This document shows positions 1 to 64,000 of a stretch of DNA of 64,000 nucleotides, one piece after another. Each line of letters begins with the position of its first letter. Positions within the stretch are counted from its first letter, which is position 1. The DNA lies in contig OX597814.1 in the NCBI GenBank assembly GCA_951406725.2, positions 195,486,001 through 195,550,000 on the forward strand, in the 5' to 3' direction. Both the position numbers and the translations under genes were made by a program. The DNA comes from Octopus vulgaris (lineage: Eukaryota). The notes beneath the pieces were generated by a model that was given only the letters and a program-made list of their open reading frames with translations, ran no database searches and was not told the DNA's origin.

Positions 1-140
1 TCGACTTTGCCTTTCATCCTTTCTGGGTCGATTAAATAAGTACCAGTTGCGCACTGGGGTCGATATAATCGACTTAATCCGTTTGCCTGTTCTTGTTTGT
101 CCTCTCTGTGTTTAGTCCCTTGTGAGTAGTAAAGAAATAG
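1..140 (+). mobile_element. SINE family A (tRNA-derived, Meta-domain-like core), 3' part
   Basis: TTGCCTTTCATCCTTTC..GGGTCGAT..AATAAGTACCAG core followed by the tail GTTTGTCCTCTCTGTGTTTAG..GTAGTAAAGAAATAG; the same sequence recurs more than 15 times in the window. Confidence 0.85.
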
Positions 141-281
141 GTACTAATTTTATCAACTTCGAAATGATGAAAGGTAAAGTCGGTCTCGGCAAATTTCGAA
201 CTCAGAAGAATTTAAAGCGAGACAAAATGTCGCTAAGTATTTTACTCGGCGTGTAAACGATTCTGCCAGCTCGCCGCCTTA
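141..281 (-). mobile_element. SINE family A, 5' part, diverged
   Basis: Reverse complement of head AAGGCGGCGAGCTGGCAGAA..GAGTTCGAAATTTGCC plus core. Confidence 0.8.
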
Positions 282-579
282 ACAACAACTAGAAGATTCC
301 ATTCTTCCATCCACACAATTTTGGGTGAGGGGCAAATTCAATTACATCGGTTCCAATGCTTTACTAGTAATTATCTAACAATTCTCTCTGCTCAACGCCT
401 TCAACAGCGCATATATTCTCAATAAAATATATTACTTCTATATACTATATATATTAAGGACAGTCAAATGAACGGATGTATGAGATGGTTGGACAAATAA
501 CTTGTGGTATGTGTGACAGTTCTTTAAGTTCTGGCTTCACATTCCGTCCAGGGTAACATTGAATTTTATATTTCCACAG

Positions 580-696
580 GGGTCGGCAAAATTGGATGCG
601 TTGTGTATCACATAGAGTACCACTGAGAGAACCTCTCTTATCCAAGACAGTCACTTCCTCTCTATCGCAGTGGCAAAACTGGATTTACCAGATGAG
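580..696 (+). CDS. Candidate internal exon of an unidentified gene
   Basis: Acceptor ttttatatttccacag|G, donor GAG|gttagc, 117 bp, one open frame (GRQNWMRCVSHRVPLREPLLSK...); no recognised homology. Confidence 0.2.
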
Positions 697-766
697 GTTA
701 GCATATATATATATATATGTAAATTTTATGTCTCAATGAGAGACATAAAATTGAATTTTTCCCTGT

Positions 767-788
767 AAGTTTGGAGTTATACTCCCTA

Positions 789-857
<69 letters not shown>

Positions 858-874
858 TAATAATAATAATAATG

Positions 875-908
<34 letters not shown>

Positions 909-946
909 TAATAATAATAATAATGATAATAATAAAAAAAATAATT
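767..946. repeat. (AAT)n microsatellite
   Basis: Direct inspection. Confidence 0.95.
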
Positions 947-959
947 ATAATATATATAC

Positions 960-996
<37 letters not shown>

Positions 997-999
997 AAT

Positions 1000-1640
1000 A
1001 ACAAGCTGATGTACCCGGTAATTCTCGGGAAAGCGGGGCTTGTCCCTTGGTTTCGTTCTCATAATTGTTTCGGTAACCAATAACAACAATACCAAGTATG
1101 TAGCCCTTAAAACGGTTTTTGCGCATTTACAGAGAATACCGAACCGTCTTACACAGGATTTTGTTCTTAGGAATTCCCAATAAGTTATGAATACCCAAAT
1201 TGTGAAGTCAGTTATGTAATAACATGAAATTAGTTACCCGATAGTAAGAATTCAAATAAAGTAGCCGCGAAAAGGGTTTTAATGCGTTCCCAGAGTATAT
1301 AGAACTTAGGAGGAAATACCAATAAGGTATGTATACTAAAATGGTGAAGCATGTTACGCAATAACAGACTAATCAGATATGAGATAATAACAATTCAAGT
1401 AAATAACTGAAATGGACTTCTGTGCGTTCCCAGAGAATATTACCCTCAGGGGCTCTAGTGATGGTATATTCGTGAATAAGTCACTAACCGAAATAAGTGG
1501 ATCTATTGTTTAGAAAAATATTATTTACTTGTTCAAGGGTTGTACAGGATAAATTGCGAAAATAACTCTAACAGTTCAAATACTAAGAAATAAGCATACT
1601 CAATTTGATTTACACGAATTTTTAGTTCCAGGCTGGTAAT
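1000..1640 (-). mobile_element. Probable non-autonomous Helitron-like element
   Basis: Minus strand ends in hairpin CCCGAG-AATTA-CCGGG then CAGCTTGT (CTRR-T-like); similar end at 26170; 5' boundary uncertain. Confidence 0.4.
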
Positions 1641-1644
1641 TATC

Positions 1645-1950
1645 GGTCTCGGTTGCTGAGCCGCTAGGTTACGGGGACACCGGCACTGGTTGTCAAGCAG
1701 TGGTTAGTGACAACCACAGACTCGAAGACACCACATACACACTTACACACACACACGCACACTTACACACAAACATAGACACACACATGTACGCCGGGTT
1801 TCTTTCAGTTTCCGTCTACCAAATCCATTGACAAGGTTTTGGTCGGCCCTAAGCTATAGTTACTGTAGCTTTGGGCTATAGTAACTAGTATAGTAGAAGA
1901 CACATGCCCAAGGTGCCACGTCGTGGGATTTACCACACAGCCATACCTGG
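1645..1950 (-). mobile_element. SINE family B (tRNA-derived, internal CA/TA tract), partial
   Basis: Matches the family B consensus (GCCGCTAGGTTACGGGGAC..GGTTGTCAAGC..TTTCAGTTTCCGTCTACCAAATCC..CCCAAGGTGCCACG). Confidence 0.8.
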
Positions 1951-2016
1951 GTGCTTGTGTATGTGTATCAGCTTAGTTTTCCAAACGCGTGAAATAGAAC
2001 TCAAGAGATACAGAAA

Positions 2017-2399
2017 TCTCTCTCTATATAAACGGCAGTTTGTCTGTGCGTGTTTCTGTGTGTCTGTTTGCTTGTACCCTCACCCTGACCACGGCTTTCA
2101 ACCAATTCTGATGAAACTTGACACACACATAGCCCAATGTCATAATTCAAAACTAACGCAGCGAAAATTTTGAAAAGTTCCCCCAGTTCTGAAAAAAATC
2201 GATAAATTCGACATGGGGTGGAGAATCAGAAACACAAACCGCAAACTGTCTAGGGGACGCAACTCCACCTTTTTTTACTCTCAAAAACAATTTCCCATCA
2301 TTTTTTTCCATTTTTTGCTATTTTTTGGCTATAACTCTCTAAAAATGCTTTATAGTTATTTCCCTTACAAACCTGAGCAACGCCGGGTGATACTGCTAG
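2017..2399 (+). mobile_element. Non-autonomous Helitron
   Basis: Sits between A and T, starts TC, has an internal (TCTG)-like tract, a subterminal hairpin CCTGAGCAACGCCGGGTG and a CTAG end. Confidence 0.75.
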
Positions 2400-2574
2400 T
2401 TCTTTCTATTTTTCTAAGTATGACTCAGGGTTTTAAGATTTCATATTGAAGTACGATCAGAGAGACGAGTTGCTACTGACAACGCAATATGCAAATTAGT
2501 TTACAATCACACTCACATGATGAGGTAAAGGAAAATTATGCATAAACGTACACGAAATAATTCGTTTTTGGATT

Positions 2575-2842
2575 TGGTTTGCAAGATTCTTTATGTGAGT
2601 TCGTGTGTTGAAGCATATTCTGTTGTGTCTGGGGAGAGTCATTTTCTTTTCTTGCCTTATAATTTAACACACTCAGCGATAAAATTTCCACTTATTTCTT
2701 ATTTTTATTTTCCTATTGTCAAGACTATTGAAAAAGTTGCAAGACGCAACGAAAATTTTAGGAAAATAAAAATAAGAAATTTTACCGGTGAGTGTGTTAA
2801 ATTATAAGGCACAAAAAATGACTCTCCCCAGACACAACAGAA
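2575..2842. repeat. Inverted duplication (arms ~2618-2714 and ~2760-2842) of a repeat related to 41729-41921 and 45180-45250
   Basis: TTCTGTTGTGTCTGGGGAGAGTCATTTT..GCCTTATAATTTAACACACTCA and its reverse complement. Confidence 0.8.
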
Positions 2843-2882
2843 CGTATACGAAATGTTCTACTAGCCTACGCGATATAGTATA

Positions 2883-3265
2883 CAGTAATCTCTCGACTAT
2901 TGCGGGTGTTACGTTCCGAAACACCCTGCGATAGGTGAAAATCCACGAAGTAAAAACTGTATGTTTTTTAAAATTATTTTCATAATTTGTATATATTTAT
3001 TTTATTATAAATGCAAAGCAATACCAAACACTCGCTTCCTGAGTTTCGTTTTCCATACAGTATGTGCAATTCTTTGTTTATTCACTACGTAACTTCTTTT
3101 AATATATATATTTTAATTAATATGTTATACAGTGCAGTACTATATTGTATTTTTTATTTATTAATTTATTAATTTTTAGGCGTGAAAATGCTTATTATTA
3201 TTTTACCACAGAAATTATTAAAATTTTTAAAAATATAAATACCTATCGACCGCAAGTGATTACTG
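2883..3265. mobile_element. Tigger/pogo-like MITE
   Basis: TA-CAGTAATC ... GATTACTG-TA termini; internal GCGATAGGTGAAAATCCACGAAGTA is shared with 42223-42446. Confidence 0.75.
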
Positions 3266-3294
3266 TATATGTATATACATTAGTATATGTGTGA

Positions 3295-3353
<59 letters not shown>

Positions 3354-3879
3354 CAAAGTGGAGTTGTGGGGTACCGCACGAGTGGAATTATATACGAAAG
3401 AAGGTTTGAAAATGCAATTTAAAAGATGTTTATTTACTTTACCGGTTTCACTCTTTGGAAAAAGATTGTCAAAAGTAACATGTGGAAGTTTGGTTGCGTT
3501 AATTATTGGTTGTTGCAAATTGCTACATTACATATATATATACAGTCTTTGGTAACAGGGACATGTTAAGGACATAAAAAAGTTCAACAAGTTCCTTAAA
3601 ATATTGGGCAAAAAAGATTACATAAATAATCGTTCTCAAGGACATACTTAAGATAGTTTCCAGAAGGAATTGATATTGGTACTGTATCTGTATATTCAAA
3701 CATGCACAGAATATTGGTTGACACAGAGTACTATAATCCATATAAATATACAGTTTTGGTGACTTTCGTATATATATATATATATATATACTTATTCTAT
3801 CGTGCAGGCGCAGTGTGTAAGCATACGTACCTAAGTTAATTTACACACAGACATACCCTACTAAAAAAACATAAGAGTT

Positions 3880-3880
3880 C

Positions 3881-3969
<89 letters not shown>

Positions 3970-4176
3970 GGTAGCAATACATATACAAATGCATACATAC
4001 AAATGTATACATACAGCTAAATTTTAAAGAAATATATAAGCATAAATGTGTGTATGTGTACACGTATTATATATAAATATATATATATACACACGCACAT
4101 ATATATGTATATCTATCTATATTTAGCTCTTCTCTCACCGGTACCATCACACCCTCTCTCTCTCTCTCTCTCTCTC

Positions 4177-4217
<41 letters not shown>

Positions 4218-4580
4218 TGACATATTGAACACATATATATACAAACATACATACATAATACATACATACACGCATATATAGGGAGAAGGGAAGAGAAAGA
4301 GGGAGAGAGAGAGAGATAAATGCACATACACACACTTGCACACACATATAGGTGAATGTAGCGGGAGAGAGTAACTCATGTAAGAAAAATATATTAACAA
4401 GCGTCTAAACATGCACGAGAACACATATATAGAAATACGCATGCGCACAAATTACATAATATATGAGGCTTAAAAAAGAGCGAATAGCAGGAAAAGGACA
4501 AGAAAAACAAAGTAAACCGAAGGGAAAAAGAAGAGAAAACACTAAAATAAAGAGAAAATGTATCGTGTGTGATGTGTTGG

Positions 4581-4674
<94 letters not shown>

Positions 4675-4746
4675 CATTTGCAAAAAGACAAACGCTCTGA
4701 CAAATGTACCAAAGTATATACATACACACATACATACATACATACA

Positions 4747-4780
<34 letters not shown>

Positions 4781-4809
4781 CATAATACATACATACATAC
4801 GTACGTACA

Positions 4810-4843
<34 letters not shown>

Positions 4844-5752
4844 CATACATGCATACATACATACATACATACATAAATGCGAGCACACATACATACATAC
4901 ATACACACGAACATGTATGCATACATATATACATGTATGCATGCATACATACATATATATTATAGAGAGGGATAGATATTGGTATGTATATTTGTATGTA
5001 TATATGTATATATATATATATGTATGAATGTATGTATGTACGTATATATGTAGATTAGTATATACTTATACATACAGCCACACACCTACTCAGTGCAGTA
5101 GTATGTGTACTTTTAGACATTGATATACATGTATATATATATGTATGTTTGTATGCATATATATATATATATATATATATACAAACATACATGAATTTAT
5201 GTATATATGTATGTATATGCTACACATCTATTAATATATCAGAGTGGATACTCCAGAATAGTTTTACTTTCACCTCTTCAGAAAAAGAAAAAAAAAAGGA
5301 TACTGCATCAGTATACTGTTCTATTTGCGTACATTCAACTGTTATGCTATACATGCAAACATATAAGAATGTAGATGCGAGTGTATAAGCACAAATTCTG
5401 TATATCTTATTCATCCAGCGTATTTGTATCTGCAGAAAAAAAACACATGCTTATATACACTTGCAAGAAAAGAAAAAGGGCTGATGTAATGAATAATAAC
5501 AATAACGAAAATGTAAAAATAAGAATAAAAATATATAAAGAAAAGGCTTATATATATACATATATGAATAAATATATGTGCGTACATATATATATATATA
5601 TATATACACATATAAATACATATATACACACACGTATATATATATAAGCGTCTGTAAATATATGTATATATAGACATGTATGTAAATATATGTATATATA
5701 CGTATATATATGTATATATATATATACATACATATATATGCATATATATATG

Positions 5753-5786
<34 letters not shown>

Positions 5787-6015
5787 CATACATATATAAG
5801 TATGTATGTATATGTATATATATATGTATGTTTATACATATATATATGTGTGTGTGTGTGTGTCTATATATACGTATATATATATATACGTATATATAGA
5901 CACACACACACACACATATATATATATACACATATATATATGCATATATATATATCTATATATCTATATATATCTATATATCTATATATATCTATATCTA
6001 TATATATATATATAT
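3880..6015. repeat. Compound microsatellite region (TCTA)n, (TA)n, (TACA)n, (CT)n
   Basis: Direct inspection; source of the YIYI/HTYI ORFs. Confidence 0.9.
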
Positions 6016-6230
6016 TTCATGTCCAAATTCTTTGCTCACAACACATTCCAAATTTCATTTTATTTTTATTTCTTACCTCCCCATCAGTTTTGTTTTTCCT
6101 TATCGTTTTTCCTCATTCTCTCTCATTTTCCTTTTATTTTTGCTACCGTTCCTTCAGTTTTAAGCCTCACATGTCCTGCCAATACTGGTACATGTATGCA
6201 TATTTGCAAGTAAGATTTTGCTTGTGTGGC

Positions 6231-6266
<36 letters not shown>

Positions 6267-6597
6267 CACGAGTACTTATAAGAGTTTGTCTACATCCATA
6301 TGTACCTGTATTTCTGTGCTCAAATATTGCTCCACATGCAAATAAATGGAACTGTGCATATATATATATATATACACCTGTGTAATTAAGCATGCTTTTA
6401 CCTAACATATACCTGTATGTGATATGTTACTTTGTGTGTTGATTTTATGTGTATGTATTAGCGGATAATTATGAGCGCGACTGTACATAACAACACCATC
6501 TATCGAGTGTTCTTGGACACATTTTTTTATCAACTGTCCAGCTTCTCGCGAGATGGTTTTAGACTGTTGAATAACATCTGGTACACACACACATACA

Positions 6598-6690
<93 letters not shown>

Positions 6691-6739
6691 GTATGTATGT
6701 ATATATATATGAATATATATATGAATATATATATATATA

Positions 6740-7595
6740 TTTTTTTGTTTCAGCTCAGAGCTGCGGCCATGCTGATGCACCGCCGCTTTGTGCTACACTG
6801 TTATTACTAAGAGCCTCCTCTAATATGTGGCACTTGGTGAAGAATGGAGTTTGATATAGCTACCCTCATTTTCACCTCTTGCCGTGAGGTAGGTTCATCT
6901 GGGACTCTCGACAGGATGAGGTCCAGCTTTGATTTAAAAACCCCTACATCTACTTTGTGCAAGTTCCTCAGACTCTTTGGGAGAATATTAAAAAGCTGTG
7001 GGCCCTTGAAACCCAGGCTGTTGCAGTAGCTGGTCCTGAAGCGTAATGGCATTGTTGGGATCTTTGTCACTATGCAGTGTCGTCCCGTTCTGACATTGGT
7101 GTAGCTTACAATTTGGCACAATTCCTTCCAGGATTTTCCAGATATATATTACTGCATACCTCTCCCGTCTTCTCTCCAGGGAGTAGAGTCTTAGCTGTTT
7201 CAACCTTTCCCAGTAGCTGAGCTGTTGCAGAGAGACGATCTTCTTTGTGAATCTTCTCTGGATTGCTTCAAGGTCCGCTGTTCATTTCACACTGGTGGGT
7301 GACCATAGCTGTGAGCAGTAATCCAGGCGACTGTCTGCCAGAGGACCATCATGGTTTCCTTATCTCTGGTTCTGAATGTTCTTAGGATCCATCCAGCCAG
7401 TCGTCTGCACTTTATCGCCATCCTGGTAATGTGCACTTGGAAAGAGGTATCATCACTCATGTCGATACCCAGGTCTCTCACAGACTTAGGCTCTGGGATT
7501 GAAATTCCCTGTGGACCGGCGTACCCTGTAAGTTTCATATTCAGTTTTGGATGCTGGTAGCGCAGGGCCTGGAATTTTTCAGCATTAAACTGCGT
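6740..7595 (-). mobile_element. CR1/L2-group LINE 3' fragment (ORF2 C-terminus + 3' UTR), frameshifted
   Basis: FNAEKFQ..VRDLGIDMSDD..GWILRTFRTRD; LKQLRLYSLERRRERYAVIYIWKILEG; GPQLFNILPKSLRNL..FKSKLD..VPDEP; tail GGCGGTGCATCAGCATGGCCGCAGCTCTGAGCTGAAAC. Confidence 0.85.
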
Positions 7596-7744
7596 ATTAT
7601 TATAATATAAATAATATATATATACATACGTATATGTACATACTAACATCTATACATATATATATATTTGCATACGTGGGTACAGGACGTCATGAAACGT
7701 GTACAACAAAAAAGTACGAAGCATGAGTTCATGGGATGCATCTA

Positions 7745-7781
<37 letters not shown>

Positions 7782-7890
7782 TAATTCTTGTACATATATA
7801 TATATATATTATATATATATGTATATATATGTATATATATAAATAAATATAAAATACATCAAATATTACACCACCACGCAGCCGTGTCCA

Positions 7891-7940
<50 letters not shown>

Positions 7941-8242
7941 TTAGAGACAAAACCACTATTTTGCAAATCAAACAAAGAAAGACTTAATCCAGCCCTCTCT
8001 CTCCTCTTACATGTATATATGTATGTGAATATATACATTTACATGCATATATCTGAATATATGTATATATGTATGTATACACCCCCTCACCCCCCCACAC
8101 ACATACACACACATGCATATATATTTTTTCTTAGATATCGTTTTTACCCAAGTTTAACGCTTCCTCTGTGTTGTGCATATTGTGATTGATTTTTACAGAA
8201 ATATTATATAAATATTAATAAATATTATATATAAATATTATA

Positions 8243-8661
8243 TAGGCGTAGGAGTGGCTGTGTGGTAAGTAGCTTGCTTACCAATCACAAGGTTTTGGCT
8301 TCAGTCCCACTGCGTGGAATCTTGTGCAAGTGTCTTCTACTATAGCTTCGGGGCGGCCAAAGCCTTGTGAGTGGATTTAGTAGACGGAAACTGAAAGAAG
8401 CCCATCGTATATATGTTTCTTTACTGCCCACAAGGGGCTAAACATAGAGGGGACAAACAAAGACAGACAGAAGGATTAAGTCGATTAAATCGACACCAGT
8501 GCGTAACTGGTACTTAATTTATCGACCCCGAAAGGATGAAAGGCAAAGTCGACCTCGGCGGAATTTGAACTCAGAACGTAACGGCAGGCGAAATACCGCA
8601 AAATATTTTACCCGGCGTGCTAACGTTTCTGCCAGCTCGCCGCCAGCCCATCGTATATATA

Positions 8662-8706
<45 letters not shown>

Positions 8707-8915
8707 GTGTGTGTCTGTGTGTCTCTGTTTGTCCCCACAACATCACTTGACAACCGATGCCTGTGTGTTTACACCCCCATAACCTAGCGGTTCGGCAAAA
8801 GAGATCGATAGAATAAGTACTAGGCTTACAAAGAATAAGTTCTGGGGTCGATGCTCTCGATTAAAGGCAGTGCTCCAGCATGGCCACACTCAAATGACTG
8901 AAACAAGTAAAATAT
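8243..8915 (+). mobile_element. SINE family B interrupted by a minus-strand family A SINE (8415-8645)
   Basis: Head GGCGTAGGAGTGGCTGTGTGGTAAG, tail GTGCTCCAGCATGGCC..TGACTGAAACAAGTAAAA; GCCCATCGTATATAT is duplicated around the nested SINE. Confidence 0.9.
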
Positions 8916-9089
8916 AGGAGTAAATCAAGCTATTTTTACTCAGCAGAGTGTAAGTTAGAAATGCAAAATGAAATTCATTAATATGAGCCTTAGTGTGAGT
9001 TTAAGAAGTATCTAAATACATTCTATGTAGACAGTTGATGTGCAGAAAAAAAAAGACAACGGAGTCTTCTCATAGGCTGTTTCATGTGT

Positions 9090-9350
9090 GCTTGACCTGT
9101 TAAGGACGATGCATAAACTGTTATCAGTCGAAAAGTACACCCATTACTGCCATCGACAGCCAAGACGACCAACCCACCCTCCGGGTCTGGGAAAATTGCT
9201 CTTACTTTGAGGTCCACACTCTTCTGAAGAAGCACCGCGATGCCACCTCCGCCCATTCTCGGCAGACACGGAAAAAAATAAATGTCAAAATCTCCGCCGA
9301 ACGTGTGCTGTAGGGCCCACGGGCTATGGAGTGTTGTCTCCTCGCTGATG
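9090..9350 (-). mobile_element. Tx1/L1-clade LINE ORF2 AP-endonuclease fragment
   Basis: GGGGIAVLLQKSVDLKV..DPEGGLVVLAV..FRLITVYAS resembles the L1/Tx1 APE motifs (GVAIL..D.EGR..VYAP). Confidence 0.7.
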
Positions 9351-9615
9351 GTTATATTTCTGAACCATAGAAGAATCACAAAATTAATACAGGCATGATA
9401 GCAAAACATTTTAGTGGACAAGAATAGCGTCTTGCATCCGACAAGGATGCAAGAGGAATGCTGGTTAATTTGATTTGATATCACGACTTCGAATTTAGCG
9501 CCAAAGGTGCCTGAATCTCCTCAGTCAAATCTGCCAGGGACGGCTACTAGAATTTGCCCCCACCATACCTGTAAATTCCTTTGCGTGTGTGTGTGTGTGT
9601 GTGCCCACATATGTG

Positions 9616-9682
<67 letters not shown>

Positions 9683-10339
9683 GTATATATATATATATAT
9701 GTACATATACATACGTATGCAATTTATATATGTATAGATGTGTATATGTGTGTGCTTGCGTGTACATGTGTGTATGTTTGTATACATGTGTGTCCGTGCT
9801 CTCGTATTTAGTGTCCGATAATGTTGTTTTTACATACACAGTTGAAACTTGTAGAGTAATTGTCGAAATGAAACTTTCTTTTAAAAATCATGCACACGTC
9901 GTTATGTCCTGCTCTTGACACGAATACCTAATGAATGTTCGGCTCTGTCTAGTCTAGTTTGACCGTTCGGTCAATCGTCAAAATGATAGTAAATGTCATA
10001 CGTGTGGCTATCATTGATGAATAACTTCATCTGTCACGTTCTGTCCTTTGTCTTATGGAGCATAAAATTATGATTTCTCTCCTGAATTCATATGATTTTT
10101 CACAACCCATTTCCACTGGCTGCCTGTAATTCTTTCCATTGAATTTTAGCGATATATATCTTTTCATTTGTTATTAATTACAAATATTTATGCAATACAG
10201 CGTGAAGGCACATTTTAGCCATTCAAAATACCACAGAGAAACTATAAACGTCAACCATTTATTACCTAGTGTCAAAACTTGTGTTAGTGACAGTGTGACG
10301 AACATTTTGCTGCTAAATAGTTCGTTCTACTGTACTCAC

Positions 10340-11165
10340 AACAACTGAAATGTTTGGCGAGTGGTGGCTATTCGAGAACATCGGTTTCAGTGATCAACTG
10401 GTACTAATTTTATCGACCTCGTAAAGATGAATAAGCAAAGTCGACTTCGGTGGAATTTGAACTCAGAACGTAAAGCCTGAAGAAATACTGCTAAGCATTT
10501 AACCAGTGTGTTACTAAATCTACCAGTTCGCTGAATTTGTATTTTATTAATTACAATCTATTTACGAAATTACAGCGTGGAGGACAGGTTTTAGCCATTC
10601 AAAAATACACAGTAATTGTTAACTTTATTTAATTATAATTCAGCATCATATAAGGCGGCGAGCTGGTAGAAACGTAAGCACGCCGGGCGAAATGCGTAGC
10701 CGTATTTCGTCTGTCGTTACGTTCCGAGTTCAAATTCCGCCTTGATCTACTTTGCCTTTTATCCTTTCGAGGTCGATAAATTAAGTACCAGTTACGCACT
10801 GGAGTCGATGTAATCGACTTAATCCGTTTGTCTGTCCTTGTTCGTCTCCTCTGTGTTTAGCCCCTTGTGGGTAGTAAAGAAATATATAATTCAGCACCAA
10901 AACTTGCACCATTGATCAGATCGCAGAGAGTGCGTCGAAAATTTTGAGATCAAATCCTTTCTACCGTAGGCACAAAGCCTGAAATTTGGTGGGATGGGGT
11001 AGTCGATTACATCGACTCCAGTATTTGACTGGTACTTAGTTTTACGATCATAAAAAGACGAAATACAAAAATCGACTTCGGTGGTATTTGAACTCAGAGC
11101 ATAAAGAAAAATAAAATGCTGCTAAGCAGTTTGAGCGGTGCGGTAACGATTGCGCCAGCTCGCTA
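10340..11165. mobile_element. Cluster of three family A SINEs (10340-10535 -, 10651-10883 +, 10955-11165 -)
   Basis: Family A head/core matches; ATAATTCAGCA is duplicated around the plus-strand copy. Confidence 0.85.
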
Positions 11166-11319
11166 CATTTTTCACACCACATAATAAACAATTACGTCAA
11201 GTATGTGGCTTAAGCGAGTCTTTCACGTTGTAATTGCTTTTGTTTCAACATACAGTCTTGGAGAAAATCATTGGCCGGATAAGTACGACTCGAAAATATC
11301 TGTTATCTGTTGTCTGATA

Positions 11320-11505
11320 CTTGTTTCAGTCATCTGACTGCGGCCATTCTGAAGCACCGACTTGATGGCTTTTAAGTGAACAAAGACTTATTGCTTTTTA
11401 AGTTTGGTACTTATTCTATCGATCTCTTTTGCAAAACCGTTAAGTCAAGGCGACGTAAACGCACAAACATCGGTTGTCAAGCGCTGGTGGGGGACAAACA
11501 CTGAC

Positions 11506-11557
<52 letters not shown>

Positions 11558-11785
11558 TACCCACACACACGAGTAGAATGTGCTTCTCTCAGTTTCACTC
11601 ACAATGGCGGTGCCCCAACATGGTCACAGCTCGTGAGCTGAAACTAGATGAAATAAAAAAAAAGACCTTTGGTTGACCCGAGGCTAGAGCAGAATACACT
11701 TAACTCAGGTGTCACGCAGTGGGATTGATCCCGGAGCCATGTAGTTAGGAAGCAAACTTCTTTAGCACACAGCCATGCCTGCGCC
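11320..11785 (-). mobile_element. SINE family B containing an inserted LINE 3' tail (11606-11663, +)
   Basis: Family B match; insert GGCGGTGCCCCAACATGGTCACAGCTCGTGAGCTGAAAC..poly(A) equals the tail of the LINEs at 6740 and 33930. Confidence 0.8.
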
Positions 11786-12008
11786 TATATATGTGCTTAA
11801 GCAAAAATAAAAATGTATGCGGCAGTTTGCCGTAGGAAAGTATTCCGAGTCGTAGCTCCCACGTTTCGCTGTGCAAGCTACCTCATGACTTTGGCACTTG
11901 TACATATATGTGGGTAAGGTCCTGCGTGAAATCTATGGTGAAAGAGACTATTGTTGAATGTGGATATTATTGCTTTTGCTGTCGTTGTTTGTTATCATAG
12001 GTATATAC

Positions 12009-12094
<86 letters not shown>

Positions 12095-12356
12095 TGTGTG
12101 TATGTACCTTGCTGAAAAAGGAAAAGCCATTGAGAAAATCCAGATATTAGCTAATCTAGAGCTATCTATATTATTATTTTTCGTTAGCTTGTTGCTTCAA
12201 TTTCGGCACGTGTGTAAATTTGCGACTTTTAGGTCGTGAGACGATTTGGCGTCTGTTTTCAGCATATAGGCAAGAAAAATTCTTGCTATATCCTTAATTA
12301 TATATATATATATATATATATACATATATATATACATACATACATCCATATATATG

Positions 12357-12396
<40 letters not shown>

Positions 12397-12399
<3 letters not shown>

Positions 12400-13811
12400 T
12401 TGCGGCCAAAATGATCAGAACGGTTGAAAAAATAACAAAATAATCAAAAATGACAGAGAATACTGGAATTATTTAATATTTAGTGTGAAGCCCTTTAGCT
12501 TCAATCACACTCTGACATCTTCGACTGCATGAGGAAATTAAATTTTCAATTTCTTGCTGGGTGATCTTATTCCATTCTTCCTGAAGGGCATTCCATAATT
12601 GCTCAGTTGTTTTAGGATTTCTGGCTTTCGAACGTTCTCCTAGAATATTCCACACATTTTCAATAGGATTGAGATCTGGGCTTTGAGCTGGCCAATCCAT
12701 AACAATAACCTTTTCAGCCTTGAGAAAGTTCATGACCACCTTAGCCTTGTGACATGGGGCATTGTTCTGCATGAATATGGGTGGTCGCTTAGTTGAATTT
12801 CTCAGCACAGGCAAGACATGATCTTTTACAAGTTGTTTATAAACTCCTGCATTTAACTTTCCATGTAATCGCACCAAAGGGCCCACACCATCTCCAGATA
12901 TCATTCCCCAAACCATGACACTTCCTCCACCGAATTTAACACTAGTCTTAAGGCATTTAGGCAACAATTTTTCACCTACTTTTCTAAGAACGTACCTTTT
13001 CCCATCTGAGTCAAATAGCATAAGCTTAGATTCATCACTGAAATGCACCGTTTGCCATTTTTCTTGAGACCACATCACATGTTCGACACTTTTTATTCTT
13101 GAAGCTGATTAGTGGCTTCACTGCAGGTGCTCTTGCTTGTAGGTCATGTTCAACTTAACGACGAGACACAGTTTTTCGAGATAAAGTTTTCTTCAATACA
13201 ATACTCATTTTCCGAGTAACAGCAGCAGCAGTTTTAAATCTGTCCTTTTTAACCAACTTTACCATAGCACGATCTTCTCTCTTGGTCGTTTTTCTTGGCC
13301 TACCTGTAAACATTCATGCTTCACACGAACCACAATCATCGTAAACCTTAAGAATACCGTGAACAACACTTTTTGACTTGTTAACAATCTTTGCAATAGA
13401 TCCAATACTTAAATTATCCTTCCTTCGAAGCTTAATAATCTGCTGACAAATTGGTAACGGAGTAAGTGGCATTATATTAACAAAGTACACTGCAAATATT
13501 CTTACTAATGTTTAGTAAACGAACCGTCACGTAAACAAATTCAAAACATTAGAGTTCGCCGGTTAAATATACTAAAACACGGAGTAAAAGCAACCGTTCT
13601 GATCATTTTGGCCGCCATGGGTTTTGCAGTAAATCCCTAAATCATCCATAACTTTTGTATTATACTCTAAAATTACACCAAAATCTCAGGCAATAACAAA
13701 TAATATTGTATTTATTGTCTGTGAAAATTATAGAATATAAAACAACTTTGATAAAAAATGATATCTACTTTTCTGACGAAAACAATGCCGTTCTGAACAT
13801 TTTGGCCGCAA

Positions 13812-13814
<3 letters not shown>
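12397..13814 (-). mobile_element. Full-length Tc1-family DNA transposon inserted in (TA)n
   Basis: 27-bp TIRs CAGTTGCGGCCAAAATG(A/T)TCAGAACGG at both ends, TA flanks, internal transposase. Confidence 0.95.
12473..13472 (-). pseudogene. Tc1 (DD34E-type) transposase pseudogene
   Basis: MPLTPLP..GRPRKTT..; FSDESK, GGGSVMVWG, QNNAPCH (second catalytic D changed to N), WPAQSPDLNPIENVW; internal stops and a frameshift upstream of 13078. Confidence 0.9.
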
Positions 13815-13867
<53 letters not shown>

Positions 13868-14139
13868 TAAATTATCGTTACAACAACTTCCACAATTTAT
13901 TGTATTGTATCGCGTATGTACGTTGCGTGCAATTAATAGATCCCAAGGGGAAGTGTTCTAATGTTTCGAATAGAAGTGTATTTGTTTTATCAATGAACTC
14001 TGATGAGCTAAGCTTATTTTTCATTTTATTCTGAATTTTTCAAATTGTAAAGATAATTTATGGACAGCACACACATAAATGTATCTATATATTTATCTAT
14101 CTACATATAGACAGAGACACACACATACATCTGTAAGTG

Positions 14140-14198
<59 letters not shown>

Positions 14199-14521
14199 GC
14201 ACAGTTAAAGTGTGTCTATATGTGTGTAAGTAAGTGTCTTTCACTGATGTATAGCGGCAAGGGACATAAACAACTGTGAGAATATCGTAAAAAAAAAATT
14301 CCCGGTATTTTACGAACGATGACTTTTGAGGTGTTTATTCTGCATAGAATTCCAGACGCTCTTGTTTCTGTGACAATCATAAATGCAGTGAACCATTGAT
14401 TGGCCAGCTGGAAACCTGTAACCAGCATCGCTATTATTCACTAATTGCGGTATAAAGGCGTATATACAGCTATACATGCTTGCATACATATATACACGAA
14501 AAATGTAATACAATATAATAC

Positions 14522-14644
<123 letters not shown>

Positions 14645-14696
14645 ATCTATATATATATATATATATGATTCCAGGTGCCTACAAGTCTTTTATATG

Positions 14697-14737
<41 letters not shown>

Positions 14738-14792
14738 GATAGATAGATATATACATATATATACATATATATATGCATATGTATGTATACAC

Positions 14793-14833
<41 letters not shown>

Positions 14834-14835
14834 AA

Positions 14836-14882
<47 letters not shown>

Positions 14883-14960
14883 TCTATATATACATTTATA
14901 TTCATACCTATGTATATTTACATGTATACATATATATACATACATACATCTCTCTCTCCC

Positions 14961-15021
<61 letters not shown>

Positions 15022-15559
15022 GATACACACACACATACGTACATGCACACACGCATACACAAAAGCACACACACACATTTCTTTGATCGTGCAGACGTAT
15101 GGCAAATAGGCAATCGGTTGAATAACTAAATGCAAATCACAGATCTCTTGCTGCAGATATACAGATATACAATATATATTGGCGTTTATTCTCTGTCTGG
15201 TTTTCGCTATCATTGTGTTTACAAGTTTACTTGCATGTGGACTAATATGGGCCAGCCACATCATGTGGTGTATTTATAACCCATAACTAAAATATTGACA
15301 TCAAACACTACATTTTTATTATATGTATCTGTTTAATAGGCGAAAGTTAGTACTGAGTCGTTTTCAAACACCTCTTTTGATATATTTAAATAGTTAATGA
15401 CTTTGACGGCGACGAGTTGATATCATTATCACCATGATCGTACAATATGGTAGCAAGATTTTGGTTTTTGCTGCTGAGTAGCATATTTTCTAGCTCTCAC
15501 ATGTACAGGCACATATACTGCGGTCATCATATATATCTATACACACACACACAGACACA

Positions 15560-15608
<49 letters not shown>

Positions 15609-15799
15609 ACACTGCCTTGGAATTTTTATCTCATTCTGTCAATTTATATATACATATATGCATGCTAATACACGACCCACGTTGGACTTCTCATCGTATC
15701 ATTATTGGGCCTGGAGCTTAAACATGGTGTATCCATAGCACTTACTTAGCTCGTTTACCCGATATCTTCTGGGTCTTCCAACACCAATACCTTTCACCG

Positions 15800-15836
<37 letters not shown>

Positions 15837-15842
15837 ACACAC

Positions 15843-15985
15843 TGCTTTCAGTTTCCGTCTACCCTATCCACTCACAAGGCTTTGATCGGCCCGAGGCTAT
15901 AGTAGGAGACACTCGCCCAAGGCTCCACGCAGTGGGACTGAACCTGTAATCATGTGGCTGGTAGGCAAGCTACTTACCACATAGC
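15843..15985 (-). mobile_element. SINE family B, 5' part
   Basis: Family B match. Confidence 0.8.
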
Positions 15986-16010
15986 CATATATATATAGTG
16001 TTTGTGTGTG

Positions 16011-16060
<50 letters not shown>

Positions 16061-16201
16061 GTTAAGAGGGATGACCACTAAAGTGGACACCCTACATGCT
16101 AAGTATATAATTTTGTATGTAACACAATTTTTAATCTTCGGATTTTTAAATATGCTAAGCCACTGGGTTTTATTGATTAACATAAATTTCTACTCTTATT
16201 A

Positions 16202-16238
<37 letters not shown>

Positions 16239-16494
16239 ATAATTACACGATAAATTAATGAATTTTATCAGTGGCCAGCATACTAAAGCCTTTTAGGTAA
16301 TATACATATATAGAGATATATAATTGTATAGGGTACAATTATACTTAAGGACACAAGCTACCCTGCCTATATGCTGAAAGAAGACGCCAAATTCGTCCCA
16401 CCACTTTAAATGTTCACTCCGCGTATACCCACAATTTGGGGTATAAGCGAGAAAGTAGACTGTCTAAAAATTCATAAAACTGTTCAGTTACTTT

Positions 16495-16546
16495 GGGATT
16501 GATCAATTTCTGGAATTGTTTGATAACTCTTCCTTCATCAGTAAAA
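16495..16546 (-). ncRNA. Hammerhead-ribozyme-like motif (type I)
   Basis: CUGAUGA-A-GGAA..UUCC-A-GAAAUUG-AU-CAAU-C; stem I pairs poorly. Confidence 0.5.
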
Positions 16547-17325
16547 TAAACTAAGCGAAATAAAGGAAAATATTTATATATACCCACAGAAATGCACTCG
16601 CAAAATGCAAGTACATACAAATGTTCACACATATATACGCATCGAATTTTGCAGTCCAACTCAACACGTGTGTATTTGGTCAGAATACTACTATAGCACA
16701 CATATACTACTATATACACACATACATACACGCGCATGCCTACATACAGACATACAAAAGCTTTGCAATTTGCTTGAAACATTGAAATATATGCAAATGA
16801 GATAAATTGCTGAAAATGTCCTTTGAGCAATGCAGTTAAGGAGTTAAAGCAAGGTACGAAAGGCGGTGTCAATGAATGAAGACAAAGAGAAAAAAGCATT
16901 GTACTAGCTTATATAGAGTGTTTAATGAATATAATCAAAGAGTTGTGAGTAATTGTGTTGTTATCAGCAGGCCGATAACACCATAATTCTCCAAACTTTT
17001 TGATCTTTCTTTCTTCTATTTGGAAAGGGGAATTTTTTACCGAAATATTATGGGATCGTAAAGAAAATCAATGAAAGGTAAAACAATTTACTTTTTCTTT
17101 ATTCTCATTCATTGGAATCACCTTATATATTTTACGTCTAGCTTCTCACCAGCATAGCTCAAAGTGCTTTTCAAACATTTATATCTGACACACGCACACG
17201 CGCGCAGACAGACACACACACATGCGTGCGCGTGTGCACACCTACAGACAAGCATACTCTCACACTTCCCTACACACATACACAAACATACAAACACACA
17301 TATATATATATGGATGAATGTAATG

Positions 17326-17377
<52 letters not shown>

Positions 17378-17403
17378 CAACACACATACACACATATATA
17401 TAC

Positions 17404-17439
<36 letters not shown>

Positions 17440-17512
17440 GTGTATGTATGCGTGTTTGTGTGTGTGTATATATATATATCTGTCCATCTATGTATCTGTA
17501 TGTCTGTCTGTC

Positions 17513-17544
<32 letters not shown>

Positions 17545-17579
17545 CCTCTCTATATATATATACATATATATATATAAAA

Positions 17580-17651
<72 letters not shown>

Positions 17652-17678
17652 GTGTATGTGTGTGTGTGTGTGTGCGTT

Positions 17679-17714
<36 letters not shown>

Positions 17715-18504
17715 AACGCACACACACACACATACACAGATATATATATATATATGTCACTTTTTGTGTTTTTTCTATTTTCCTAGAACGGCTGAAGTTC
17801 TGTATTTCTTTGATTATTTCTTTTTTCTACTCAAAGCTTTCTTTTTTTTATTGCCGCCTTCACGATTGCTAGCTGTATGTTCACAAAACACTCCACTCTG
17901 TACTTTTAGTATCAATGCATTATCATTATTTTTTCTTTTTTTCCTTCCTTAATATCGAATAAAATAACCTCCAATACAGAACCACATCAACAGTGTCAAC
18001 AAAGGCTATGATTTCTGCAATAACAATCAGTTCATAAGAAAAAAGGTGCTGACTGTTGGCCACCAGATTCGATAGGAAATCATTGAACATAGTTTTTACA
18101 AAACAATGTGATCAGCGACCCCAACCTAACATTATAAACACAGAAGCACAATCATCTCCTTTTCTCTTCCACCTCTTCTTTCACTCGATCGATCTCTCTG
18201 TCTCTCTATGTCCCTCTCTCTGTTTCTCTCTATAACTCTCTCTCTATCTCTGTTACTCTATCTCATACATCTTAAGATATAAATAGTGATACCGAAATAA
18301 TTGTATGAATAATTATATACAGTGGCACATGTATTGCTTGCGCATGTGTATATATTTGTGCAGGTATATGCACGGAAATATGTATATAATTATGCGCAGG
18401 CATATATATATGTGTGTACATATATATATATACATATATATATATGTATGTATGTACCTACATCCACACACAAACACATATATGTATGTACACGCACATA
18501 TATA

Positions 18505-18557
<53 letters not shown>

Positions 18558-18673
18558 AATAGGACTGTATCTCAGATATAAAGCAAAATACATCTTGAAA
18601 CGTTTTACGTACGACTCCCCTATTTATTGATTTATGTATTTGATGTATATATACATATATTTTACATACACTC

Positions 18674-18765
<92 letters not shown>

Positions 18766-19213
18766 ATATCTATCTATCTATTTACATTATCGTTGGATTT
18801 AAGAAGGAATGGTCAGGGAGTGTTCTTTTTTTGTCGGTGTTAGTATCAATCTTTAATAGCTCTTATCTAATTAATAAGAGTAAGAAGAACAAAATCCAAA
18901 GAGAGAGAGACCTCTCCGTGCAGTTTGACTTGCTACAAGTAGCAGCCAAATTTGCCTCACGTTATCATCTGGAAGAATATATTAAAAAAGGTGTTTTAAA
19001 ACACAGCAATCCTATAAACAAGACCAGGAGGGCCTGAGTCACCTAGGAGTAAACAATAGCAACACCAAACAGCGTTGAATTGTGCTAAGTGAAATACAAC
19101 GAGGTTATAGGTGCGGCTAAAAGTAACCGCCATATCTTCCTCAAATCACTTCCTACCATTACAAAAAAATACGAAAGACCGTATTAGATAACGTAGTCTT
19201 TTATCCTCTAGTT

Positions 19214-19859
19214 CAGTGTTTTCCAATCTTTTTTTTCGGTGCCCCACTTTTTAATAAGAAATTTTCCGCTGCCCCACTTTTTATTAACAGATTTTCCAAT
19301 GTCTTACCTTTTAATAACAAAAACTCTGGCGCCCATCAACATTGTTTTATTAATATAGAAACACTATTTTTAATTCAATTACCTGGCTGACGGATACCTC
19401 AACTCATTTAGTGAGAACCCTGTGCTTGGTGCATACGGCACAGATCCTTGATTTGTGGAGACAATTTCGTTAACTTCAGCCGTTAATCATCATGTTTTGT
19501 AATTTCAAGCCGGTTTCTTTTGGCTTCCAGCAAATTGTCAACTGCACTGAATCCGCATTCGACCAAATAAGACAAAGGAACATGAATCAATAATTCTCTT
19601 GGACACTAGATATTGAAAGCGAGAAACAAACGCCTAACAAATGCAGATACCTCACTTGGTACGCTGATTGGTCGTAGCTACCTCGATTCCCATGGTTTTA
19701 AGTATAAATATTGCATGGCCCAAAGATAGGCTTAGGGTTGACAAGTGTGCACTGAAGTCACTTGCAAAAATTTTCACAGCCTACGCTAACGCATGCCTCA
19801 CTCCAATTTTCCCACATCCCACCCCGGTAGGGTATACACCCCCACGTTGGGAAACACTG
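19214..19859 (-). mobile_element. Non-autonomous hAT (Buster/Charlie-like) element
   Basis: TIRs CAGTGTTTTCCAA / TTGGGAAACACTG, flanks TCTAGTT / CCTAGTT; internal transposase C-terminus SYLVECGFSAV..KRNRLEI..HQAQGSH* (about 19408-19600). Confidence 0.85.
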
Positions 19860-19874
19860 CCTAGTTATTTCTTT

Positions 19875-20305
19875 TCTTTTAATTGTTTCAGTGATTTGAC
19901 TGTGGCCATGCTAGAGCACCACCTCGAGGGGTTTAAGTCGAACCACTTGATTTAATACTAATACTGGTTTCAGATTTTGGCATAAGACAAAACGCAATAC
20001 TTACGCTTTTTAATGTTAAGTACTTTGTATGTCTCTTTTGCCGAACTGTTATATTACGGGGACACAAATAAACTAACACCGGTTATGAAGCTGAAAGAAC
20101 AAACGCAAGCTCAAACACACAAAAACACACACACATACGACAGGTTTCCATACAGTTTCCGTTTAATAATTTTCCTCACAAGACATTGGTCTGTCGTAGA
20201 CTGTAATAGAAGGCGCTGTAGTTACCCAAGGTGCCGCGTTGTGGGGTTGAACTGGAAAACATGTGGCTGCAAAGCAACCTGCTTAACCACACGGCCATGA
20301 CTGCG
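19875..20305 (-). mobile_element. SINE family B, diverged
   Basis: TGTTTCAGT..TTTGACTGTGGCCATGCT, TCTCTTTTGCCGAAC, CCCAAGGTGCCGCG motifs. Confidence 0.7.
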
Positions 20306-20857
20306 ATAGAAACCAAAATCAGAAACAAAGCAGCGCTTTTGATCACAGGTCTATACCAGGAAGACTTACCTGGAGTTAAACAAAAGAACAATATATACTT
20401 CTTTAGTCAATAACAAGACAAACGCAGTTATCGTCTCCGAGGAATTGCTTCACGAAACAGTTTACTATCCAAACAGACATTTCATTTTGAAGAAATTCGT
20501 ATCTCAAGAGAATTTCAAGATCAACTTTCAATATCGTCTGTCATTAGAAGAATTATTAGAATACATTCAGATACCACATACAAAAGTCTAAAGCTTCTGG
20601 TTGGTTATTTTATGGCTGAATCTTGTATAAATTACCAGTATTTCCTTAACAGGAAATATATAAATATATATATTTACGTGTGTGTGTGTTCGCCTGTGCG
20701 TATGTATATCATCAGTAGTTAATATATCCGAAAAAGAAGCACATTATAAAACATTAGAGCTATAATGTATTTAGAAGTTTGTTATCGCCGGTGAGAGAGG
20801 AGCATTGGTTTCGCACCAATAAAGCGCTTAGCTATATAGGCGACTTGCCAGACTCAA

Positions 20858-21200
<343 letters not shown>

Positions 21201-21489
21201 ATTGTTATGTAAAGTTATATAGAAAAACAATTTAACATTAAACTCAAGGAACATTTAGTACTTTGCAGTAGAGTACCATATTTAATAATTTTAACTGGGA
21301 AAAGATTGATAGTGACTTCAACATTTGGGCTCACTCGCAATCATCTCAGATAGCTGAAATTTCGAAGTCGCTGTTAGTGTTTTCTATGCTAAAGTCATTA
21401 TGGTATATATATATAATAAATAATAACTAATATATAATGCATGTATATGTAGATATATAATAAACAATAAATAATATATATAAATGTTT

Positions 21490-21938
21490 ATATGGGTACA
21501 GGATGTCACCAACGGTGAAAATAACATGAGATATGTAATAAAAGCGAGTTAAATACGTAAACAACGAGAAAAAATGGAAAACAGGACAATTAAATACAGA
21601 CAAAGGACCCTTCATCAGTTGTCGGCTGTCTATCTACTCCTCATTTCGAGCATTCAGTGACAGTATGAGTCTTCAAAGACAGTTGCTCCCATAAATTTCA
21701 AAATAAAATTTATGATTTAGGGAGGGTCAAAGTTGGGAACAAAAACATGGCAGTGGAGATATACAAGGAAACCGAACGAAAGCAAAACTGGAAGGTAGTT
21801 AGACCAGATGGAGAGGAAAATAGCGAACGCTGGGAGTAACATATTTTTTTGAAAAGAAAAGATAAAACATACGTCCGTGCCGGAAAAGAAAGATAGTTAC
21901 GTGAGGAAATGAAAGATGGAAGATGGTCACGTGTGAGC

Positions 21939-21977
<39 letters not shown>

Positions 21978-22135
21978 AGAAAGAGGGGAGAGGGAAAGAT
22001 AAAAACGGTGATGGACGGAGAGGGAGGAAAAAGGAATTAGGGAAGGATGGAGGAAGAAAACAGTATAGAGTAGAGGGTGGCATCAAAAAATTGAAGATAA
22101 ACTTACTTGGAAATGGATGTGTCGTGTTCAATTAA
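21490..22135 (-). mobile_element. Probable Penelope-like 3'/pLTR remnant
   Basis: Pyrimidine-rich tract on the minus strand, then CUGAUGA-A-GGGU..ACCC at 21618-21494 with a degenerate GAAA. Confidence 0.35.
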
Positions 22136-22286
22136 ATAACATGAGACACGGTGCAAATAACACGAGATAGGTAAACAAACCAGTTAAATGCGTACATATA
22201 CATGCTTACATACATACATGCATATATACATACATACATACATACATACATACATACATACATACATACATACATACATACATACA

Positions 22287-22320
<34 letters not shown>

Positions 22321-22994
22321 CATACATACATAAATGCATGCATATAAACATCCATCGACAGGTACACACATATACATAGAGAACATCGATTTTCTCGAAC
22401 TTTTGCATTGAAAACCTTTCCGGATTACTGATTTTTCCGAACCAGGCTGGTCACCTTCATCAACACACTCTAAATTCAACAAATTTAAAATGTATTTAAA
22501 TAATTAAATGAAATACAAGTACATGCACATTAGTATAAATAATACAAGTTTATTAATAATGTACAGTGCGAAATATTAGTCTGTGCAAGACCTTCAGTGA
22601 ATTAGTCTAGCAACTGCGGGTATTTGAAGTTCTTTCTGGTAAATCAGTGCAGATTATAAGAGGTTCCTGAATATTAATCTCCGTAAAGTTGGTGTTGTAC
22701 TTGTAGAGTCTTTTAGCCCGGAGGGAAAGCCCTGGACAGAAAGAACGTGTTTCTCGAACCTGCTCAAATACTCACAACATATTTGTGTTCTCCATAGGGA
22801 CTCAAAGTGCCAGGTGATGAATTTAAGATGGGGGACGGATTCACTCTACCACCCTTGTAAATCATGGTGGAATTTGGACTCAGAACACAAAAGGACCGAA
22901 CTAATATAGCAAGGTATCTGGTTCGATATTCTTACAGTTTCGCTAATCCATCGCCCAGGACTATTACTTTTGTTATCGACCTCGAGAGAATGAA

Positions 22995-23680
22995 AGGCCC
23001 GTATGTGATGCTGAAGTAGAACGATTTGAAACCGAACGCTGGAGACTGCATGAAGAGAAGCGGAGACGTCACTATCAATACTCTAAGGATGATATCCGGG
23101 GTCGCTTTCAGTGCCCTAACTGCTACAGAATCTGTATATCTCATATCAGTCTTGTCAGTTACATCTGCTACCTATTTCTTTACTACCCATAAGGGGCTAA
23201 ACACAGAGAGGACAAACAAGGACAGAAAAACGGATTAAATCGATTATATCGACCCCAGTGCGTAACTGGTACTTAATTTATCGACCCCGAAAGGATGAAA
23301 GGCAAAGTCGACCTCGGCGGAATTTGAACTCACAACGTAACGGCAGACGAAATACTTATTTCTTTACTACTCACAGGGGTCTAAACACAGAGAGGACAAA
23401 CAAGGACAGAAAAACGGATTAAGTCGATTATATCGACCCCAGTGCGTAACTGGTACTTAATTTATCGACCCCGAAAGGATGAAAGGCAAGGTCGACCTTG
23501 GTGGAATTTTAACTCAGAACGTAAGGGCGGACGAAATACGGCTACGCATTTCGCCCGGCGTGCTAACGTTTGTACCATCTCACCGCCCTCAGTCACATCT
23601 GCTACCATGAATGACAATGTGCCAGAAAGGGAGAAACATGGATGTTGTTGATCGACGCTGTCGTTACCTTTGATGGGGCC
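22995..23680 (+). mobile_element. RTE-like LINE 3' end (C-terminal zinc knuckle), split by a SINE multimer
   Basis: FETERWRLHEEKRRR..FQCPNCYRICISHISLVS.I..H resembles the RTE ORF2 end (CxxC..SRIGLxSHxRxH); second copy at 38390-38620 (-). Confidence 0.65.
23173..23589 (-). mobile_element. Tandem family A SINE dimer with a single TSD
   Basis: Two units; 17-bp TSD CAGT(T/C)ACATCTGCTACC at 23156-23172 and 23590-23606. Confidence 0.9.
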
Positions 23681-24130
23681 CAGTATTTGAACTCAAATCA
23701 AACATAGCCGGAACGGTTACCGCTCGGCATTTTATCCAAGGTGTAAGAGCCACTGCCAAATTCACTGCCTCACACTACATATCTGAAGAATAAGACACTT
23801 ACTGCCGGTAAGTTGATTTGATTTATAAATATGACAGTTATATAATAATTTTCTCGAAGATCACTTGACCAAGGTTTAGTTAATCTTTCAATTATGTGGA
23901 ATATAACGATAGTTACTAAGCAAGAATTGCGAGAGTGAAGCAGTCACAAATAAGCCACTGATTTCGACTCAATTGCTATAATTTAGTAAGAATGGCACAA
24001 GAGGTCTGCAATATAGATTATTACTGACTAACAGTATTGTTTCTCTATAATGTCCGATGCATATACTCGGTTTAATTTGATATTTCAATCTTGGCCATGA
24101 TATATGTATATATGCATCTCTCTCTCTCGT

Positions 24131-24220
<90 letters not shown>

Positions 24221-24315
24221 CACACACACACGCACACACATATATATCTATATATATATATATGATACATGCACACACACACACACGTTAGAGAACTTGG
24301 AACTTTACTGTCTCT

Positions 24316-24345
24316 CTGAAGATGGACTTTATCCGAAATACTGGA
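24316..24345 (+). ncRNA. Hammerhead-like core, partial
   Basis: CUGAAGA-U-GGA-CUUUA-UCC-GAAAU; stem I not evident. Confidence 0.35.
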
Positions 24346-24455
24346 TTTCCCTCTCCTAACGGCAAATTCACTGTATTTTTTTTTTTAGCGATTTTACGAA
24401 ATAAAACAAATTCGGTCGTCGTAGACCAACGTCACTTGCTTTTGGAATCTGCCTG

Positions 24456-24539
<84 letters not shown>

Positions 24540-25033
24540 TTACACGCATGAGTATGCTGTTATAATTCTTAAGGCCAGACCCAACACGTAGATTTTAATG
24601 CTAAGTACATACTTTATAGTTGCTCAGTACCCGTTAAATTCGATACAGCGTATTCTCCTGTCATTTAGCGTAATTCTTCATCTTTCGGCTTCAAGATTTG
24701 CTCTGCATTCTTCATGAATCATTCTCTTTTCTTTCAGTTATTCGTAATTTTTCATATTCTTTTTACCTCGAACTCTACCTCTGTTTCTATTTTTTCCTTT
24801 TCGAATTAATTTCCGGCAACTCTTTCTTTCTGTAATTCACGCTGGACATCGAATTTTCTGGAAAACATTTTCGTCTACTTTTTTTCGGTTCGAAACCATT
24901 TACTTTTTATGTGATTCAGAACTTCGCCAGTTTGATTTGCAATTACTGTTATTCTCGTTCGCTATCAACACTCATATTCTTCGTTGTACACACACACACA
25001 CACACACACACTTATATGTATATGTATATATGT

Positions 25034-25385
<352 letters not shown>

Positions 25386-25962
25386 ACACACACCTATATG
25401 AAAATTGGTTGGGAAGGCTCTAATTTTTTTTTTATATTCGCTTGAAAAACGTTTTATTTCTTAACGTGGGAGGTAAATATTTTTTTTATAACGTATTTAT
25501 ATATAAATATATGAAATTAAAGATACAAAATTATGTTTTCACATAAAAAAAAGTTTTCATATAAAACAATTTTACTGAAAAAATTTCAATACATCTTTCC
25601 ACAAACCGAATTTTATGATAAAAGAAAATTACATTTTACGAAAGAGTTTTCATATAAAAAACTTTTACAGAGTAAATATTAGTGCATGTTTTCACATAAG
25701 AAATTTTATAGAATAAGGAAAATCACATTTTACTAACTGGCTTCTGCTGTTTTGTAGCCTATTAAACTTTAAAGTTCGTTCTTCAATGCAATTTGTAGTC
25801 CGTGTTGTGTAAGAAACACGCAGGATTAATTGTAAATAAAAATGTCGCTTACGTCATTTTCCAGACAAGGAATATAATTGTCCCTTTTGTTTCTCGCTCT
25901 CCTCCTCTTTCTCTCTCTCTACACACGCACATACCCATACACACACGCACACGCATATATAT

Positions 25963-26160
25963 AGGAAGAGTTTACGAAAAAACCAACAAAAGACGAAGAC
26001 AGGTGGCGTACAAAACAAAGAGATGTATTAGTTTAACGCTCGAGAAGTGAAAAAGTCTTTTACGTTTCGGGCCCTACGCTCTTCTGCAGAAAGGGACACA
26101 GAAAACAAGGAGTGAAACAAGGAGAGAAAAAAATGTGTGTAGTGGCTAACGGTCTATCAT
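25963..26160 (-). mobile_element. Short hammerhead-bearing repeat, family E2
   Basis: CUUU-CUGCAGA-A-GAGC-GUAGG-GCCC-GAAAC-GUA-AAAG at 26093-26057. Confidence 0.6.
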
Positions 26161-26169
26161 GATACACAC

Positions 26170-26990
26170 ACTAGCTGAGTATCTCGTAGTTACCGGGTAA
26201 TTTTCAGAATTGGAATGCCTTGGGAGACTTTCGGAATAGCACACCCACATAACTTGGATTTTCTCCGTTTCCGCAAAGATTTTCAAATTTGTTTTTCACA
26301 AAACTTTTACAAATGATGGGGAGAAGCTTTTTGTTACAAAAAAGTTTTGAAAATTTATGAATCCCTCACCCTCCCGGACCGATTTTGTCTAATAATTTCT
26401 TTTCATTTCTTTTTTTTTTTTTTACACAACACAGGAGTGGCTGAGTAGTAAGTAGCTTGCTAACCAACCACATGGTTCTGGGTTCAGTCCCACTGCGTGG
26501 CATCTTGGGCAAGTGTCTTCTGCTATAGCCCCGGGCCGACCAATGCCTTGTGAGTGGATTTGGTAGACGGAAACTGAAAGAAGCCTGTCGTATATATGTA
26601 TATATATGTATATATGTGTATGTGTGTGTGTTTGTCCCCCTAGCATTGCTTGACAATCGATGCTGGTGTGTTTACGTCCCCGTCACTTAGCGGTTCGGCA
26701 AAAGAGATCGATAGAATAAATACTGGGCTTACAAAGAATAAGTCCCGGGGTCGATTTGCTCGACTAAAGGGCGGTGCTCCAGCATGGCCGCAGTCAAATG
26801 ACTGAAACAAGTAAAAGAGTAAAGAGTAAAGAGTAACACACTTCAAAATAATGGGCACGTCTTCACGATAAAAAAAATTAATATATGTATTTTTCAAGCC
26901 CTCCTCCCTTTTCCACCCCGTTCCGATTTTTGGCTACCTTTTTTTTACACTACTCACTTAAAACGACAGAAGAAGCGTTGAAAGCTAAAA
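26170..26990 (-). mobile_element. Probable Helitron-like element interrupted by a family B SINE
   Basis: Minus-strand 3' end: CCCGGTAACTACGAG hairpin-like sequence then CAGCTAGT; 5' boundary uncertain. Confidence 0.4.
26431..26835 (+). mobile_element. SINE family B
   Basis: Near full length, ending in a (GAGTAAA)n tail. Confidence 0.9.
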
Positions 26991-27398
26991 AAAAAAAAAA
27001 ATGTTGGAAATCAGCAATTGCCATTACAATCCCTACATCGTTTATTTTCAAGTAGAGAATGAAATGAAATGTAATTTAAAAATAATAGTGAATTTTTTGT
27101 TTCATTACCTCATCCCCATAAATCCCAACATTTCGGCTTTATATTCGAAATTTGTTTTTAATCACAGTTTTAAATTACGGAGAGTCCAAATCTGCGTTTG
27201 GTTTCTGTTTATAATATACCTTCAAATTAATTTTCAGACGAAAGGGTGTGTTATTTAAAGGAGATTTAGCTGTTGTTTCCAGCACATGCCACAACCACCT
27301 TGTATCTTTCCCGGTTTTGTGTCACTCTGATATATATTGATGTTTTTCTTTTTTTCTCCCCATACACATATTTTATGAAGTGATGATGGAGTAGTTCA

Positions 27399-27781
27399 TT
27401 TCTTTGCCAATATACTGAAAAATAGACACTAAATCGTCTAACCACATAAAATATTTCCACTTGTATTATTACACCACGTACCGAAACGAGGAAAAGAAAC
27501 TAACAGAATTCATAATGATATAGTTATCACCAAATAAGTTCCAATTTCTGGATTAATCCCTAAAAGATTTTTACTTCATCAGCAAAGAACACAAAAAGAA
27601 AATAAATGAAATACTTTTGGGATTAATCTAGAAATCGGAACCAATTTGGTGATAACTATAGCATTATGAATTTCTGTTAGCTTGATTTCCTCGTTTCAGT
27701 ATGTGGTGTAATAATACAAGTGGAAATATTTTATGTGGTTAGACTATTCAACGTTTATTTTTCAGCGATGTGGCAAAGAAA
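27399..27781. repeat. ~170-bp inverted duplication with a hammerhead-like core near the axis
   Basis: Arms 27399-27571 and 27609-27781; minus-strand CUGAUGAAG at 27582..UCCAGAAAUUG. Confidence 0.85.
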
Positions 27782-27811
27782 ATTTTTTCTTATTACCCTT
27801 ATTTATATGTG

Positions 27812-27936
<125 letters not shown>

Positions 27937-28133
27937 GGAGTGGCTATGTGGTAAGAAGCTTGCTAAGCTCGCAGGAGTGGGTGTGTGGTAAGAAGCTTGC
28001 TAACCAACCACATGGTTCCGGGTTCAGTCCCACTGCGTGGCATCTTGGGCGAGTGTCTTCTGCTATAGCCCCGGGCCGACCAATGCCTTGTGAGTGGATT
28101 TGGTAGACGGAAACTGAAAGAAGCCCGTCGTAC

Positions 28134-28165
<32 letters not shown>

Positions 28166-28395
28166 GCGTGTGTGTGTTTGTGTGTCTGTGTTTGTCCCCC
28201 TAGCATTGCTTGACAACCGATGCTGGTGTGTTTATGTCCCCGTTACTTAGCGGTTCGGCAAAAGGGACCGATAAAATAAGTACTGGGCTTACAAAAAAAA
28301 AGTCCCGGGGTCGAGTTGCTCGATTAAAGGCGGTGCTCCAGCATGGCCGCAGTCAAATGACTGAAACAAGTAAAAGAGTAAAAGAGTAAAGAGTA
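27937..28395 (+). mobile_element. SINE family B with duplicated head
   Basis: GGAGTGG..TGTGGTAAGAAGCTTGCTAA occurs twice, followed by the full body and tail. Confidence 0.9.
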
Positions 28396-28605
28396 TAGTT
28401 AATCCAAACATGAAAGCACAAAAAAACACAACAACGCGAGGACGTGGAACAAATATAGTATTATTGGACGCTCAGGAAAGAAAGAAAGTAGGAGGGTTTA
28501 ACGTTTCGAGCGGAGTTCTTCGTCGGAAACATAGGAGAAGGAAAGATCCAGAGAAGGGAAGACAGAGGAAAAAAATCGCCAACGGTACACACGCGGTCAC
28601 ATTTT
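28396..28605 (-). mobile_element. Short hammerhead-bearing repeat, family E1
   Basis: GUUU-CCGACGA-A-GAAC-UCC-GCUC-GAAAC-GUU-AAAC; homologs at 33084-33285 and 41171-41303. Confidence 0.6.
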
Positions 28606-28978
28606 GAATATATATATATTGGGAGGAAAAGAAAATGGAGAAATAATGGATGTATGAATAATTTATTTGTGTGTTTTAAAATGATGAAAACATAACAGTA
28701 CAAATAAATTGATTACAAAAAATAAAGGAACCTACATATATATTTCAGTCCTATCACCTAATTGATAAAAATTTCTTAGCATTTGGTTAGATGCTCAGAA
28801 AGATATCATATTCTAACTGTATGGTGGTAGGACTTCTTCAGAGTTAATGCTTAGCTCAACGAACTTAGGCAATCATTTTTCTTTTGAAGGATGCGCACAA
28901 AGTATTAGTGGGTTAAAGATGTTAAAAGCTATATATATAGTAAAAGTATCTAAATGATGGGTTCTATATGTATATATA

Positions 28979-29213
28979 TTGGGTTGGTGCATAATTATTG
29001 CGGCTTTTTTCAACAAATTTTATTCAACAAAAGCAATAACAGTATTTAACAAAAATATCTGACCGTCTGCCAAGCAAATGGGAAGCAGTAATTGAAGTAG
29101 ATGGTGAATATGCTTCGGAATAATCATTTAAAGATGTTTTTGTTATATGTTGTTATTGTTCTTGCTGAATAAAATTTGTTGAAAAAAGCCGCAATAATTA
29201 TGCACCAACCCAA
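28979..29213 (+). mobile_element. Mariner deletion derivative (MITE)
   Basis: ~60-bp TIRs TTGGGTTGGTGCATAATTATTGCGGC, TA flanks; internal DRLPSKWEAVIEVDGEY..* matches a mariner transposase C-terminus. Confidence 0.9.
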
Positions 29214-29225
29214 TATATATATGTA

Positions 29226-29567
29226 TGCTGGACCACCACCTTTAGACGAGCAAATCGACCCCAGAGCTTATTCTGTGTAAGCCTAGTACTTATTCTATCG
29301 GTTCTTTTGTCGAACCGCTAAGTTACGGGGACGTAAACACACCAGCATCGGTTGTCAAGCAATGTTGGGGGGACAAACACAGACGCACAAACATACACAC
29401 ACACATATATATACATATACGACGGGCTTCTTCCAGTTTTCGTCTACCAAATCCACTCACAAGGCTTTGGTCGGCCCGAGGCTATAGTAGAAGACAACTT
29501 GCAGTGGGACTGAACCCATGACCATGTGGTTGGTAAGCAAGCTACTTACCACACAGCCACTCCTGCA

Positions 29568-29570
<3 letters not shown>
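29226..29570 (-). mobile_element. SINE family B
   Basis: Family B match. Confidence 0.9.
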
Positions 29571-29630
<60 letters not shown>

Positions 29631-29736
29631 GTATGTATGTATATATGTATGTATGTATGTATGTGTGTGGGTGTGTATGTGTACGCGCATGTCTGTACAT
29701 GTACGTATGTATATATGTGTGTGTGTGTATATAGTG

Positions 29737-29831
<95 letters not shown>

Positions 29832-29847
29832 ACTTTATAAAGTGATA

Positions 29848-30012
29848 TTTATAAAGTACTTAGTATAGAGAAACAGCCACTTAAATTTCGTACGGCTGCA
29901 TGCCGATTGCGCACAGGAAGAGTGCAATTTTTTATGCATTCTTCCTGCGTATAATCGACATTCATCTGAACGAAACTTAAGTAGCGGTTTCTGTATCCTG
30001 AGTACCGTATAA
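29848..30012. repeat. Diverged foldback / MITE-like inverted repeat
   Basis: GTACTTAG..AGAAAC..CTTAAATTTCGT..CAGGAAGAGTGCA mirrored by TGCATTCTTCCTG..ACGAAACTTAAG..GTTTCT..CTGAGTAC. Confidence 0.7.
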
Positions 30013-30623
30013 AGACCGCAACGACTATGTGTATATGTAAATAAATATATAGTATTGAGTGTTATTGCAGAACCATAGTGTGACGCAATATAAATGTATT
30101 AAAAGAGAGAAGTGACTATATAGAAGCTTAAAGAATAAATGCATACATAATCTAAGACTTACGCATACAAAACATACATCCGTGTATATATGTATGTATG
30201 TAATTATGTATGTGAATAAATGTCTTCTCTTCAACAAAATGCTTAAGCAAGTTTATTCGAGGAAAAATCGATCGATATTGAGTCTGCATTTTATGCAATT
30301 CTCCAATTCTTCTTCCTTGCGGTCGCAATTTCCATGTTGGAGTAATCTAGTTGATATTTGACTCTGTTCGATATTTAATGACTTTATAACAATAATGCAA
30401 GGAACTGCATCCTCCCCGACCTCTTCCTTATCTTTGTCATCATCATAATCATCATCACGATCATCATCAACATCAAATAGTATTATCGCCACAGTTATGA
30501 GCTTTCGATGAAAATTATTCCTGGTATATGCATTTCAGGAAAGCTTTGTAAAATAGTCGCTATTGTATATTCGTATACCTACATACACACACACATACGT
30601 ACGTACACACACACACACACACA

Positions 30624-30665
<42 letters not shown>

Positions 30666-30722
30666 TATATACATATATACATACATATATGTATTTATAT
30701 ACATACATACACATATGTATAT

Positions 30723-30802
<80 letters not shown>

Positions 30803-30888
30803 ATATGTGTATGTGTGTGTATATATACGTACATATATGTATACACATGAATATATATATATATATATAAATATGTGTATATACATAT

Positions 30889-30950
<62 letters not shown>

Positions 30951-31538
30951 GTGTGGACGTAGGAAAATAGTTTTCTGTTCAAGGAAGCAGTCTCCTATAA
31001 ACATTCCAGCTTTGTCTATTATTCTAAACAAATGAATAAATCTAATTCGCAATGGAAGTGCTTTGATGATAGGCGAAACGATCCATTTTCTTCGTAGTTT
31101 TCAGTACTTAAAAGTCACATATACACTGCAAAAGAGAATAAGGAAAGTAATACAACTTCCAGACACACGTATGTTATACACCTCTTCGTGAATGCCTCAA
31201 AACACATGCATGTGCATACATGCATACATACATATATGTATACATAATTACATATACATACACAAATATATATATATATACATACACGTATATTACTATA
31301 AATGCATACATTTCTATACACACAAATATAGATATACATACATATATAGATAATATAAATATATGCATATACATACATCGAAATATATGTATATATATAC
31401 ATATATAGATAATATAGATATATGTATATACATACATCGAAATATATGTATATATATATATATTTAAATATATATATATATATATTTAAATATATATATA
31501 TGCATATATATATATATATTTAAATATATATATGCATA

Positions 31539-31722
<184 letters not shown>

Positions 31723-32314
31723 TCTCATACATATGCCTACATACACACCTAGCCAGACATATAATCGTATTTAGTTTAGACGTAGTTTTATGAACAAAGT
31801 AAAATTGGGAACAAACCGTACTCAACAAGTATTTTAGAGTAAATAGCTGTTATAATATTACTGTTATAATTGATTACCACACCATTCTTTAAGTTGTATG
31901 CCAAACAAATGTGTAACTATAAAGCAACCTCAAAATATAGGGACATATAATTCACGCATGCGTACATGCTAGAATGTTAATGGAGTCAAATGGAAGCTAT
32001 TGTCCAAATTTGAACAATAGTGTAATGAAGTCTCACACGGTGTTCTATAAACATATTTTGGTGTGTGGTTTAGAAGAAGGTCAGATATGTATAGAAATCA
32101 TATTAGGCAGCATAGAGAGCATGTGGAGTAGAAACTATGTCTCTAGAAGGAAGGTCATTTAGAGACACCTCTCCGAAAGTGCTCGTCTAATATAAGGTAG
32201 CTTTATGCAAGTTTTTCCTCCAAATATCTACTGGGTTTTTAGAATTTGTTGTTCCAGATCAACACAATTTTGAAGGACGAGAGAGTGGGACAACCTCTGC
32301 ATAAAATATCCTCA

Positions 32315-32549
32315 CTCTTTTACTCATTTACTCTTTTACTTGTTTCAGTCATTTGACTGCGGCCATACTGGAGTACCGCCTTTAATCGAGCAAATCGACC
32401 CCCAGGACTTATTCTTTGTAAGCCTTCCACTCATTCTAGCTTTCTCGTTTGCCGAACCGCTAAGTTACGGGTACGTAAACACTTACTCAGCGTACCTATT
32501 CGTTTAGATCACCAGTGAACTAAACCTCTCATATACTTTATATATATAA

Positions 32550-32639
<90 letters not shown>

Positions 32640-33039
32640 TCTCTTTTACTCTTTTACTTGTTTCAGTCATTTGACTGCGGCCATGCTGGAGCACCACCTT
32701 TAGTCGAGCAAATCGACCCCGGGACTTATTCTTTGTAAGGCCAGTACTTATTCTATCGGTCTCTTTTGCCGAACCGCTAAGTGACGGGGACGTAAACACA
32801 CCAGCATCGGTTGTCAAGCAATGCTAGGGGGACAAAAACATACACACAAACATATACACACACACTTATATATATATACGACAGGCTTCTTTCAGTTTCC
32901 GTCTACCAAATCCACTCACAAGGCATTGATCGGCCCGGGGCTATAGCAGAAGACACTTGCCCAAGATGCCACGCAGTGGGACTGAACCCGGAACCATGTG
33001 GTTGGTTAGCAAGCTACTTACCACACAGCCACTCCTGCG

Positions 33040-33042
<3 letters not shown>
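32315..33042 (-). mobile_element. SINE family B (3' fragment 32315-32485 and full copy 32640-33042)
   Basis: Family B match. Confidence 0.9.
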
Positions 33043-33083
<41 letters not shown>

Positions 33084-33087
<4 letters not shown>

Positions 33088-33285
33088 TAATCCAAACAAG
33101 AAAACAAAAAGACAACAACGCAAGGACGTAGAACAAATAAAGTATTATTGGACGCTCAGGAAAGAAGGGAAGAAGGAGGGTTTGATGTTTCGAGCAGAGC
33201 TCTTCGTCGGAAACATAGGAGAAGGAAAGATCCCGAGAAGGGAAGACAGAGAAAAAAAATCGCTAGTGATACAGCCGAGGTCACA
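33084..33285 (-). mobile_element. Short hammerhead-bearing repeat, family E1
   Basis: GUUU-CCGACGA-A-GAGC-UCU-GCUC-GAAAC-AUC-AAAC; flanked by (TA)n. Confidence 0.6.
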
Positions 33286-33348
33286 TATATATATATGAAG
33301 AAAGAAGTCAAGATAGGAAATGCTAAAATAATTTTATAAAAAACAGTT

Positions 33349-33384
33349 CAGTACCGGTTTCAGTCATTGTGACTTTTTCAACTG
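33349..33384 (-). ncRNA. Minimal hammerhead-like motif with degenerate core
   Basis: CAG-UUGAAAA-A-GUCA-CAA-UGAC-U-GAAAC-CG-GUA-CUG. Confidence 0.45.
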
Positions 33385-33556
33385 TAACAATTAAACAATT
33401 AGATTTAGAAAAATTAAAAGAAAAGTTTTTTGAAAAGAATATTTGTATAGTGTTCAAATACCAGTGGAATTTTCCTTGTTTCTGCCTGTCTCTGTCTCTC
33501 TTGTTTACTGTTGTGGGTTCGAGGTCGTTGTGAATTCTTTATATATATAATAATAT

Positions 33557-33986
33557 ACATCTGTAAGATCCTAGAAGGACTTGTCCCAAACTTTGGCATC
33601 GAGAGTTACACAAATGCCAGAACTGGGCGCCACTGCATAGTGCCAAGGACTCCAAATTTGCCATCAAGATGTAGGACAAGATACTGTGATAGCCTGGGCT
33701 TCAGAGGCCCACAGCTCTTCAATATCCTCCCGAAGAACCTGAGGGACCTGTATGGGGTGGATGCAGATGTCTTTAAAATAAAACTGGATTTCTTCCTGTC
33801 AGGTGTCCCAGATGAACCAACTTCACGGCAGGAGGTGCAGATGAGAGCAGCTGCATCGAACTCTCTCATGCACCAAATAGCAATTGCTAAAAAGCATTCG
33901 TGAAGTAAAATCATGTAGCAACACCAAATGGCGGTGCCCCAGCATGGCCACGGCTCGTGAGCTGAAACTACATAAAATAAAATAAA

Positions 33987-33990
<4 letters not shown>
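33557..33990 (+). mobile_element. CR1/L2-group LINE 3' end
   Basis: YICKILEGLVPN..RTGRHC..SLGFRGPQLFNILPKNLRDL..FKIKLD..VPDEP, the same tail as 6740, and an (ATAAA)n end. Confidence 0.85.
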
Positions 33991-34026
<36 letters not shown>

Positions 34027-34087
34027 CAAGGAATATATTTAATTGACAAACATATGCATAAATAAATAAATAAAAATAAATGAATAC

Positions 34088-34221
34088 AACTCTTACAACT
34101 GTTTCTACTTTGGGGGTCCAGCATGCCAAAGTGACACACCTTACAAAAATTATACAAAAATTGTACAAGCATTGGACAAAACTTGAACGAAAATTGAACC
34201 GCAAAGCTTCATCAGAGAATT
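34088..34221 (-). ncRNA. Type I hammerhead ribozyme with an ~89-nt loop II
   Basis: AAUUCU-CUGAUGA-A-GCUUUG..CAAAGU-A-GAAAC-AGUU-GUA-AGAGUU; all three stems pair. Confidence 0.6.
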
Positions 34222-34559
34222 CATAATGGTAAGAATTAGACAAGTAAAAATGTAAAATAATAAAAAAAACGAAAAAATAATAATAAAGTAAAGTCGAAGG
34301 TAATATTCAAGGTAATATCCAACAGAGGTTGTGAGATCACATCTTGTTTCAATTTAATGGGGGAGATAGTAAAGATAAACGTTATAGGGTGGGATTAATG
34401 GGATGATCCATATAACAGGAGTCATTAGTTAGAAACTATAAACTATGCAATAGAATAGCAATAACATTTAGTTAATCTAAGCAGAGTTGGGGAAATCATT
34501 ACGTAATTATATCAATAAAAAGCATTTTGGGTATAAATTGTGATGTTATTATTTACTAA

Positions 34560-34985
34560 TAGGCCTAGGAGTGGCTGTGTGGTAAGTAGCTTGCTTACGA
34601 ACCACATGGTTCCGGGTTCAATCCCACTGCGTGGCACCTTGGGCAAGTGTCTTCTACTACTGCCTCGGGACGACCAAAGCCTTGTGAGTGGATTTGGTAG
34701 ATGAAAACTGAAAGAAGCCCGTCGTATATATGTGTGTGTATGTGTGTGTATGTGTGTGTGTATATGCTTGTGTGTCTGTGTTTTGTCCCCCCAACATCAC
34801 TTGACAACCGATGGTGGTGTGTTTATGTGCCCGTAACTTAGCGGTTCGGCAAAAGGGACCGATAGAATATGTACTCGGCTTACAAAGAATAAGTCCTGGG
34901 GTCGATTTGCTCGACTAAAGGTGGTGCTCCAGCATGGCATCAGTCAAATGACTGAAGCAAGTTAAAGACTAAAGAGTAAAGAGTA
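34560..34985 (+). mobile_element. SINE family B
   Basis: Full-length family B match. Confidence 0.9.
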
Positions 34986-35747
34986 ACAAAAAATGTCATC
35001 ATAATATCCCTATGATAAGTAGGGTAAGGCTAACGTAACTCCTACAACTTAATTGGTCAGCTAATATTTAAAAATCTATAACGTTGTTTGGGTCCGTTAA
35101 AACTATCAATAAAATACAAAACAAATTAAAGAAAATATTCAAAAGAAAATTTGAGAAGAAATTTCTAAGGGGATAAATACTAAGGGGGATAATAAATAAA
35201 TACGTAGGGTGAGGAATCTGGTATTATGTTATGAATACTTCTAAGATAAATTTTTTAATTGAAAAAAAATAATTATCTTTTGTGAAATATAGTTAAAGGG
35301 GGGTAACCGTGCAAAAGCTGTTAGCTTATACCAATTTCTCCTCATACATTTCAATATTTCAATATTTCAATAATAACATAAATAAGCTTTTAGAATAAAT
35401 ATCTGGTTATGAGATATAATAAACAATATATAACATATAACATATAATATCTAATATATAACATACCACACAATATATTTGTATTTATCCATATGATTAT
35501 ATTTAATAAATAGATCTAGTTGATGTTTGTCAGCTGAGGTTTGTGAATTAAATATCTTCTCTGTTTTCTTACTTGCTTTAAAAATTCTGAATAAACTTTT
35601 GTTTACCTACACTTAGTCCTATTATTCAATTGTACAATTGCCTTGCAACAGTAAGCATTTGGATATAAATAGGTATACCTCCAGTAGTATATTGTATATT
35701 TATTATCCCTTAGATGATTGTCTAACCTCTAACTCATATATACTTAA

Positions 35748-35785
<38 letters not shown>

Positions 35786-35813
35786 TATATATATATATAT
35801 ATCCCATCGAAAG

Positions 35814-35878
35814 TTCTACTGAAGAAGGAATATATCTTTTTTTTATAAGATTAAGTCCGAAATTGATTCAATATAGAG
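35814..35878 (+). ncRNA. Type I hammerhead ribozyme
   Basis: UUCUA-CUGAAGA-A-GGA..UCC-GAAAUUG-AUU-CAAU-A-UAGAG; intact core, stems I-III pair. Confidence 0.65.
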
Positions 35879-36008
35879 ATAACGAAATTTAAATTTTCTA
35901 AAGGTTAGTTGCCCGTTTTCAGTTTCAATTTTCCCGTAACAAGCGGATTATAAGTGGATAAACCAGTGTATTTGGCTTTAGAATAACCCTCTTTAGCCCT
36001 TAATTATA

Positions 36009-36045
<37 letters not shown>

Positions 36046-36328
36046 ATTGAAACAGTCGAAACATTCCTGTCACAATCTGGGACCTTGAAGACTGCTTAAA
36101 TGCAAGAAAGTATAGTAGTCCCTTAATATTTGATATTCAATATTTCATCTATTCAATAAGACAATCAATACTTCATTTCATTATACTATATATATATTAT
36201 TTATACTATATATTATATATTCTACATTAATATTATAAAGAATATGAATGAAACATAAAAAACAGAGTTGGAATTCCTTTGAATAATATATATCCCTCTA
36301 TACACAATCATACAAACCCCTTTTTATT

Positions 36329-36398
<70 letters not shown>

Positions 36399-36708
36399 AC
36401 ACACACATATTTATACACATGCTCTCTCTCTCACTTTCTCCTCATCCATCACCCTCTTGTACAGTCTTATGTTCCTCCCCACCACTACAAACTCAATACC
36501 ACTATAAAATGGTCAAAACTTTTCACACATGAACTTAGTTTGATTTGAAAACCCCACTAGAATGGGAGAAAGCGTTAATACATGATCTAAGTTATATGAT
36601 GTATAAAAAAGGTAATATACAAATAAATATCTGGAAATATAAACCATCCGATTTTCTGAGTACCTCATTTCTTCTAATATAAAATACTTGTACATCATCT
36701 CCAAACCT

Positions 36709-36759
<51 letters not shown>

Positions 36760-36760
36760 G

Positions 36761-36823
<63 letters not shown>

Positions 36824-37152
36824 AGAGAGAGAAAATGTGGAGCTACATTGGCACCCGGTTGTTATTTGTCTTCATCTGAGTAAGCTGTAGCAACGTGAAA
36901 TGAAGTGCCCTTTCGATCCAAAATTCGAAACTACGACCATATCATCATGAGCCAGACACGCTAACCTCTATGCCACGCTTTCATACACCTATATACACGA
37001 GCGCACTCATTAAAATACACGTATACGTTACTTCACATCCACACTGGTTTCCGTTAAATCAATCCATCTACGCACACCAGATCTGTTGCCTACTTCAAAA
37101 AGTCCTTATTACTCTTAAGGCAGTAGAATTCTACCCACCTCCCTCTGTTTCA

Positions 37153-37194
<42 letters not shown>

Positions 37195-37397
37195 TTATAT
37201 ACTCAAACACGCATACATGTACATACATTCTGTTACTAGTTTCTGCCTGAGGGCAGTAGCCATTCAAGAAAATCTCCACCAGTGCTATATATGTACTTTA
37301 TGTACACGCACACACACACACACACACACATACACACACATACACACACACACATACATACGCACACATGTATGTTTGTCTATTGATGTGATCCACA

Positions 37398-37445
<48 letters not shown>

Positions 37446-38389
37446 TATAGACACGCACACACATACTCATAATTTATCTCTGCAAAACTTTCTTTGGTGA
37501 ACAGTTCATTCTAACCTGTCAGTATTAAAATAACCTGTGTTATATATTACATATAATACGGATCTTAAACTAATTTCCACATTCGTCATATTGCTATTTC
37601 ATGTTTGTATTATGTTCTTCTGATTACAATTATGAAATTACACGCTCCCTTCATTAATAGATTTGTTTTAACATTTTCTATTTCCAGTCACACAGCATAA
37701 ATATTTTCAGAGTATAATTATTTTTCTCGCAACAACTAGATGCACAAACTGGAATTAATTTAATCAAAGTGCATGATAGAAAAATTCTATGTATTACGAT
37801 GTTAGATGTTTATGAAATCCCTGGAGCTATTTTGTTTTCAAATTCCTAGTTATTTGAGAAGATATATTTAGAAATAACAGAAACTTGGTAAGAGTGTTAA
37901 ACAGAGGTTATTGCCAGTTCAGTAACTGTCTTTGTATAAAAGTTGGGGAAACCATTCGCGCCTGGCTTCTTGCTTCTGTGAATGTTAGAAATGACACTGT
38001 TTCGTCTGCAGCTAATATTGGAATTGAAATCAATTAGATTATATCAGATATCTGAATACATTTCTCTTGAAGTATATTCTAACTTTAAGCCGGAATTTAT
38101 GCATAAAATGCTCACTGATTTTTTGGAATGTATAGACCGGAAGCTTCACATTCTTAACTAGAAAAGAGAAATTCACATCAATAAAAGCTGAAAACCAAAG
38201 TTCAACAACTTTATGTATGTCAAATGACAGTTTATTAAACATACATGCTTAATATTATTGATTAAATATAAAGTTGAAAATGGTCGAACGAATGCATTGT
38301 CAACTATTATTTGATGGCATAAAAGACCCACGGGTACATTAGACGCACTGCAATTTCAGCAACACTCGTTTGCTTGTTTATGACAGCTC

Positions 38390-38620
38390 ATCAAAGGTGT
38401 TGGCGGCGTCGATCCAAGACATTCATCCTTTTCCACCTCCAGCACATTGTTTCTAATGGAAGTGGATGCGACTGACAAGACTGATACAAAATAGAGAATT
38501 CCTGTGGCAATGAGGACACTAAAAGTGACCCCGAAAAATAGCCGCAGGGTGTTGGTGTTGATAACGAAGTCTCTGGCTAACTTCATACAGTCTCCTGCGT
38601 TCGGTTTCAAAGTGTTCAAA
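38390..38620 (-). mobile_element. RTE-like LINE 3' fragment
   Basis: Homologous to 22995-23680 (FETERRRLYE..CPHCHR..SLVS..H*). Confidence 0.6.
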
Positions 38621-38700
38621 ACTCCAACATCTCACAGGGACCTCAACACTTTCCAGTTAACAGCCAGGGGATCCAATCAATTGGTTCAGCAGCACATGTT

Positions 38701-39075
38701 GTGGAGGCGCAATGGCCCAATGGTTAGGACAGCGGACTCACAGTCGGAGGATCGCGGTTTCGATTCCCAGACCGGGCGTTGTGTGTATTTATTGAGCGAA
38801 GATACCTAAAGCTCCACGATGCTCCGGCAGGGGGTGGTGGCAACCCCTGTTGTACTCTTTCGCTCCAACTTTCTCTCACTCTTTCCTCCTGTTTCTTGTC
38901 CCCGACTTCCAACGCAACCGCTGAGCCTGGATACGCATTCATCCATCCGTCGATGCTCTCGGTGTCGGGGCTTGACCTGCTTTCTCTTCTGCGGGTCTTA
39001 CGAATAGCAAAGGATCACGTTTCGGACTTCTCCCACGATTACCGCTTCACTCAACAGCAATAGCAGCAGCAGCAC
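38701..39075 (+). mobile_element. SINE family C (tRNA-like head)
   Basis: GTGGAGGCGCAATGGCCCAATGGTTAGG..GGTTTCGATTCCC (A/B boxes), body ending CAACTTTCTCTCACTCTTTCC. Confidence 0.85.
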
Positions 39076-39339
39076 ACATTACCAAGTTTCTCATGCATGG
39101 GAAAGGTAGGGGGTGGGGTGGGAACTTTGCATATAGAACATGGAGTAATTTCTAAAGAGATTTTTGTGAGCCAAAACTGCGTCTGATGTGGCATCAAATA
39201 AGGTAGTCGGTTCAGGGCAGTGGAAAGTACCGAATCTTGAGGTATTTAGTGGCATCACACTCTGAGATAACATCTCACTGAGCTCACCTTTGCCTTTCAA
39301 TCATTCCGGATGAATAAAATAAGGTGTTAGCCAGTAGTG

Positions 39340-39662
39340 AAACGGCGTGGCTTAGTGGTTAGGGTATTCAATAAATGATCGTAAGCTCCTGTGTTCGATT
39401 CCTGGTGGCGCCTTTTTTGTCCTTGAACAAGACACTTTGTTTCACGCTGCTCCAGTCCACTCAGCTGACAAAATTGAATTATACCTATAATTCAAACGGC
39501 CAGCTCGGCCACATCCTGTGTCACGTTGAATCTTGCTGAGAACTACGTTAACAATACACGTGTCTGTGGAGTGCTCAGCCACCTGGACGCTAATTTTCCG
39601 AGTAGGCTGTTCCGTTGATCGAACCAACTGGAGAACTCGTCGTTGTAACCGACGGAGTGCCA
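39340..39662 (+). mobile_element. tRNA-derived SINE related to family C
   Basis: GGCGTGGCTTAGTGGTTAGG..GTTCGATTCC..GTCCTTGAACAAGACACTT..GCTCCAGTCCACTCAG; second copy at 47055-47270 (-). Confidence 0.75.
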
Positions 39663-40324
39663 ATATATATATCTTCGTCGAAGCTTAGAAAACGTTATCA
39701 AAACTGTTCAAACAACTCGGAGCTCGGAAGAATAAGGAATAATAGTTTAAAGTGCAAATGTCATCCAAACTCTAGCAGTAACAAATGTTCTCTTCCATTT
39801 TTTTTTCTTTGTATAATTCAGAAAGTCTATCAAATTGTTATCGAAGAATTAGTAATGTATTCGACATATTTTCACCCCTAAACCTAAGTAAAAAAAAATA
39901 TACAAAAATTCTCTCAGTAATAAAACATATAAATGTCATATTATCAACAAGAATTCCTAATGATTTTTCTCTGGGAACACTAGAATAAATAAATAAATAA
40001 ATAAATAAAATAAATAAATAAAATAAAATAAAAAAACAAAAGTCAAAATGTCCTGAAAGTATCGAAATGATGTCCCGAATTGGAAGTTAATCCTGTTATT
40101 CTCCCTTAATCCTTCTTATAGATTAAATGTTAACATTTTGACAGTTCGTTAAATAATCTGTACATTTTCTCAAAATACTTAAAAATTCATTTTATTTTAG
40201 ATAGAAAGAATACAGAATATATATGTATACACAGATATATACAGACATATACATACACGCATACACATATATATATACATATATATATATAAATATATAC
40301 ATATATATATACATATACATATAT

Positions 40325-40386
<62 letters not shown>

Positions 40387-40392
40387 ATATAC

Positions 40393-40448
<56 letters not shown>

Positions 40449-40509
40449 GTAAATATATACACACACATACATATATATATATATAATATATATATATGTA
40501 AATATATAC

Positions 40510-40566
<57 letters not shown>

Positions 40567-40808
40567 CATACATAAATGCATACATACATACAGATATATA
40601 TATGCTTTCTTGGTGTTATGTGCATATATATATCTTTCATAAACAACTTCTTATCTATATGCTCAACACATATACAGTACACTCATGCATACACACATGT
40701 ACACATATACGCACATATGTGTTTGCATCTATGTATGTTGATAGATAAACATAGATGTTTATATACGAAAAGTATATTTATGGATGAGCAAAAAATGCGA
40801 ATTAGAGA

Positions 40809-40931
<123 letters not shown>

Positions 40932-41121
40932 ATAAGGATTTTGATAATAAATTTCGATATAGAGAGTTCAATATATTCAGAAGTACATGAGTTAGTGTGT
41001 GTCGTTTCCATTCTTCCAGTCAGAACTTGTTAGTGTATCAGACATTTTCGTCAATGGAGTCACTAATATGTATGTATGTATGTATGCATGCATGTAAGCA
41101 TGTACGTATGTATGTACGTAC

Positions 41122-41152
<31 letters not shown>

Positions 41153-41170
41153 TGTATGTATGTATGTATG

Positions 41171-41303
41171 AAAATCTTTGGCGATTTTTTTTCTGCGTCT
41201 TCCCTTCCTTGGACCTTTCCTTTTTCTGTGATTCTGACGAAGAGCTCCGCTCGAAACGTTAAATCCTTCTTTCTTTCCTTTTCCTCAGCTACCAATAACA
41301 CTG
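41171..41303 (+). mobile_element. Short hammerhead-bearing repeat, family E1
   Basis: GAUU-CUGACGA-A-GAGC-UCC-GCUC-GAAAC-GUUA-AAUC at 41230-41265. Confidence 0.65.
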
Positions 41304-41327
41304 TCGATAGATTTCACTGAATATATA

Positions 41328-41644
41328 TATATGTTTGCGAAGGCTTGGCAGGCACCTCAGCTAGCAGGACTTACTACCCTAGACTGATGACGAGCAAGAC
41401 TCAGAAACATGTCATGTCTCTGGATGCAGTCCTAGCTGGTGGGGGTGCTTGTCTCCCCTTCGCAAATATAAGGACACAGGAAATGTATCAAAGCCGGCAG
41501 AAAGCGTCGATGCTTCCTAGGGCTAAATAGCGGTGGTGTGATTCCCTTTACGGGACTGTCACGTTGAGTTGACAGTATACAGCCACTCTATCGCTACACC
41601 ACCGCTCATATCTCTCTGAGACATTTAGAAATTTAATATTTCTA

Positions 41645-41648
<4 letters not shown>
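41328..41648 (+). mobile_element. Retrozyme-like element: rod-shaped RNA with an apical hammerhead, in (TA)n
   Basis: Nested helices TTTGCGAAGG/CCTTCGCAAA, GCAGGCACC/GGTGCTTGT, CAGCTAG/CTAGCTG and AGGACT/AGTCCT enclose the hammerhead; second hairpin AGCGGTGGTGT/ACACCACCGCT. Confidence 0.65.
41379..41423 (+). ncRNA. Type I hammerhead ribozyme, intact core
   Basis: CUAGA-CUGAUGA-C-GAG-CAAGA-CUC-A-GAAACAU-GUC-AUGU-C-UCUGG; predicted cleavage after C41418. Confidence 0.8.
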
Positions 41649-41712
<64 letters not shown>

Positions 41713-41728
41713 GTTTAAATATTTGTTG

Positions 41729-41913
41729 TGCAAGATTTTTTATGTGAAGTCGTGTGTTGAAACAGATATTGTTATATTTCGGAATGGTCATATTGCCAGT
41801 TTAGCCAATTAAGATTAATGTAAAAAATAAATATCACTGAAGCAAAATAACACCAAATATATAGTGCGTGTGTTTTTATTGGCTAAACTGGCAATATGAC
41901 CATTCCGAAATAT

Positions 41914-41921
<8 letters not shown>
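41729..41921. repeat. Repeat with a 44-bp perfect inverted duplication (41766-41809 / 41878-41921)
   Basis: ATATTGTTATATTTCGGAATGGTCATATTGCCAGTTTAGCCAAT and its reverse complement. Confidence 0.85.
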
Positions 41922-41961
<40 letters not shown>

Positions 41962-42056
41962 ATATATGTAGGTCCCGGGTTGAGTCGGGGTTAACCACAG
42001 TAAATAAGGTACTCAATACATAGCAGAGTAAATTAATTTATTTTATAGAAGGAGTT

Positions 42057-42144
42057 TACAGGACTAGAACTGTTTCATTCAAAAGAAATCATCAGGAAGC
42101 GCTTCCTGATGATTTCTTTTGAATGAAACAGTTCTAGTCCTGTA
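42057..42144. repeat. 88-bp perfect palindrome; each arm has a hammerhead-like core
   Basis: Axis at 42100/42101; arm reads CUGAUGA-U-UUC-UUUU-GAA-U-GAAACAG..CUGU-A. Confidence 0.9.
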
Positions 42145-42188
42145 TCCTTCTATATATATATATCAATATATATATATATGTATGTATT

Positions 42189-42222
<34 letters not shown>

Positions 42223-42227
<5 letters not shown>

Positions 42228-42446
42228 ATCCCTCGCCATATCGCGGTTCACCTATCACGGTTTATTATTTAAGCTCATGTCGTTTCCTCCATGTTGTTGC
42301 TTTGCATTTATAATAAAATAAATATATACAAATCATAAAAATAATAATAATAAAAATACAGTCCAGTACTGTTTCTACTTCGTGGATTTTCACCTATCGC
42401 GGTGTTGTGGGTTTGGGATGTAACACCCGCGATAGTCGAGGGCTTA
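42223..42446. mobile_element. Tigger/pogo-like MITE
   Basis: CAGTAATCCCTCG..ATCGCGG / CCGCGATAGTCGAGGG termini; related to 2883-3265. Confidence 0.7.
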
Positions 42447-42474
42447 TATATATATATTTTTTCTTTCTTTTTTT

Positions 42475-43040
42475 TTTACTTGTTACAGTCATTTGACTGC
42501 GGCCATGCCGGAGCACCGCCTTTAGTCGAGCAAATCGACCCCGAGGACTTATTCTTTGTAAGCCCAGTACTTATTCTATCGGTTTCTTTTGCCGAACCGC
42601 TAAGTAACGGGGACGTAAACACACCAGCATCGGTTGTCAAGCAATGCTAGGGGGACAAACATAGACACACAAACATATACACACACATATACGACGGGCT
42701 TCTTTCAGTTTCCGTCTACCAAATCCACTCAAGGCATTGGTTGGCCCGGGGCTATAGTAGAAGACACTTGCCCAAGGTGCGACGCAGTGGGACTGAACCC
42801 AGAACCATGTAGTTGGTAAACAAGCTCCTTACCACACAGCCACACATATATATATATACTTCTATGTGTGTATGTGTGTCTCTGTGTTAGTGTTTTTCAC
42901 CATCACCGCTTGACAACCGGTGTTGTTGTGCTTATGTTCCCGTAACTTAGCAGTTTGTCAAAAAACACCGATGAGATAAGTATTCAAGACAGTGCTCCAG
43001 CATGGTCGCAGTCTAATGACTGAAACAAATAAAAAATAAA
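42475..43040. mobile_element. Family B SINEs (42475-42843 -, 42880-43040 + partial)
   Basis: Family B match. Confidence 0.85.
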
Positions 43041-43437
43041 AGATACTAAGAAATAATCTTCCTAATTTCAGCACAAGGCCAGCAATTTTGAGGAGAAAGG
43101 CAGATCGATCACTTGATCCCAGTATTCAACAGGTTTTTATTTTATCGATCTCTATACGGTGAAAACAATATCGATCTCGGCTGAATTTGAACTCATAAAT
43201 CTACAGGAAAGATATAATTACATTTCAATTTCAGAATGTAATTAAATATATTAAAGTAATTAAAAATGTATGCTAATATCTTAATGACTTTTTAAGAATT
43301 TAAGAACGTTAGAATAAACACAATGTCAAAAACAACAAATTTATTTTAACGTGCCAAAATCAGACTTTTTTTTAGCAGCCATAGGATCCTTCAGCTTAGC
43401 TTATAGTACTGACTGGAGATGAACATCAATACCAGCA

Positions 43438-43615
43438 GTGGAGGCGCAATGGCCCAGTGGTTAGGGCGGCAGACTCGCGGTCGTAAGAACGCGGTTTCGA
43501 TTCCCAGACCAGGCATTGTGAGTGTTTATTGAGCAAAAAAACACCTAAGCTCCACGAGGCTCTGGCGGGCGGGGGCTCTACTCTTTCACAACTTTTTCTC
43601 ACTCTTTCTTCTTAC
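43438..43615 (+). mobile_element. SINE family C
   Basis: GTGGAGGCGCAATGGCCCAGTGGTTAGGGCGGCAGACTCGCGGTCG head. Confidence 0.85.
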
Positions 43616-45188
43616 TTCTGCCACAAAGCAGAGAACCCACTATGGTGTGGTAAACTTTCAGACTCTAGTCTAGATTGCGAATCCTCTGTACCCCAGGACG
43701 GTTCAGCTCTCCACCCGTTAAAAGCCACCTTTTACGGAATGAGGATAACAACGTAGCTTTCGCACCCGTGGAACCGCCGGTCTGTCGCGCGTGGTGGGTG
43801 GATCTTCAAGTTGCCACATGCATTCTTAGTAGCTTAGAATTAGAGATTATTCTTTGTGGCTAATGGCGTGAGTCCTGATTGGAAGAAGAAGAAGCAACAG
43901 CAGCAGTAGTAGCGACAACAATATTACCAGCGTATTTAAGGCGGCGTGCTGGTAGAATCTCCGTAGATCAGAAACGAGTTTTATCTCCATAAACCTGAAT
44001 CTTACCAGGAATATGATCCCATTTTCAGTAACGTAATGGCGCTAATTGTAACTTATGAGGCACAACTTTGAGTTTAGCTTTATAAGCTCATACGGTTTAA
44101 AGCTGATTCACCAAATGGCACCTCTTTTATATATTTTTACACTCCCCAGGTCCTAGAACCCATGGCCGATTGCCTGGTTTTCATGACTAGAAATAATAGT
44201 GATTTCAGCATTTTCATGAACGGGACACCAGTCTTTTGCTGGGTTCAGGCTCAGCATATTTCGAGCATATTGGGAGCAAGCCGATTACATTGAACACCAA
44301 TACTCGACTTGTACTTTATTATATCGACACCGAAGGGTTAAAAACAAAGTTGACATCGGTGAGATTTGAACTCAGAATGTAAAGTACCGAAAGAAATGCC
44401 ACTTAGCAGTTTGGTCGACGCGCTGACGATCCTACCAGCTCGGGCGACTCGTCATATCTTTGCATAACTAAAAATAATTCAGAATAATTCGTACGGTTCG
44501 TACGGTTTGAACCTCGTAACTTTAATCAGTTACAACTTCTCTGATTGCTACGAATTTCTATAGATAATAATTTCATTTAACTGTAAAAATGGAAATTGCT
44601 GCATCATCAGTGGAAATACATTTAAGAGAGAAACTTAGTTTATACCGATAATAAATAAGACACTTTCAGTATCTTAGTAAGACAGAATATATTTAAATTA
44701 AGTACTATTTAGATTGGCTGCGAATATTTCAATAGCTCTTCATTAGCTCCTATTTATCAATGATTGTAATTAACAGATAAATCTTCAACTTTAATCTAAC
44801 ATTAATTTCTTCTGTTTCTTTCGCGATAAATAATTTCTTTCTCCGACGTTTTATTAAGCGCTGTAAGGTTATATATGTATGTGTGTATGTATGTATATAT
44901 ATATATCTGTATGTATAGTTGGTTGGTGCTGGGCTTTTGTGTTTACACAATGATTGATATCTGTTTAATATACTCTGCTTGAAGGGAATCTAATCGCAAA
45001 ACACCTCAGTTCAACTAAAAACAACAGCGAAACAAAAGGCCAAATAGTAAATTATCCGGTTTCTTCCGTCTTTCTTTGAAAGACATAAAACTACTTATTC
45101 TTAAGTAGAAATAGTTGCATAGCTAATTGACTGATAAGGACGATAATATTACTGGTATTTGTCTTTTCGTTCTTGCACTTGGTTTGCA

Positions 45189-45235
45189 AGATACCTGATG
45201 TGAACTCGTGTGTTGAAACATAATCTGTTGTATCT
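45189..45235 (+). ncRNA. Hammerhead-like motif with an A9-to-U core variant
   Basis: AGAUAC-CUGAUGU-G-AAC-UCGUGU-GUU-GAAACA-UAAUC-UGU-U-GUAUCU; 6-bp stem I. Confidence 0.5.
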
Positions 45236-45292
45236 CGGACAGCGGTCATTATACTAATAATAAACAGACACACTAGTTCTATTTCAGATACT

Positions 45293-45670
45293 TTTTTACT
45301 CTTTTACTTGTTTCATTCATTTGACTGCTGACATGCTGGAGCACATCGACCACGAGGACTTATTCTTCGTAAGCCTAGTACTTATTCTATCGGTCTCTTT
45401 TGCCGAACCGCTAAGTGACGCGGACGTAAACACACCAGCTTCGGTTGTCAAGCAATGTTTTTTTTTTGGGGGGGGGGGGGGCAAACACAGACACACAAAC
45501 ATATACACACACTTACATATATACATATATATATACATATATACAACGGGCTTCTTTCAGTTTCCGTCTACCAACTCCACTCACAGGGCTTTGATCGGCC
45601 CGAGGCTATAGTAGAAAGACACTTGCCCAAGGTGTCACGAAGTGGGACTGAACCCGGAACCATGTGGTTT
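45293..45670 (-). mobile_element. SINE family B
   Basis: Family B match. Confidence 0.9.
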
Positions 45671-46622
45671 ATTTTCATTTGTTAATTGGTTGACCATTTA
45701 ATCAGTTAACTAATCGATTGTTATTGTTCGATTAATCATTAGGTCATTCAGTCGATCAGCTAGGTTCGTCAAAGTCTTTTCATCACCATTTAGGTCTGAA
45801 GTAGACCTGTAGTAAAAGGGAAGCAAAGTTGCCCTCGTCAGTAAAGAGCTGGAAGAAATGCCGCACAGCATTTTCTGTCGCGCTAACGATTCTGTCTGCT
45901 CGCCATTTAATTGTTGTTGTTTGTTCCTTCTCGAGCCATGCCAAGCTCATAAGGGGCCGTTTTCCCAGTTCCATTGGCGTATAGGTTCTCTATCTGGATG
46001 GGACGCCGGTCCGTCACAGGTGAGATGCCAGATGCAGGAGGAAAGAGTGAGAGAAAGTTGTGGCGAAAGAGTCAGTCAACAGAAATTTAATCAAATAGTA
46101 AGAGTGAAAGTACCATCATACATATATGCAGAGGATATGAAGGCGATAGTGATCGAAAAGGAAAATTACAAGAAACTGGAAGAAATGTGTGGAGATAGTA
46201 TTGACCCACCAGGAGTAAGGTGGAATTCAAAGAATTGCCACCAGTAGTGGATTTAGTAGAAATTGAAACATTGATGAAGGACTAGTAAAAAGAAAATATG
46301 TATGTTAAATTGACAGGAAAAAAAAAGATTAGAAAAAAGAAAAGAAAAAAAAAAGAAAAAGGAAAAAAGAAAAAGGAAAAAAAGAAAAAGAAAATAAAGA
46401 AAAAAGGAAAAAAAAGAAAAAGGCGGAAACAAAGGAAAATAAGAAAGAGTAAAGTGTTTTATGTTATGTTTAAAAAATATTGAAAAATAGAACAATTGTA
46501 GAGGATGTATATAACGGTTCAAATACTTGCAATGGTATGTAATATGATAATTATTTGTTATATGAATACATGATAAAAATGGACTGTAAAAAAAAAGAAA
46601 GATTAATAGTACTGCATGTGAT

Positions 46623-47051
46623 GAGGGGCGCATGCAGCCATTCATAACCTCATTGTTATATAATCATCTCAGTCATATTCGTTTTATGTATTGTCCCCTT
46701 TGTGGTGTCCTGTCTGTCCTTGTTTGTCACCTCTATTTTGGGCCCTTGTGGCTAATAAAGAAACCGAGGGGCGCATGCAGCCATTCATAACCTCATTGTT
46801 ATATAATCATCTCAGTCATATTCGTTTTATGTATTGTCCCCTCTGTGGTGTCCTGTCTGTCCTTGTTTGTCACCTCTATTTTGGGCCCTTGTGGCTAATA
46901 AAGAAACCGAGGGGCGCATGCAGCCATTCATAACCTCATTGTTATATAATCATCTCAGTCATATTCGTTTTATGTATTGTCCCCTCTGTGGTGTCCTGTC
47001 TGTCCTTGTTTGTCCCCCTCTATTTTGGGCCCTTGTGGCTAATAAAGAAAC
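46623..47051 (+). repeat. Three tandem 143-bp units ending in the family A SINE tail and AATAAA
   Basis: Unit starts at 46623, 46766 and 46909; near-identical copies. Confidence 0.95.
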
Positions 47052-48006
47052 AGTGTCCTTAACGCAGTTCTCAGGCAGATTCAGTGTAACACAGAGTGTG
47101 ACAAGGCTGGCACTTTGAATTACAGGTACAACTCATTTTTGCCACCTGAGTGGACTGGAGAAGTGTGAAATAAAATGTCTTGCTTAAGAACAAAATGCGC
47201 CGCCGGAAGTAAAGCTCACAGCCTCACAACCGTGAGCCGTATATACTAACCACTAAGCCATGCGCTTTCATCAGAGGTGAAAGTTTCACAGACAGGCTTA
47301 AGACCTATGATTTATAACAGATATGAAAGGATATTGCAGGGCGAAAACGTCAACTAAATCACGCTCAACTAGGGAACGAGAACCTTTTATAACCCTGCCG
47401 CTCACCTCCCATCTCAATCCAAGAGATTTTCAGTAATAAGGATTTCTGGTATCAGTAGAATGTGTTAAGGTTTTTTTCTCAGAGGACAGAGTTGATTGAA
47501 AACGATGTTATTTCTTGAGGACGCTTAGTTTTATTGATTTTTGTGAAAAACGGAAAGTAAAGTGGATTCCTGTGGGGATTGAACTTATAATTTAGAAAGG
47601 GAATTAAATATTGAAATTTTTAGGTCGACGTTTTATAATTTTTCTTTTGGTCATATTATAAGGGATTAATTTCAAAGACAAAATACATTCAAAATAATCT
47701 ATTATTAATTATAGGAGAGAAGGCGGCGAGCTGGCAGAATCGAGAGCACGCCGGGCAAAATGCGTAGCGCGGCATTTTGTCTGTCTATACGTTCTGAGTT
47801 CAAATTCCGCCGTGGTCGACCTTGCATTTAATCCCTTCGGACTTGATAAAATAAGCATCATCTGAACACTGGGGTCGATGTAATCGATTCATCACCGAAC
47901 TTAATGGCCCTGTGCCAAAATGTGAAACCAATTATTAATAGCAGAAGAAGGCCGCGGGCTATTAGAGTCATTATCATTACGAGGTCGAATGTGGATAAAA
48001 TAAGTA

Positions 48007-48452
48007 GGATCTTTTCCCTTTGAACGGCAGATTGAGAAATTAATATTTTGTAACTAAACACTTTCAAACTTCGGACACTGGTAGAATGTGTCATATAAAA
48101 CATCTTTTACTCTTAGCGTTGTTGAGAAAAGTTTATATTTACGAAGTTATTTCGTGTTAAAATTGTCGTATTTCGGTAATTTCAACCAATCAATGACGTG
48201 TATTCAGCTGAATAAAATTACTGCCATTGTCTGTCAACAAGAACTTCCGGCGGTGTATATTTCGTTTGTCACTGTTATTTATGACATCGTTCGTGCGTTT
48301 GTACTGGTTTTAGCTTTAGGGTTTTAGGGTTTTAGGATTTAACGCTACGTAAAAGATGTTTTATATGACACATTCTACCAGTATCCGAAGTTTGAAATTG
48401 TTTAGTTACAAAAAATTAATTTCTCGATCTGCCGTTCAAAGGGAAAAGATCC
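48007..48452. mobile_element. MITE with ~100-bp TIRs and an 8-bp TSD, inserted in a family A SINE remnant
   Basis: GGATCTTTTCCCTTTGAACGGCAG / CTGCCGTTCAAAGGGAAAAGATCC; TSD AATAAGTA / AATATGTA. Confidence 0.9.
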
Positions 48453-48683
48453 AATATGTACCAATTGAGTACTGGGGTCGATGTAATCGACTCATCCCCT
48501 CCACCGAACTTGCTGTCTTGTGCCAAGAATTTGAAACAAAGATTAGGCAACTGGGTAAGCGAAATCGATGAAGCATCAGTAGACTTCGACTTTTATTCTT
48601 CTGGGATTAGTAAAGTAGGATCGACTAAAACAGGGGCCCAGTTAAATCAAGTTTTGCTCCGATATTAGTTGTGTCTAGTGGAA

Positions 48684-49270
48684 GGCAGTCAGCTGGCAGA
48701 AACGTTAGCACGCCGGGCGAAATGCTTAGCAGTATTTCGTCTGCCGTTACGTTCTGAGTTCAAATTCCGCCGAGGTCGACTTTGCCTTTCATCCTTTCGA
48801 GGTCGATAAATTAAGTAACCAGTTACACACTGGGGTCAATATAATCGACTTAAAAACTTTGTCTGTCCTTGTTTGTTCTCTCTGTGTTTAGCCCCTTGTG
48901 GGTAGTAAAGAAATAGGTATTTCGTCTGCCGCTACGTTCTGAGTTCAAATTCTGCCGAGGTCGATTTTGTCTTTCATCCTTTCGGGGTCGATTAAATAAG
49001 TACCAGTTATGCACTGGGGTCGATATAATCGACTTAATCCATTTGTCTGCCCTTGTTTGTCCTCTCTGTGTTTAGCCCTTTGTGGGTAGTAAAGAAATAG
49101 GTATTTCTCTCGTCTTTACGTTCTGAGTTCAAATTCCGCCGAGGTCGACTTTGCCTTTCATCCTGTCGGGTTCGATTAATTAAGTACCACTTACGCACTG
49201 GGGTCGATATAATCGACTTAATCCCTTCCTCCAAAATTGAAGCCTTATGTTTCCAGTAGAAAGGATTATT
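48684..49270 (+). mobile_element. Tandem family A SINE trimer with a single TSD
   Basis: Head plus three core units; TTGTGTCTAGTGGA duplicated on both sides. Confidence 0.9.
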
Positions 49271-49566
49271 TGTGTCTAGTGGACGGAGACTTAGGATTAT
49301 GATAATACCATTCTTGATAATCATTCTTTAGGTATTCTTTGAAATTTGAAGGAATATGGCTCAGTGGTTAGTGTGTTGCAATCACGATCGCAAAATTGTT
49401 CTTTGATTGGGCAATGGGTTGTGTTATTTAGCAAATCACTATTTCACCTTATTCCAGGCCACCATTTAGCTGTAAAGGAGTAAACCTCCAACGGAATGGA
49501 GTTCAGTTTTGGGGTTATGCTGTGATCTCTACCATTTATACGCGATGGAAAACGGGTAACCGACTC

Positions 49567-49981
49567 GGATCTTTTCGGTTTGAACGGCAGTTTTTAACAT
49601 AATTTCTAGGTAACTAAAAAATTTTAAACTTCGTATACTGGTAGAATGTGTTTATAAAACATCTTTTTCTCTTGGCTTTATTGAGAAAATTCTATAGTTT
49701 GTAAGATATTTGTTGTTTTTTTCCTTCAATTTCTGCAATTTCAACCAATCACTGACGTCCATTGAGGTAAATAACATTCTGTGCCGTATGAATATGTCCC
49801 TCGTTTAAGAAACAGATTGGGTTTATTTACATTTGTGAAGAAAAAAAGATACCCTTCCCCCACCCCTAACCCTAACCCTAAAGCAGATTGAAATGCAATA
49901 GATTGATACTAGGGTCATAATTATGGGTGACAATTTCATTGACACCGCTAGAAAAAACTGCCGTTCAAACCGAAAAGATCC
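49567..49981. mobile_element. MITE related to 48007-48452, with internal (CCCTAA)3
   Basis: TIR GGATCTTTTCGGTTTGAACGGCAGTTTTT; TSD ACCGACTC / ACCGTCTC. Confidence 0.9.
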
Positions 49982-50788
49982 ACCGTCTCTATTAGAACCT
50001 ATGATTCGATACAGTCCGTATTTGTTTTATCTTTGAACTGTGGTTAGACAGTTCTTTGGTGCTGGTATTACGATAAACACAAATAGCGTCAACCACATTA
50101 GTGATGGGAAATGGATAAAATTGTTTAACCAGAAATCGAAACGAAATTTATTGAAGCGGAGTTTAACCTTTTGGTTTACGGATGTTTACACCAGTCTGAT
50201 AGAAACACTTAAAAAACATGTTTTTAAATCGGTTGATGTAAATAAATGAAATGAATGGAAATATTGACTTACACATATCGATAGATATGTAGATAGATAA
50301 GGAGGGAAATAGATATAGATAAGCTAATGGGTATAAATATAGAGTGCGGTGATTAAACATAGAGAGAAGCAGAGAAGTAGCGAAATTAAATGAAAGATTA
50401 AAAGAGGAAAATTAAAACAAAAACGAAGAAGAAAAAGAGAATTATTTCTAAAGGTTAACCAGTATATGTGGACTAAGAGTTGTAAGAAATAATGTATTGT
50501 ATTATATTATCATTACTTCTTAATTATAGCAATCATAATTTTTTGAGTCTTCAGTTTTTTTTTAAAGATCCATTCAATATTATTCACTGGTATCTTGGAG
50601 AGCGTGACGGATTCCTCCCGAGTACGTGACGATTTCCTTCTTATGGCCAGCCCCCATACTAGACAGGTAAGTCTTATTAAACAACAAATTTGAAAAAAAA
50701 AAAACGAATATGAAAAATCATGTGATAATACTTTTTTCCATTATAACTGAATGCCGTTTGTAGTATTAATTATATATAATTTTTTGAT

Positions 50789-51020
50789 AAGGCGGCGAGC
50801 TGGCAGAAACGTTAGCATGCCGGGTGAAATGCGTAACCATGTTTCGTCTGCCGCTACGTTCTGAGTTCAAATTCCGCCGAGGTCGACTTTGCCTTTCATC
50901 CTTTCGGGGTCGATAAATAAAGTATCAGTTACGCACTGGGGTCGATGTAATAGACTTAATCCGGTTGTCTGTCCTTGTTTGTCCCCTCTATGTTTAGCCA
51001 CTTGTGGGCAATAAAGAAAT
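50789..51020 (+). mobile_element. SINE family A, full monomer
   Basis: Head, core and tail; TATATAATTTTT..GATA duplicated on both sides. Confidence 0.9.
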
Positions 51021-51043
51021 ATATATATAATTTTTGATACGCG

Positions 51044-51094
<51 letters not shown>

Positions 51095-51187
51095 CATGTG
51101 TAAACCTCATGAAGGGATGGTTTCATCCAGGCAAATACTTGTTCAATACCTAGTATTTTGAGGGAATGAATTTCCATAAAATAATAG

Positions 51188-51235
<48 letters not shown>

Positions 51236-51249
51236 ATATATTTTATATT

Positions 51250-51608
51250 CATTTAAAAGAAGAAAAGGAAATGGAAATTAGGAAGTTAATAATTGTTTAT
51301 CTTTAACAACAGATTGCTTATCTTCACTTACAGCCGTTTCTATTCATACTCAATAAACATTAAATTTACATTTATGTGACATGAGGATAATATCATCAGT
51401 TTACTAAAATGAATTCATAAACATACATATAACATCCAAATGCACATCTTCTTTTCTCTGATGATATTGTGCTCATGTCATATAAATGTAAATTTAATGT
51501 TGATTGAGTATAATTGGAACGGCTATAAGAAGCGAAGATGACCAATTTGTTGATAATACTAAACAATTATTAACTTCCTAATCTCCATTTTCTTTTCTTC
51601 TTTCAAAT
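51250..51608. repeat. ~150-bp diverged inverted duplication with a hammerhead-like motif in each arm
   Basis: Minus arm CUGAUGA-UAUU..AAUA-GAAAC-GGCU-GUA (51399-51329); plus arm UUCU-CUGAUGA..GGAAC-GGCU-AUA-AGAA (51454-51531). Confidence 0.8.
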
Positions 51609-51712
<104 letters not shown>

Positions 51713-51714
51713 GC

Positions 51715-52010
51715 ACATGGCCTAGTGGTTAGAGCAGCGGACACGCGGTCTGGGGATCGCGGGTTCGTATCTCAGACCGGGCGATGTTTGTGTTTATGAG
51801 CGAAACACCCATGCTCCACGCGGCTCCGGCAGAAGGTAATGGCGAACTTCTGCTGACTCTTTCGCCACAACTTTCTCTCACTCTTTCCTCCTGCATCTTG
51901 CAGCTCACCTGCGACGAACCGGCGTCCCATCCAGGTGGGGAACCTACACGCCAAGGAAACCGGGAAACCGGCCCTTATGAGCCAGGCATGGCTTGAGAAG
52001 GAAGAAACAA
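51715..52010 (+). mobile_element. SINE family C variant
   Basis: tRNA-like head, family C body, tail ACCTGCGACGAACCGGCGTCCCATCCAG (also at 45915-46075, -). Confidence 0.8.
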
Positions 52011-52012
52011 AA

Positions 52013-52046
<34 letters not shown>

Positions 52047-52509
52047 GTGTGTGTGTGGGTGGGTGTGTATTTCTTCTACAAAAACCATTTAAGGCGGTGC
52101 TTCAGCACGGCAGCAGTCAAATGGCTAAAAAAAAAAAGAATTTATTTTATTGAAGACGGTAAGTAGGTAGCGAGTCGGACACGGCCTTCAGGCGGCTGTT
52201 GTCCGACTGCCGGAAAAAAAAAAACATTCATGAAGTTACTTTGATACTTGAAATCTCGTTGTCGGGAAATAAACTTCTTAACCACTTAGCCGTACCTGCA
52301 TTTATGTTTATAATTTAGTTGCTTTCATAACATCAGGTGATAACAGTTTGAGATCTGTTTATCATGTTGAATCTAGTAACAGATACGTGTTTCCTTTCAT
52401 GTAAATCGATATTGTTGATTTATATTTTCCCTATTCACATTTTTTTCATAATTTAAATCACATCAATTTTCAATCGTTGCTTGAAAGGACGGTTGATCAC
52501 ATAGTCGTA

Positions 52510-52921
52510 CCTATTTCTTTACACAAGGGGCTAAACACAGAGGGGACAAACAAGGACAGACAAACGGATTAAGTCGATTATATCGACCCCAGTGCGTAAC
52601 TGCTACTTATTTAATCGACCCTGAAAGGATGACAGGCAAAGTCGACCTCGGCGGAATTTGAACTCAGAACGTAGCGGCTGACGAAATACCTATTTCTTTA
52701 CTACCCACAAGGGGCTAAACACAGAGAGGACAAACAAGGACAGACAAACGGATTGAGTCGATTATATCGATCCCAGTGCGTAAATGGTATTTATTTAATC
52801 GACCCCGAAAGGATGAAAGGCAAAGTCGACCTCGGCGGATTTTGAACTCAGAACGTAACGGCAGACGAAATACGGCTACGCATTTCGCCCGGCGTGCTAA
52901 CGTTTCTGTCAGCTCACCGCC
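52510..52921 (-). mobile_element. Tandem family A SINE dimer with a single TSD
   Basis: TSD TGATCACATAGTC(G/A)TACCT on both sides. Confidence 0.9.
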
Positions 52922-53489
52922 CTATGATCACATAGTCATACCTTGTTTTTGTGTTTTTGTGTTCGGTTACTTAGCTATGTGGCTATTTCTCCCGAAGTAA
53001 CCTGTCAGACTGCATATACAGTCCTGTATTAGGAAAGGGAAGGAAGAAGGCATCGATTTGGCAGAATTCTTACCGTACCGGGAAAAACGCCCAGCAGCAT
53101 TTCGCTCCCCCCTTTACGTTCTGAGTTCAAATTCTGCCTAGGTCGATTTTGACTTTGTATCATTTCCGGGTTGGTAAAGTAAGTACCAGTTGAGTACTGG
53201 GGTCGAAGTAACCGACTTAACATCCTTCTTAAAATTGCTGGCCTTGTGCCAAAATTTGAAACCATCATTATAATTTTCATTAAGGCGGCGAGCTGGCAGA
53301 ATCGTTAGCAGGTCAGACAGAATACTTCTTCTGGTTTTACTCTCTGAGTTCAAATTCCGTCGTGGTAGAATTTGCTTTTCATCCTTTCGATGTCGATATA
53401 ATGAGTAGCAGTTGAGCACTGAGGTTAAGGCAATCGACTTCCCCCTTCCCACTCAAATTTCAGGCTTTGTGTTTATAACCAGAATGGGT

Positions 53490-54275
53490 TATTAATGGAA
53501 GATCCACATAGGTTAGAACACCCTAACACTACAAAGTGGACGTGGTCAAATAGTTACGGGACTTCCAGAACATGTCTGGATAGGGTTTTAATTAGAAGAA
53601 ACAGATAAGTATATAGCTAATTGCCCACACTTTTATCTAGTCAGCTACAGTGACCACAAGATGGTTACCTGTAATCTCACAGTAGATAAGTTGCATAGAT
53701 AAGGATATAGCTACTGGAAACACAATACGTCCCTTTTGGCGATTGAGGAGTACAGAAAGCGGATCGAGATGTTAATACAGAGGGCATTGATAGGTACCAT
53801 CATTAATAAAAAATGGTGGTTCGCCCTAAAAAGATCCGTAAAATATGAGTCTATTAGGTTTAGCATGTTTAGCTAAGAAGGGACGTAGAATAGGAGATGG
53901 TCTAGTTAAGGAACTAGAAGCCTGGAGGACTGGTAATGCGGACCAAGTGAAGGTGAAGAGACTGGAATTGAACCAGCATCTTGAAGCCCAACACATGGGA
54001 AGTATTACCAGAGCTAAGTTACGTGCAATGGGAAGTGAAGGAATCAAGGCCGCTGGATAGGCCCGAGTGGTGGAAGCTCCACAAGGAAATAGTTCCACCA
54101 TTCAGTCTTTGACGAATCAAAATGGTGTCTTGGTAAATGAACCCGAGGAAATGTGTGACGCTTTTCGGGAGTACTTCGCCCATCTGTTCGGAGGTGATGG
54201 CGGTCCTGATGGTAGGTGAGTCCTCGAGGACTTGCCGGTCTGCTGTGCCTCTCGGGGTCGGTTGCGGAGTCTTGC
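53490..54275 (+). mobile_element. Tx1/L1-clade LINE ORF2 fragment (end of APE domain plus linker), decayed
   Basis: DPHRLEHP..WTW..LDRVLI..SDHKMV..YWKHNTSLL..KWWFALK..ITRAKLR..MCDAFREYFAHLF, with frameshifts and stops. Confidence 0.85.
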
Positions 54276-54276
54276 G

Positions 54277-54853
54277 AAGGATCGATCACTTAAAGCATGC
54301 GGAACCCATGCTCCATACTTCTGAACCTTTTCCATCGAGTGAAGATACTTCTCTATAGCAGTGTGGGAGCATTCCGTTTTCTCTGCCAGTTACCTTGTCG
54401 TTTGACGAGAATTTTCGTGCGTGCAAAAGTTGGTCTAATCGCTCTTCATCGAACCCAACTGGACGGCCAGAACTAGGTGCGTCTTTGAGGTCAAAATTTC
54501 CATTTTTGAACTTGGCATACCAATCAGGAGCGGTTCTTTCAGCTATGGCACCCTCTCCCTACACAGCACAAATGTCGCGAGCAGCTTTTGCGGCCTTAGA
54601 ACCTTGATCAAAAGCAAAAAGAAGGTGTTGAAAATGCCCGTTGTTCTTAACTTGACATTCCATTTTAATGATCTGAAAATAAACAAAAATTAACTAAAAT
54701 TAATTAGAAAAAAACCCCCAAGAAACAAAATAGATTCCAAAATGATTCAAAAATAGAATTCTAGAAAAAAATGGATTCCAAAATTTGAAAACGCAATAAT
54801 TTCCAAAATAAAAAAAACAAAAAAAAACGGCGGGAACTTAGTTGCCAACCCTA
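54277..54853 (-). mobile_element. Mariner 5' half (TIR plus transposase N-terminus)
   Basis: TIR TAGGGTTGGCAACTAAGTT; ATG at 54663; KAAKAARDICAVYGEGAI..FKNGNFDLKDAPSSGRP..GAWVPHAL. Confidence 0.9.
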
Positions 54854-54897
54854 TATATTAATATATATCATATCCACATAAAAATGTATATATATAT

Positions 54898-54967
<70 letters not shown>

Positions 54968-56244
54968 CATACAGATAGATATATATGTGCGTACATCCGC
55001 ATGTACTTGTATGCTTGTGTAATGTATACACACATATGCATATAAGTATGTAAGTGTGTGTGCATGTGAGTATGTGTGCAGATCGTCGATCGATCTCGTC
55101 AACTAAACCCATCACTCCACTCTACAAAAAAAAAAAGAAAAGAAAATTCACCATTGTTCTTGAGGAAGAAATCGATATTAAAATCTTACAGTGTAATCCT
55201 CAATTCACTGCTTCTTACAGAATATTTTCCAGTTTCTCTACTGAAAGGTTTGATTAAAACCAAACATTTCTATGATTTATTAAAATGTAAGTGTGTGATT
55301 GCGTTTTATTCTACGTTATTTCGTGTGTGCTGCTGTTGGCAGATGCGTGTTTGGTAAAACGATGAAAACGATGAAATGTTTCTAAGACGCTTTCGAAAGA
55401 AGATGGCAGCAGATTGCATGTAACTGTGGACGGGCGATTTTAGTATTTAAAGGCTCTTGGGACTGTGGGAATTATTTACAATTCTTCAGAATTTAAGCCT
55501 ATTTAAAAGTGAAAGTGAAAGTGGCAAAAGTGTTCAAGTTGCTTTCAGCATAATAAGATTTATTGTAAAATTCCCTCCTCTTCCTAGTCTCGCCATCTTC
55601 CTCGCTCGTTCTCTTTCTGTCATTTGTTGTCTCTCTGTCATTTTCTCTCCCCCCTCTCTCTCTTTATCTCTCTCTCCCACGCTTTCTCACATTGTAAGAC
55701 ACTTTTCGCTAATTTTTCTGCCCGCTCCTCCCACCGCCAATCTTTATTCTTATTCACGTCTCCCTTTAATTAAAGTTTCATCTAAATTCAAACGCGTATT
55801 TGTTTATTTATCTATTTTGTTTTAGGTCAAACAGACACGCCATTTATGTTTTAAAAAATGCAATTGTATAGAAGGACACACACACACACGCACACACAAA
55901 CACACACACACACACACCACAGGCGCACACACACGTACACGCACAATGTTCATACGTACAAGCTCATGCAAGCAAACGCACACTGATGGAAACACACATC
56001 AATATATACATACGCATACTCATGCCTAACTACACACTCACACACACAATCCATTCCATAATCATATACACGAGCTCATACGTTTTAGCAGTACAGTAAC
56101 ATATAACCACACATATACATATTCACATAGACACACTTAAGATAAAAGGTTACTATATTCACACATACACACACAACTGAACGTCCATGTATGAAAGCAT
56201 TCTTAGCCTTACTTAAAGACAAACATTACATGGCTATCTTCATA

Positions 56245-56741
56245 CATGGTCTGATCAATAAGTATCCGGACAGCTGCCATAGTAACGAAGTTAAAGCACA
56301 TAGAGTAAAGCCGCTTGGTACAGGTTGACCTTAAACTCTACTGTGCATGCTCACTAAGTTTTAACGTTCTAGCTCACTTCTGCCATTTACAGCAGTGCTT
56401 TGAAAGAAGGTGTGTAGCGTGTGATCGTCGCATTGACCATGACAGAGAATCTGCATCAAATGTTGCCAAAAGCTTGGCGATACCTGCTCAGAGGCCTACA
56501 CAAAGTTCTCAAAAAGTTTTCTTCGTTCTCGACACAAACAAGATCTTGCGCAACTGGAACCCGAGAGTCTTTTTGTTCAGCTGAAAGCACTTTTGACATA
56601 AACTTGCCAGACACGCGTCTCACACCCAAATCTTCAGTGATGATGGACTGAACTGAACTGTAACTAATCTGCATATCCTCTGATAACTCACGGATGGTGT
56701 TTCGGCAGTTTTCCATCACAGCTGCACATGCATCTGTGATT
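56245..56741. mobile_element. Mariner remnant with an internal inversion
   Basis: Plus strand: end TA-CATGGTCTGATCAATAAG and RICIKCCQKLGDTCSEAY; minus strand 56510-56740: TIRELSEDMQISYSSVQSIITEDLGVRRVSGKFMSKVLSAEQK. Confidence 0.8.
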
Positions 56742-56759
56742 AAAAGATGACAAAACAAT

Positions 56760-58640
56760 AAAATCAAAGAGGCTAATAAAGGGATTGAAGTTGTCTTAAT
56801 GGACACGGTATATCATATAACTCTAGTAATATCCATATTAGAAGATATAACATATTATGAAAAGGCCTAACACTACAGTCAGCAGAAAATTATGAGACAC
56901 CTAATATCCATGTTAAACATATACAGAGAAGGACTCACCGACAAAGAATATGACTATATGACGAATTTCAAAAGTAAAACCAGTCAATTCTACGGTATTC
57001 CCAAGATACACAAAACTGAGAAATTAAGTAGGATAGCCACAGACATAATAATCAAAGTCCATACTCCTAATGACTTCAAGTTGAGAACTATCATAGCAGG
57101 TCCCACATGCGAAACCCACTCCCTCAGTAACTTTTTAGATACCCTCTTAAAACCATTCCTCAAGCATGTCAAAAGCTACATAAGAGACGACCTGGATATG
57201 CTCAATCATCTTCCTGAAACAATAAACAAAAACACCCTACTAGTATCCTTCGATGTAGTCAAACTCTATTCCAATATCCCCCACAACCTAGGAATAGAGA
57301 CAATTCAGTTCTGGCTAGAGAATCACGCCAACGAACTCCCACATCGCATCAAAAAAGAATTCGTGATAGAAGGGCTAAAATTTATCTCGGAGAATAACTA
57401 CTTCGTCTTCAAAGACAACTTCTATCGACAAAAATCGTTGACTGCGATGGGTTGGAGAATGGCCCCCTCCTTTGCTAACCTAGTCATGGGATATCTAGAA
57501 ATTAGTCTTTATCGTAAGATTCTAGAAAAATACGACAGCCAATTCTTCCTCTACATAGAAAATAACTGGAAGAGATACCTGGATGACTGTTTCATTCTTT
57601 GGCATGAAAGTATAGAGAGACTTAAAGAATTTCAAGCACTTATAAATGGACTTGACGTAAACATTCAATTCACGATGGAATATAGCCATCAACATCTTCC
57701 CTTCCTCGACATCCTCATTAAGAAATCTAACAACGTAATAGAAACAGATATATTCTATAAGCCCACGGGTTCCAAGCAATATCTACCATTCAATTCATAC
57801 CATCCCAGACACACCAGAATGAATATCTCCTTCAACCTAGCAAAAAGGATATGTACTACAGTTTCTAATGCAAGCACCAGGGACACACGACTACATGAAT
57901 TAAAGGATATACCCATCACCAGGAACTACTTACCTTCATTAATTGACTTATGCTTTCAACGTGCCCTACAACTCAACGTCCACGAACTCAGGCATCTCAA
58001 ATTAAAGAAGGATTCACAACCAAAAGCCCTACCATACATCTTCACACACAACCCTCTTAACAATAAAGCCTTCGACACCATCCTTCAAAACATTCCCCTG
58101 CTAAACAAAGGACCACAGAATGAATTTAATCCTCCAAACACACACTATCATAAAAAGTCAGAGACAGCCCAAATCTATGAAAACCTCCTAACACAAGTCC
58201 AAATACGCTCAACAACAACACTGAAGGCATCAGTAAAAAAATGCGGAAGACCCAACTGTGGGATATGCATCAGTTTAATTGAGGGATCAGAGTTCTCCTT
58301 CGAACAGGGACAACGTTTCATAGTGAAAATTAGCTTCACATGTGCGTCGGAGAACCTGATATACGCACTAACCTGCTCTGGGTGTCAAGAGCAATATATT
58401 GACCAAACAAAACAGTATGCGTCAAAGGATCGCTCTGCACAGATCCCAGATCAAAATAATAAAAAAAAAGACAGAAAAATAGCCTTCAGCCAACACATCG
58501 ACGTTTGCACCAGAAGTAAAAATCCAAGCTTCAGAATTTTACCCCTCTATCAATTCAGGGACGATACAACCTTTCGCCTACGAATTAGTAAATAGTCTCT
58601 CTTTATCACTAAATACAGACCTCTTTTGGACGCATCTACA
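56760..58640 (+). mobile_element. Penelope-like retroelement (Neptune-type), 5'-truncated
   Basis: IKEANKG (DKG motif), RT core, Cys linker CGRPNCGIC, GIY-YIG-like LIYALTCSGCQEQYIDQT. Confidence 0.9.
56892..58595 (+). pseudogene. PLE reverse transcriptase-GIY-YIG endonuclease ORF (567 aa open, probably inactive)
   Basis: FYGIPKIHK, LRTIIAG, SFDVVKLYSNI, TAMG..APSFANLVMG, RYLDDCF, LPFLDI; in-frame stop at 56868, YIG changed to YID, apparent compensating frameshifts around 58110-58190. Confidence 0.85.
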
Positions 58641-58796
58641 ACAAATGACATATCCACTACCACATTAGAATAACACACACGCAAATATTAAAAATAATAC
58701 ATTCAAAAGAGATACCCAAGAATTCATTAAAAACAGACCCAATTACTGCTATAATCCACAACGAGTCACTTTTAAGTCACTTGACTATTTAACATC

Positions 58797-58960
58797 GTCG
58801 ATTATATCGACCCCAGTGCGTAACTGGTGCTTAATTTATCGACCCCGAAAGGATGAAAGGTAAGGTCGACCTCGGCGGAATTGGGACTCAGAACGTAGCG
58901 GCATATGAAATACGGCTACGCATTTTGCCCGGTGTGCTAACGTTTCTGCCAGCTCCCCGC
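58797..58960 (-). mobile_element. SINE family A
   Basis: Family A match. Confidence 0.85.
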
Positions 58961-59629
58961 TTTAGTTGGAATAAATATTGCAACGCATTTCTTCTGAAGC
59001 CCTCCATGCAGTGGCGTTTTAATCAAAGAGATGCATTAATCCTACCAGATTATTTTATTACAGACCTTCACCCCATCACTCGAATAATGATGAGTAGCGA
59101 AGGAGCCTCTAGATAGCCGTTCCATCTATTAGAAATAGCAACCAAATATCCACTATTCGTACCCTACTGTTTTTAAAAACACGCAAGCTATATTCGATAA
59201 TATAGTCATAGAAGCACAGGTCCAATAAAATCCAGGTTAGTCAAAACTGGAAAGGTCTTGATCATAGGGCTGCTCGATCATTGATAGCCTTGGGTCAAAT
59301 AGCAATAACAACGGTCTAGTTATGAATTCCTGGTTGTTTTCTAAATCTGTTGAAGCATCTGGAATATTGGTTCTTAAATCTGGTCGGTTTCGTCCCCTTG
59401 ACAGCGTTGTAAGCTCACAAAGGGGCGCTACGATGGCGTTTGGTGTTTAGATGTGAACGCCATTTATGTTATGAATAAAATATTTAAATTTACATTTATA
59501 TTTTAGGCACATTAAAAAATCTTTGTCAAGATTAGAGTATGTATGAGGCATTGTGTTATCAGCAAGCAGAAACAAGGTTTTATATAATTTCATTAGATAA
59601 GCTCTCATTCAAAACAAAAAAAATCTTTT

Positions 59630-60420
59630 ATTCTTTTACTTGTCTCAGTCATTCAGCCGTGCCTTTGCTGTGGGACCGTCTTAAGGGATTTAGCCGAACA
59701 AATCGACTCAATTACTCGACATTTTAAAGTCTGGTACTTACGCTATCGATCTCTTTTGCTGAACCGCTAAGTTGTGCAGAAGTAAACAAATCAACACCGG
59801 TTTTCAAGTGATGGAAAGGGAAACATCAAGACAATGACCCACACAGTTTCCGTCTACCAAATTCACTCACAAAGCATTGGTCGACCTGGGGCTATAGTAG
59901 AAGAAACTTTCCCAAGGTGCCTCGCTGTGGTAGTGAACCTGAAACCATGTGGTTTCACAGCGAGCTTTTTAACCACACAGCCATGACTTTCGTAAGTTCC
60001 CCAAAAAATTCTCATAGGCGCAGGAGTGGTTGTGTGGTAAGTAGCTTGCTTACCAACCACATGGTTCCGGGTTCAGTCCCACTGCGTGGCACCTTGGGCA
60101 TGTTTCTTCTACTATAGTCTCGGGCCCACCAAAGCCTTGTAAGTGGATTTGGTAGACGGAAACTGAAAGAAACCCGTCGTGTATATATATATGTATGTGT
60201 GTGTATGTATATGTTTGTGTGTCTGTGTTTGTCCCCCCACCAACATCACTTGACAACAGATGCTGTTTTTACGTCCCCGTAATTTAGCGGTTCGGCAAGA
60301 GAGACCGATAGAGTAAGTACTAAGTCTTGGAGTCGATTTGCTCGACTAAAGGCGGTGCTCCAGCATGGCCGCAGTCAAATGACTGAAACAAATAAAAGAA
60401 TAAAAGAATAAAAAGAATAA
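59630..60420. mobile_element. Two family B SINEs head to head (59630-59985 -, 60015-60420 +)
   Basis: Family B match. Confidence 0.85.
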
Positions 60421-60559
60421 GATACACAGATGTATGTTAGGAGAGACACTATAACAAAATATGGATAATAAGCCAGAAAATTAACCGTTGTTTGATTATT
60501 CTGCAAAACGCAGAGAGCAGGAGTTGAAAATGGCGCTGTGCCACAAAAAGCTGAGAAAT

Positions 60560-61030
60560 GCTGCCGTAGAAGCTTCATTAGATTCCATTTCCCTTTTGTT
60601 TTCTTCTCTTCGTTGTATTTTCGAATGCTGCAACAGACTGACAGCTTTTGTTTTAAATGAATGCTTTTTTGATTGCAATCTTCGATCCCAATCGACAAGA
60701 GACGATCCATTTCAATCATTGTATTGCTTCTTTTTCTTGTTTGGAAATTCGATGATAAAGCTGCACTTTGGCTCCGTTCTTTATAAAGTTTCGTGATCTG
60801 AATAATATTACGAACTGTTGATTCCCTGATAACGTGAGCTCTTTCATAACTTATATACAGACCTGAGACAAAGAAAAACAAAAAAAAAAAAAAAAAAAAA
60901 AAAAAACGTGTTCTGGAATCAGCACGCGCATGATAGTTGTTGCTAATTTTTCTTCTAATCTTATAACTGTTTTCTTCTTCTTATCAATTGTGCCACTTGC
61001 ACTGGTGATGCTCGCTCATTTAGAATTCAT
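60560..61030 (-). mobile_element. Tigger/pogo transposase N-terminal fragment (CENP-B-type HTH), decayed
   Basis: KKKKTVIRLEEKL..IRESTVRNII..EMDRLLSIGIEDCNQKSI. Confidence 0.7.
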
Positions 61031-61374
61031 TATAATAAATTAAAAAAGTTGGAAATATTGTAAACCTGACTTTAACTCTTTTCGAATAGTACAGTTCTTG
61101 AATTCAATAAGGGAAAAGGTCTACCACGTCCGAGTGCATGCGAAGTATTAAATATGGCTATAATCTTTTATGTTCTTTATCTTTCATCTTTTACTGCGGC
61201 CATGCTGGAGCAACATCTGGAAGGGTTTTAGTCGAATGAATCGTCCCCAGTACTTATAATTTTATTTTTAAAATTCAAGTTTGGTACTTATTCTATCGGT
61301 CTCTTTTGACGAACGGCTAGTTAAATGGAGACATAAAAACACCAACATCGGTTGTCGAACAGTGCATATATACA

Positions 61375-61610
61375 CAGAGTGTGACAAGGCTGGCCCTTCG
61401 AATTACAGGCAAAACAGAAACAGGAAAAAAGAGTGATAGAAAGTTGTGGTGAAAGAGTACAGTAGGGTTCGCCACCACCCCTGCCGGAGATTCGTGGAAC
61501 TTTAGGTGTTTTCGCTCAATAAACACTCACAACGCCCGGTCCGGGAATCGAAACCGCGCCCCTATGACCGCGAGTCCGCTACCCTAGCCACTGGGCCATT
61601 GCGCCTCCAC
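61375..61610 (-). mobile_element. SINE family C
   Basis: Reverse complement of the GTGGAGGCGCAATGGCCCAGTGG head and body. Confidence 0.85.
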
Positions 61611-61840
61611 TTTTTTTTATAGTATATATGTATGTGTGTGTATGAGTGAGGGTGTGTGCGAACTTGTTGGTGGATTTCTTAAAAGATGTACAACTATGGA
61701 AGGCATTGCATAAATGGATCTTATTACAGGTGACCTTTATGTGTTTGTATGTTTGTATGTATGTATGCTTGTATGTGTGTGTGTATGTAAGTATGCATTT
61801 ATATAGAGTAGGGGTACGTATGTATATGTGATTCATATAT

Positions 61841-62256
61841 ATTTCTTTATTGCCTACAAGGGGATAAACATAGAGGGGACAAACAAGGACAGACAAACGG
61901 ATTAAGTCGATTATATCGACCCCAGTGCGTAACTGGTACTTTATTTATCGACCCCGAAAGGATGAAAGGCAAAGTCGACCTCGGCGGAATTTGAACTCAG
62001 AACGTAACGACATACGAAATACCTATTTCTTTACTACCCACAAGGGGCTAAACACAAAGAGGACAAACAAGGACAGACAAACGGATTAAGTCGATTATAT
62101 CGACCCCAGTGCGTAACTGGTACTTTATTTATCGACCCCGAAAGGATGAAAGGCAAAGTCGACCTCGGCGGAATTTGAACTCAGAACGTAACGACAGACG
62201 AAATACAGCTAAGCATTTCGCCCGGCGCGCTAACGTGTCTGCCAGCTCGCCGCCTT
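61841..62256 (-). mobile_element. Tandem family A SINE dimer with a single TSD
   Basis: TATATGTGATT(C/T)ATATA on both sides. Confidence 0.9.
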
Positions 62257-62939
62257 ATATGTGATTTATATAGTTAGTGTATGTCAGTTCCTAAAGGTAT
62301 TTCACATTCTTTCACATAAACCAATGTACTATTACGCATGTCACTTCAGCAACTCATTTATAGCTCCTCCCACTGACACTGTTTTTAACTCCGCCTACTC
62401 TTTCAGATTTTATCTTCTTTAACATCTAATTATCTCTTCGTTTCTAAATGTTTAACTCGATTCTGATATTCCATCAAATTTATTTTTTAGTTCTGGTTAA
62501 TATACTGTTGTCAATTAAAACTAGAAAATAATTACAGTAATGATCTAAACGTTAATTAACCTCAATGATGATCACGTGTGATCAACCACAATGAGATATT
62601 TCTTTAACAGAGTACTTTGCTGTCTCTTCATATTTGCCTTGTAATTATTTGAAACTAACATAAAATTACTAATCTGACTCATCAACGGCTGTGAATTTAA
62701 CCAAACAAATATTATTTAGATTAAAGTTTATTTTCTTTTTTGCAGTAGATTATTTAAATTATAATTTTAAATTGATAAATGCTAGAGCGCTTTCAGGAGG
62801 TGACGCACATACAAACTATGTGTGCATATATATATATATATATATATACAGATAGATATTTATACATATATATACATATATATATACATATACATACATG
62901 CATATATACACCCACACACAAACACACACACATATACAT

Positions 62940-62976
<37 letters not shown>

Positions 62977-62986
62977 CATATATATA

Positions 62987-63121
62987 TTTCTGTGGAACGG
63001 CGTAGGCTCGAAACGTTAAAGACTTTTTCAACTCCCGAGCGTTATACTAATACATCTGTTTGTTTTCTACACCACCTGTCTTTGTCTTTAGTTTTTTTTT
63101 TTTTTTTTGTGAATTCTCTCT
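62987..63121 (+). mobile_element. Short hammerhead-bearing repeat, family E2 (degenerate)
   Basis: UUU-CUGUGGA-A-CGGC-GUAG-GCUC-GAAAC-GUU-AAA. Confidence 0.55.
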
Positions 63122-63294
63122 ATATATAACATAAGGGACTAAAGCCATCTGAATATGGCTAGGGACAGGGCAGGGTGGTGGGGGTGTTACTGTTGCATTT
63201 AGCCCCAGGCGAACATCGACGTCGCTAGATAGGCTTGACACCGTCACGGTGACCTTTAACCTGCAAAGGGAGATAATTCCCCGATGAAGCGGAA

Positions 63295-63346
63295 ACCACA
63301 CACGGACCATGGTTTCAAGGTGTATTGCCTATCGTCAACGTGTGGT
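63295..63346 (-). ncRNA. Type I hammerhead ribozyme (C3U core variant)
   Basis: CACACG-UUGACGA-U-AGG-CAAUACA-CCU-U-GAAAC-CAUG-GUC-CGUGUG; predicted cleavage between 63305 and 63304. Confidence 0.75.
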
Positions 63347-63911
63347 AGGCCTCCGCTTCCTCGACGAAATCTCACTCTGCAGGTTATTCATATATAGATT
63401 TTCAAGCAAAATACATTTGCTGATTTCGAAAATCTGTTCGACAGCAATAATAATTCTCTAAAAGAGATATAGACAGTAACTGCTCGATAACATAAGGGAC
63501 TAAAGCCATCTGAATATGGCTAGGGACAGGGCAGGGTGGTGGGGGTGTTACTGTTGCATTTAGCCCCAGGCGGACATCGACGTCGCTAGATAGGCTTGAC
63601 ACCTTCACGGTGTCCTTTAACCTGCAAAGGGAGATAATTCCCCGATGAAGCGGAAACCACAAGCCTATCTAGCGACGTCGATGTTCGCCTGGGGCTAAAT
63701 GCAACAGTAACACCCCCACCACCCTGCCCTGTCCCTAGCCATATTCAGATGGCTTTAGTCCCTTATGTTATCGAGCAGTTACTGTCTATATCTCTTTTAG
63801 AAAATTATTATTGCTGTCGAACAGATTTTCGAAATCAGCAAATGTATTTTGCTTGAAAATCTATATATGAATAACCTGCAGAGTGAGATTTCGTCGAGGA
63901 AGCGGAGGCCT

Positions 63912-63963
63912 ACCACACGTTGACGATAGGCAATACACCTTGAAACCATGGTCCGTGTGTGGT
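63912..63963 (+). ncRNA. Type I hammerhead ribozyme (identical copy)
   Basis: Same motif; predicted cleavage after C63953. Confidence 0.75.
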
Positions 63964-64000
63964 TTCCGCTTCATCGGGGAATTATCTCCCTTTGCAGGTT

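What the first reader, a model, noticed from the sequence alone, without database searches (positions are those of the whole stretch)
41328..41648. Second, sequence-divergent rod-plus-hammerhead element with an intact catalytic core
Seen: a relatively GC-rich ~300-bp island between (TA)n tracts. Four nested helices lead to a canonical hammerhead (CUGAUGA, GAAA, GUC site at 41416-41418, stem I CUAGA/UCUGG), followed by a second long hairpin (AGCGGUGGUGU/ACACCACCGCU). Size and layout match the 63-kb monomer despite little primary similarity. Inference: a roughly single-monomer insertion of a second retrozyme subfamily.
Basis: partly seen in the sequence, partly recalled or inferred. Interest (0 to 1): 0.8.

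Follow-up and report, generated by a model that had tools for sequence, protein, structure and literature searches.

The report
Penelope-copied hammerhead retrozyme, truncated copy
This is one slightly shortened copy of an abundant 354-base jumping repeat with a conserved predicted self-cutting RNA motif, and the ends of its copies suggest that a Penelope-type retrotransposon enzyme writes it into the genome, probably from an RNA ring: a new family of a known kind of mobile element.

Summary
The element spans 41307-41645: 0.96 of a ~354-bp unit with at least 1,806 copies in this genome. Across 68 copies the type I hammerhead and its rod covary (0 of 500 shuffles), and stem III stays palindromic through four length variants, as dimer-acting hammerheads need. 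The core is not fully canonical: C.A, never G-C, closes the base of stem II. Copies carry the Penelope-like (PLE) insertion footprint: 142 of 163 arms end at two fixed sites about 57 nt apart; 30 of 38 head-to-head insertions have one of each; 23 of 104 have target duplications, mostly 11-14 bp. Arms run through the cleavage site and the unit junction, which fits a circular or multimeric template. Weak hints point to a U1-snRNA-type promoter, which this copy lacks; with one hammerhead it is likely a dead end. The 63-kb family is a younger relative (shared 80-nt block). Cleavage, expression and the partner PLE were not shown. New member of the known non-LTR retrozymes; this scan already noted the same footprint for sister families here and in another genome.

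The parts
41307..41645 (+). Whole insertion: 5'-truncated copy, u17-u355 of the ~354-bp retrozyme unit (0.96 unit)
   Evidence: 89% to reference unit L014:1814-2168
41307..41333 (+). Remains of the unit's spacer, with internal (TA)n; the putative snRNA-type proximal promoter core (u9-u17) lies just 5' of the truncation point and is missing here
41334..41466 (+). Rod of nested helices that extends hammerhead stem I
   Evidence: 89% of cells paired, 177 both-side changes
41370..41423 (+). Type I hammerhead: internal-loop CUAC 5' of stem I, stem I, core CUGAUGA, C.A mismatch, 3-bp stem II with CAAGA loop, GAAA, stem III palindrome with a central U
41418..41419 (+). Predicted self-cleavage site (after GUC)
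   Evidence: hammerhead consensus; cleavage not tested
41449..41527 (+). Block shared with the 63-kb family; begins with a motif like one 190-198 nt upstream of the U1 snRNA proximal element; candidate distal promoter element and/or PLE-protein binding site
   Evidence: (3,723 exact hits, both families)
41529..41606 (+). Second long branched hairpin, holding the inner copying start site in an AC-rich stretch
41589..41591 (+). Inner fixed 3' end of family copies (u297-u299): inferred first reverse-transcription start
   Evidence: 59 of 163 arms end at u288-304
41592..41645 (+). PLE-type 'tail' with two short hairpins; its end (u353-355) is the inferred second reverse-transcription start, used by this copy
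   Evidence: 83 of 163 arms end at u345-355; present at one end only in 30 of 38 head-to-head insertions
41646..41711 (.). (TA)n target microsatellite at the 3' end; no target duplication discernible for this copy

Best explanation
This is a 5'-truncated, probably inactive copy of a non-coding ~354-bp tandem-forming repeat family whose RNA is predicted to cut itself at a type I hammerhead, to close into a ring, and to be copied into AT-rich DNA by the reverse transcriptase and endonuclease of a Penelope-like element. Shown: unit size, copy number, tandem and head-to-head organisation, covariation, two fixed 3' ends, one-sided tail, target duplications, 5' truncation. Inferred steps: (1) tandem copies are transcribed, possibly from an internal U1-snRNA-type promoter (weak evidence); (2) two hammerheads in a multimer pair through the palindromic stem III and release a monomer; (3) a host ligase circularises it (from PMC7229834, by analogy); (4) a PLE protein, probably Neptune-type, cuts both target strands about 12-13 bp apart and primes from two internal sites 57 nt apart, running round the template for 0.2 to 4 turns; (5) this copy arose from the outer site and stopped at u17. 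With one hammerhead and no proximal promoter core it would not make a monomer ring itself.
For: Multi-copy: 65 matches among 40 scored of 2,556 candidates, best 30 at 88-92%; exact motif counts 179, 137, 555, 1,806, reversed controls 0. Unit closes on itself: 39 of 163 arms span the u355-u1 join. Selection on the ribozyme: core intact in 57 of 68; stem III a perfect palindrome in 58 of 68, in four lengths/sequences, plus 2 with a central U; 177 both-side changes against 65 +/- 13, 0 of 500 shuffles, 5 of 6 stem I pairs covary. PLE footprint: 142 of 163 arms end in two windows; 30 of 38 two-armed insertions pair an inner with an outer end, 1 inner/inner, 1 outer/outer, 6 outer/other; duplications of 8 bp or more in 23 of 104 against 11 of 1,027 mismatched flank pairs. 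PMC11167929 shows in vitro that a PLE cuts both strands of AT-rich DNA and starts at two internal sites that bound the tail. The young 63-kb family shows the same pattern with a ~45-nt tail in (TA)n. Template longer than a cut monomer: of 74 arms anchored on the 3' part, 33 cross the cleavage site, 2 stop near it, 39 are shorter. Arms of one insertion are more alike (93%) than arms of different insertions (87%). Intact PLE ORFs of 781 and 784 aa with a CX4CXXC motif exist in the genome.
Against: No cleavage, ring or transcript was shown. No partner PLE: the two intact families sampled share no significant sequence with the unit and the tail seen for them is about 35 nt. Stem II is closed by C.A (52 of 68) or U-A (14), never G-C, which may slow cleavage; in PMC11167929 the hammerhead was dispensable for insertion in vitro. 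The alignment is biased to intact cores because some loci were fetched with an exact core pattern, and related copies can beat the shuffle control without structure. With looser alignment scoring only 27 of 44 inverted insertions were inner/outer, 5 outer/outer, 2 inner/inner (several of these are loci that one search scored inner/outer, extended through microsatellite). The promoter matrix test was not significant (p 0.09-0.53). Copies are old (80% mean pairwise identity in the rod).
Confidence: 0.72

Rival explanations
1. Same family and same PLE enzyme, but the template is an uncut linear multimeric transcript of tandem arrays; no ring is needed and the hammerhead plays little part in mobility.
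For: A multimer also lets arms cross the cleavage site and junction. PLE hammerhead mutants inserted normally in vitro (PMC11167929). Non-canonical base of stem II. Only 1 of 9 Xenopus dimers cleaved in vitro (10.64898/2026.07.22.740005).
Against: Core, stem I, stem II and the stem III palindrome are kept through compensatory change. No pile-up of 5' ends at the predicted transcription start (4 of 102 at u63-72), which a capped linear template might give. Most insertions are about one unit or less, so long multimeric sources are scarce.
Confidence: 0.18
2. The copies are dead stumps of the terminal repeat of an autonomous Penelope-like element, not an independent non-coding replicon.
For: Tail, inversions, duplications and (TA)n targets are all PLE traits (PMC8557442 passages); other scan notes reached this verdict for look-alikes in other genomes. 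Only a few PLE families of many were sampled.
Against: Upstream of the unit lies its own tail, not an ORF: 39 of 163 arms span the join; 1 of 175 retrozyme loci has a PLE ORF match within 1.5 kb, not contiguous. The hammerhead is the extended form, unlike the minimal ones of the PLEs here.
Confidence: 0.06
3. A DNA-level element (Helitron-like rolling circle, or satellite spread by recombination); the 3' hairpins and CTAA end are Helitron-like.
For: Outer end reads CTAA after two hairpins; tandem units occur.
Against: Target duplications of 11-14 bp, heavy 5' truncation, head-to-head arms and two alternative 3' ends fit reverse transcription, not Helitron insertion (recalled: no duplication, fixed 5' end).
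Confidence: 0.03

Closest known systems
Metazoan non-LTR retrozymes (coral, mussel 350-390 bp, axolotl 330/350 bp; PMC7229834, results and discussion read; vertebrate survey 10.64898/2026.07.22.740005, parts 1-3 of 5 read)
   Same: Non-coding 354-bp unit, type I hammerhead, tandem copies, GC under 50%, strong self-pairing, long target duplications, no LTR, PLEs in the same genome. Axolotl HHR_Amex2 also has a mismatch (U.U) at the base of stem II.
   Different: Mostly dispersed partial monomers and head-to-head pairs rather than long arrays; C.A at the base of stem II; no sequence link to a PLE terminal repeat found, unlike 24 of 57 Xenopus families that match TEs (21 of the 22 matched TEs are PLEs); the two fixed ends and one-sided tail are not described in the sections read.
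Endonuclease-positive Penelope-like elements (Neptune/Poseidon; PMC11167929 main text read, PMC8557442 and PMC4209133 passages)
   Same: 5' truncation, adjacent inverted copy, tail at one end, two internal copying starts in an AC-rich stem-loop downstream of the hammerhead, AT-rich/(TA)n targets, palindromic stem III.
   Different: No ORF; unit closes on itself; tail about 57 nt rather than 30-40; extended rather than minimal hammerhead.
Newt satellite 2 (snRNA-type promoter, cited in a passage of PMC2220036; dimeric hammerhead, passage of PMC6155905)
   Same: ~330-350-bp hammerhead repeat; possible internal snRNA-type promoter; palindromic stem III.
   Different: Promoter here only suggested by motif position, not significant by matrix test; no sequence comparison made.

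Membership tests
Non-LTR retrozyme | Type I hammerhead core in each unit | tested here: met
   Core intact in 57 of 68 copies; C.A at base of stem II
Non-LTR retrozyme | Non-coding unit of 150-450 bp in tandem copies | tested here: met
   354-355 bp; arrays up to about 4 units; no ORF of 110 aa or more over it
Non-LTR retrozyme | Dispersed copies with target duplications longer than 4 bp, no LTR | tested here: met
   23 of 104 insertions, mostly 11-14 bp, control 11 of 1,027
Non-LTR retrozyme | Stable self-paired circular fold | tested here: met
   Circular fold of reference unit z -8.4; prediction only
Non-LTR retrozyme | Self-cleavage of the RNA | not testable with these tools
   Needs in vitro transcription
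Non-LTR retrozyme | Expression as linear and circular monomers | not testable with these tools
   Only assembled contigs of runs guessed to be RNA were available
Active retrozyme locus (two consecutive hammerhead units, criterion of 10.64898/2026.07.22.740005) | At least two units with a hammerhead at the locus | tested here: not met
   Window copy is 0.96 unit with one hammerhead; other loci such as L014 meet it
Canonical hammerhead | G10.1-C11.1 pair next to the core | tested here: not met
   0 of 68; C.A 52, U-A 14, U.U 1, G.A 1; the conserved G-C lies one step out
PLE-mobilised insertion | Two fixed 3' ends bounding a one-sided tail, inverted 5'-truncated copy | tested here: met
   142 of 163 arms; 30 of 38 two-armed insertions
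PLE-mobilised insertion | Sequence shared with the terminal repeat of an autonomous PLE | tested here: inconclusive
   None with the families sampled; thousands of candidates not examined
Autonomous PLE or its terminal-repeat stump | RT and GIY-YIG ORF upstream of the repeat | tested here: not met
   1 of 175 loci with a nearby, non-contiguous ORF match
snRNA-type promoter (newt satellite 2-like) | Proximal and distal elements matching host U1/U2 promoters | tested here: inconclusive
   9 of 9 match to the U1 proximal core at a conserved distance in three families, but matrix p 0.09-0.53

The most novel reading that the evidence does not exclude
These repeats are a retrozyme superfamily that has assembled three borrowed modules in 354 bases: a U1-snRNA-type promoter whose distal element doubles as one arm of the RNA rod, a deliberately weakened, dimer-dependent hammerhead that never has G-C at the base of stem II, and twin Penelope priming sites; each head-to-head insertion records one RNA ring copied twice, once into each strand of the target. 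That would be direct genomic evidence for PLE-driven copying of circular RNA, with no ancestry from a PLE terminal repeat required.
Probability: 0.35. Interest if true: 0.62.

Novelty: new member of a known kind. Interest (0 to 1): 0.4.

Why it matters
That PLEs mobilise animal retrozymes is proposed from co-occurrence and repeat similarity (PMC7229834; 10.64898/2026.07.22.740005, which says the mechanism is open). This family adds insertion-level evidence matching the in vitro PLE mechanism (two internal starts, tail, both strands cut) and names two exact start sites that can be tested with purified enzyme. Thousands of copies also give a natural covariation set for a hammerhead without the usual G-C pair. 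The single copy in the window is itself ordinary and likely dead; the scan has already noted the same footprint for sister families, so the gain is one more family, not a new principle.

Tried and rejected
Rfam: no family at gathering scores over the window, no hammerhead family at E up to 10 over 41150-41700. Expression: no RNA holder listed; contigs of runs guessed to be RNA lie on the family but cannot show level, strand, ends or circularity, and none of the listed pieces bridged this locus's own 5' junction; a deep contig in run X14 holds only the 3' part inside other sequence. Partner search: C-terminal PLE protein query and PF01541 gave mainly two young families with no significant similarity to the unit. 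Chimera with the PLE fragment directly upstream: it abuts the element in 1 of 104 insertions (this one), so chance or nested insertion is enough. Fold-back origin of the inverted arms: arm lengths are not correlated (rho 0.16, p 0.43, n 27; 63-kb family rho 0.26, p 0.42, n 12, though its median length difference was smaller than by permutation, p 0.01), so not favoured but not excluded. Pile-up of 5' ends at the cleavage site: an apparent peak at u128 was, on reading the junctions, mostly a mapping error for joins about 14 nt further 3'; one arm starts at the site. Pile-up at the predicted transcription start: none. Promoter matrix: not significant (the script stopped with an error after printing these results, the rest was rerun). 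One search placed the cut at the wrong GUC for the window copy; corrected. One row of the alignment had wrong coordinates and was ignored. Alignment A1 used 68 of 71 extracted segments (dropped: one reverse-rod artefact, two with insertions). Literature: searches for retrozyme/hammerhead with octopus or cephalopod and retrozyme with tail, target duplication and Penelope listed no paper describing this family or a tail in retrozymes; the supplement of PMC7229834 could not be read and bioRxiv supplements are closed, so a listing there, or in Repbase/Dfam, is not excluded.

Full report
Observation. The 321-nt stretch folds at -121.4 kcal/mol, z -6.9, better than all 100 shuffles. Rfam gave no hammerhead match. 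The window lies in a 2.8-Gb animal genome; a cephalopod is likely from its repeats (recalled) and from other readers' notes, but I did not test this.

The family. A DNA search of the own genome found 2,556 candidates; 40 were scored, giving 65 matches, the 29 best others 88-92% identical. Tandem loci define a 354-355-bp unit; the window copy covers u17-u355, i.e. 41307-41645, at 89%. Exact motif counts, all with reversed controls of 0: 179 (hammerhead), 137 (3' hairpin), 555 (3' end), 1,806 (family-specific block) and 3,723 for a block shared with the 63-kb family. These are lower bounds. Several subfamilies share the 3' half and differ in the rod. Contigs from runs of three other organism labels lie on the element (2,209, 1,585 and 15 contigs), so it is not private to this assembly.

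The ribozyme. In 68 aligned copies (of 71 extracted; some loci were fetched with an exact core pattern, which favours intact cores) the core is intact in 57; the stem III segment is a perfect palindrome in 58, in four forms of 6, 6, 8 and 10 nt, and in 2 more, including this copy, it has one extra central U. On the 45-pair structure 89% of cells pair and 177 show changes on both sides, against 65 +/- 13 in shuffles (0 of 500); slid controls pair 25-48%; 5 of 6 stem I pairs and the middle stem II pair covary (relatedness can inflate this control, and pairs with a both-side change were 18 against 14, 29 of 500). Short palindromic stem III is the mark of hammerheads that act as dimers (PMC4209133 passages). 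Loop II begins CAA in 64 of 68 and CUAC precedes stem I in 60 of 68, which I read as the loop-loop contact of extended type I hammerheads (inference; PMC6155905 passages, describe such contacts). The position next to the core is C.A in 52, U-A in 14, never G-C; the 63-kb family has U.U there, as axolotl HHR_Amex2 does (PMC7229834). The window copy is predicted to reach the active fold less easily (penalty 7.9 kcal/mol against a median of 4.7 for the commonest form; 39th of 51), because the extra U lets the segment pair with the core.

How it inserts. Of 163 arms in the sampled loci, 83 end at u345-355, 59 at u288-304 and 21 elsewhere; in sets not anchored on an end the split is similar. Among 104 distinct insertions 38 are head-to-head; 30 have one inner and one outer end, 1 two inner, 1 two outer, 6 an outer and an irregular end; 23 of 104 have a non-repetitive target duplication of 8-15 bp, mostly 11-14, against 11 of 1,027 mismatched flank pairs. 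Looser scoring gave 27 of 44. This is the PLE pattern of an inverted 5'-truncated copy with a tail at one end (PMC8557442 passages), and PMC11167929 (main text read) shows that the tail is the stretch between two internal reverse-transcription starts in an AC-rich stem-loop downstream of the hammerhead, with both strands of AT-rich DNA cut. Here the inner end lies in an AC-rich stretch of the second hairpin. The 63-kb family (361 bp, best copies 96-100% alike) shows the same design with a tail of about 45 nt, in (TA)n.

The template. 39 of 163 arms run across the unit junction, and of 74 arms anchored on the 3' part 33 cross the cleavage site while 2 stop near it, so the template is not a cut linear monomer; a ring or an uncut multimer both fit. 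No pile-up of 5' ends was found at the cleavage site or at the predicted start. The two arms of an insertion are more alike than arms of different insertions (93% against 87%) and their lengths are not correlated, which fits two priming events on one RNA or on two RNAs of one source.

The partner. The genome holds intact PLE ORFs of 784 and 781 aa with a CX4CXXC motif before the nuclease (Neptune/Nematis type by PMC8557442), minimal hammerheads and (TA)n targets; a related broken ORF with an RT domain lies at 56871-58595. None shares significant sequence with the unit, and only 1 of 175 retrozyme loci has a PLE ORF match nearby. So the unit is not a stump of these PLEs, and the partner is unidentified.

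The promoter. A lead from other scan notes was tested. 23 of 24 U1 and U2 loci have ATCAGT at -57 to -61. The unit has a 9-of-9 match to the U1 form at u9-17, 84 nt before the core; the 63-kb family and a third family have the motif 85 and 83 nt before the core. A second U1 upstream motif, 190-198 nt before the proximal one, is matched 15 of 15 by the 63-kb unit at 213 nt and partly by this family at 204-207 nt, at the start of the shared block. A matrix built from 7 distinct promoter sites did not reach significance (p 0.09-0.53) and ranked u9 first in none of the four units of this family, so this stays a hint. Newt satellite 2 is reported to use an snRNA promoter (passage of PMC2220036). 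The window copy starts at u17 and lacks the motif.

Comparison and verdict. It works like, and meets every testable feature of, the metazoan non-LTR retrozymes (PMC7229834, parts 2-4 of 6 read; 10.64898/2026.07.22.740005, parts 1-3 of 5 read); cleavage and circular RNA could not be tested. My searches listed no paper on this family or on a PLE tail in retrozymes, but supplements were not readable. The scan has noted the same footprint for sister families in this genome and in another; those notes are not independent evidence. New member of a known kind; interest 0.4.

Noticed in passing
window 41171-41306 +: Fragment of a very abundant PLE-type terminal repeat with a minimal hammerhead (core at 41234, bulged A, tiny palindromic stem III) directly abutting the 5' end of the retrozyme copy; adjacent in 1 of 104 insertions only.
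   Followed up: yes
window 63126-64000 and beyond: Young 361-bp sister retrozyme as a head-to-head insertion in (TA)n; hammerhead core begins with U instead of C; arrays of 8 or more units occur elsewhere (G000:C1:31009375-31013592).
   Followed up: partly
window 56871-58595 +: 574-aa open frame of a degenerate Neptune-type PLE (RT, CX4CXXC, GIY-YIG-like end); close young families with intact 784- and 781-aa ORFs, some in 4.4-kb tandems (L238).
   Followed up: partly
L142:2845-3184: Third retrozyme family, 70% like the 63-kb unit, with G.U at the base of stem II and another palindromic stem III.
   Followed up: partly
L078, L046, L036, L056, L109: Five head-to-head joins fall at the same self-complementary CUAG stretch of the rod (about u141), as if two cDNAs annealed through the rod's own symmetry.
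   Followed up: no
runs X1, X4, X6: One hammerhead-region variant contig recurs at depth 30-53 in three runs guessed to be RNA from three studies, while one of its marker indels is at low depth in the DNA-like run; perhaps an expressed source copy or a copy inside an expressed gene.
   Followed up: no
window 41968-42150: Repeat with an internal inverted arm inserted in (TA)n, also seen beside L015; probably another PLE-type end.
   Followed up: no
window 23169-23539, 48732-49224, 52522-52873, 61840-62206: 184-bp tandem units of a common SINE-like repeat, four times in the window.
   Followed up: no
window 12473-13108 - and 56456-56812 -: Open frames that look like Tc1/mariner transposase fragments (by eye, not scanned).
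   Followed up: no

What the first reader, a model, noticed from the sequence alone, without database searches (positions are those of the whole stretch)
41505..41528. Conserved CGTCGATG-n4/n3-CCT(A/G)GGGCTAAAT box shared by the two retrozyme-like elements
Seen: CGTCGATGCTTCCTAGGGCTAAAT (41505-41528) versus CGTCGATGTTCGCCTGGGGCTAAAT (63676-63700). Both lie on the ribozyme strand, downstream of the rod and just before a long hairpin, which is followed in both by ATATCTCT. A weaker look-alike occurs near a SINE-like end at about 59290 (CCTTGGGTCAAATAGCAATAACAAC). Inference: a cis element for RT recognition, priming, ligation or transcription that could define the family.
Basis: partly seen in the sequence, partly recalled or inferred. 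Interest (0 to 1): 0.75.

Follow-up and report, generated by a model that had tools for sequence, protein, structure and literature searches.

The report
Conserved RNA hairpin in two retrozymes
The short shared box is the tip and one strand of an RNA hairpin kept by two otherwise very different families of small ribozyme-carrying jumping elements, and it most likely marks where a borrowed reverse transcriptase grips the RNA and starts copying it into new places in the genome.

Summary
The box is real: four exact copies, not two. It belongs to two homologous type I hammerhead retrozyme families (units about 354 and 361 nt). It is not a linear DNA box. CGTCGATG is a C-G-closed GUCGAU hexaloop, the 'variable' n3/n4 spacer is the 3' strand of a stem whose partner changes with it, GGCT closes the base, and AAAU links to the next stem. 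An upstream GACAC hairpin belongs to the same module. The box (21/24 identical) and that hairpin stay conserved while most neighbouring parts have drifted to near shuffle level. In public contigs the first family is very abundant, and its module region is covered 45-65 times more deeply than the hammerhead. Copies end in (TA)n at two internal sites downstream of the module, not at the ribozyme cut, and some are inverted. That pattern resembles Penelope-like (PLE) priming. Best reading (0.5): an RNA element that a PLE reverse transcriptase recognises before internal initiation. No PLE was found to carry the module, and the 59290 look-alike, which lies behind a PLE ORF, is unsupported as a homologue. 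Expression and cleavage were not shown. New variant of a known kind.

The parts
41505..41528 (+). The box: closing pair and GUCGAU hexaloop (41505-41512), 3' strand of the module hairpin (41513-41524), AAAU linker (41525-41528)
   Evidence: closing pair probability 0.92-0.95 in the whole unit
41492..41524 (+). Whole module hairpin: AGCC/GGCT base, small internal loop, 7-bp upper stem 41499-41505 with 41512-41518
   Evidence: the one mismatch in the upper stem (41501) reads G, restoring G-C, in 97-100% of depth in 4 of 4 runs
41473..41489 (+). Upstream 6-bp GACAC hairpin with a purine-rich pentaloop, shared with element 2
   Evidence: mismatch at 41487 reads G, restoring C-G, in 99-100% of depth
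41529..41606 (+). Long multibranched stem; structure kept, sequence not (48-50% to element 2)
41589..41593 (+). TATCG, complementary to the hexaloop; copies end here (after 41591) in (AT)n
   Evidence: table 7 (19 contigs in X16); same site as the 3' end of element 2 at 63126
41608..41646 (+). ATATCTCT small hairpin and A/T-rich tail; main 3' end near 41643-41646, followed by (TA)n
   Evidence: X16 depth 419,018 to 116,640 to 24,830 across the last three bins
41379..41423 (+). Type I hammerhead of element 1, predicted cut after 41418; C.A mismatch at the base of stem II; palindromic stem III
   Evidence: sequence inspection; not found by Rfam
41334..41467 (+). Rod that carries the hammerhead
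   Evidence: z = -5.8, 0 of 200 shuffles
41303..41646 (+). Element 1: near-complete single unit of a family of about 353-355 nt
   Evidence: back-joints 41643 to 41325 (+34 letters) and 41646 to 41313 (+21 letters), table 5c
41197..41302 (+). PLE-type end with a minimal hammerhead, cut short and joined directly to element 1 in the same orientation
63126..63661 (-). Element 2, 1.48 units of a 361-nt repeat; 3' end at TAT|CG in (TA)n; 5' end 4 nt behind the predicted ribozyme cut
63660..64000 (+). Inverted arm of element 2, joined head to head through a 2-nt overlap; runs off the window
63676..63700 (+). Box copy in the inverted arm (upstream GACAC hairpin missing at the junction)
63558..63582 (-). 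Box copy with full module
   Evidence: closing pair probability 0.89
63197..63221 (-). Box copy with full module
63914..63959 (+). Type I hammerhead of element 2 (U at core position 3, U.U at the base of stem II), predicted cut after 63953; twin at 63299-63344 (-)
62988..63125 (+). PLE-type end whose (TA)n tail holds the 3' end of element 2
56712..58640 (+). 5'-truncated, frameshifted EN+ Penelope-like ORF (RT, CX4CX2C finger, GIY-YIG-like domain); a candidate class of partner, not shown to be the partner
59288..59303 (+). Look-alike of the box's 3' half at the foot of a hairpin behind the PLE ORF; homology unsupported

Best explanation
The box is the conserved core of a structured RNA domain (GACAC hairpin, GUCGAU-capped hairpin, AAAU linker, long stem) lying 55-230 nt downstream of the hammerhead cut in two diverged non-LTR retrozyme families. 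Model: the unit is transcribed by read-through as a multimer, cut by the hammerhead and perhaps circularised (inferred from known retrozymes). The RT-endonuclease of a (TA)n-targeting Penelope-like element binds this domain, nicks AT-rich DNA and starts reverse transcription inside the RNA at one of two sites just 3' of the domain, about 55 nt apart (the binding is inferred; the end positions are seen). Copying runs back through the module and often stops early or joins a second cDNA primed on the other strand. This gives truncated, tandem and inverted copies, all of which keep the module. Shown: sequence, shared fold by prediction and covariation, positions of ends, inversions, TA targets. 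Inferred: transcription, cleavage, protein binding, identity of the partner.
For: Conservation: box 21/24 and GACAC hairpin 17/23 between families against 43-57% for the rod arms, the hairpin's 5' side and the long stem; shuffled partners average 51%. Structure: 3 of 12 pairs change on both sides, 92% of cells paired against 14-53% for slid controls; 5 of 6 listed family variants in module helices keep or restore pairing. Ends: copies stop at about 41646 and at 41591 in (TA)n, and element 2 ends at the site matching 41591; neither is the ribozyme cut. PLE signature: 10 of the 15 joints shown are opposite-strand; element 2 is a head-to-head inversion; six PLE-type ends in the window, four of them ending in (TA)n; an EN+ PLE ORF with the Neptune-type finger is present. 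Precedent: an anole PLE needs the RNA 3' of its hammerhead (+20 to +172) and starts RT internally at two sites (PMC11167929); PLE insertions are 5'-truncated, tandem and inverted (10.1101/2021.04.23.441226); vertebrate retrozymes are related to pLTRs (10.64898/2026.07.22.740005).
Against: No PLE was found to carry the module: no significant alignment to the 656 nt behind the window's PLE (score 25-33, shuffles 29-37), no model match there, best E 0.048 in six other PLE loci. Only two families were compared, so covariation is not significant (40 of 500 shuffles reach it). In element 2 the hairpin base is predicted to pair elsewhere (probability 0.15 against 0.74 for GGGGCUAA with a downstream UUAGUCCC; forcing the module costs 1.8 kcal/mol), and in element 1 folded from the cut site the hairpin falls to 0.45. 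One listed variant (41596) breaks a pair in the long stem. A subfamily changes the loop (41508). Shuffled, gapped alignments reached up to 22 of 24 in their best window. Contig depth is not copy number, and each joint rests on one contig per run. The anole PLE primes without homology to the target, whereas these ends share about 3 nt with (TA)n.
Confidence: 0.5

Rival explanations
1. The module is an RNA structure for the life of the circle itself (ligation by a host ligase, nuclease resistance, export or binding of a host protein), and the RT needs only the A/U-rich start sites.
For: Same conservation and covariation data. Retrozyme RNAs are circularised by RtcB-type ligase in vitro and accumulate as circles (PMC7229834).
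Against: The module lies about 55-110 nt from the ligation junction, which is held by the rod. Insertion ends cluster just 3' of the module in both families.
Confidence: 0.17
2. The box is an internal promoter element read as double-stranded DNA, as recalled for newt satellite 2 (snRNA-type) and Schistosoma Sm-alpha (tRNA-type); both recalled, not checked.
For: Short invariant blocks at near-fixed spacing suit a DNA-binding factor. Conserved domains in salamander satellite 2 are named in a reference title seen.
Against: The spacer and its upstream partner change together as base pairs. No exact Pol III A or B box (only one-mismatch matches, on both strands) and no tRNA. A review states that retrozymes seem to lack promoters (PMC7761336).
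Confidence: 0.13
3. The two families descend from one pLTR-derived ancestor and the box is only the stretch that has drifted least, with no specific function.
For: Two families only; best shuffled 24-nt window averaged 17 and once reached 22; variants exist inside the box.
Against: Most neighbouring segments are near shuffle level while the box and GACAC hairpin keep 74-88%; private mutations of this copy that break pairs are restored in the family majority; box depth peaks in 3 of 4 runs.
Confidence: 0.12
4. The module is a second self-cleaving ribozyme or a switch that controls the hammerhead.
For: Invariant loop plus a complementary UAUCG downstream could form a pseudoknot; element 2 has two folds within 2 kcal/mol.
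Against: A relaxed HDV-like descriptor never uses the box loop as L3 and fires on 10-13 of 15 shuffles. No Rfam match at E up to 10, though Rfam also misses the hammerheads. The rod folds independently.
Confidence: 0.08

Closest known systems
Metazoan non-LTR retrozymes (coral, Mytilus, axolotl; PMC7229834)
   Same: Non-coding units of 350-360 nt with a type I hammerhead, weak palindromic stem III, tandem arrangement; element 2 has the U.U at the base of stem II described for HHR_Amex2.
   Different: Two diverged families share a structured module outside the ribozyme; a review says these repeats show no conserved motif pointing to a partner (PMC7761336). Most coverage is of the module without this hammerhead. 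Inverted insertions and two internal 3' ends are seen.
Penelope-like element pLTR region (Poseidon PAc of the green anole; PMC11167929)
   Same: Hammerhead followed by 100-200 nt of RNA needed in cis; reverse transcription starts inside the RNA at two sites; AT-rich targets; truncated, tandem and inverted insertions.
   Different: No ORF here; canonical rather than minimal hammerhead; start sites 173 and about 228 nt behind the cut and 55 nt apart, against a 30-40 nt tail; no sequence match to any PLE examined.
Xenopus retrozymes related to PLE pLTRs (10.64898/2026.07.22.740005)
   Same: Non-autonomous, monomer-rich families coexisting with PLEs.
   Different: That work is mainly vertebrate, rests on homology and co-occurrence, and names no recognition structure in the parts read; here no pLTR homology was found but insertion ends point to a mechanism.
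Salamander satellite 2 and Schistosoma Sm-alpha (recalled)
   Same: Hammerhead repeats with conserved non-ribozyme segments.
   Different: Those segments are recalled as promoter elements; this one covaries as an RNA hairpin and has no Pol III boxes.
SINE-LINE shared 3' stem-loops (recalled)
   Same: A conserved stem-loop just upstream of the RT start site in a non-autonomous element.
   Different: No tRNA head, no terminal tail; the start sites are internal to a tandem or circular RNA.

Membership tests
Non-LTR retrozyme | Type I hammerhead in the unit (element 1) | tested here: met
   CUGAUGA, GAAA, GUC with stems I-III at 41379-41423; C.A at the base of stem II; no Rfam hit
Non-LTR retrozyme | Type I hammerhead in the unit (element 2) | tested here: inconclusive
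   All parts present but U3 faces G8 in both copies; the 5' end of the minus piece 4 nt behind the cut hints at cleavage, one event
Non-LTR retrozyme | Tandem units of 150-450 nt | tested here: met
   361-nt period; back-joints giving 353 and 355 nt
Non-LTR retrozyme | Two consecutive complete hammerheads (the 2026 preprint's 'active' criterion) | tested here: not met
   One hammerhead per strand piece inside the window; the + arm runs off the window
Non-LTR retrozyme | No protein coding | tested here: met
   Longest stop-free stretches 69 and 85 codons, in different frames relative to the box
Non-LTR retrozyme | Self-cleavage and accumulation as circular RNA | not testable with these tools
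   Only contigs were available; no holder on record as RNA
Non-LTR retrozyme | Target-site duplication, when present | tested here: inconclusive
   The 14-nt repeat around element 1 is not one, since contigs carry the unit to 41313; the far end of element 2 is outside the window
Non-autonomous partner of a Penelope-like element | Truncated, tandem and inverted insertions | tested here: met
   (10 of 15 joints shown change strand)
Non-autonomous partner of a Penelope-like element | AT-rich or (TA)n target and internal start sites (tail) | tested here: met
   Ends at 41591 and about 41646, and at 63126, all in (TA)n
Non-autonomous partner of a Penelope-like element | Sequence or structure shared with a PLE pLTR | tested here: not met
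   1 PLE in the window and 6 from other hosts examined (5 with 3' flank); the genome's other PLE families could not be searched
Non-autonomous partner of a Penelope-like element | Binding and copying by the PLE protein | not testable with these tools
   needs biochemistry
HDV-like ribozyme | Nested double pseudoknot with the loop as L3, P1 and P1.1 | tested here: not met
tRNA-derived SINE or Pol III unit | A and B boxes, tRNA-like head | tested here: not met

The most novel reading that the evidence does not exclude
The GUCGAU loop is self-complementary over all six bases (with two G-U pairs) and also complements the UAUCG at one of the two start sites. It could dock onto that site to set where copying begins, or pair two RNAs loop to loop so that a dimeric PLE protein primes both strands of one break, which would explain the head-to-head inverted insertions. 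It would be the first defined partner-recognition structure of animal retrozymes, and would have let ribozyme-less, SINE-like derivatives outnumber the circles.
Probability: 0.12. Interest if true: 0.8.

Novelty: new variant of a known kind. Interest (0 to 1): 0.55.

Why it matters
How animal retrozymes are mobilised is open. PLEs are the favoured partner on co-occurrence and homology, and a review states that these repeats show no conserved motif that points to a partner (PMC7761336). A compact hairpin domain kept by two families that are otherwise near saturation, with mapped insertion ends next to it, gives a direct substrate for the existing in vitro PLE assay and a structural marker for finding and classifying such repeats. 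It would also help define what RNA a telomerase-related PLE reverse transcriptase recognises.

Tried and rejected
No whole genome was held, so the genome-wide co-occurrence test could not be run. Rfam: nothing at gathering level; only microsatellite-type and other chance hits, or none, at E up to 10, hammerheads included. Motif in viral contigs: 0. Motif in metagenome contigs: 14 loci, none with a credible hammerhead in the 250 nt upstream (1 loose core match), taken as chance. No RNA holder listed for the element 2 unit; this says nothing on expression. PLE relatives in viral contigs: none. Six PLE loci from genome contigs: no module; best model hit E 0.048 lies in an ORF end. The 59290 look-alike: 2 mismatches in a tailored 16-mer (0.05 expected) but no significant alignment or model match; left at about 1 in 5 as a distant homologue. 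GGGCTAAAC in the abundant SINE: antisense to the SINE head in 7 of 8 copies, taken as coincidence. The 14-nt direct repeat as target-site duplication: rejected. A coding remnant: frames differ between families. HDV-like fold and Pol III promoter: rejected. My first reading that element 2's ribozyme lay on the other strand was wrong. One inner helix was entered in the wrong register and was not counted; rod variants in that call were scored against the minimum-energy fold, not the active fold, and were not used. Earlier scan findings: none returned. Literature: no report of these elements or the motif in searches or in an Octopus repeat paper and its one readable supplement; the supplement of PMC7229834 could not be read and may show related mollusc sequences.

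Full report
Setting. The window is AT-rich animal DNA (35% GC) full of microsatellites and SINEs. Its SINEs look like those of octopods; that is recalled, not tested. No whole genome was held.

The observation. The pattern has four exact matches: 41505-41528 (+), 63676-63700 (+), 63558-63582 (-) and 63197-63221 (-), against none in 100 shuffles (pattern chosen after the fact). The last three belong to one locus, element 2: a 361-nt unit repeated 1.48 times on the minus strand (63126-63661; 171 of 175 identical at that period) and joined head to head to an inverted arm that starts at 63660 and runs off the window. So two independent families carry the box. They are homologous along the unit: local score 93 against 33 on average and 51 at most in 300 shuffles; among 454 window segments the best score outside the two loci was 52.

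The ribozymes. Element 1 has a type I hammerhead at 41379-41423 with cut predicted after 41418, inside a rod (z = -5.8). Element 2 has one at 63914-63959 and a twin on the minus strand (z = -7.5 for the rod; positions). Both have a mismatch at the base of stem II and a short palindromic stem III, like described retrozyme hammerheads (PMC7229834; PMC4209133). Element 2 has U at core position 3 opposite G8, whereas the variant in print is U3-A8, so its activity is uncertain. One hint of activity: the minus piece begins 4 nt behind the predicted cut, as expected if its template was a self-cleaved RNA; this is a single event. Rfam found neither hammerhead, so these assignments rest on inspection of the core and stems.

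What the box is. Folding places CGTCGATG at the tip of a hairpin: C41505-G41512 closes the loop GUCGAU; the spacer and CCT pair with 41499-41504; GGCT pairs with AGCC at 41492-41495; AAAU is a linker before a long stem. In the whole unit the closing pair has probability 0.92-0.95 in element 1 and 0.89 in element 2. A 6-bp GACAC hairpin just upstream is shared too, with an A-U to C-G change. On the automatic alignment of three copies, 3 of 12 pairs change on both sides and 92% of cells pair, against 14-53% when partners are slid; with so few sequences this is not significant (40 of 500 shuffles). Identity between families is 21/24 in the box, 17/23 in the GACAC hairpin, 25/39 in the tail, 26/45 in the hammerhead, and 43-57% in the rod arms, the hairpin's 5' side and the long stem; shuffled partners give 51%, and their best 24-nt window averages 17 and once reached 22. 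Against a single fold: in element 2 the base of the hairpin is predicted at only 0.15, because GGGGCUAA can pair with a downstream UUAGUCCC; forcing the module costs 1.8 kcal/mol; element 1 folded from its cut site keeps the hairpin at only 0.45; and the 5'-truncated inverted arm does not form it.

The families at large. The element 2 unit is held by 20 of 24 listed runs, from 9 studies and 6 organism labels; none is on record as RNA. Four of those runs were laid on element 1 at 80% likeness: 3257, 2301, 1631 and 56 contigs. Summed depth at the box bin against the hammerhead bin is 398,005 to 6,127, 143,162 to 3,196 and 84,347 to 1,838 in the three large runs, where the single contigs listed have depths of about 3-60. 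Depth is not copy number, but the family is clearly very abundant. A box bin is the highest of 30 in three runs and fifth in the fourth. The step at 41440-41460 may mean that most copies lack the hammerhead, or that their rods differ from this one by more than 20%; loose ends show both an (AT)n junction at 41466 and another hammerhead variant at 41438, so I cannot decide. Only 40 of 79 variant rows were shown. Two mismatches private to this copy are restored in the family (41487, 99-100%; 41501, 97-100%); of six listed variants in module helices five keep or restore pairing and one (41596) breaks it. Within the box, C41508 reads T in 54, 21, 19 and 5% and T41528 reads C in 40-73%, so the box is not invariant. 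Back-joints from 41643 to 41325 and from 41646 to 41313 give units of 353 and 355 nt and show that the 14-nt repeat around element 1 is not a target-site duplication.

Where copies end. Depth falls into (TA)n at 41643-41646, and 19 contigs leave the unit at 41591 into (AT)n. Element 2 ends at the matching TAT|CG site, also in (TA)n. These ends are 173 and about 228 nt behind the cut. Ten of the 15 joints shown (17 in all) change strand, each on one contig per run. For the anole PLE, the RNA from +20 to +172, around and 3' of the hammerhead cut at +26, is needed in cis, and reverse transcription starts inside it at two sites that bound the 'tail', on AT-rich targets (PMC11167929). PLE insertions are truncated, tandem and inverted, and a CX2-5CxxC finger may favour (TA)n targets (10.1101/2021.04.23.441226). 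The window holds six PLE-type ends with minimal-hammerhead-like cores, four ending in (TA)n; one is joined directly to element 1 at 41302 and another holds the 3' end of element 2 in its TA tail. It also holds a truncated PLE ORF at 56712-58640 with RT, CX4CX2C and a GIY-YIG-like domain.

The look-alike and the search for a partner. The 59288 stretch lies behind that ORF, at the foot of a hairpin. It matches a tailored 16-mer with 2 mismatches (0.05 expected), but alignments of either element to this region score at shuffle level and a covariance model of the module does not list it among 15 matches at E up to 10. Six PLE loci from other hosts have no module; three of them show a minimal-hammerhead-like core followed by a short tail ending in TATATA. 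The partner therefore remains unnamed. Metagenome and viral scans gave no relatives.

Mechanism. Most likely (0.5) the module is the RNA handle by which a PLE-type RT-endonuclease recognises the retrozyme transcript and starts copying just 3' of it, so every new copy keeps the module whether or not it reaches the hammerhead. The fold is predicted and backed by covariation; ends and inversions are observed; transcription, cleavage, binding and partner are inferred. Rivals: a role in making or keeping the circle (0.17), an internal promoter (0.13), mere slow drift (0.12), a second ribozyme or switch (0.08). The boldest open reading is that the self-complementary loop pairs two RNAs, or docks on the UAUCG start site (0.12); the GUUGAU subfamily weakens it.

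Comparison with print. The elements fit non-LTR retrozymes in unit size, hammerhead type, tandem form and lack of coding; cleavage and circles are untested, and the strict two-hammerhead criterion is not met at these loci. A PLE origin for such repeats is already argued (10.64898/2026.07.22.740005, parts 1-3 of 5 read). A review says they show no conserved motif pointing to a partner and seem to lack promoters (PMC7761336, passages). I found no report of these families or this motif (searches; PMC13282606 passages and one supplement). For PMC7229834 I read the outline, passages and parts 2-4 of 6 of the body; its supplement was unreadable and may bear on mollusc relatives. For PMC11167929 I read parts 1-2 of 4; for PMC4209133 and 10.1101/2021.04.23.441226 passages only. 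Promoter elements of newt satellite 2 and Sm-alpha, and SINE-LINE shared tails, are recalled.

Verdict. A real, structured, conserved module in two new retrozyme families, with insertion ends that make the PLE model testable. New variant of a known kind; interest 0.55.

Noticed in passing
window 56712-58640 (+): 5'-truncated, frameshifted EN+ Penelope-like ORF with a Neptune-type CX4CX2C finger; 37-43% identical to its best full-length relatives; a SINE sits in its 3' flank at 58797-58964.
   Followed up: partly
window 41250 (+), 63007 (+), 33194 (-), 28510 (-), 26071 (-), 21013 (-): Six PLE-type ends with minimal-hammerhead-like cores, in two families; four end in (TA)n. Both retrozyme elements sit directly behind one of them.
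   Followed up: partly
window 41302-41303: A PLE-type end is cut about 55 nt short and joined to element 1 in the same orientation with no TA tract between; could be a template switch by one RT between two RNAs, or an insertion with deletion.
   Followed up: partly
window 63661 (-): The minus piece of element 2 begins 4 nt behind the predicted hammerhead cut although its core has U3 opposite G8; a hint that this variant cleaves in vivo.
   Followed up: partly
window 41408-41415: Stem III of element 1's hammerhead varies widely in the family: a 5-nt shorter form has 23-63% of depth in the three large runs, and other palindromic loops occur.
   Followed up: no
window 41539 and 41455 (loose ends): Contigs keep the box but continue with C-rich sequence like element 2's after 41539, or carry a different GC hairpin before 41455: further subfamilies sharing the module.
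   Followed up: no
window 63305-63661 (-): Element 2 has a stop-free frame of at least 85 codons beginning in hammerhead stem III; not in the same frame in element 1, taken as chance.
   Followed up: partly
window 41437-41447 (+) and 63176-63186 (+): TGGTGGGGGTG occurs in element 1 on the ribozyme strand and in element 2 on the opposite strand; probably chance.
   Followed up: no
window 59085-59135: A degenerate hammerhead-like core (ATGATGAG...GAAAT) about 170 nt upstream of the look-alike, and a TTATGTTAT like element 2's at about 59463; could be a decayed third family.
   Followed up: partly
L015-L020: Animal PLE ORFs sit in four bacterial genome bins of the genome collection, most likely host contamination.
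   Followed up: no
window 41766-41917, 42029-42150, 27399-27781, 51251-51608: Self-inverted elements (MITE- or fold-back-like); a DDE_3 transposase fragment lies at 12476-13108 (-).
   Followed up: no

Follow-up and report, generated by a model that had tools for sequence, protein, structure and literature searches.

A candidate non-LTR retrozyme family in Octopus vulgaris with the insertion footprint of Penelope-like elements

What kind of element closes the 64,000-nucleotide stretch of Octopus vulgaris DNA analyzed here (the window), and how did it come to be inserted? The original prediction described near-identical 360-bp units starting at 63128 and 63488, followed from 63661 by an inverted, circularly permuted copy. 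The direct repeat is real, but its period is 361, and the second unit starts at 63489 and is a 173-bp fragment rather than a second full copy. The inversion likewise holds, from about 63660, whereas the supposed permutation is the second arm of one insertion, which continues past the window end to window-equivalent position 64175. The window therefore ends inside a single insertion, whose two arms stand head to head in a TA-rich target. Its parts are as follows.

63118..63127, no strand: CTCTATATAT, the target-site duplication on the left; its right counterpart starts at window-equivalent 64176, past the window end
63128..63488, minus strand: full 361-nt monomer of arm 1; the RNA sense is the minus strand, with a plain, tail-less 3' end at 63128
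63299..63344, minus strand: type I hammerhead motif of arm 1, read from 63344 to 63299; predicted GUC cut between 63305 and 63304
63443..63488, minus strand: tail domain of 46 nt in its internal copy (unit 316-361), a predicted stem-loop between two inferred RT start sites
63489..63661, minus strand: second unit of arm 1, 5'-truncated, 173 bp (unit 1-173), without the hammerhead core
63660..63661, no strand: head-to-head junction of the two 5'-truncated arms, with an overlap of about 2 nt
63660..63769, plus strand: truncated unit of arm 2 (unit 110 to 1)
63770..64000, plus strand: full monomer of arm 2, running on to window-equivalent 64133 and followed by a tail of 42 nt that reaches 64175, beyond the window end
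63914-63959, plus strand: second hammerhead copy, in arm 2; core start at 63920, predicted cut after 63953

The insertion is bordered on both sides by the 10 bases CTCTATATAT, and the 42-nt tail of arm 2 directly abuts the right copy of this duplication. Because the hammerhead lies on the minus strand in arm 1 and on the plus strand in arm 2, the RNA 3' ends of both arms face outward and their truncated 5' ends meet. The tandem period is 361 at this locus, and subfamilies of 360 nt and 358 nt occur elsewhere in the genome. As had been predicted, the unit contains no credible coding ORF: its longest Met-started frame is 89 aa in the window's subfamily, and for the 360-nt subfamily the figure is 35 aa. 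GC content is below 50%, and the RNA is predicted to be strongly self-paired. We consider it likely that the locus is the insertion of a non-coding 361-nt retrozyme whose RNA self-cleaves and circularizes, and which is copied in trans by the RT-endonuclease of a Penelope-like element (PLE), probably one of the Neptune type. Judged from sequence, its relatives constitute a new family of non-LTR retrozymes that is very likely mobilized by PLEs.

A hammerhead motif is present in each full unit. All of the elements named in the original prediction can be located in the window copy: stem I (CACACG/CGUGUG), stem II (AGG/CCU), a palindromic stem III (ACCAUGGU) and a GUC site, to which a GAAA can be added. 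The assignment to type I was right in its motif but not in its core, and it overlooked that, in the 63128 unit, the motif is read from the minus strand. The core reads UUGACGA, in which U3 replaces C3 to give a U3·G8 pair, and a U·U opposition occupies the base of stem II (10.1-11.1). Deviation at position 3 or 4 is general in the family, whose cores are UUGAYRA or CCGAYGA; CUGANGA accounts for only one of 100 among the matches listed. A search with Rfam hammerhead models, proposed earlier as a check, finds nothing in the window at the gathering threshold, and at E<=10 the region 62900-64000 yields a miRNA-type hairpin and other chance matches but no hammerhead. Rfam misses the ribozymes of this family because their cores carry UU or CC rather than CU. 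A type III hammerhead on the plus strand (CCGAUGA...GAAA) was also considered by eye and was dropped, being without a stem I.

The long rod proposed for the monomer folds beyond chance expectation. The linear RNA has a z of -5.85 on the sense strand and -4.34 on the antisense strand, and the circular monomer forms a rod of -117 kcal/mol (z -7.6, 30 shuffles). Stem I is formed in the predicted minimum-energy fold, and stems II and III are absent from it. Given this absence, the U3·G8 pair and the U·U opposition at 10.1-11.1, cleavage activity may be weak. Our literature search found no published measurement for a U3·G8 hammerhead core; a U4C change lowers activity in vitro, yet it supports viroid infectivity (PMC3088659). 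The modeled rod, with stems II and III unformed, also fits a monomer that is blocked and a dimer that would be cleaved through the palindromic stem III. In most subfamilies this stem has remained palindromic or can pair with itself (CAUG, CUAG, CG loops).

Pairing in the hammerhead was assessed in an alignment of related sequences, from which the structure itself was drawn and whose older rows were found by a pattern that fixes U3. Among 23 representatives reaching down to about 67% identity, 95.1% of stem cells are paired and 17 two-sided changes occur. None of 500 shuffles scores as high, and slid controls are 25-51% paired. The compensatory changes include C-G/U-A/U·G exchanges in stem I and C-G/U-A exchanges in stem III. 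These observations support a type I hammerhead that is under pairing constraint across subfamilies and for which self-cleavage is predicted.

The core itself varies in an ordered way. In a count of 140 copies from loci not chosen by core, C3 occurs 49 times (always with G8), U3·G8 79 times and U3-A8 11 times, and one copy is unalignable. The midpoint-rooted tree of 52 rows is ladder-like. On its older branches U3 is combined with A8 or G8; C3C4-G8 copies form one derived clade (support 100/97) nested among U3·G8 copies like those of the window. Read along this tree, the 3-8 core pair appears to go from U-A or U·G to C-G across the subfamilies, and some of the U3-A8 states may be products of CpG decay. 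The minimal hammerheads of Schistosoma PLEs (PMC4209133) share the U3-A8 core with the older octopus subfamilies, and stem III is palindromic in both. They differ from the octopus ribozymes, in which stem I is longer and stem II is shorter, and which form a series of U3-A8, U3·G8 and C3-G8 (the last with U4C) along a single lineage.

The family is large. A search with the unit in the 2.8-Gb genome (227 contigs) returned 1,311 candidates, of which 40 were scored. A 19-mer from the tail has 1,053 exact matches in the genome and its control has none. Two exact 17-mer patterns of the hammerhead have 934 matches for the U3U4 core and 1,242 for the C3C4 core, which sum to a copy number of at least 2,176 hammerheads. 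We examined 112 distinct loci: 39 best-scoring ones, from which four duplicates had been removed, 50 selected by their position on contig 1, and 23 chosen for long arrays or age. Two head-to-head arms are present at 84 of them. A tail of about 46 nt (unit 316-361) is found on exactly one arm at 81 of these 84 loci, on both arms or on neither at no locus, and three loci are rearranged. Only one of 14 older, diverged loci was scored as two-armed, and these align poorly to the window's unit. In the first two locus sets, two-arm loci have (TA)n on both flanks in 32 of 35 and 32 of 36 cases. At targets that are not purely TA, a duplication of about 10-12 bp can be recognized (for example, L001, L129, L200 and L103). 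The arms mostly overlap by 0-4 nt at their junctions, which differ among loci, and their outward 3' ends are fixed. This dispersal, with young copies and conserved hammerhead pairing, supports the view already taken in the original prediction, that of a recently active, non-coding tandem family resembling retrozymes.

Such a palindromic layout might arise at the DNA level, from a fold-back or MITE-like element or a satellite, or it might be an artefact of assembly. The outer ends do resemble inverted repeats, and gene conversion could homogenize arms of this kind. Assembly artefact, which had been raised as a concern from the start, is unlikely because more than 80 loci share the layout and have different junctions and target duplications. 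The ends are asymmetric, moreover, with the tail confined to one side in the 81 loci noted above, and 228 derived changes limited to single copies have escaped homogenization. At six loci each arm contains sequence that is missing from the other, so that neither arm can have been copied from its partner. We give scarcely any weight to this group of explanations, which is already largely refuted.

The footprint instead resembles that of PLEs. PLE insertions include partial tandems, an inverted 5'-truncated copy and a tail of 30-40 bp that is usually at one end, and their microsatellite targets have been tied to a CX2-5CxxC linker (Craig 2021, 10.1101/2021.04.23.441226). In vitro, a PLE protein cuts and extends both strands of its target, and the tail corresponds to the gap between two internal RT starts (Frangieh 2024, PMC11167929); the later steps of integration are left untested in that study. 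The octopus insertions match those of Neptune, Poseidon and Naiad elements in 5' truncation, partial tandems, inverted arm, one-end tail and (TA)n target, and in the placement of a hammerhead upstream of the RT start sites (10.1101/2021.04.23.441226, PMC11167929). The combination of an inverted arm, a one-sided tail, a (TA)n target and a duplication of 10-12 bp is the signature of PLE integration. The original prediction had drawn a link to Penelope and had overlooked this signature. Differences from the PLEs described in the same two sources are that the octopus family has no ORF, a tail of about 46 nt rather than 30-40, and a whole unit of 361 nt.

Candidate enzymes are present in the genome. 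Intact young PLEs carry a 781-aa frame with an RT and, at the C terminus, a GIY-YIG domain, and a CxxxxCxxC linker can be read from the translation. These elements end in (TA)n, with or without a tail of their own of about 40 nt; L069 shows one of each. In the same PLE family (L067:768-4468, L071:1081-4781), an upstream ORF of about 470 aa overlaps the RT-EN frame in the -1 frame. The overlap contains a TTTTTTA heptamer in six of the 10 copies searched, which may indicate a programmed frameshift; canonical EN+ PLEs are described as having a single ORF (Craig 2021, 10.1101/2021.04.23.441226).

Might the units then be nothing more than pLTRs, truncated at the 5' end, of an autonomous PLE that was not sampled in its ORF-bearing form? 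PLE insertions have the same tail and inverted arm, and autonomous PLEs of this genome bear U3-A8 hammerheads in their pLTRs. However, the sequence upstream of a unit in the tandem arms is another unit, and an RT and GIY-YIG ORF between pLTRs, as in an autonomous EN+ PLE, is lacking. A permanent position next to a PLE ORF, which the original prediction had named as the mark of an ordinary pLTR, is not observed either. At the 89 loci of the first two sets, no arm continues into PLE coding sequence. PLE coding fragments near five of 50 second-set loci and four of 43 first-set loci are separate insertions, the nearest lying about 200 bp off, across the TA run at the outward end. Conversely, 40 GIY-YIG PLE loci, drawn from the 150 that were scored of 6,136 endonuclease candidates, include none with the unit as pLTR and none with a homologous tail at the 3' end. 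An origin as plain pLTRs is thus highly improbable.

Other repeats in and beyond the window were noted in the course of this work. A second hammerhead element lies in (TA)n at window positions 41335-41650 (plus strand); its core is the canonical CUGAUGA, and both its downstream domain and its tail are similar. It has 2,603 candidates genome-wide and a tandem period of about 354 bp, its best other copies are 88-92% identical, and it is likely an older sister retrozyme family. A solo pLTR-like piece at 3350-3530 (minus strand) contains a U3-A8 hammerhead, whose stem III is CCGG, and ends in a (TA)n run. Diverged relatives with the unit's downstream domain occur at L076:5640-5816 and L070:770-1060 and perhaps represent a third family. 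The L076 tail, which is 80% similar to that of the unit, was entertained as the tail of a partner PLE and rejected, since it belongs to a separate short insertion. Three 143-bp tandem copies with 98% identity are found within a SINE-like repeat at 46623-47051, where a relaxed scan detected no hammerhead. Four 184-bp tandem duplications of a SINE-like repeat are also present in the window (23169-23539, 48732-49224, 52522-52873 and 61840-62206).

If a PLE enzyme copies the retrozyme, its template could be a circle or a linear multimer. Derived alleles, polarized against the five nearest loci, were used to distinguish between these (100 of 112 loci usable). Forty-two are present in all copies at a locus (27 of them spanning both arms), six in some copies and 228 in one. 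At sites with three or more copies, all-copy alleles outnumber partial ones by 25 to 6. Alleles that look 'private' may, however, be those of sub-subfamilies missing from the sample, which would count against reading them as marks of one template. The most striking locus, L184 (G000:C1:31008000-31015000), has arms of nine and three units whose 14 segments show no differences in 4,194 bases, and it must therefore be very recent. Two alleles common to all 12 of its copies are absent from its neighbors. Units of matching rank in opposite arms are no closer to each other (0.0061) than unmatched ones (0.0048) or units of the same arm (0.0048).

Arms with more than one unit are common (115 of 196), the longest measures 3,270 nt, and nine units can be reached. 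The predicted cut site is crossed without a gap in 210 of 222 segments and shows no accumulation of arm ends (four of 168 ends are near it, with 5.6 expected). Repeated reading of one monomer circle is favored by these sequences as the best explanation of the all-copy alleles, the long arms and the uninterrupted cut site. Linear templates are probably used sometimes, as three alleles are rank-matched across arms and an end near the cut site is seen at three of the 28 one-arm loci, against an expectation of 0.9 (p 0.06). An early hint of a linear multimer template at L034 and L036 was lost in the larger allele test, and an apparent excess of odd rank-2 copies was gone once alleles were polarized (70/22,909 versus 86/24,086). 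Four of 24 runs, all of contigs that we guess to be RNA, were compared with the unit. The unit-to-unit join is found in all four, a self-closing 390-nt contig occurs in two of them and the C3C4 core in three; because this join also exists in genomic DNA, these contigs speak neither for nor against circles or expression.

An unlikely, though not negligible, alternative is that the family is a non-autonomous PLE derivative made from uncut linear multimers, with a hammerhead that is weak or a relict pLTR motif and with circles uninvolved. It accounts equally well for the tail and the two arms, and it would agree with the U3·G8 core of the window's young subfamily, with the three rank-matched alleles and with reports that PLE insertion in vitro is independent of hammerhead cleavage and is not impaired in hammerhead mutants (Frangieh 2024, PMC11167929). 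Yet ageing parent arrays should hand down unit-specific mosaics, contrary to the ratio of all-copy to partial alleles. Truncation at the 5' end alone would shorten arrays, whereas the most derived (C-G) clade has up to 12 units per locus. Nor would a relict motif be expected to keep its stems and 3-8 pair across about 30% divergence.

The preferred reading, copying of a circularized retrozyme by a PLE enzyme, can be laid out as a series of steps. Cleavage of tandem transcripts at the hammerhead, probably in a dimeric form made through the palindromic stem III, would release a monomer, which a host ligase would close into a circle. One PLE complex would then nick both target strands, and both could be primed on one shared circle, from two positions separated by about 46 nt and lying on either side of the stem-loop. 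Each RT would travel around the template for 0.1-9 turns, and the two 5'-truncated cDNAs would be joined with an overlap of zero to a few nucleotides. In its most specific form the proposal holds that each insertion is made by one PLE dimer priming both strands on a single circle, 46 nt apart, and that the core has crossed from U3-A8 through U3·G8 to C3-G8, with a better supply of circles lengthening the arrays. The C-G clade has longer arrays: C3 loci are richer in hammerheads than young U3 loci (90 in 29 versus 9 in 7, positional list, p 0.005) and than a score-picked U3 set (p 0.02), with small samples in both comparisons. This full form is tentative, and as a whole we rate it possible rather than probable.

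Several features that characterize retrozymes are found here: dispersed tandem monomers in the 150-450-bp range, a type I hammerhead per unit, no ORF or bounding LTRs, and a target duplication of more than 4 bp. Metazoan non-LTR retrozymes from corals, Mytilus (approximately 350-390 nt) and axolotl (Rtz_353) are likewise non-coding tandem monomers of the same size with less than 50% GC, type I hammerheads and self-paired RNA (PMC7229834). In the axolotl hammerhead HHR_Amex2, too, stem III has 2 bp and carries a tetraloop, and the basal position of stem II is a U·U. Unlike these retrozymes, the octopus family has UUGAYRA or CCGAYGA cores, and its two arms and PLE tail are not described in the available portions of that source. 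Vertebrate retrozymes have also been presented as PLE derivatives, with PLE-dependent mobilization and a pLTR origin proposed (bioRxiv 10.64898/2026.07.22.740005). That case rests on co-occurrence and pLTR homology, whereas the octopus case rests on the insertion footprint, with a parent pLTR not found among the 40 PLE loci. Of nine predicted Xenopus retrozyme dimers in the same preprint, eight failed to cleave and one cleaved. Cephalopod hammerheads are already on record, with 235 Rfam hammerhead_1 matches in giant squid (PMC6962438). Our literature search found no description of this family, nor of PLE tails or a two-arm footprint on retrozymes; supplements of PMC7229834, PMC4209133 and the bioRxiv preprint might list it. 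By the features tested, the family belongs to the metazoan non-LTR retrozymes and works like a PLE insertion, without being an autonomous PLE.

For animal retrozymes, the mobilizing enzyme and the circular template have been proposed from co-occurrence and homology (PMC7229834; bioRxiv 10.64898/2026.07.22.740005). The octopus family offers more than 1,000 short, young and fully readable insertion footprints with a PLE signature. Surveys that rely on Rfam may undercount hammerhead elements with UU or CC cores such as these. If it is true, double priming on one circle accounts at once for three features: the tandem units, the inversion of one arm and the restriction of the tail to one side. Since a 361-nt template and intact TA-targeting PLE ORFs are found in the same genome, an in vitro test of PLE insertion would be direct, and if the units are copied from one RNA circle, they would provide a small test system for how Penelope-type enzymes insert DNA.
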